IMG/VR virus record: IMGVR_UViG_3300033406_000034
Coordinates: 1 to 30,103 of that record
Origin: a virus
Lineage: Duplodnaviria > Caudoviricetes
Direction: 5' to 3' (one strand)
Length of the DNA: 30,103 bases
Numbering within the stretch: position 1 is the stretch's first letter; every line of letters starts with the position of its first letter. The translations under genes and the position numbers were made by a program. Shown in pieces: positions 1 through 30,103 of the stretch. The notes under the pieces were generated by a model. That model did not search any database and was not told where the DNA came from. It worked only from the letters and a program-made list of their open reading frames with translations.

Positions 1-1288
1 TATCGAGTTTCTTCCGGCTCGACAGCACGCCGGATATCGCAGGCTCCGCAGCCGTGCTCCAGCTGCCGCCCGGAACAGAAGCCGTTGTCTTATACAGCTT
101 GCTGCCCGGCGTCCAGTATAGCGTCCCCAGCACAGAAGCCGCGCCGCCGCTGAAAGCGGTTTTCTTCAGGCGTGTTCCGTCAACAGTCAAAGTCAGGATG
201 TTTCCTGCCGTTCCGGCTGTCAGTGCGGTTAACGCGAGGGTTCTGTCATTTCTGGCCGCGCTCGCCTTGGTGCTGGCAACGGTTCCGGTGCCGTAGCGCA
301 CCCCTGCCCCGGTTCCTTCGTAAGTCCCCGCCGTAATCGCGCAGCGCAGGTTCTCAGCGCAGATCTCGCGGCCCAGCGTGTCAATTTTGACCTCATTGGC
401 AACCGCTGGGGAGGATAGCGTCGTGCGCCAGGTATAAGTTTTGTCGCCAATCACCACCGTATCGCCGTCCAGCGGCATCCCTTCTACGATGATGGAGCCG
501 ACCGCAAACCTAGCCGCTGTCACCGTATACCAGAACTTTTGCCCCGTCCAATAGGTGCCGGCGGCGAAGGTAACATTTGTCCCCTCGGTGATGGCCTGGG
601 CTGACCCGGTCATGGTAATCTCGCTTGACCATGCACCATCGCCTTTTTTCCATTTGAATTTCGCCGTTGTTTGCGTGCCGTCCGCCGTAACCTCAATATA
701 AATTGTGCTGTCATTCGTTCCGGTGTAGGTCCCGCTTCGCGTCGCCGATATGGCGATATCCTGGATGTAGGTCGCCAGATACCCTGTGCCTGTCCGGCAA
801 ATGGACGGCGAATAGACGGACAGCGTCTGCCCTGACTTGATGCTGTACTGGATAACGCCGGAACCGTCATACGAGAAAGTAGCGACCTTCAGATTGTACT
901 TTCCGCTGCTGTCCAGCAATACATAGGCCAAAGCCAAGTTGCCGTCCGCCATCTCCGTCAGCGATAGGTCGTAAAACTTCCCGCTTCCGGTTGTTGAAAA
1001 CAAATCCGCATAGTGAAACTCCACTCTTTGTGGATCGGTATAGACCAGCTTGGCCGACCTTGCCGGATAATTGATGGTATCAAATTCATCCTGCGTATAG
1101 ACAGCGATCAATCGCCCGCTGGAATGGGTAATGCTCACAGCCCCGGTCTGGTCAAGGGTTTCCGCATTCAAGCGTTGGCCGGCCAGCGGCAGGTCATCGG
1201 CAAACTGCCCAGCCTTGATTTCCACGATGGGATAGCGGCTCGCGCTATCCTGAGCGGCCAAAAGCGCGGCGCTTAACACATTGCCCAT
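1..1288 (-). CDS. Tail tip/baseplate or receptor-binding protein, partial (runs off the left edge; absent from the ORF track)
   Basis: ATG at 1288 overlaps the upstream TAA (TAATG). Manual translation is open to base 1: MGNVLSAALLAAQDSASRYPIVEIKAG...SWSTAAEPAISGVLSSRKKLD. G/T/S-rich beta-strand composition; lies downstream of the tape measure and distal-tail genes. Confidence 0.8.
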   Translation of the reverse strand, partial: MGNVLSAALLAAQDSASRYPIVEIKAGQFADDLPLAGQRLNAETLDQTGAVSITHSSGRLIAVYTQDEFDTINYPARSAKLVYTDPQRVEFHYADLFSTTGSGKFYDLSLTEMADGNLALAYVLLDSSGKYNLKVATFSYDGSGVIQYSIKSGQTLSVYSPSICRTGTGYLATYIQDIAISATRSGTYTGTNDSTIYIEVTADGTQTTAKFKWKKGDGAWSSEITMTGSAQAITEGTNVTFAAGTYWTGQKFWYTVTAARFAVGSIIVEGMPLDGDTVVIGDKTYTWRTTLSSPAVANEVKIDTLGREICAENLRCAITAGTYEGTGAGVRYGTGTVASTKASAARNDRTLALTALTAGTAGNILTLTVDGTRLKKTAFSGGAASVLGTLYWTPGSKLYKTTASVPGGSWSTAAEPAISGVLSSRKKLD

Positions 1289-1650
1289 TACGTCACCACC
1301 TCGTCTAAAAGTATCAGGGTCATGGCGACATTCAGCATGTATTCGTTGTTCTTGTCAAAGAGCAGCGAACCGTCGAAGGCAGTGATTTTTACGTGATAGA
1401 CTTTACCGCCGATGCCGCTTTCCCATACCACTACATTCCCCGCCTGGTACAGAGCGTCCAGGGTTTCAAACAAAGCAACCGTCATGGACTTCCAGGTCAG
1501 CTTAATTTCCTTTCCGGCAAGAATGCTGCCCCAGTCAAAGACAGTAACGCCGCCGTAGGTACTGACCACGGCGGTCGTTCTCGTTGCTCTCGGTTTGGTG
1601 CAGTCAAGCGGAGTATACTGTTCCGGCAAGGTGATGCCGCTGATGATCAT
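1288..1650 (-). CDS. Putative distal tail (Dit-like) protein
   Basis: 120 aa directly after the tape measure gene with an ATGA overlap; function assigned from position only. Confidence 0.6.
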   Translation of the reverse strand: MIISGITLPEQYTPLDCTKPRATRTTAVVSTYGGVTVFDWGSILAGKEIKLTWKSMTVALFETLDALYQAGNVVVWESGIGGKVYHVKITAFDGSLLFDKNNEYMLNVAMTLILLDEVVT

Positions 1651-4529
1651 GCCCTCGCCTCCTCATAGATAATTCGCTGCACCAATTCGGTGATTTCGGA
1701 TCTGAGCCGTCCGGCCAGCCGTGGATTGTTTTCGCCGGCAACACTCACCGGCACGCTGATTTGATGATAGGTGTCGCCGCTTTCCATGAGCCGTTTAGTG
1801 TCTTGCGCATTGTAGACGTAACCGCCACGGTTGAAGTTGATCAGTTCCGGCCCTTTTTCACCCACGAGCGCATAACCGCCGGAATAATTGCCGCCGGAAG
1901 CAAACCCAGGAATATTGTTATTACTAAAAAAGTTGCTGCCGAACAGCCCCATCATAAGCCTGGCGGCAAGCCACTTGGCAATCATGTCGTTGATCATCTT
2001 CAGCACACTCTTGGCTAGGTCTTGAAAGGCGTCGCCAATGGACTTGGTGCCGTTCAAGACATCGGAAAAGAAGGTCGAAAAACCGCTATAAAGGCCGTCC
2101 GTAAGCTCTGCCATATACGACATGGATGTACGGTGCGCTTCCTGCCAGATCTTATAATAGGAGTCGATCATCTGCTGCCGACCGGACAGTTCGCGCTCCT
2201 GCATGGCTTCTTCTTTATTAAGCAATTCTTGGAAACGCGCCAAGTCTCCATCTTCACGCGCCCGGTCCAGCTCCTCCTGGAACTTGACGCGCTCATAGTG
2301 CAAATCTTTGATGCGCTGGTTTTTCTCCGCTTCAATGGCGACCTGCTCGGCAGCCGCCTGGCGGCTAAACTCCACCATGCCTGTTTCCGTAATGGTGAAC
2401 TGGATTCCATTGGCTTCCCACGCTTTGCGGAACTGCTCCTGCTGAGCGGCTGTGCCGGCGGAATACTCCAGGGCAAGATCTCTGTATTTTTTCCGCACTT
2501 CCTCAATCTGCCGCGCCGTGTCGGTTTCGATGTCAAACTTCTGCTTGTCAACGCCAGCCAGGCCAATCCCGCCTAGCTTATCGGAAAGACTCCGGGCCAA
2601 GTCAGCCGCCTGATCGGCAATCCGGTTGTTTTCCTTTTGCTCGTCCAGCAAAATCTTTTTCTTTTTGGCGGCGTAAATTTCATTAAGCCGCAGAACATCA
2701 CGCTCATAATTTTCATTGGCTTCTTTGGATTCGTTTAAGGTTTCCAATTCATCGGCATACCAGGCATCAAGGGCGTCCATCTGGGTGGCGGTAAGCTGCA
2801 GCCATTCTTTTTCAATCGCCTTGCTCGCCTGCTCCGCTTTTTTCTGCAGTTTCTCAAAATCTTTTGCCGCTTTGTCAGTTCCGCTGCCGCTCGCTGGCGA
2901 ACTGGTGCTTGGAGCGGCATTCGTAAGTCCAGTGAATTTGGTGTTGGGTTTCGTCATTTGGGGAAGCAGGGCGGATATATCCTTGCGGCTAAAGCCAAAG
3001 CTGAACTTGCCTGCCGCCACACCGATTTTGTCTATTCCCTCAGTGACCTTGTTAAACCAGTTTCCTACCGAATCGGGAATGAACTGGGCAAAAAAACTTT
3101 TCAGCGGACTGAGTTTGTCTACAATCCAGTTGATTCCCTGTGCAACCAACTCTTTAATGCTGGCCCAGGCGCCGTCGATGAAATCTACGATGCCGTTCCA
3201 TACGCTTGAGGTGGCTTCACCCGCCGCGTTCCAGCCATCTCCAATGAACTGGGCCACCGCACTCAGCGCATCTTCAACAAGACCGGTGATCCAATTCCAC
3301 GCTTCGGATATGGCCGTAACTACGCTGTTCCAGATGCCAACCGTGAAACTTACGATTGTATGCCAAGTGTCGGAAATAGCTGTAGTCACTGTGGTCACAG
3401 CATTGTCTACGACATTGGTAATCGCGTTCCAGGCATCAGTAAAGATGTCCGTGACCGTACTCCACAAAGTGCTGAAAAGCTCGGACAGCGACTCCCAGTT
3501 GACCCAAATCTCGTAGGCCAGCAAGCCAACCGCCGCGCCAATCGCGATGAAAGACAGAAGCGGTGCGAGCGCCGTCCAAGTCGCGATTCCAAGCGCCACC
3601 ATTGCCGGAACCGCCGCGCCTAAAAGTGCTCCGGAAAGGACGAACACCGAAGCGATTACTTCCGGCGGAATCATGCCTTGCAACGCTTCTTTCAACCCGA
3701 GCGCCTTCACCGCCGCGCCAAATTGCGACAGCCAGTCGGCAACGCCTTGCAACTTTTCCACTAGGTTTAGGTTTTTCGCGATGCTGTCGCCGATTTCCAC
3801 CATGACCATGCTCACATTATCCTTGATAGTCGACATGAATCCGGGGATGGTCTTGCTCATGGCTTCCATGCCGCCCTGGAATTTGGACTGCATGCCCATT
3901 AAAAGCGCGTTGATTCCGGTAGTGCTGTCAATCGCCCCTTGCTCTGCCATTTTCATGGCTGTGGGAATATCTTTTCCAATGGCGTCCGCCAGGAACTTCC
4001 ACGCCGGCACTCCGGCTTCGGCCAGCTGCATCATCTCTTCGGCGGACACTTTCCCTTTGGCTTGCATCTGGCCGATTGCGTTGGTCAAGCGGCTGATGCC
4101 TTCCTCGCCGATGCCCAGCATGGCCGCCGCGTCGCCGATTGCTGCCAGCATCGGAATGATGTCTTGCGACGCAAAGCCGAAGGCCAACAATTTTTTCGAT
4201 GCAGTTAAAAGCCCCGGCAGTTCAAAAGGAGTATCCGCAGCAAAGGTTGCCAGATCGGCGAGCATTTTTTCCGCTGCCTTGGCGTCGCCCAGCAGTGTGG
4301 TTAATGCTTTGCGGCTGGCATCCATGTCGCCTGCCAGTTTGATGCTGGCAACCCCGAAAGCGGCGAGAGCTGCCGTCGCGGCGGCTAGGCCGGTGGCAAT
4401 GCTCTCCGACGCTGCCATCGCTTCCGAGCCAAGCCCTTTGCGGAGTGCGCGCTTTGTGCTCTCCCATTTTTTTAAGAAATCGCTGTTGTCCCCGCCGATA
4501 AAAATCGTCATCGAAGCGTTCCCGGCCAT
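1647..4529 (-). CDS. Tail tape measure protein
   Basis: 960 aa; N-terminal tape-measure domain (FAADTPFEL...GQMQAKGKVSAEEMMQLAEAGVP), hydrophobic segments, roughly 11-residue-spaced Trp repeats, C-terminal FASGG...LVGEKGPEL. Confidence 0.95.
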   Translation of the reverse strand: MAGNASMTIFIGGDNSDFLKKWESTKRALRKGLGSEAMAASESIATGLAAATAALAAFGVASIKLAGDMDASRKALTTLLGDAKAAEKMLADLATFAADTPFELPGLLTASKKLLAFGFASQDIIPMLAAIGDAAAMLGIGEEGISRLTNAIGQMQAKGKVSAEEMMQLAEAGVPAWKFLADAIGKDIPTAMKMAEQGAIDSTTGINALLMGMQSKFQGGMEAMSKTIPGFMSTIKDNVSMVMVEIGDSIAKNLNLVEKLQGVADWLSQFGAAVKALGLKEALQGMIPPEVIASVFVLSGALLGAAVPAMVALGIATWTALAPLLSFIAIGAAVGLLAYEIWVNWESLSELFSTLWSTVTDIFTDAWNAITNVVDNAVTTVTTAISDTWHTIVSFTVGIWNSVVTAISEAWNWITGLVEDALSAVAQFIGDGWNAAGEATSSVWNGIVDFIDGAWASIKELVAQGINWIVDKLSPLKSFFAQFIPDSVGNWFNKVTEGIDKIGVAAGKFSFGFSRKDISALLPQMTKPNTKFTGLTNAAPSTSSPASGSGTDKAAKDFEKLQKKAEQASKAIEKEWLQLTATQMDALDAWYADELETLNESKEANENYERDVLRLNEIYAAKKKKILLDEQKENNRIADQAADLARSLSDKLGGIGLAGVDKQKFDIETDTARQIEEVRKKYRDLALEYSAGTAAQQEQFRKAWEANGIQFTITETGMVEFSRQAAAEQVAIEAEKNQRIKDLHYERVKFQEELDRAREDGDLARFQELLNKEEAMQERELSGRQQMIDSYYKIWQEAHRTSMSYMAELTDGLYSGFSTFFSDVLNGTKSIGDAFQDLAKSVLKMINDMIAKWLAARLMMGLFGSNFFSNNNIPGFASGGNYSGGYALVGEKGPELINFNRGGYVYNAQDTKRLMESGDTYHQISVPVSVAGENNPRLAGRLRSEITELVQRIIYEEARA

Positions 4530-4533
4530 AGTC

Positions 4534-4851
4534 TCACCCCACTTTCGACAGCAAGTCTTTTATTGCCATCTTGGCTTCATCTTGCGTTACTTTTTGTTTT
4601 TCTTTCGGCTCACGGCCGAGCAGCATATCCACCGTAACCGGCTTTTTCAGATCGCGTGACGTGCAGGTGTTGATAATGGAAGCCACAAAACCCGCTGTCA
4701 TTATTTGTTCCTGCCTGGTTCGCCAGTGATAGCCTTCCGCCAGTTCGTAAAACTCACCGAAGGTCAGCCGGCCAAATTCCCATGGCTTTAAGCCCAAAGG
4801 GCCGTAAGCCACCGGCGCGGCTTTTTCGATCCACTGGGCTACGGTGGTCAC
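4534..4851 (-). CDS. Tail assembly chaperone, T part (probably expressed as a -1 frameshift fusion)
   Basis: LGLKPWEFGRLTFGEF motif typical of gpT-like chaperones; lies in the -1 frame of the upstream ORF. Confidence 0.8.
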   Translation of the reverse strand: MTTVAQWIEKAAPVAYGPLGLKPWEFGRLTFGEFYELAEGYHWRTRQEQIMTAGFVASIINTCTSRDLKKPVTVDMLLGREPKEKQKVTQDEAKMAIKDLLSKVG

Positions 4852-5210
4852 TCGTTTCCCTCGTCGATCTCCTCTTGCGCTCCTTCTTCATCGGCCAGAC
4901 TTTCGCCCATGATCTTCGATGCCTTGATGGCTTCCCCGATCTTGCCGGCCAGTTCCCCGAAGTTTCCGCCGGCTTCCATGTATTCCTGCATCATTAGCCC
5001 CACGCGCTGCAAGGTAATCCCTTTTTCCGCATGCTTTAAGCCGCCCCACAGCAGAATGCGAATCGCCGAAAAGCCAGCCGCCATGGGATTGCTCATCACA
5101 TAGAGCAGGGATTTTCCTCCCATCAGCTCTTCCATCTCGGCGGCTGAGTTAATATCGTAGCGAAGGCGGCGCTCCTTGCCGCCAATCGTAATAAACACCG
5201 GTCCTGTCAT
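4848..5210 (-). CDS. Tail assembly chaperone, G part
   Basis: 120 aa between the tail tube and tape measure genes; ITIGGKERRLRYDINS start, acidic C-terminus, GGAGG RBS. Confidence 0.85.
   Translation of the reverse strand: MTGPVFITIGGKERRLRYDINSAAEMEELMGGKSLLYVMSNPMAAGFSAIRILLWGGLKHAEKGITLQRVGLMMQEYMEAGGNFGELAGKIGEAIKASKIMGESLADEEGAQEEIDEGNE
4854..4860 (-). other. Programmed -1 ribosomal frameshift slippery site G GGA AAC
   Basis: The minus strand reads GAG GGA AAC GAG TGA, an X XXY YYZ heptamer in the correct phase. A -1 slip enters CGA GTG ACC ACC of ORF 4534-4851. Confidence 0.8.
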
Positions 5211-5231
5211 CGTTCATTCCTCCATTTTCAA

Positions 5232-5264
5232 GAAAACAGGGTGCACAGTCCAAACTGCACACCC
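5232..5264 (-). terminator. Intrinsic terminator/attenuator after the tail tube gene
   Basis: RNA GGGUGUGCAGU-UUGG-ACUGUGCACCC followed by UGUUUUCUU. Confidence 0.55.
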
Positions 5265-5270
5265 CATCCG

Positions 5271-6062
5271 TTATGCCGCGGGCGCAACGCCCGGAGTTGT
5301 ATTCGCTGAAACCGGAGCCGCCGTCAAACCGGCGCATGTCCCATTGGCAATGGCAATGTTGAGAGTGCTGTCATTAGCCGCCGCGGTCAAAGCCGTCAGT
5401 TCCACGATAGCCCCATAGCCGCCCACGCTGAATTTGGCGGTCACCGCGCTGTCTGCAGCCAAAGCTTCTCTGGCTTTTTGCGCTGCCACAGCCGCCGAAT
5501 CATTGAGCGCCACGGCTACGCTGATGGCTTTTGGCGAGCCGGTCATCCCGGCGGCAGTCACTGTGAAGGTGGCATTGCCGGCGGTAGTAATTGCACCGAC
5601 AACCTCAGCCGTTTCCACCTGTTTGGTGCCGTTTACCTCTTCCGGCGCACCCGCTCCGGCCAAGGTAATTTTATATGTCGCTACCCCGTCATGCGGAGAC
5701 TCCTCGCTCAAATCGGTAATGGCCGCATAGCCTTGGAATTTCGAGCCATCCTTGCGGACATACCGCACATGCACCAGCTCGCGGTTGGCAAAAACCGTGA
5801 GCAGCTTGGCACGGCCCGCGTCAATACTCAGGCCTGATGCGTCGGTTAGCATCACCGCATCGGCGTCAATGCTCCAGGACATCATGCCGGGTACGCTGGT
5901 TTTCCATGCTCCCGACTGCTTATTGGACGCATCGATCTGTTCCGCTGTCAGGCTCAAGGTCGCGCCCCGCTGGCCGCCAATCACCGTCCAGACCGGCGTT
6001 TCGGCCGTCCCGGTATTCACTTTCAGCAGAAAATCCACGCCATCGCTTGGAATCAAAGGCAT
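5271..6062 (-). CDS. Major tail (tube) protein, TP901-1 family, with a C-terminal decoration domain
   Basis: GVDFLLKV...IGGQRGATL...IDASNK...SWSIDAD...YKITLAGAG core, plus about 120 extra Ala/Thr-rich residues. Confidence 0.9.
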   Translation of the reverse strand: MPLIPSDGVDFLLKVNTGTAETPVWTVIGGQRGATLSLTAEQIDASNKQSGAWKTSVPGMMSWSIDADAVMLTDASGLSIDAGRAKLLTVFANRELVHVRYVRKDGSKFQGYAAITDLSEESPHDGVATYKITLAGAGAPEEVNGTKQVETAEVVGAITTAGNATFTVTAAGMTGSPKAISVAVALNDSAAVAAQKAREALAADSAVTAKFSVGGYGAIVELTALTAAANDSTLNIAIANGTCAGLTAAPVSANTTPGVAPAA

Positions 6063-6068
6063 CTTTCA

Positions 6069-6461
6069 TCACTCCTTAGTATCAATAATCGTAAACTTGA
6101 AGGTTACCGTAGCTTCGCGGTGCGTTTCCAGGCGTTCCACCGAATGGCTGTCCACGCTCGAAAGCCCGACCTGCCACTCGTCGGTTAAAATCAGTGGCTC
6201 GCTTTGTATAGCCGAAATTGCCCTGTCGCAAAGCTCCGCCACTTCCTTGTCCCCTTGGTACTCGCTGTAGACTTTGAGGGTAGCCATGACGTCCGCGCCG
6301 CATACCGTTTTGGTGCTCCAGCTCTCTGCCGTTGTGTCGGTCAGCACCACATAGGGTGCTTTTTTGCCTGCCGGCACATAGTCATAAACCGGAGCCGCCA
6401 TCTGACTTTTTATACGCTCAAAGAGCGCCTTGTTTAGCGGCGACACTGGGGATCGTTTCAT
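6069..6461 (-). CDS. Tail completion/terminator protein (DUF3168-like)
   Basis: VYDYVP...PYVVL...WSTKT...G motif; sits immediately before the tail tube gene. Confidence 0.8.
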   Translation of the reverse strand: MKRSPVSPLNKALFERIKSQMAAPVYDYVPAGKKAPYVVLTDTTAESWSTKTVCGADVMATLKVYSEYQGDKEVAELCDRAISAIQSEPLILTDEWQVGLSSVDSHSVERLETHREATVTFKFTIIDTKE

Positions 6462-6820
6462 CGTCTCACCTCATTTCGCACCGCTGTCCGGATCTTCTCT
6501 TGGATGCCCGGCATCAGCTCACGGCGCGCCCGCTCGGCAAAATGCTTGCCCTTCACGCCTCGCTTGGTGCCATATTCCTGCAGCGGCGCATGCGGCGCTT
6601 TGGCCCTGACCATGCGAGAGATGCCGTATTTGCCCTTGCGGTTCACGATACTTTTGCGCAAAAGGCCGCTTTTGACCGGAGCCAGCGAGCGCTCGCGTTT
6701 TCGAACTTCTTTAGCCCCCAGCTCGGTTTCTTTTTCAATCGCCTGACTGACATTGGTAGAAATGAGATCGCCGAAGGAAACGCATTGATCAATGCCGGTT
6801 ACCCTAATTACCGGCCGCAT
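6458..6820 (-). CDS. HK97 gp10-family neck/tail component
   Basis: APVKSGLLRKSI and QEYGT motifs. Confidence 0.85.
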   Translation of the reverse strand: MRPVIRVTGIDQCVSFGDLISTNVSQAIEKETELGAKEVRKRERSLAPVKSGLLRKSIVNRKGKYGISRMVRAKAPHAPLQEYGTKRGVKGKHFAERARRELMPGIQEKIRTAVRNEVRR

Positions 6821-7142
6821 CGGCCACCACCTCCCGACATTCCAGTCTTAAAAACGCATGCTTTTCTTCCACATCAATAGGCGGCCCGATCTGCTCAAAA
6901 ATGCGGCCGCCATATTGAATCCGGTCCGACACCGCCACATCGCGGCGATAGCGAATAATGATCCGGTGTAAAATTTCGGGCGTCAGCTGCTCATATTGGT
7001 CTACCGTCTTGGCGGTCAACGCCATAAGCTTGGCCCAAACGGCAGCTCGCGTCGTATAAATCGTTTCATAGCCGCCTTGATCGTCCGGCACCTGGGTTTC
7101 CTTCAGCAAGATGCAGCGGCAGTTCAGTTCTCCTGGGTTCAT
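6804..7142 (-). CDS. Head closure protein (SPP1 gp16-like)
   Basis: MNPGELN...DDQGG...VWA...IIIRYRRDV...RI pattern. Confidence 0.85.
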   Translation of the reverse strand: MNPGELNCRCILLKETQVPDDQGGYETIYTTRAAVWAKLMALTAKTVDQYEQLTPEILHRIIIRYRRDVAVSDRIQYGGRIFEQIGPPIDVEEKHAFLRLECREVVADAAGN

Positions 7143-7150
7143 ATCATCAC

Positions 7151-7417
7151 CTACCAGAGATGCGCGCGATATGGGGAAAGAAGGACATACACCACATTGG
7201 GAATATCCTCGCCCGCGCGCTGTTCATAAAAATGTCCGATTAAAATCAGCAAGGCTTGTTTAACGGGAGTTGGCGTTTCACTCGGCAGCGGCGCTTGCAG
7301 ATAGTTTTCTGAGTGAGATATCGCCGCGGAAAGTAAGGCGGTGAGAAGGGAATTTTCCTCCTCACCGTCAATGCGCAGGTATTCCTTCATTTCCGTCAGT
7401 GTCAGCGGCTCAGCCAT
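7151..7417 (-). CDS. Head-tail connector (HK97 gp6-like)
   Basis: LTEMKEYLRID...VKQALLILIGHFYEQR...LLSPYR. Confidence 0.9.
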   Translation of the reverse strand: MAEPLTLTEMKEYLRIDGEEENSLLTALLSAAISHSENYLQAPLPSETPTPVKQALLILIGHFYEQRAGEDIPNVVYVLLSPYRAHLW

Positions 7418-7628
7418 TGGTTGGTTCCATGAGACCCGCAGTTTTTAGCTTGGCCAGAAGCAAGTTGAAGTCCGTCACCAGCCCCGCTATAGTAGTAGCC
7501 GTACTGTCAGCCTGAAACGCGGCTGGCGTAAAAAGGCCCACCACCTGCCCGCCTGCCACAATCTCCAAGGTACCGCCAATTACGGTTCTTTCTCCGCCTT
7601 GCTCCGTATAGTTTTTGACGTTACTCAT
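7410..7628 (-). CDS. Head fibre/decoration protein
   Basis: KNYTEQGGERTVIGGTL and QADSTATTIAGLVTDFNLLLAKLKTAGLM motifs; follows the capsid gene. Confidence 0.75.
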   Translation of the reverse strand: MSNVKNYTEQGGERTVIGGTLEIVAGGQVVGLFTPAAFQADSTATTIAGLVTDFNLLLAKLKTAGLMEPTNG

Positions 7629-7638
7629 CGTTTCTCAC

Positions 7639-8835
7639 CTACGCTTTCATTTGCAGCACTTTGACAGCTTCGGCGAGAATCAGCTTGCCGTCGACACGCT
7701 GAGTGGCCTTGAAGCCCACCTGCCCGGTTGCCGCATAGAGTTCGTTAAGCCGCTGGAAGGCTCTGCCCTGGCGGTCCGCCACCCAGTAGTAGCTGAAATC
7801 GCCAAAGGCGATAGTTTTCGCCGCCGCCGCGATGGCTGGAACATAAGCGGAGGTCTTCAGCGGACGGTTTAAGATGGTATCCGGCTGGCCTGCGGTCACC
7901 GAAGGCTGCCAAAGGTACTGGCCGTTTCCATCTTTCAGCTTGCGGATGGACTTGACGGTCGCGTCATTAGTGACGAATACGGCATTCTTGCGGTACGGCG
8001 ATTTCAGGGAGTAGAACAGGTCCATGATTTCGTCGATAGTGATGGCCGAAGCGCTGGCAGTCGTGATTCCCACGCCGGCACCGCCGGTGGTATTGAAAAT
8101 GCCGGTAGGTTTTCCGGTCCCGTCACCGACAAAGAAGGCTTCCTCCTCTTTCGCCCCAATGCGCCGGCCAAACTCCTTGGCAATATACTGCTCCAGGTTA
8201 AACACGCTGTCGTTTAAGAGTTCCTCCGACACCTTGATCATCGTAGCCAGCTTGTAGGCTCCAATGGAAACCTGACCAAAGGCATCGTCCGACTCGGGGA
8301 TCGCGCCTTCTTCGTCCACCCAGGAAGCGGTTCCCTTGGTGGCGACTACCGGAATTTTGCGATCCCCCGATGAAGTGGTAATGATCGTAGCCAGTTGCCG
8401 GAAAATGTTTTCTTCCTGCAGGGCTTCTACGAGAGTGCGCTCAAATTCATCCGGCACCAGGTAGCCGCCTTCGGAGTCAGTGCCGACTTGCAGGGCATTT
8501 TGCACATCAAAGCTGTTTTTGTTCTTCATTGCCTTCCAAAAGGCCGCTTTGTATTCGCTGGACGCCCGACCGGTTTTCTCTGTCTCCTGATGCTGGCTGG
8601 GTTTGTTCGTAATGGCAGCGGTGGTAGGCTTGGACAGTTCGAGGTCCAGCACCGCTTGGCGCTCTAGGCGGTCGATTTCTTTACCCAAGCTCACAACATC
8701 GGCTTCCATCTTTTCATAGGTGGCCGTATCTTCCGCAGACAGCAGGCCGTTTTCATTGCGCCGGGAATCTAAAAAAGCTTTGGTGCTGTCCCAAAGCTTG
8801 GCGCGTTTCTCGCGCAGTTCCAGTATTTTATTCAT
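7639..8835 (-). CDS. Major capsid protein, HK97 fold
   Basis: Coiled-coil delta domain, GTDSEGGYLVP, LKDGNGQYLWQP, FGDFSYY, QRVDG. Confidence 0.97.
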   Translation of the reverse strand: MNKILELREKRAKLWDSTKAFLDSRRNENGLLSAEDTATYEKMEADVVSLGKEIDRLERQAVLDLELSKPTTAAITNKPSQHQETEKTGRASSEYKAAFWKAMKNKNSFDVQNALQVGTDSEGGYLVPDEFERTLVEALQEENIFRQLATIITTSSGDRKIPVVATKGTASWVDEEGAIPESDDAFGQVSIGAYKLATMIKVSEELLNDSVFNLEQYIAKEFGRRIGAKEEEAFFVGDGTGKPTGIFNTTGGAGVGITTASASAITIDEIMDLFYSLKSPYRKNAVFVTNDATVKSIRKLKDGNGQYLWQPSVTAGQPDTILNRPLKTSAYVPAIAAAAKTIAFGDFSYYWVADRQGRAFQRLNELYAATGQVGFKATQRVDGKLILAEAVKVLQMKA

Positions 8836-8855
8836 ATCCAGTTCCTCCCTGTTTT

Positions 8856-9548
8856 TTATTTCAAGAGTTTAAGTCTTGTGAGAAGTTCTTTGTGCGGCGT
8901 CCCCGCCAATGCAGCCTGCGGCTTCTCTTTTTCCCTAGGAAGCTTTCGTAAAAAAGCGTTGGTGACGGTTAGGCGGTCAAAAATAAAACCCTCTGCCGCA
9001 TCCTGTGCATCAGGCGCGTAGAGGATTTTATCGGCAAAGCCCAGTTCCACCGCTTTTTGCGCGCTGAACCAGGTTTCCGCGTCCATCATATTTGAAATTT
9101 TTCCGCGGGGCAGGCCAGTCCGCTGTTCATAGGCGTTGATAATGCTTTCCTTGACCTCGCTTAGCATCTTGATGCCGCTCGCGAGATCCGCCGCTTCACC
9201 GAAGATTACCGTAGCCGGATTGTGGATCATCATCATGGCCACCGGCGACATCACGATTTCATCGCCAGCCATGGCGATCACCGATGCTGCACTGGCCGCG
9301 ATGCCGTCAATCTTGACAGTGACCTTGCCCTCATACTCCTTGATCATGGTGTAGATCTGGCTGGCCGCGAACACATCGCCGCCTGGAGAATTGAGCCAAA
9401 CCGCGATGTCACCGGCAGATGCCGTAAGCTCGGCCTTGAATTTTTTCGGGGTGATGTCATCGTCAAACCAGCTGTCTTGGGCGATATAGCCGTCAAAATA
9501 GAGTGTGCGGCCGTCCTCGTTTTTTACCCAGTTCCAAAATTTCTTCAT
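8856..9548 (-). CDS. Prohead maturation protease, ClpP-like
   Basis: LNSPGGDVF, DGIAASAASVI (catalytic Ser), MMIHNP, ETWFSAQKAVELGFAD. Confidence 0.95.
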   Translation of the reverse strand: MKKFWNWVKNEDGRTLYFDGYIAQDSWFDDDITPKKFKAELTASAGDIAVWLNSPGGDVFAASQIYTMIKEYEGKVTVKIDGIAASAASVIAMAGDEIVMSPVAMMMIHNPATVIFGEAADLASGIKMLSEVKESIINAYEQRTGLPRGKISNMMDAETWFSAQKAVELGFADKILYAPDAQDAAEGFIFDRLTVTNAFLRKLPREKEKPQAALAGTPHKELLTRLKLLK

Positions 9549-10783
9549 TTGCTTCCCTCCATTCCCTTTGCATTGTTTTGGGCAAATGCCCCCGCGTTAG
9601 CCAGCTTGGTCATGTTGCCGTTGATGAGATACAAGTCTCCGCCCAATTCTGCCGGTATCCGGTTTAGATTTTCCAGTTCGCGGATGTCGTTGCTGGAAAG
9701 CCAGCCGTTTTGCCTGCCTACGGCGTAGCCGTTCATTCGGCTCTGGTAATCTCCGCGGAGTAGCCCATCCACATTGAATTTTACAAAGTACTGCCGCTTT
9801 TCATTTTCACTGAACAAGGCCCGCTGCATGGCTTGCTCCCAGCGCACCACCCATGGGTCCAGGGTGTACATGACAAATTCTAAGGACTGCTGCTCAATAT
9901 TGGAGAAGCTGGATTTCTCCAGATCGCCGATCATGTGGGGCGGAATGCGAAAGATGCGGGCAATCTCGTTAATTTGGAACTTGCGAGTTTCTAAAAACTG
10001 CGCTTGTTCCGGCGGTATGCCGATGCTTTGAAACTTCATACCCTCTTCCAGCACCGCTACCCGATGAGCGTTGCTACTTCCCTGGTACACGGCATTCCAG
10101 CTTTCCCGGATACGCGCCGGATCTTTGACCACGCCGGGATGCTCGAGTACTCCTCCGGGATTTGCCCCATTGGCAAAGAACTTAGCCCCGTATTCTTCGG
10201 TGGCGATGGCCATTCCGATCGCATTTTTGGCCATAGCGATCGGCGAGTAGCCGATAAGGCCGTCAAAGCCAAGTCCTGGAATGTGGAGGACTTCGTAATT
10301 GCGCAATAAAAATGTCTGCCCATCTTTTTCGTATTGGTAGTACAGAATTCCCTGATCGTTCCGGTTGACGAGCATCTTATTGGGTAGCAATGGGTACAGG
10401 CCGACCACTTTGCCCCGCCCGTCCCGGATGATCTGCGCATAAGCATTGCCCCATAACAAAAGATGCCCCATCAGTGTTTCGCGAAACACGAATGAGGTCA
10501 TCTCCGAATTTGGCTCGCTATGGAGCAAATAATAGATTGGATGGTCGATGGCTTTTTCTTTGCCGTTGGCTGTATAACGATAAGTGTGCATTGGCAGCGA
10601 AGCGATGGTTTCCGCCAGGATTCTGACGCAGGCGTAGACCGCAGTGGTCTGCAGCGCCGTTCGCTCATTGACCGTCTTGCCGCTGGAGCTTGCGCCGAAG
10701 AAAAAGCTGTAGGCGCTGCCCCAGAAGCTATTTTGCGGGCTAGCTCTTGTTTGAAAAAATCTCGATATAAAAGGAATTTTCAT
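9545..10783 (-). CDS. Portal protein, HK97 family
   Basis: AVYACVRILAETIASLP, LLWGNAY, GYSPI, QFLETRKFQINEIARIFRIPP. Confidence 0.97.
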   Translation of the reverse strand: MKIPFISRFFQTRASPQNSFWGSAYSFFFGASSSGKTVNERTALQTTAVYACVRILAETIASLPMHTYRYTANGKEKAIDHPIYYLLHSEPNSEMTSFVFRETLMGHLLLWGNAYAQIIRDGRGKVVGLYPLLPNKMLVNRNDQGILYYQYEKDGQTFLLRNYEVLHIPGLGFDGLIGYSPIAMAKNAIGMAIATEEYGAKFFANGANPGGVLEHPGVVKDPARIRESWNAVYQGSSNAHRVAVLEEGMKFQSIGIPPEQAQFLETRKFQINEIARIFRIPPHMIGDLEKSSFSNIEQQSLEFVMYTLDPWVVRWEQAMQRALFSENEKRQYFVKFNVDGLLRGDYQSRMNGYAVGRQNGWLSSNDIRELENLNRIPAELGGDLYLINGNMTKLANAGAFAQNNAKGMEGSK

Positions 10784-10805
10784 GAGTCACCTCCTGAAAA
10801 TAGAC

Positions 10806-10834
10806 GCAAAAAAAGCACCTCCAAAGAGATGCTT
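10806..10834 (-). terminator. Intrinsic terminator closing the moron, upstream of the portal gene
   Basis: RNA AAGCAUCUC-UUUG-GAGGUGCUU running into a U tract. Confidence 0.7.
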
Positions 10835-10861
10835 CTAGAAAATGCTTGTTTTGTCAACACC

Positions 10862-11176
10862 TTATACTTTTTCAAAAGCGTCATCAAACCTTTGCAAAAT
10901 CGGGCAATAATGATGATGATCATGAGAAATACCAACTCTATTTTTTGCCATCATAGCTGCCACAGTACCAACATAACTTGCTGGCGAGCTACATCCGCCT
11001 TTTGCATACAAATGTGCTATAGCTTGTATTTGATTTTTCAACCAGACGGGCATACCGTTAAAGATTTGATTAGACGAAAACTTACATCTAGCATTTCTGC
11101 TTAAAAAGAGAACAACTTCAGTTTCAACAGCATTCAAAAGCCCCGCACCATTTAACAAGATTGCTTGTGGATTCAT
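10862..11176 (-). CDS. Hypothetical moron protein (Cys/His-containing)
   Basis: GGAGGAG RBS 5 nt before ATG at 11176 (MNPQAILL); AT-rich; no family recognised. Confidence 0.7.
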   Translation of the reverse strand: MNPQAILLNGAGLLNAVETEVVLFLSRNARCKFSSNQIFNGMPVWLKNQIQAIAHLYAKGGCSSPASYVGTVAAMMAKNRVGISHDHHHYCPILQRFDDAFEKV

Positions 11177-11190
11177 TTTTTCTCCTCCCA

Positions 11191-11538
11191 TCACAACTTC
11201 TCATACCACATAACATTCGAACTATCTTTGCCTTCTGGTCTGACATTCACAATGGTTCCGTCTTTTACTCGTTTGTAATAAGTTTTTCCAAGAGAAAGTT
11301 TCAAACCCCTATTCATTGTCCATTCAATACCAAAAAGCAACTGAATAGTAAATCGCGTACCAGACGGAAGCTCTTCTACTTTATTTATTAATTTTTTGTA
11401 GCAATTATCAAACTCGCTATTTTTTAGAACTTGCCCTTTGATATACAACGGCACTGTAAGCCCACTTTTGATAGCCTCTATTTCAAGTAACCTAAACTCT
11501 TCATCAGAAAATAAAATCTGCACACTTTTGTTTCCCAT
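11191..11538 (-). CDS. Moron protein: N-terminal ribbon-helix-helix-like segment plus DUF1413-like domain
   Basis: VQILFSDEEFRLLEIEA...GLTVPLYIK is RHH-like; LPSGTRFTIQLLFG-EW...LGK...KDSSNVMWYEK resembles DUF1413; GGAGGAGG RBS. Confidence 0.65.
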   Translation of the reverse strand: MGNKSVQILFSDEEFRLLEIEAIKSGLTVPLYIKGQVLKNSEFDNCYKKLINKVEELPSGTRFTIQLLFGIEWTMNRGLKLSLGKTYYKRVKDGTIVNVRPEGKDSSNVMWYEKL

Positions 11539-11570
11539 TCTGATTACCTCCTCCCTACAGTATCATGTAT

Positions 11571-11654
11571 TTACTCTGATTTTTATTATACAGTAGAGAA
11601 GTCTACTAATCAATATAAAATTACTGAATTTAATTATACAGTAGAACACATCTA
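11571..11654. repeat. Imperfect direct repeat (about 35 bp, two copies) with identical core ATTATACAGTAGA
   Basis: Cores at 11585-11597 and 11633-11645; each is followed by a TAGA-N4/5-TCTA inverted repeat. Confidence 0.75.
11585..11613 (-). promoter_or_regulatory. Sigma-A type promoter of the moron
   Basis: TTGATT (11613-11608), 17-nt spacer, TATAAT (11590-11585). Confidence 0.7.
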
Positions 11655-11699
11655 TAACATGTAACCCTCGTAAGATACTTTTTTTACAAATATTGAAGA

Positions 11700-13292
11700 T
11701 TACACAAATAAAATCCCTCTTCCGTCATATACGCTGGTATCGCCTTTATTTCTTATAGAGCGGTCAAGCGCCATAATGGCAGCTACAATTCCGTCGATCT
11801 TTTCCACCGACTTTTCCTTGTCCGGCTTGATGTTTCCCGCAGGGTCCTGGCGCATGACCACGTTCTGCGCCATCCATCTGAGAACAGGGTTTCCGCCGTG
11901 ATTGATGCTGCCCTCCATTAGCAGTTTATAGAGTTCCTTGGATGGCGGCGACATATCCTTGTATCCCTGTCCGAAGGGAACAACCGTAAATCCCATATCC
12001 TCAAGGTTCTGCACCATCTGCGTGGCGTTCCAGCGGTCATAGGCAATTTCTTTGATGTGGTATTTCTCGCCCAGCTCCTCTATGAACTTTTCAATAAAAC
12101 CGTAGTGGATGACGTTGCCTTCGGTGGTCTGAATATAGCCCTGCAGTTCCCAAACATCATAAAGCACATGGTCGCGGCGGCACCGCAGCTCCAATGTATC
12201 CTTCGGCAACCAGAAGAACGGAAGCACAACATACTTCTCATCCTCCGCGCGCGGCGGAAACACCAGGACAAAAGCGGTGATATCCGAGGTGCTTGAAAGG
12301 TCAAGCCCGCCGTAGCACTCTCTGCCATGAAGCGAATCCATGTCGAGGGGAAGATCGCCCCGGCTATAGATATGCTCCGGAATCCAGCACACGGTCGCCG
12401 AGGTCCATATATTTAAGCGGAGCTGTTTGAATACATTTTCTTCCGCAGGGTTTTCTAGCGCATTTTTATAGGCTTCGCGGACACGCTCTACGGAGATGGT
12501 ATGCCCGAGGGACGGATTTGCCTTGTACCAGTTGTCTTCATCATTCCAATCGTCCTGCTCAGTCAGTCCATATACAACAGGGTAAAAAGTGTTGTCTTGT
12601 CTGCGACCTGCCTTGATGTCCATCGCTTTGGCGTGCAATTCATAACAGATGCTGTTCTTGTCATTCCCTGCTGTGGTTATGATGAAGAACAGCGGCTGTT
12701 CTCGGGCATCGCCGGAACCTTTGGTCAGAACATCGTATAGCCTGCGATCCGGCTGGGCGTGAATTTCGTCAAAAACAAGACCGGACACATTAAGGCCGTG
12801 CTTGGTTCCCGTTTCCGCCGAAAGCACCTGATAAAACCCGGCATTGGAGTAGTTCACGATGCGCTTGGTGGCGGCGGCAATTTTCGACCGTTTCAGCAAA
12901 GCCGGAGACATCTGCACCATCTGCTTTGCCACGTCGAACACAATGGAAGCCTGCGACCTGTCGCAAGCTGCGCCGTATACTTCGGCGCTGGGTTCATTGT
13001 CGGCATACAAAAGGTAAAGGGCAATGGCGGCTGCGAGTTCCGACTTGCCCTGTTTTTTCGGTATTTCTATATAGGCGGTAAGAAACTGCCTTTTGCCGTT
13101 CTCGCCGACAATGCCGAAAAGATCTCGGACGATCTGCTCCTGCCAAGGCAATAGCAGAAACTTTTTTCCCGCCCACTTGCCCTTGGTATGGCAGAGATTT
13201 TCTATGAAAGCGACCGCCCTGTCAGCCTTTGCCTTGTCATAACGGGAAGTTGCAAGCATAAAGGGCGAAGGCGTGTATTGGTACGGCATCAT
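11700..13292 (-). CDS. terL: Terminase large subunit
   Basis: Walker A EIPKKQGKSEL, Walker B VFDEIH, ITTAG coupling motif, nuclease GLDLS...D and KIDG. Confidence 0.97.
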   Translation of the reverse strand: MMPYQYTPSPFMLATSRYDKAKADRAVAFIENLCHTKGKWAGKKFLLLPWQEQIVRDLFGIVGENGKRQFLTAYIEIPKKQGKSELAAAIALYLLYADNEPSAEVYGAACDRSQASIVFDVAKQMVQMSPALLKRSKIAAATKRIVNYSNAGFYQVLSAETGTKHGLNVSGLVFDEIHAQPDRRLYDVLTKGSGDAREQPLFFIITTAGNDKNSICYELHAKAMDIKAGRRQDNTFYPVVYGLTEQDDWNDEDNWYKANPSLGHTISVERVREAYKNALENPAEENVFKQLRLNIWTSATVCWIPEHIYSRGDLPLDMDSLHGRECYGGLDLSSTSDITAFVLVFPPRAEDEKYVVLPFFWLPKDTLELRCRRDHVLYDVWELQGYIQTTEGNVIHYGFIEKFIEELGEKYHIKEIAYDRWNATQMVQNLEDMGFTVVPFGQGYKDMSPPSKELYKLLMEGSINHGGNPVLRWMAQNVVMRQDPAGNIKPDKEKSVEKIDGIVAAIMALDRSIRNKGDTSVYDGRGILFV

Positions 13293-13762
13293 TCACCGCC
13301 TCCCAGTAGCTGCTCCATTTCGTCGGCAGGGTCAACAGAGCCTTCGCCTGCCGCAATTCTGCTCCGAGCCGAAGGTGTCAGGCCGAACTGCTCGCAGAAT
13401 TTCAGCATGATTTTTAGGTTTGTCTGGGCGATGGACACCTGCGGCACTTGCTGCAGATAGCCGTTTGGGGTTCGGATCATCGTACCATGTTGGGTGATGA
13501 ATTCTTCGGCTTCCTTCCAGCGGGCATACGCCTGGCAATATCCCGCAAAGGCCGCCATATCCATTTCCGTCAGCAGCCCCATCTGCTCTAAGAGCTTGCC
13601 CATGCGTTTCCATTCTTTTTTTGCTTCCTCTTCCAGCCACGAGGGACAGCGCGGGGCTTTTTTACTAGGCTTTGGTTCATTTTTGTTCAGTGGCCGTCTG
13701 CCCGGATTGCCTTCCAGTTCCTTAAGAGCGGTCGGTTTTGGTTTTCTTCCTCTCTGCGCCAT
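13289..13762 (-). CDS. terS: Terminase small subunit, P27 family
   Basis: RGRKPKPTALKELEGNPGRR...FGLTPSARSRI; GAGGAGG RBS before ATG at 13762. Confidence 0.95.
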   Translation of the reverse strand: MAQRGRKPKPTALKELEGNPGRRPLNKNEPKPSKKAPRCPSWLEEEAKKEWKRMGKLLEQMGLLTEMDMAAFAGYCQAYARWKEAEEFITQHGTMIRTPNGYLQQVPQVSIAQTNLKIMLKFCEQFGLTPSARSRIAAGEGSVDPADEMEQLLGGGE

Positions 13763-13796
13763 AAGCCCCACCTCCTCTCATCAGCTTTAATGGCAT

Positions 13797-13822
13797 GAAA
13801 AAAAGACCTCCGAAGAAGTCTT
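13797..13822 (-). terminator. Intrinsic terminator upstream of terS
   Basis: RNA AAGACUUC-UUCG-GAGGUCUU running into a U tract; C(UUCG)G tetraloop. Confidence 0.8.
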
Positions 13823-13877
13823 GTGTCTGGTTGTACGAGAAACAGCCCCCTCAAGGGCCGCGTCTCAATATGCTATT

Positions 13878-14096
13878 TCAGTCTATCTTTTTGCACAAAT
13901 CCTCTCCGTAGACCACGCTCAGGCTGCCGCCGTTGTCCCAGGAAACCATAATGCTGCCAAGGTCGTCCACTCCGTTTACCGTCCCGTGAGTGCCAATGGG
14001 CGGCGCCTGTTCGTCATTCATACGCACAAGCTCAACCCTTGTGCCAACGGGATACTGCTTGCGCAGCCGCTCGACTATTTCTCTTTTAACAAACAT
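13878..14096 (-). CDS. DUF4314 family protein
   Basis: YPVGTRVELVRMND...GTVNGVDDLGSIMVSWDNGGSL...GED; GAGGAGG RBS. Confidence 0.85.
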   Translation of the reverse strand: MFVKREIVERLRKQYPVGTRVELVRMNDEQAPPIGTHGTVNGVDDLGSIMVSWDNGGSLSVVYGEDLCKKID

Positions 14097-14892
14097 CGCC
14101 ATCCTCCTCACACGGTTTTTGTTTTCTGGCCAGCAAACGGGCCTTATGCTTTTCCTCCTCTGCCGGTGTGCGAAAGGCGGCGCTGCCGGAAAGACGGGCC
14201 AGCAGGACTTTTCGGGTCTTTTTGAAAGCGTCGCCGCTCATACCCAGCCGAAGCAGCCAGGTTCGCATGGCGTATTTGGGATTGTCCTCTTGGGCGGGTT
14301 TGGAGGAAGAATACTTAAGCTTTCTTGCATTCTCATTCATGCAAGCCACCAGGTCAAGAAAAGCCGCCATTTCGTCTGGTGTCGGATTATCTTTTAACAG
14401 CTTGATAGCCAGAGTATGTTTTTCAAAATTCATTTCCAGGCCAAGGGAACGCTGTGCCTCTACATCAGCCCAGGCCGTTTTAAAGGAATCCATGTCCTCC
14501 ATCGGCCTTTGATGCAAGTCCTCAGCCAAATTTGTGTCGATCAGTGGCTCCGTCAGGCCAAAGGCGCTTACAAGCAAGTGCTGCTTGCTGGCGAGCATGT
14601 TGACCAAGTTCCGCAGGCTCGCTGCCGTATGGCCTTCCAGCGGCAATTCAACCGCATAATCCCCAATCTGCAGATCACTCGGTTCGATTGAATTTGACTT
14701 TGCTTTTGGCTGGCTTAATAGCTCCTCGGCGGAAAATTCGCGCCCCTCTGTATCTTTGATCAAGCCCTGGCGGTCGATTAGGAAGTTTCCCACATCACAC
14801 TGGATTTCAAAGGCGCAACTTGGCACGCCAAGGTATTTGGCTTTGATTCCCCATTTTTCTTCTAGTGCCTGAACCAGTTCTTTGCGAGTCAT
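14086..14892 (-). CDS. Phage 'virulence-related' protein of unknown function
   Basis: RKELVQAL...AKYLGVPSCAF at the N-terminus; NPKYAMRTWLLRLGM-GD-FK-TRK-LL--LSGSAAFR at the C-terminus. Confidence 0.75.
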   Translation of the reverse strand: MTRKELVQALEEKWGIKAKYLGVPSCAFEIQCDVGNFLIDRQGLIKDTEGREFSAEELLSQPKAKSNSIEPSDLQIGDYAVELPLEGHTAASLRNLVNMLASKQHLLVSAFGLTEPLIDTNLAEDLHQRPMEDMDSFKTAWADVEAQRSLGLEMNFEKHTLAIKLLKDNPTPDEMAAFLDLVACMNENARKLKYSSSKPAQEDNPKYAMRTWLLRLGMSGDAFKKTRKVLLARLSGSAAFRTPAEEEKHKARLLARKQKPCEEDGDVC

Positions 14893-15086
14893 TGTTCACA
14901 CCCCGTTTCCCGAATCCATTTTAAGGTGTTCACCAATTCTTCAATTTCGCCAACCGAGTAGATCAGGCATTCGTCATTGTCCTTCGCCGTCGGGGCAAGC
15001 ACTAGGTTGCCTCCCCATTTCCCAACAATCACATAACTTTGCTTTGAGTAGGTGGCTTTAAATCGGTCGTCTTTTTGAATTCTCAT
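14889..15086 (-). CDS. Small hypothetical protein
   Basis: GGGAGGG RBS before ATG at 15086 (MRIQKDDRF); ATGA overlap with the next gene. Confidence 0.65.
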   Translation of the reverse strand: MRIQKDDRFKATYSKQSYVIVGKWGGNLVLAPTAKDNDECLIYSVGEIEELVNTLKWIRETGCEQ

Positions 15087-15098
15087 GTGTTTTCCCTC

Positions 15099-15146
15099 CC
15101 TGTGTTTTGGTAGTCTATATATCACTCTAAACACAGGAATTAGCAA
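15099..15146 (-). promoter_or_regulatory. Putative promoter with a 9-bp inverted repeat
   Basis: Minus strand TTGCTA...TGATATATAG; CCTGTGTTT (15099-15107) and AAACACAGG (15129-15137) flank the -10-like region. Confidence 0.45.
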
Positions 15147-15179
15147 GCGGAATGTGCAAGTATTCCGGCCAAATTTTTC

Positions 15180-15518
15180 CTACAAGTTCGACTGTTCTGA
15201 GCGCTCATACACCATTTTCAGCTGCAGCAGAGAATATACAATCCGATCCAGCAGACGTTCTTCGCATTCGCTGACCGTAATGCCTTTGGCCAGCGCTACG
15301 TTGTGCTTGTCCACTAGCGTTTCGGCCACCAGGAACATGGCGGCGTAAGGGTCTTGAGCATACATTGCTGGGTATAGCCGCTCGGCAGTCTGGCGAAAAT
15401 TCCAGAAAAGATCGCCGCTAGTGCCATAGCCTTCATTTTTTCTGGCAAACAGCTTTTGAATTTCCTCGAACTTATCTTGAATAAATAGGACAAAATCAGT
15501 TCTCCGGGTCGGTTCCAC
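15180..15518 (-). CDS. Nucleotide-modification-associated domain protein (Nmad1/DUF1599-like, all-alpha)
   Basis: LFARKNEGYG---D-F-NF...DK...ERLLDRIVYSLL pattern; adjacent to MTase genes. Confidence 0.6.
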   Translation of the reverse strand: MEPTRRTDFVLFIQDKFEEIQKLFARKNEGYGTSGDLFWNFRQTAERLYPAMYAQDPYAAMFLVAETLVDKHNVALAKGITVSECEERLLDRIVYSLLQLKMVYERSEQSNL

Positions 15519-15522
15519 AGAA

Positions 15523-16716
15523 TCACACCTCCATAGCTTCCGTCAAAGTTGAAATTAGCAATGCGCAGGCAACTTCAAACGCCACATTTACAGTGACCGC
15601 ATTGCCGGCCTGCTTGTAAAGTTGCGAATCAGAGTTTACTGCCTTGGCTTTCTCAAACAGTTCATCGGAAAACCCCTGCAGGCGCCAACACTCCTTGGGA
15701 GTTAGCCGCCGTATCCGAAAACGGGCGTGTTCCAGGGCGGCTATGCCGTGCCTGTCCTGCCCGGTAAGAGTGAACATCGGCTCATCCGGGTCTTTAATCC
15801 GCCTGCCATTCTGCCTTTTTTCTTTCCGATCCGGCGTCAGCACCGGCATCACGCAGGGAATTTTATCAAGCCGCGCAGCTTGCAGGCTCCCCGTTTCCTC
15901 CTGCTTAACGGTGGTGGTAGCGCCATGGGTTTTCTGAATAGCCATGACCGGTGCTTTATAGTCCCTCGCCTTCAGCGTCTGGCAGCAATCACTTGCTTTA
16001 TACCGGCCAATCGTCGGCTGATTTACAAAGTACAGGCCGGTTTTTGCGCCAACACCGCCCGCCTGGCTGGCCAAAGCCACGCTTACTCCAGCCGGGTCAT
16101 ACACCCGGTAGCCTTGCATCCCGCCGATAATTTGCCTAAGACCGCCACCGTTCTCTCGTCCGAAAGGTAGTATTTCTCGTCGACCGCGGCTTCCAAGATG
16201 TCCGACAGTATACACCCGCTCCCGGTTTTGCGGGACTCCATAATCTTTGGAATTGAAAATCTGCCACTGGACATCGTACCCAGCTTCGGCCAGCTCACAG
16301 AGATATTCGAGGAAATCCCATCCGGCATTGCTAGATAAAAGGCCTTTAACATTTTCGAGGATAACCCATTCGGGTTTATCTTCTTCCGCTTTGCTTTTGA
16401 GGAGGTCAACGAAGTCAAAAAACAGTCCGCTTCGTTCACCATGAAGCCCGCTTCTTCCTCCTGCAACAGAGAGGTTTTGACAAGGACTTCCCGCAGTCCA
16501 TATATCTGCTTGAGGAATGTCATCTGCTCGGAGTTTCGTGATGTCACCTCCATACCATTCTCCTTCCGTATCATACATGGCGCGGTAAGACCGCACCGCA
16601 AATTTATCGTTTTCGCAAAATCCGACGCACTTCATGCCGGCCAGTTCCAAGCCCCGGCGAAAACCGCCGATGCCGGAAAAGAAATCGATAAAAGTAAGCT
16701 GCCTTGCATCAGCCAT
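15523..16716 (-). CDS. DNA (cytosine-5) methyltransferase
   Basis: Motif I DFFSGIGG, IV GSPCQ, VI LENV, VIII QNRERVY, IX RRLTPKECWRLQGF, X YKQAGNAV. Confidence 0.95.
   Translation of the reverse strand: MADARQLTFIDFFSGIGGFRRGLELAGMKCVGFCENDKFAVRSYRAMYDTEGEWYGGDITKLRADDIPQADIWTAGSPCQNLSVAGGRSGLHGERSGLFFDFVDLLKSKAEEDKPEWVILENVKGLLSSNAGWDFLEYLCELAEAGYDVQWQIFNSKDYGVPQNRERVYTVGHLGSRGRREILPFGRENGGGLRQIIGGMQGYRVYDPAGVSVALASQAGGVGAKTGLYFVNQPTIGRYKASDCCQTLKARDYKAPVMAIQKTHGATTTVKQEETGSLQAARLDKIPCVMPVLTPDRKEKRQNGRRIKDPDEPMFTLTGQDRHGIAALEHARFRIRRLTPKECWRLQGFSDELFEKAKAVNSDSQLYKQAGNAVTVNVAFEVACALLISTLTEAMEV
16083..16553 (-). CDS. Nested +1-frame ORF inside the C5-MTase (M.EcoHK31I beta-like polypeptide), 156 aa
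   Basis: AAGGAG 6 nt before ATG at 16553; the frame stays open across motifs IV-VIII; encodes WPKLGTMSSG...CILSDILEAAVDEKYYLS. Confidence 0.65.
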   Translation of the reverse strand: MEVTSRNSEQMTFLKQIYGLREVLVKTSLLQEEEAGFMVNEADCFLTSLTSSKAKRKKINPNGLSSKMLKAFYLAMPDGISSNISVSWPKLGTMSSGRFSIPKIMESRKTGSGCILSDILEAAVDEKYYLSDERTVAVLGKLSAGCKATGCMTRLE

Positions 16717-16763
16717 GATTGTCCGCCCCTTTCAAAAACAAAAGGCACGGAACAATCCATGCC

Positions 16764-18032
16764 TTACATTCCTGTTTCTTCACTTGTATCGGCCACCGCT
16801 TTCCGGACTTCATCGTAGGGAATTCGAATCCCGTCACGCAGCAAAAAGACGCCGGATGAGTCCCCGACGGCTTCAACAAAACGGTTAACGATGACGTCCG
16901 CAAATTTCTCATCCAGTTCGATGCCGTAGCAAATCCGTCCCGTCTGCTCGCAGGCAATCAGTGTGGAGCCGCTTCCCAGAAAAGGGTCAAGCACAATGCA
17001 ATTGCTCATGCTGGAATTCTGAATCGGGTAAGCCATTAAAGCCACAGGCTTCATTGTTGGATGCTCCTTGGAAGATCTCGGTCGGTCATATTCCCAGACG
17101 GTGGTCTGCTTGCGGTCGGAGTACCACTGATGCCTGCCGCCCTTCTTCCAGCCGAACAGACACGGCTCATGTTGCCATTGGTACGGAGAGCGGCCAAGAA
17201 CCAGCGCGTTTTTCTTCCAGATGCAGCACCCGGAAAGATAAAATCCAGCATCGGCAAAGGCTTTGCGGAAGTTAACCCCCTGGGTGTCTGCGTGGAATAC
17301 ATAGATGGAAGCATCGCTTTCCATGTTCTGCTCCATATTGACGAACGCCGCGAACAGGAACTTGTAAAAGTCCGCATCCGGCATATTGTCGTTTTTAATT
17401 TTCCCGGCGGTTTCCTCCACGTTGACGTTATACGGCGGGTCGGTCACCACCAGATTGGCCTTGCCGCCATTCATGAGGGCAGTATACGTTTCCGGTAAAA
17501 CAGCGTCGCCGCAAATAAGCCGGTGCCTGCCGAGCAGCCATATGTCGCCTTTTTGTGAAATGGTCGGCTTCTTTAAAGCTGCGTCCACATCGAAATCGTC
17601 TTCCTTGATTTCCTTGTTGTGGACCTTTGAGAAAAGCTGCTCGATTTCTGGCGCTTCAAAGCCCGTAAAATCTGTATTGAAATTGGCCGTTTGCAAATCC
17701 ACGATCAGATCGGCAAGAAGCTGTTCATTCCATGCTCCCGTGATTTTATTGAGGGCAATATTGAGAGCCTTGACCTTGTTCTCGTCCCTGATTTCAACGA
17801 CTACTCATTGCACCTCGGTATATCCCATGTCTTTCAGGACAGTCAGCCGTTGGTGTCCGCCGATAACCGTCATGTCGTAGTTCACGATGATGGGTTCCAC
17901 ATAGCCAAATTCCAAAATGGAATTCTTGATCTTCTCGTATTCCTTATCCCCCGCCTTCAGCTTTTTGCGCGGGTTGTATGCCGCCGGGCGAAGATCCTCC
18001 ACCGGCAATGACTGCCATTTCATTTCACTCAT
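16764..18032 (-). pseudogene. ParB-like domain fused to a beta-class amino (N6A/N4C) DNA methyltransferase, interrupted by an in-frame TGA at 17805-17807
   Basis: YNPRK...FGYVEPII...IGGHQR (ParB-like), then YTEVQ*VVVEIRDENKVKALNIALNKITG continuing in frame into TDPPYNV, HPTMKP and VLDPFLGSGST; 423 codons in total. Confidence 0.8.
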
Positions 18033-18507
18033 GCTTTTCCTCCTCATTCCGGGTGGGACTTGCATATGGCTCTCTGCCTTCCTCCTCCCGCCAAAATCTG
18101 TCATGCACATAACATTCATGTCTGCAGTACCTTCTGTTTTTGTTGCCGTATACGGTAAAATGCTGGCCGCAGTAAACGCAGGTCTTTTCATAAAAAGCCG
18201 CTTCCTTTTTACGCGACTCCTCCGGATGGATGGCCCACCATTCCCGCCTGCATTTTTCCGAGCAGAATTTTCGCTTTCGGCCTATCGCCGGCTGCAGGAT
18301 GACTGTACCGCAGCACCCGCAAACGTCGCCTTGCTGCATCTGTTCTTTCAGATTCACAACCACTTCTGTCGCATAACCGTCAAGTCCATGGCTTTTGCAG
18401 TAGTTGCGGACCACATCGCGGGAAAGTCCAAGAGTGGAAGCAATGGCTTTGTAGCCGATTCCTTTCATCCGAAAATTCCGTATCTGTTTTTCCTGGACAC
18501 TCGTCAT
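18025..18507 (-). CDS. HTH plus Cys-rich (zinc-finger) putative DNA-binding protein
   Basis: GYKAIASTLGLSRDVVRNYC is HTH-like; CGCCG, FCSEKCR, CVYCG and YCRHEC clusters. Confidence 0.8.
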   Translation of the reverse strand: MTSVQEKQIRNFRMKGIGYKAIASTLGLSRDVVRNYCKSHGLDGYATEVVVNLKEQMQQGDVCGCCGTVILQPAIGRKRKFCSEKCRREWWAIHPEESRKKEAAFYEKTCVYCGQHFTVYGNKNRRYCRHECYVHDRFWREEEGREPYASPTRNEEEKHE

Positions 18508-18541
18508 TGCTTCACATCCCTTCCGCAAAATCTTTGCATAG

Positions 18542-18587
18542 AAAAAGGCCGCAAAACCTTGCGTTTGAGCAAGTGTTTTACAGCCTT
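18542..18587 (-). terminator. Long hairpin with a short U tract (terminator-like)
   Basis: RNA AAGGCUGUAAAAC-A-CUUGC-UCAAAC-GCAAG-GUUUUGCGGCCUU-UUUC. Confidence 0.45.
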
Positions 18588-18689
18588 AACCGTAACAATT
18601 CCGCGAAACTGCCGATGCATCCGTTGCTAATTTTCATTGGCGTTTTCGCTATTTCTTTCAAAGTTTGCCGGTGTTCCAACGCTCCTCGG

Positions 18690-18782
18690 GTATCCCCCCT
18701 GCCTAATTCTGCGATTTTTCACGCGAAGGGGGGCGGCGGTCTGGGGGGTAAAGGCCGTAGAGATTGGACCCGCCCCTTCCCT
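18690..18782. other. Candidate cos/packaging-initiation region
   Basis: Non-coding stretch rich in G/C runs (minus strand GGGGCGGG...ACCGCCGCCCCC...AGGGGGG) directly downstream of the HNH gene, where cos lies in HK97-like phages. Confidence 0.4.
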
Positions 18783-18811
18783 CGGCTAACAGGCGTTTCT
18801 TCGCGTGATTG

Positions 18812-19165
18812 CTAGTAGTTATATTCCTGATGCTGATCCCTCATCCGAGTTTTCCTGTCGTGGCACTTTTTGCACAGCGGTTGCCAGTTCTTCTCATCCC
18901 AGAACAGCACCGCAGCTCCCCGATGCGGCTTAATATGATCCACAACCGTTGCCGGCGTCAGTTTTCCTGCCCGCTGACACTCTAAGCAAAGAGGATGCTT
19001 TGCCAAGAACTGCTTCCTCGCCTTTTGCCAACGACTGCTGTAGCCGCGCTCAACGGCGTTTGCTCTATCACCAATATGCAGTTTAGCATGCTGGTCGCAG
19101 TAACGATCGTTCGTCAATCGCGGGCAACCGGGATGCTTGCACGGTTTTTGAGGTCTTTTCGGCAT
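18812..19165 (-). CDS. Terminase-associated HNH endonuclease (HK97 gp74-like)
   Basis: PCKHPGC...YCDQH, RGYSSRWQKAR, HPLCLEC, VVDHIKPH, NWQPLCKKCHDRKT. Confidence 0.95.
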   Translation of the reverse strand: MPKRPQKPCKHPGCPRLTNDRYCDQHAKLHIGDRANAVERGYSSRWQKARKQFLAKHPLCLECQRAGKLTPATVVDHIKPHRGAAVLFWDEKNWQPLCKKCHDRKTRMRDQHQEYNY

Positions 19166-19223
19166 AAATGCTATCTCCTTTCATATGTACGGATGCGTGA
19201 AAGGATGAAAGACGCATCCGGCC

Positions 19224-19257
19224 AAAGAAAAAGAGCCTGGAGATCAACCCCAGACTC
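19224..19257 (-). terminator. Intrinsic terminator-like hairpin in the late leader
   Basis: RNA GAGUCUGG-GGUUGAUCU-CCAGGCUC followed by UUUUUCUUU. Confidence 0.6.
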
Positions 19258-19273
19258 GTATGCTTTCCTGGCA

Positions 19274-19324
19274 ATTATAAGTATAGCGCGTACAAAAAGA
19301 AAAAGCAGTACACCTTTAGTACAC
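19274..19324 (-). promoter_or_regulatory. Putative activator-dependent late promoter
   Basis: Direct repeat GTGTACT-N4-GTGTACT (19324-19307, 11-bp period) upstream of TATACT/TATAAT -10-like boxes; no good -35. Confidence 0.55.
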
Positions 19325-19356
19325 TCTTAAAAGTTATTTATCTTCTTGTTACATTA

Positions 19357-20064
19357 CTATTTGTTGGGATATGCTTGAACAATTTGACCATTCAAAAGCT
19401 TACCTCTTTTTTTCTTATTAAATCCACCCCATTGCTTGAAAAAAAACGCAGTTTGTGTTTCAAGGCATAATTCTTGCAGTTCAAAAACCCATTTTTCTTC
19501 CATGGGTCGACTTCCAGCACCAGACTCACCGCCCACAATTAACCAATCTATTTCATTTAAATTAATCATTGAAAGAGATTCTAACAGGGGTTCTGCTGAT
19601 ATAAATTTAATATAGGCATTAGTTCTTTTAAGATCATCACACCTACTAAGTGCGGTTTGATTTTCTACAGTCGCGCCCATCCAAATATTTTTAGTCCAAT
19701 TAATTTTGGGTGCGAGTTCTACAAGACGTCTAGTTCTTTTTGTAAGTATTTGAAAAGTGTGTTTAGAAGCATTATTCATAATATCAAACAACCGAAAAAT
19801 GACATCATCAGGAACATTCTCATGAAATAAGTCGGACATTGAATTGACAAAAACTAATTTAGGCTTCTTCCATTCAAAAGGCTTCTCAAATAAATCTTGA
19901 TGAATGCTTACTTCAAATCCTCTTATATACCTTGGATTACCCATTGCTTGTAATCGACGAGCAAATATTGCTGCATAGCAATGAGTGCACCCTTCTGAAC
20001 ATTTTGAACATCCTGTTATTGGATTCCAAGTTTCTTCTGTCCACTCAATTTTTGATTGTGTCAT
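19357..20064 (-). CDS. DUF5131 (phage Gp37/Gp68) three-Cys radical-SAM-like protein
   Basis: IEWTEETWNPITG-CSKCSEGCTHC-YA (Cx6Cx2C), FVNSMSDLFH, FQILTKR, SAEPLL, IDWLIVGGESG, FFFKQWGG. Confidence 0.92.
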   Translation of the reverse strand: MTQSKIEWTEETWNPITGCSKCSEGCTHCYAAIFARRLQAMGNPRYIRGFEVSIHQDLFEKPFEWKKPKLVFVNSMSDLFHENVPDDVIFRLFDIMNNASKHTFQILTKRTRRLVELAPKINWTKNIWMGATVENQTALSRCDDLKRTNAYIKFISAEPLLESLSMINLNEIDWLIVGGESGAGSRPMEEKWVFELQELCLETQTAFFFKQWGGFNKKKRGKLLNGQIVQAYPNK

Positions 20065-21191
20065 AATTCAACTCCCGACTTAAAAACAGCTATGTTTTTC
20101 CCTTTCGGGAAAGATACTCCATAACTAGATTTTAGTTCATCTTTTATCTCTCGCTTAAAACCATCTGATGGAAAAATTGGATGCCTATCAAGATCCAAAT
20201 AAATATCTTCCAGACTAACAGTACCTCTCCTACTATAATTATCGAAAACATATTTTGCAATATCTTTGACAAAAAAACAACTTTCATCAGTTATTGTATG
20301 AATAGGCGCATTATCATCAAAGCCAAGGCATAATTGATTTTCTATGCCATGAGTGTTTTTTAGTGAAGATTTGCCACCAAATGTTTGCCATGCTACTTTT
20401 TTATACAACTTTAACCCTTCAATGTTGCCGCAACAATGAATCAAATTATAAACTTGTCCATTATTTCTATTAAAGAAGGGGAAAGACGCAATAAAACGTT
20501 CTCGTTTTGATTCAATGGTCTGCTCTTTGATTATATCGACAACTATTTGATCCAGTTTTTTTCTATCACACCCTAACGCTACAATTTCGTCTATACTTTT
20601 TTGATAAGTATCCTGATATTTGGAAATCGCAGAACTCTTTTGTGCTACATGCGAACCACGCACGGTGTCAGAAATTATATGATTGATTATTACCTCGCCC
20701 CATATATTTAAGTATGGAGCAATAGCATTCCAGTCTATATTAGCATTATATGGATCATATACCATAAGAGTATTGAAGAATGAAAAGCGTCCAACATTTA
20801 AGCTGTGTAAAAATTGATTACCGTCGCCAACATTATAGTATGTTTCTACATTCTTACAATTAGCTGAATTTATAAATTCTTTCAATTTCTCCACTCGCGC
20901 CTTATTAATATCGTTGAAATACAGAATTGCTTTCTTACCGGGGTATTGACTGATTATCTCATCAAGAAGTTTAACGACACGTATGGCAGTCCCTTCAATC
21001 AGCTTTCCTTGTTCATCATAGTACATCCCACAATTGCTCATGCAGTCAATATAGATAACGCCTTTAGATTTAGAATAACCTAAGATTTTATGCGCCCAGT
21101 CATAAACATAGCGAGAAATTAACTCAAATTTTTTAATTGTGTGTGGTTTTGCAGTAGTAATAGTATCTAATATATTTGTATTTTTCCCCAT
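20061..21191 (-). CDS. tcmP: Three-Cys-motif partner protein TcmP (Rossmann MTase-like with a C-terminal wHTH-like region)
   Basis: PHTIKKFELISRY---W, YIDCMSNCG-Y, GTA, YFND, GDGN, YDPY; ATGA-coupled to DUF5131; GGAGG RBS before ATG at 21191. Confidence 0.85.
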   Translation of the reverse strand: MGKNTNILDTITTAKPHTIKKFELISRYVYDWAHKILGYSKSKGVIYIDCMSNCGMYYDEQGKLIEGTAIRVVKLLDEIISQYPGKKAILYFNDINKARVEKLKEFINSANCKNVETYYNVGDGNQFLHSLNVGRFSFFNTLMVYDPYNANIDWNAIAPYLNIWGEVIINHIISDTVRGSHVAQKSSAISKYQDTYQKSIDEIVALGCDRKKLDQIVVDIIKEQTIESKRERFIASFPFFNRNNGQVYNLIHCCGNIEGLKLYKKVAWQTFGGKSSLKNTHGIENQLCLGFDDNAPIHTITDESCFFVKDIAKYVFDNYSRRGTVSLEDIYLDLDRHPIFPSDGFKREIKDELKSSYGVSFPKGKNIAVFKSGVEL

Positions 21192-21413
21192 CGTATTTCC
21201 TCCAATTAGATAATCCTTATTATTATCCAAAATTTGATTCCTAAACTGCCGTTAAACTTTATATCTGGCAATCAGTTGATGAAGTTGTAAAATTGATATA
21301 ATACCATCCATTTACAGTTTACGCCCTGTTTTCTTACAATTCAATATTTATTGTTATGAGAAATTCTTTAATATGTGATTTATATATTTTTCAACTTATG
21401 CAACAATTACGAG

Positions 21414-21779
21414 TCAGTTATACTCTTCAAACACCCCGATTTGTATCTGTATCGCCTTTGTGATTTTCTCCATGATTTCAGTGCTCATTATAGTGCCCTT
21501 CTGCTCCAGAAGACGGTCTTTGTCGATGGCTTCCACTTGTTCGGCAAGAGCCAGGCTTCCACAGCTCAATCCAAATCCTGCGGATGCTGGAATATACACA
21601 TGGGTTGGAAGGAACCGCTTCTTATGGACTTTGGATGTCAATGGCACCACCGTGATGACTGGCGAATGCTCATTTGCCTTATTGTTGCTGACAATCACCG
21701 CCGGACGGATTCCGCTCTGTTTTCGCGTATCTATGTTCATTCCGAAATCCACATAATAAACGTCGCCTCTTCTGCACAT
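21414..21779 (-). CDS. mazF: PemK/MazF-family endoribonuclease toxin (orphan)
   Basis: RGDVYYVDF, QSGIRPAVIVSN, VVPLTS, LPTHV, LAEQV-AIDKDRL; GAGGTG RBS. Confidence 0.92.
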   Translation of the reverse strand: MCRRGDVYYVDFGMNIDTRKQSGIRPAVIVSNNKANEHSPVITVVPLTSKVHKKRFLPTHVYIPASAGFGLSCGSLALAEQVEAIDKDRLLEQKGTIMSTEIMEKITKAIQIQIGVFEEYN

Positions 21780-21789
21780 CGCATTCACC

Positions 21790-22281
21790 TCAACTCAACA
21801 TATATTCCGCCATCTCTTTTTCGTGGATGGCGTACAGATTTTTCAGTTCGCGGATTGCCCTCTTGCGGTTCTTCGCCACCATCGTCCGGCTGATATGGTA
21901 TTTGGCGGCAAGGTCATCCCAGGACAGCCCTTTGACCACCATATCCGAAATAAACGCAGGCAAGATGCCGCTCAAAGAAAAAATGGCCGACTCGAAAAAT
22001 ATCAGTTCCTCAACGAGGATGGCATGCTTCTTTTCCAGGTGCGCTTGCCATTCCTTGTTGATTCTGTCCATCTTGTCTTTATAGGAAACGGCGATACGTC
22101 CGGTTTTATCGGAAACACCGCTGGTCTGCACACGCTCTGCGTCCGGCTGGGAAAATTGCAAAGAATCAATCATCTCCTCTTCCGTAATCCCTTGAAAGTT
22201 TCGGATCTGGTTTTCAAGGCAGACCCGCTCCATCACCATCTGCCGGTATTCCTGCATTATTTTTTCCACTCTGCCACTCAT
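21790..22281 (-). CDS. RinA/ArpU-like late transcriptional activator
   Basis: ERVQTSGVSDKTGRIA; C-terminal sigma-4-like HTH LSWDDLAAKYHISRTMVAKNRKRAI; last gene of the replication block. Confidence 0.65.
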   Translation of the reverse strand: MSGRVEKIMQEYRQMVMERVCLENQIRNFQGITEEEMIDSLQFSQPDAERVQTSGVSDKTGRIAVSYKDKMDRINKEWQAHLEKKHAILVEELIFFESAIFSLSGILPAFISDMVVKGLSWDDLAAKYHISRTMVAKNRKRAIRELKNLYAIHEKEMAEYMLS

Positions 22282-23627
22282 GCCGCACCTCCAATCCTGG
22301 CTTTGACCGCTGCAATCAGAGCCGACTGCCGCATATCCTTTGTCTCCAAAGCTTTCATGACATCTTCATCGTGCGTACCGCGGGTGACGATGTGCTGAAT
22401 TACCACCGTATTTTTCTGACCTTGCCGCCAGAGTCTTGCGTTCAGCTGCTGATACAATTCCAATGACCAGGTAAGCCCAAACCACACTACAGTGGAGCCA
22501 CCCTCCTGCAAGTTCAGTCCATGTCCCGCAGATGCCGGATGAATAAGGGCAACGGGAATCTTTCCAGCATTCCAGTCATCAATGTCTTTTTCCGTATCAA
22601 TGGTTCTGACGTCAAACCGCTCGCGGATGCGGGCCAGATCGTGCTTGTACCAGTAAGCCACAAGAAGCGGCTTGCCGTTGGCGGCTTCAATCAAATCTTC
22701 AAGTGCGTCCAGCTTTCTGTCATGAATATAAATGACTTTTTTGTCCTCGCCGTACACTGCGCCGTTTGCCATCTGCAACAGTTTGTTTGAAAGGCCTGCC
22801 GCGTTCACAGCGTCCAGTTCCTCCTCACTGCCGATAGACACACACATCTCTCTTTGGAAATCGTCGTAAAGCCGCCGCTCCCTCTGATTCAGGTCAACCT
22901 CAACGCGATTGCTGATTCTCTCCGGCATATTGAGGAAGTCCACAGCTTTCATGGAAATGCAGATGTCGGAAATCAGTTCATAGATTTTTTCCTCCGAGCC
23001 TTCACGGGGCTTATAAGAATAAATGATTTCACGATTGCGTTTGTCAGGAATGAAGAACCGATCACGATAGCCGCCGATGAAGCGGCCAAGCCTTTGCCCC
23101 ATATCCAGAAGAAACATCTGCGGCCAAAGGTCAAGGAGAGAATTAGGCGCCGGAGTACCGGTAAGGCCGATCACCCTCTGCACCAGGGGGCGGACTTTCT
23201 TTAACGCCTTGAACCGTTGCGCCTGATTGGACTTGAAGCTTGATAGTTCGTCAACCACCACCGTGTCGAAATCCCAGCGATGATTCTCCACAAGCCACGC
23301 CACATTTTCCCTGTTTATGATATACACCGACGCTTTTTTGGCAAGAGCCTCTTCACGCTGCTTTTTGCTGCCCAGAACCAGGGAATAGGAAAGTCCGGTC
23401 AGATGCTCCCACTTTGCCAGCTCCTTCGGCCAGGTATTTTCAGCCACGCGCTTGGGAGCGATGACGAGTATTTTTCCAATGTCGAAACTGTCCAATGCCA
23501 GCAACCACAACGCCGTCAAAGCAATGACACTCTTGCCTAATCCCATATCCAGCATTAGGCAGCATACAGGATGTTCCAGGGTGAAGTTGGTTGCGTATTT
23601 CTGATAATCATGCGGTCTGTATTGCAT
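22278..23627 (-). CDS. SNF2-family helicase/ATPase
   Basis: HDYQ, LDMGLGKS, VVDELS, LTGTP, GHGLNLQ, ARLWRQGQ. Confidence 0.95.
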   Translation of the reverse strand: MQYRPHDYQKYATNFTLEHPVCCLMLDMGLGKSVIALTALWLLALDSFDIGKILVIAPKRVAENTWPKELAKWEHLTGLSYSLVLGSKKQREEALAKKASVYIINRENVAWLVENHRWDFDTVVVDELSSFKSNQAQRFKALKKVRPLVQRVIGLTGTPAPNSLLDLWPQMFLLDMGQRLGRFIGGYRDRFFIPDKRNREIIYSYKPREGSEEKIYELISDICISMKAVDFLNMPERISNRVEVDLNQRERRLYDDFQREMCVSIGSEEELDAVNAAGLSNKLLQMANGAVYGEDKKVIYIHDRKLDALEDLIEAANGKPLLVAYWYKHDLARIRERFDVRTIDTEKDIDDWNAGKIPVALIHPASAGHGLNLQEGGSTVVWFGLTWSLELYQQLNARLWRQGQKNTVVIQHIVTRGTHDEDVMKALETKDMRQSALIAAVKARIGGAA

Positions 23628-23889
23628 CAAGCACACCTCCAATCATTTCTTTGCTATCAATGCAGTAAACCCGAAAACCCAAAGCGGTCAACTGCCTTGC
23701 CCGCAATTCTTGCAAAGGACGCAGGCTCTTGCCTGGAGCCTTCAATTCTACAAAAGCCAAATTGCCACCGGGGAAAAGAACCAGACGGTCCGGCACCCCA
23801 TCAAAACCGGGCGATACGAATTTCACGGCCAGCCCGCCACGCTTTTTTACTTCAGTGACCAGTTTTCGCTCGATAGTACTTTCCCGCAA
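23608..23889 (-). CDS. VRR-NUC domain nuclease
   Basis: ESTIE...GVPDRLV...FVELKAPG...RPLQ. Confidence 0.93.
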   Translation of the reverse strand: MRESTIERKLVTEVKKRGGLAVKFVSPGFDGVPDRLVLFPGGNLAFVELKAPGKSLRPLQELRARQLTALGFRVYCIDSKEMIGGVLDAIQTA

Positions 23890-23909
23890 AATAACCGCTC
23901 CTTTCCATG

Positions 23910-24146
23910 TCTGTGCCTTGAGCCGTGCCTATGTGCTAAAAATCCTATACGCGCGTATACGTACTTGCATGTGCCTATTTCTTCTTATTACCTATATCCA
24001 ATTAATCAATATGTCTTTTTTTAGGCACGGTAAGCACAGAACCCGCAAGGCTCGCTGTTTTTCCGCCTTAGCGGACTGTGCCTGCCGGCGTTCCTTAGAT
24101 TTCCTAGGTTACAACGGCACGTTTCAAAGCTGTGCCAATGTGCCGA
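23910..24146. repeat. Iteron cluster (GTGCC/GGCAC), candidate replication origin
   Basis: GTGCC at 23913, 23925, 23971, 24078, 24132, 24140; GGCAC at 24024, 24116; palindrome TATACGCGCGTATA at 23946-23959; AT-rich core at about 23976-24023. Confidence 0.6.
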
Positions 24147-26513
24147 TTACTCATCTCGCAAAAAGGTCTTTTGAGGACCGTATAGGGGGTATCGGACCTT
24201 GCCGGTTTTGTTGGCGGTCAGTTTTTTCCACCCCCCGATGCGGGTCAGGATGCCTTCTATTTCATAGGAGTCGGACCGTTTGAGATTCTGGCGTTCCTTG
24301 GCAAAGCACTCGCACCAAATCTCCATCACACAGACCTTGTCCCGGCGCACGGTTCCCGTCATGGCGGAGCCGCCAAACTCGTTGCCGCCAAGAAACGTCC
24401 TTCTTTGATACAAGTCCATTCCGTCCCACCCTTCAGGAAGCAGCACTTCCAGGTAATCTACGATAATACCCTCCCGGTCGTCGGCTTCCATGGCCTGTTG
24501 CTGCTGGACATAGGCTTCGGCGACCACATCGCCTTTCAGGAACAATTCCTCGCCGGCGCGGTACTTCACAATGGCTTCTGCCCAAACCTGGTCAACCTCG
24601 GTCAGCTCCCAAGCGCGAAACTTGGAATTTCCCGTCACATGCACCGGCCAGAAGCGCCGGTTTCCCGTGATGTCGCGAAGAAATCCGCTCTCCGAGTTGG
24701 TGGAACCTACAATGATATTGGTCCTGGGGTGGCTTTCCACATTGACGCCGTAGGACTGCCTGAACTTGTCGTCTGTGCGGCTGATGAAGGACTTGACCGT
24801 TTCCACATCCACTTTTTTAATGCCGGCCAGTTCGCCCAGTTCTAAAATCCAGTACCCCTGCAGCTTTTCTGCGGCGGTTTTGTCCTTCATGTCGGAAATG
24901 GAGAGACTGTCCGAATACCACTGTCTGCCAAGAAGGGCGAACAGCGTGGACTTGCCCACACCCTGCGGACCGTTAAGGACAAGGATGGAGTCAAACTTGA
25001 CGCCAGGCTCATACACCCGGGCTACGGCGGCGCACAGGGTCTTGCGGGTGACTGCCCGGACAAACGCGGTATCCTCCGCGCCCAGATAATCAATGAGCAA
25101 TGTGTCGATGCGCTCCGTGCCGTCCCATTCCAGGGTTTGAAAATACTTCTTAATCGGATGGTACGGCCGCTCCGCGGACACCACGGCGAGAAGCGCGTCC
25201 TTAAATTTGGCTGGCGACCAAATCCCGTATACCCGTTCAAAGTACACCTTGGCACAGGCAAGGTCGGCATCTCCCCAGCCGGGACGCACCTGTTTCCAAG
25301 GAAGCTCTCCGATCACATCCACCATACTTTTGAACTCGTTGTAGACGATGGGTTTGAGATTCGGATCAAAGCGGATGATATTGGCGATGTTGGTCAGAGT
25401 GTCCTTGACCTTGCCCTGCTTATCCAGTTCCAGTAATGTCTGCCAGTTTTCGTTGTCCACTTCATTGAACTCATCCAGCGTCAAGTTTTCGCGCTCTTTG
25501 GCAAGCCGGACTTTAACCCGTTCATCAGAAACCGCAAACTCCTGCATGGCCTTAAAGGAAGGCAGCTTGGCGGAATCGGCGTCCTCATCCGCCTTGGCAT
25601 CCAGTTCTCCGAATTTGTGAATCCGCACCGCGTCAAAGGCGTTCATCAGCTTTCCGCACGCCGGGTCGGTGGCATGATGGCTGTATGCGTATTTATCCTC
25701 GTAAATGACCACGCCCGCCTGGCTGTCTGCCGGAATATAGTCGTAGCGTCCTGGCATGGCGCTTTTTCGATATACATCAGCAAGAAAGGTATCCATAGCA
25801 TCCGTCATGGAGTAGGCGCGGCAGAACGCGCCCACCGCTCCCTGCTTTTCCAGGGGATCGGCTTGCTTCTTGAACTCGCGCTGCACCACGGTCTGCTGTC
25901 GCTTGGACACAGGCCACTGCGCCGAGTTGCGCCAGTCAGTGTATTTTACGAGCACCTCGTCGGGATTGAGAATCTCTCCGTCAACCTCGCGGAACACGAA
26001 CTCCCCGTCCGCGGAGGTGGACGGCCAGTACATCAAGCGGCTCGGTTCGTAGGTGGTGTCGTCAAAAAGTTCAATGCCAATTTCCTCTGCTACTTTCCTT
26101 GCCACTGCAGAGTACTCATCCGGCGATACCTCGCGGGCAAGCGGGATAATAAGGCGAAGTCGGGGTTTTTCCGGTGTGTGCTTATGGGTGGAGTAAAGCC
26201 AGCACTTGAAGGAACAGAACATCTCGATCTGGTCGATGATATCCGGCAGCGCGTAGTCCATATCAAGGCACAGTCCTGAGCGCGTGAGGACGCAATCCTT
26301 TTTCCGTCTGCCGCCCTTCAGCGTTCCTAGGACAAACCCGCCCACATCCTTGATATCATCCTGTCTGGCCTTGCTGAGTTTTTTGTACTGCTCCATCGTC
26401 TCCGCGGTTCTGCGCGTGGCGGAAATCCGTTCACGGAACTCATCCAGTTCCATTTCGGCCAGATTCCAGCGTTTGTCTGTACGTGAATTGCCAGTAGAAA
26501 GCCTGATTTTCAT
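24147..26513 (-). CDS. VapE (virulence-associated E) family primase-helicase
   Basis: N-terminal primase-like LDMD and YSTHKH...PRLR; C-terminal ATPase GPQGVGKS, WILELGEL, GSTN, DITGNRRFWP. Confidence 0.92.
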   Translation of the reverse strand: MKIRLSTGNSRTDKRWNLAEMELDEFRERISATRRTAETMEQYKKLSKARQDDIKDVGGFVLGTLKGGRRKKDCVLTRSGLCLDMDYALPDIIDQIEMFCSFKCWLYSTHKHTPEKPRLRLIIPLAREVSPDEYSAVARKVAEEIGIELFDDTTYEPSRLMYWPSTSADGEFVFREVDGEILNPDEVLVKYTDWRNSAQWPVSKRQQTVVQREFKKQADPLEKQGAVGAFCRAYSMTDAMDTFLADVYRKSAMPGRYDYIPADSQAGVVIYEDKYAYSHHATDPACGKLMNAFDAVRIHKFGELDAKADEDADSAKLPSFKAMQEFAVSDERVKVRLAKERENLTLDEFNEVDNENWQTLLELDKQGKVKDTLTNIANIIRFDPNLKPIVYNEFKSMVDVIGELPWKQVRPGWGDADLACAKVYFERVYGIWSPAKFKDALLAVVSAERPYHPIKKYFQTLEWDGTERIDTLLIDYLGAEDTAFVRAVTRKTLCAAVARVYEPGVKFDSILVLNGPQGVGKSTLFALLGRQWYSDSLSISDMKDKTAAEKLQGYWILELGELAGIKKVDVETVKSFISRTDDKFRQSYGVNVESHPRTNIIVGSTNSESGFLRDITGNRRFWPVHVTGNSKFRAWELTEVDQVWAEAIVKYRAGEELFLKGDVVAEAYVQQQQAMEADDREGIIVDYLEVLLPEGWDGMDLYQRRTFLGGNEFGGSAMTGTVRRDKVCVMEIWCECFAKERQNLKRSDSYEIEGILTRIGGWKKLTANKTGKVRYPLYGPQKTFLRDE

Positions 26514-26929
26514 TTGCCGTCCCTCCCTGCAATAAAAAGTTCTATATTTTTTGCGGTTCTTTGTCGGAACCGCATCGCTTCCTTAAACTTCACGGTATAC
26601 TCGCGCCACTTGTCTGAGTTTGCCGGATAGTCTGCCGCTTCATTGGCATACTCCTGCATCTGGGCAAAATACCTTTTCTCCAGTCTGCGCAGGAAAGCAA
26701 GCAGCCTGTCCTTTTCCGGCTCCGGCGAGTATCTGTAAATCAAGGAAAAGACCTTCCTGGCTTTATCCAAAGGGCAGGGAAAGAAGCCTTCCAGGTTCAG
26801 TTCCATATATCCAGCGGGATAAACGATCTTTAGCTTTCCGGCATCCGCTTCCGCCCGGCGGATGCCCTCGTAGGCGGTCGGGTCATAATAACCTTCCGCA
26901 TTGTATTTGCTGATTCCCAAGACAATCAC
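26510..26929 (-). CDS. Hypothetical phage protein (start possibly TTG at 26920)
   Basis: Fills the gap between the polymerase and VapE genes with an ATGA overlap; NAEGYYDPTAYE motif. Confidence 0.7.
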   Translation of the reverse strand: MIVLGISKYNAEGYYDPTAYEGIRRAEADAGKLKIVYPAGYMELNLEGFFPCPLDKARKVFSLIYRYSPEPEKDRLLAFLRRLEKRYFAQMQEYANEAADYPANSDKWREYTVKFKEAMRFRQRTAKNIELFIAGRDGK

Positions 26930-26932
26930 CCC

Positions 26933-28867
26933 CTAATCCTTTTTATAGAAGCCGCACTCATACCCATCGGCTCTAAGCGGAAGGCCAGCCGCCCAGCCCG
27001 GAGCCTCCGCCATGATTTTGCAGATTTCCCCAACGCTTGAATGTCCCTCCGTCACCTCCAGCACGGCTTCATCGTGAACATGCATTACGATAGCAAACCC
27101 CTGGCTGCGGAGCCGCAGCATGGCAAGTGCCAACAAGTCGCGGCTCGTTGCCTGGACGATGTTTTCCACCAGCTTGGGGCCGTAGGTTTCGATACGCATC
27201 CACTTTTTGTTTTCACCGATCCCCTCATAGGTCAGCCCCTCTCGGCCAAACTTGTTGATCGCCATTCGCGGCTTGATATAGGACAAATTTCTGCCGGATG
27301 GCAGCGTAACGAACAGGATGCCGGACTTATAAGAAAAAGCCACACTACCGACCGCCGTTGCCTTCTTTTCCTGGACTGCCGCGATGGCAGCGGCGTCCAC
27401 ATCCCACCAGAACTTCGTAATGTGCGGATTGGCTCTTCGCCACTGGTTCACCAGGACAGGCAGTTCTTCTTCTGTCAGCCCCATCTCCAGCGCACCCATC
27501 GCGGTCAAGGCTCCAACTGAACCGCCATAGCCCAGAGCCAGTTCCGCAATTTTGCCCTTCTGGCGAAGCGGGCTTCCTTTGCCGATCTCCCCAATGGGGA
27601 CACCGAACATGGCAGATGCCGATGCTTCGTAAATCTTGCCGTGGCTGCTGAATACATCAAGGCGCCAATTCTCGCCGGAGAGCCAGGCGAGCACTCGCGC
27701 TTCAATGGCGGAAAAGTCCGCCACGATAAAGCGGGTGCCAGGCCTTGGCACGAAGGCGCTCCGGATCAGTTCGGACAATACGCCGGGAGTGGATTCAAAG
27801 AGCAGTTCCACATCCTCAAAACGGCTTTGCTTAATGAGGTTTCTAGCCAGTTCCAGGTCCGGCAAATGATTCTGTGGAAGGTTCTGAACCTGGACGAGCC
27901 TTCCCGCCCAGCGCCCGGTGCGGTTCGCCCCGTAAAACTGCAGCAGCCCATGAACCCTGCCGTCCGAGCATACGGAACGCTCGATGGCTTCGTATTTTTT
28001 CACCGAGGTCTTGGCCATCAGGAGCCGCAGCTTCAAAACCTCCAACACTTCGCCGTCCGCTTCGGGCAAAAGGCCCTTGACCGCTTTCTTGTCAAGACTC
28101 TCTACCTCAACCCCATGATCGGAAAGCCACCCTTTGACTTGTGTGACAGAGTTGGGGTTGTTTAGTCCGGTCAGTTCATATGCCCTAGTGATTGCCAGTT
28201 CCTTATATTGAAGATCGCACTCCACGGCGCGGGATACCAAATCGCAATCAACCAGAATACCTCGGTCATTAATTTCCTGGTCGAGTCGGTACAGTTCCAT
28301 CTCGATGTCGGAAATTGGAAAGTTTCTCAGCTTCTGCCGGATCTCCCGCTCGGCGTCCACGTCTCGGACGCAATAGCTTTTGAAAAGTGTCCATTTTTCC
28401 GGCGCATGCTCCGGCAGGTTTCTCGTCCTGCCGCCGTTCGTTCGGGTGGGCTTGCAGGGAATGGAGAAATACCGGACCAAGTCAGCGCCTTCTTTCAGCT
28501 TTTTCCGCTCAATATTCAAAACCTCGCCCACCCCTTCCAAAGACAGCGGCAGAGCAAGCATTGCCGCCTGCACCGCCGTGCATTGCCAAGAAACAGGCGA
28601 AAGATGTATTCCCAGATATCGTGAAAGGCAAGTCCTTTCAAACATGGCATTGAAGGCTGTCTTTATAACGCTCTCATCGGTAAGCGCGTCCATAACTTCC
28701 CGCGGCAGCGGTTCTCCACAAGCCAAATCAACTATTTTTGTTTCCTCATCGCCGAATGCGTAAGAAAGCAGCAAAATTGTGAAATTCGGACTGTCCGCAT
28801 AAGCGTAAACGCCGCATTTCGTTAAATCCACATCCGAATATGTCTCAATATCCAATGATAAAAACAT
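26933..28867 (-). CDS. Phage family A DNA polymerase
   Basis: Exo I LDIETYS, RTGRWAGR-VQ-QNLP, motif A ADFSAIEARV, motif B RQKGKIAELALGYGG, motif C HVHDE; GAGGTGA RBS before ATG at 28867. Confidence 0.96.
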   Translation of the reverse strand: MFLSLDIETYSDVDLTKCGVYAYADSPNFTILLLSYAFGDEETKIVDLACGEPLPREVMDALTDESVIKTAFNAMFERTCLSRYLGIHLSPVSWQCTAVQAAMLALPLSLEGVGEVLNIERKKLKEGADLVRYFSIPCKPTRTNGGRTRNLPEHAPEKWTLFKSYCVRDVDAEREIRQKLRNFPISDIEMELYRLDQEINDRGILVDCDLVSRAVECDLQYKELAITRAYELTGLNNPNSVTQVKGWLSDHGVEVESLDKKAVKGLLPEADGEVLEVLKLRLLMAKTSVKKYEAIERSVCSDGRVHGLLQFYGANRTGRWAGRLVQVQNLPQNHLPDLELARNLIKQSRFEDVELLFESTPGVLSELIRSAFVPRPGTRFIVADFSAIEARVLAWLSGENWRLDVFSSHGKIYEASASAMFGVPIGEIGKGSPLRQKGKIAELALGYGGSVGALTAMGALEMGLTEEELPVLVNQWRRANPHITKFWWDVDAAAIAAVQEKKATAVGSVAFSYKSGILFVTLPSGRNLSYIKPRMAINKFGREGLTYEGIGENKKWMRIETYGPKLVENIVQATSRDLLALAMLRLRSQGFAIVMHVHDEAVLEVTEGHSSVGEICKIMAEAPGWAAGLPLRADGYECGFYKKD

Positions 28868-28885
28868 GGAGTCACCTCTTTTATG

Positions 28886-28911
28886 TAAAAGGCGGCGGTT
28901 TCCCACCGCCC
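28886..28911 (-). terminator. GNRA hairpin/terminator after the SSB gene
   Basis: RNA GGCGGUGG-GAAA-CCGCCGCC followed by UUUU. Confidence 0.6.
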
Positions 28912-28920
28912 TTACAATTC

Positions 28921-29466
28921 TTAAGCCAAAAAGTCTTCCTCATCGACCGTGTCGAAATCATCAGCCGCCTTGGCGCGACCGCCGCCCAACGGCTCCCCGT
29001 CTTTCAGCTTCTGGATGTTGCCGAGTCCTGCCGCAATGCCGCGATTGCCGTTGGAGTTGTATCCGTAAAACGTCACGCTGATGCGACCGTAACAGCCGGA
29101 GTACACTTCGCTCTGGTCAAGAACGGGCTGTACTTTGCCGTCCACCACCTGGGGAGCCTGCCGGCTGTTGGCATTGAAGAAATAGCAGCCTTTGTAGGCT
29201 TCGTCCTCGGGGCGGTCGATATCGCCGTCGCGAAGTGGGGTTTTGAGATTGCCGGGAACCTTGCCGCCCCACTTGGAGACAGAATCCTTTTTGGCCTGTT
29301 CAATCGCCGCCTTGATAGCTTCCACGGTCTTGATGTCGCTCTTCGGCACGATGGCTGAAACGCTGAATTTAGGATCGCCGCCGTTAACGGAATCCGGCTC
29401 CCAGCAGTGTAGATAGGAAAAACGGCAGGGTACGATGACCTTAGTAGCGGTAGATTGATTTTTCAT
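28921..29466 (-). CDS. DUF2815 family ssDNA-binding protein (T7 gp2.5-like)
   Basis: RFSY, PLRDGD, EVYSGCY, NGNRGIAAGLGNIQKLKDGEPLGG, acidic tail DDFDTVDEEDFLA. Confidence 0.92.
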   Translation of the reverse strand: MKNQSTATKVIVPCRFSYLHCWEPDSVNGGDPKFSVSAIVPKSDIKTVEAIKAAIEQAKKDSVSKWGGKVPGNLKTPLRDGDIDRPEDEAYKGCYFFNANSRQAPQVVDGKVQPVLDQSEVYSGCYGRISVTFYGYNSNGNRGIAAGLGNIQKLKDGEPLGGGRAKAADDFDTVDEEDFLA

Positions 29467-29468
29467 GA

Positions 29469-30103
29469 TTAAACCTCCTGAAATTCCGCCGCGGCGGTAG
29501 TTTTATTGATGGCTTCTCTCTTGTCGGAATCCGGCACCAGAGTGATTTTGCCTTGCGGCTTGTACACCAGATGCCCAAGGATACGGTTGAAGTCCTGCTT
29601 GCCCATGATCCGCTCCATCTCGGTGATGGCCACCAAGGAGCGCTTGTAAATGTCTGTATATCCGGCGGCCGCAGCGGCTTCCGCCACCTCGTCCTCGCTT
29701 GTGTACTTGCGGTTGCTCCGTCCCTCGACAAGCTTGAAACCTGTCCATTCCTTGCCGTGGACAATGGCCTGGTTTTGCGCAAAGGCATATACGTCGGATG
29801 CCCAACTCGCCAATTCGTCCGATACTCTCAAGACCTCCGCGATTTCATCGTCCGACAGAAGGGCTGGCTGGCGAAAATCCATCTTGGCCAGCGCCAGAAA
29901 CTCTTCGGCTCTGGCGCGGCACTGGTTTCTTGCCTTGCAGAAGCGGCACCAGCTGCCGGCCTTAAACTCTCCGGCACCCATTAGGGCCATGGCGCCCCTT
30001 GGCTTTAACACTTCCTCGCCCCATGTTTTAAGCGCATCGGGCGATATATCCCAGGTGCTTGAATTGTTAAGGCGGGGCTGAAAGATGGTAAGGCGGACGG
30101 TTT
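29469..30103 (-). CDS. DUF2800 family (PD-(D/E)XK/Cas4-like) nuclease, partial (5' end outside the window)
   Basis: Frame is open to the right edge: TVRLTIFQPRLNN...GSWCRFCKARNQCRARA...GFKLVEGRSNRKY...LVPDSDKR. Confidence 0.9.
   Translation of the reverse strand, partial: TVRLTIFQPRLNNSSTWDISPDALKTWGEEVLKPRGAMALMGAGEFKAGSWCRFCKARNQCRARAEEFLALAKMDFRQPALLSDDEIAEVLRVSDELASWASDVYAFAQNQAIVHGKEWTGFKLVEGRSNRKYTSEDEVAEAAAAAGYTDIYKRSLVAITEMERIMGKQDFNRILGHLVYKPQGKITLVPDSDKREAINKTTAAAEFQEV

Follow-up and report, generated by a model that had tools for sequence, protein, structure and literature searches.

The cytosine methylase locus

The window, by which we mean the entire 30,103-nucleotide stretch of DNA that was analyzed, is a 30-kb contig of a tailed phage or prophage. 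It encodes a helicase, a DNA polymerase, an HNH protein, two methylases, a terminase, a portal, a capsid and a tape measure protein, all on the minus strand. One of the methylases is a C5 DNA methyltransferase, flanked by an N6/N4 methylase and by a 112-aa protein without a Pfam family. Its closest relative from a genome (L089, 96% identical) is found in an uncultured Pelosinus assembly, and the host of the phage is therefore likely a Firmicute.

An ORF of 156 codons is nested within the C5 methylase gene, in the frame one base downstream of the methylase frame. We refer to the main-frame product as alpha and to the putative nested product as beta. The features discussed here are listed below, with motifs numbered I–X, and the target recognition region designated TRD, by the established convention for C5 methyltransferases.

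15523–16716, minus strand: alpha chain, 397-aa C5 DNA methyltransferase (P0002), with motifs I–VIII, then a variable region that includes several TRD-like modules, then IX and X
15673–15711, minus strand: alpha motif IX, RRLTPKECWRLQG, in the main frame; the point of difference from M.EcoHK31I
16083–16553, minus strand: putative beta chain, nested +1-frame ORF of 156 aa (P0001); most homologues are 140–142 aa
16125–16127, minus strand: usual beta stop site (motif VIII plus 35 codons); TCG in the window, resulting in a 14-aa extension
16128–16208, minus strand: beta 116–142, LSDILE..DEKYYLS and a helix; in frame in single-chain methylases, with predicted contact to alpha motif IX
16263–16304, minus strand: beta 84–97 hairpin (W88, G92, G97), predicted to pack on alpha 127–136 and 148–154
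16480–16485, minus strand: alpha catalytic Pro-Cys (motif IV), under the beta overlap
16554–16565, minus strand: Shine-Dalgarno sequence AAGGAG (16565–16560) and 6-nt spacer AATGGT before the ATG at 16553, within alpha codons E-G-E-W

The nested ORF was originally predicted from the sequence as a 156-codon frame with a well-spaced Shine-Dalgarno sequence, and its coordinates, the AAGGAG-AATGGT-ATG arrangement and the 156-aa translation are all as described. The calculated pairing energy with the anti-Shine-Dalgarno sequence is –9.4 at the beta start compared with –9.6 at the start of alpha itself. The +1 frame is also open further upstream, to a TTG at 16601 that lacks a Shine-Dalgarno sequence. 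The segment LSDILEAAVDEKYYLS at 16208–16161 (beta 116–131) was quoted correctly, as was TVGHLGSRGRREILPF, which the main frame reads over the same bases. Beta belongs to no family in Pfam or NCBIfam and has no convincing match among PDB sequences. It matches phrog_16143, a PHROG family labelled DNA methyltransferase. Folded alone, beta has a pTM of 0.37 and no compact fold.

Alpha is a member of PF00145 (E 1e-67). It contains motifs I, IV (PC), VI (ENV), VIII, IX and X in order, and its fold matches that of a C5 methyltransferase. Motifs IX (RRLTPKECWRLQG) and X (YKQAGNAV) are both found in the main frame, consistent with the initial reading that alpha retains them. The alpha profile aligns to residues 13–170 and then 231–269 of M.HhaI, and the distance from motif VIII to the first TRD is 22 positions compared with 60 in M.HhaI. 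The alignments show alpha to be without a linker that is carried by single-chain enzymes. The first TRD-like module resembles that of M.HhaI, and the last is similar to a module of L172, a B. subtilis plasmid enzyme that is presumably SPR-like and multispecific. By analogy, alpha may recognize several target sites. In the prediction of alpha alone the overall pLDDT is 69.9, with values below 50 at residues 184–285, although variable TRD regions commonly score low regardless.

Selection on the nested frame

The selection analysis started from 161 loci, made up of the window, 80 viral loci and 80 genome loci. A complete alpha is present in 128 of them, 14 bear an intein, and 19 were dropped because they are truncated, broken or unparsed (beta is open in all 18 of the dropped loci that are readable). 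The homologues are a single clade of related Firmicutes phage genes, and the tests are not phylogenetically independent.

Over the 134 overlap codons of the 128 genes there is a single +1 stop, compared with 613.6 expected from synonymous shuffles. The frame is stop-free in 127 of the 128 genes (1.4 expected), so the frequent interruptions that would have spoken against the original prediction do not occur. A reduced set of 24 representatives with pairwise nucleotide identities of 56–85% contains no stops in the +1 overlap, where 116.9 are expected. The depletion is absent outside of the overlap, both upstream (149 stops versus 178.8 expected) and downstream (1581 versus 1326.3), and the other shifted frame is not depleted either (1439 versus 1292.6). 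For the window gene by itself, 109 of 20,000 synonymous shuffles leave the +1 stretch open. The sole complete alpha of the 128 with a stop inside beta, L066, may be an inactive allele or an error.

We also compared the conservation of each beta residue with a synonymous null (p<0.01, 24 representatives); the p-values are optimistic because the genes are related. Conservation exceeds the null at 2 of 39 columns upstream of the beta start region, at 3 of 9, 5 of 21 and 8 of 25 columns at and after the start, and at 14 of 25 (around beta 48–72), 17 of 34 and 10 of 16 columns in the middle of beta. In the C-terminal element containing KYYLS and the helix, 17 of 19 columns are conserved beyond the null, and after the stop none of three are. 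The synonymous-site constraint that a dual-coding region should display is apparent as well. Relative to L089, the window gene has 6 alpha-synonymous differences in 158 overlap codons versus 35 in 186 downstream codons (3 in 54 upstream), and for L001 the counts are 4 in 109 overlap codons versus 19 in 186 downstream. At the sequence level, these comparisons show that the amino acids of beta are under purifying selection.

Both ends of the nested frame are also conserved in position. The start codon falls 19–26 codons ahead of motif IV in 127 of 128 genes, and the exact position of the first start varies (ATG at –21 in 77/128, at –23 in 25/128 and at –22 in 12/128). In the window beta the first ATG is followed by Met11 and Met38, and in EcoHK31I later AUGs were used. 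The glycine codon that forms the GGAG is GGA in 102 of 128 genes, compared with 1161 of 3823 glycine codons (30%) outside of the overlap. Among the 128 homologues the frame ends 35 codons after motif VIII in 121, at +49 in five including the window, and at +55 in two. The 156-aa beta of the window is thus a read-through variant, and the 121 typical genes stop 14 codons sooner (about 142 aa).

The 14 intein-bearing loci (L154–L158 and L160–L168) are nearly identical and mostly from Lachnospiraceae or Clostridia. Their intein, which has a LAGLIDADG-like domain, splits the Pro-Cys pair of motif IV and cuts off the usual start of beta from its body. The beta body is still open, and an ATG behind GGAGG is located within the 3' end of the intein, 13 codons before the catalytic Cys. 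This arrangement is in line with a beta whose N-terminus is dispensable and whose body is needed, with the reservation that the case represents a single lineage and that the usual sequence of the intein may yield that ATG by itself.

Relation to single-chain methylases

A tblastn search of plasmids with the last 42 residues of beta returned 46 matches, and the seven that we fetched were chosen for matching the C-terminal element only. One of the seven is a nested gene, and the other six (L169–L174 set) encode single-chain enzymes. In all six, the element corresponding to beta 112–142 (L-x-D-x-LE..D-x-(K)-Y/F) is in frame after motif VIII, and the +1 frame is closed by 4–14 stops in each. Equivalent in-frame segments are found in the alignment rows for M.HhaI and M.Sau3AI in a published figure (PMC8936443 S2 Fig). 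These examples bear out the initial observation that the segment from LSDILE to KYYLS normally follows motif VIII in frame. The window gene has the catalytic fold and the L-x-D-x-L/LE element in common with M.HhaI, M.Sau3AI and the L169–L174 enzymes. However, the latter are one chain with a closed +1 frame. A weak, word-based search for longer proteins containing beta 100–142 found none among 13 candidates, whereas the plasmid tblastn did find such proteins.

The original prediction also held that the nested product supplies only the post-VIII element. The element itself is confirmed. However, beta residues at about 57–111 are also under selection and make the closest predicted contacts, so beta probably contributes more than the post-VIII element.

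Two enzymes are of separate interest. In L173, which is Sau3AI-like, residues 229–280 of the main frame form an in-frame insert that resembles beta 80–132, hairpin included, and M.Sau3AI is a further example of such an insert. The match to the hairpin alone is weak (8.7 bits versus 2.0 for the best of 500 shuffles, with an unrelated shifted frame reaching 8.1). M.BatI, a short prophage C5 methylase reported to be active in E. coli, shows no clear motif IX and little of the TRD region in the alignment published with it (PMC8936443 S2 Fig). M.BatI may hide an out-of-frame second chain.

Relation to M.EcoHK31I

M.EcoHK31I is an E. coli methylase specific for YGGCCR. We obtained its sequence from an E. 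coli locus, L085, by means of a published primer (PMC2836561 supplement 1) that matched 81 of 5,426 E. coli genomes and no plasmids. L085 encodes a 309-aa methylase (alpha) adjoining a NotI-family endonuclease and contains a nested 176-aa +1 ORF (beta). Because the gene ends and the nested ORF agree, by eye, with the primers of the paper, we take L085 to be M.EcoHK31I or a near-identical allele.

The L085 beta reads NGLLLKM..W..SG..CTLSQVLE, followed far later by motif IX, which the L085 alpha lacks. The similarity to this chain that was originally proposed reflects homology: residues 57–142 of P0001 align in register and without gaps to residues 6–91 of the EcoHK31I beta, with 26% identity (over 6–90) and a family profile E of 4e-13 over 86 columns. 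The beta HMM scores the EcoHK31I beta at 77.5 bits and the six single-chain genes, in their +1 frames, at –3 to 29 bits, and the homology therefore exceeds that forced by alpha. As the 29 bits of the highest control show, betas resemble each other at the N-terminus in part because alpha homology forces them to.

In both genes the second chain lies wholly inside alpha in the +1 frame, and LSQVLE or LSDILE starts eight codons after the start of motif VIII. However, there are several differences. As had been anticipated, motif IX is on beta in L085 and on alpha in the window, where alpha retains both IX and X. The window beta ends soon after the KYYLS helix, and the EcoHK31I beta starts about 56 codons later than the window beta. 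In addition, M.EcoHK31I adjoins a restriction endonuclease, whereas the window gene is an orphan in a phage with no endonuclease beside it. Because motif IX is absent from its beta, the window gene does not share the defining split of the M.EcoHK31I type.

According to PMC2836561, EcoHK31I alpha without the beta start codons produces no methylation, and beta supplied in trans restores methylation. This dependence on beta is not automatically transferable, since the window alpha keeps every numbered motif. M.EcoHK31I is presented as a rare exception in passages of two papers (PMC2836561, PMC3404938). M.AquI is also a natural two-chain C5 methyltransferase, with motifs I–VIII on alpha and the distal variable region, IX and X on beta (PMC3404938). 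In the window gene, by contrast, alpha retains the TRDs together with IX and X, and the nested beta is read from another frame.

Predicted structure of the complex

Three predictions of the alpha/beta complex gave scores of 0.78, 0.78 and 0.79, compared with 0.00 for the best of three controls. Of 157 solved complexes, 116 reach the mark for this score, as do 2 of 215 mismatched pairs. Contact agreement between runs is at least 67%, and the partner pLDDT is at least 72. Alpha has a pLDDT of 69 in the complex, which is no gain over alpha alone. Beta residues 120, 128 and 129 are predicted to contact E342 and R336 of alpha (motif IX), and beta 85–94 to contact alpha 127–136 and 148–153.

When an enzyme is split, its halves are apt to do well in this test through their likeness to solved single-chain methylases, and part of the 0.78 may therefore be memory. 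In particular, the contact of beta 116–130 with motif IX may be remembered from solved single-chain enzymes. The beta hairpin has no sequence match in the PDB. The model supports binding of beta by alpha, short of demonstrating it. Of the three possibilities originally entertained (heterodimer, regulator or frameshift isoform), it is the heterodimer that gains from the selection tests and the predicted complex.

Distribution and annotation

P0001 has matches in 219 phage and 74 plasmid records, and among the matches listed nearly all fall under genes annotated as methylase or hypothetical protein. The beta profile matches 3,388 cluster representatives at E ≤ 0.001 and 1,689 at E ≤ 1e-10, some of which will be fusions or single-chain enzymes. 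We checked ten loci individually: Shewanella, Methanomethylovorans and B. cereus plasmids, Arthrobacter phage Pitbull, P1 dmt, EcoHK31I, MM1, pST, Lactococcus phage 4268 and SpSL1. All ten encode L-x-x-I/V-LE in the +1 frame, beginning eight codons downstream of where motif VIII starts, and this fixed register suggests that the nested genes share one origin. A tree of 31 alpha cores, which has long branches, is compatible with a single origin of the split genes and also with several (three changes, p-AU 0.54). In Shewanella, P1 and EcoHK31I the start of beta lies beyond motif IV. P1 dmt and the archaeal plasmid (Methanomethylovorans) have the same layout as the window.

The nested gene was thought to represent a probably unannotated class. 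This does not wholly hold, as nested coding sequences are already annotated in S. pneumoniae phage MM1 (ORF14 inside ORF13, NC_003050) and in S. thermophilus pST, in addition to the match with phrog_16143. Both have the layout of the window, with motifs IX and X on alpha and both coding sequences annotated; the nested +1 coding sequence is 139–141 aa, follows AAGGAG and ends after LSDILE..YFLS. The window gene agrees with the MM1 type in having a +1 ORF of ~140 aa, plus its 14-aa extension, that runs from motif II/III to ~35 codons past motif VIII. We found no functional test of the nested product of MM1 or pST, which is known there by annotation.

The m5C methyltransferase gene of phage SpSL1 (cds15) also has this layout with an open +1 frame, and the nested ORF is unannotated in the record. 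In the available account of SpSL1 the gene is credited with methylation of the phage DNA at 102 of 113 sites, and the nested ORF is not mentioned in that text (PMC6755750). This indicates that the nested layout can be active from a native gene.

Searches of the open-access literature by title and start of abstract found no description or test of the short-beta class. One report (PMC11855218) deals with another situation, in which a phage methylase has an HNH insertion that is out of frame.

Two individual loci stand apart. Lactococcus phage 4268 (L088:1173–1730) has an alpha that ends just after motif VIII and an intact beta frame, with no IX or X downstream. Phage P1 dmt (L084:1986–4250) contains an unannotated +1 ORF ending in CLLSQVLE..RYFLS and a helix, in the same register.

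We also considered an AquI-like continuum, in which beta naturally carries the TRD, IX and X in many relatives. Among the best 150 beta-profile matches, IX and X are both present in 12, IX only in seven and X only in two. Two IX/X-bearing betas were used to find 160 loci, of which two are of that type at the DNA level, 76 are window-type (belonging to other subfamilies), one is single-chain-like, 41 are other or unclassified by strict patterns, and 40 are unparsed. With 2/160 such loci the idea was dropped, and IX/X-bearing betas are mostly sporadic frameshifts.

A putative two-chain methyltransferase

We consider it probable, from the conservation of the frame and the predicted complex, that the +1 ORF is translated from its own ribosome-binding site into a small beta chain that completes a two-chain phage C5 methyltransferase with the 397-aa alpha. 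Ribosomes would start internally at 16553 on the alpha mRNA and release free beta. Residues 116–130 (LSDILE..KYYL) are predicted to pack on alpha motif IX like the in-chain linker, and the hairpin at 84–97 on alpha 127–136 and 148–154 in the catalytic domain. Alpha would supply SAM binding, catalysis, target recognition and motifs IX and X, and may be unstable or inactive alone. By analogy, the dimer would methylate phage DNA and protect it from host restriction.

It is also conceivable, although unlikely, that beta is a real alpha-binding protein but a non-essential regulator that tunes or inhibits activity or stability. Alpha has all of motifs I–X, the separate start of beta could allow its amount relative to alpha to be adjusted, and the presence of a terminator-like hairpin immediately before alpha hints that expression is tightly controlled. 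However, the most constrained part of beta is the element that is in frame in single-chain enzymes and missing from alpha, and the homologous EcoHK31I beta is required for methylation (PMC2836561).

Programmed frameshifting or transcriptional slippage into the +1 frame, giving a fusion of the alpha N-terminus to the beta C-terminus and no free beta, seems very unlikely. Such a fusion is seen in 13 of the best 150 profile matches (for example P0019–P0024), but in the examples read the junctions are at differing places, as with sporadic indels. Moreover, a start codon and GGAG precede the open frame in nearly all genes, selection begins near that start, and, according to PMC2836561, the EcoHK31I beta works in trans and relies on its own AUGs.

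That the open frame is an untranslated by-product of alpha motifs and codon bias, or an RNA-level constraint, is most improbable: alpha motifs do fix some beta residues (null conservation is 1.0 at Trp- and Met-derived columns), but single-chain homologues with the same motifs have 4–14 +1 stops, one stop was seen against 614 expected from synonymous shuffles, and the stop site itself is conserved (121/128).

Returning to the two-chain methyltransferase, its layout is a variant of the known M.EcoHK31I design that is widespread and mostly missed by annotation. This suggests that phage cytosine methylases commonly have a nested beta chain. If true, a long same-strand overlap across a catalytic center would be a good case for studies of dual coding and overprinting. 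If such a gene were synthesized with optimized codons, beta would be lost, and the enzyme could be judged inactive.

A more far-reaching scenario is doubtful, although worth stating. Beta would have been overprinted from the +1 frame of the ancient motifs III–VIII, its hairpin would bind the alpha segments that its codons encode, and it would be obligatory in thousands of phage methylases across bacterial phyla and archaea. M.EcoHK31I would be derived, and Sau3AI-type enzymes would have captured the out-of-frame sequence by duplication and frame fusion.

Other features of the window

The sequences GGCC and GCGC occur in the window at 0.61 and 0.79 of the expected frequency. We discarded this depletion as a clue to methylase specificity, palindrome avoidance being general. 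A PemK/MazF-like toxin gene lies in the replication-to-packaging region (21414–21788, minus strand), and Pfam shows no antitoxin.

The N6/N4 methylase gene upstream of the C5 methylase (about 17958 to 16764) has a ParB domain and contains an in-frame TGA at 17805–17807 on the minus strand. The TGA divides the gene into two ORFs and stands where five homologous loci encode Cys. It is due either to a nonsense mutation or to an error in sequencing.

No promoter-like site was found on the coding strand between 15000 and 18900. The four sequencing runs covered consist of contigs, including one labelled RNA that is probably DNA. Between the N6/N4 methylase and the start of the C5 methylase there is a terminator-like hairpin followed by a T-run (16742–16765, minus strand), which may limit expression of the C5 methylase.
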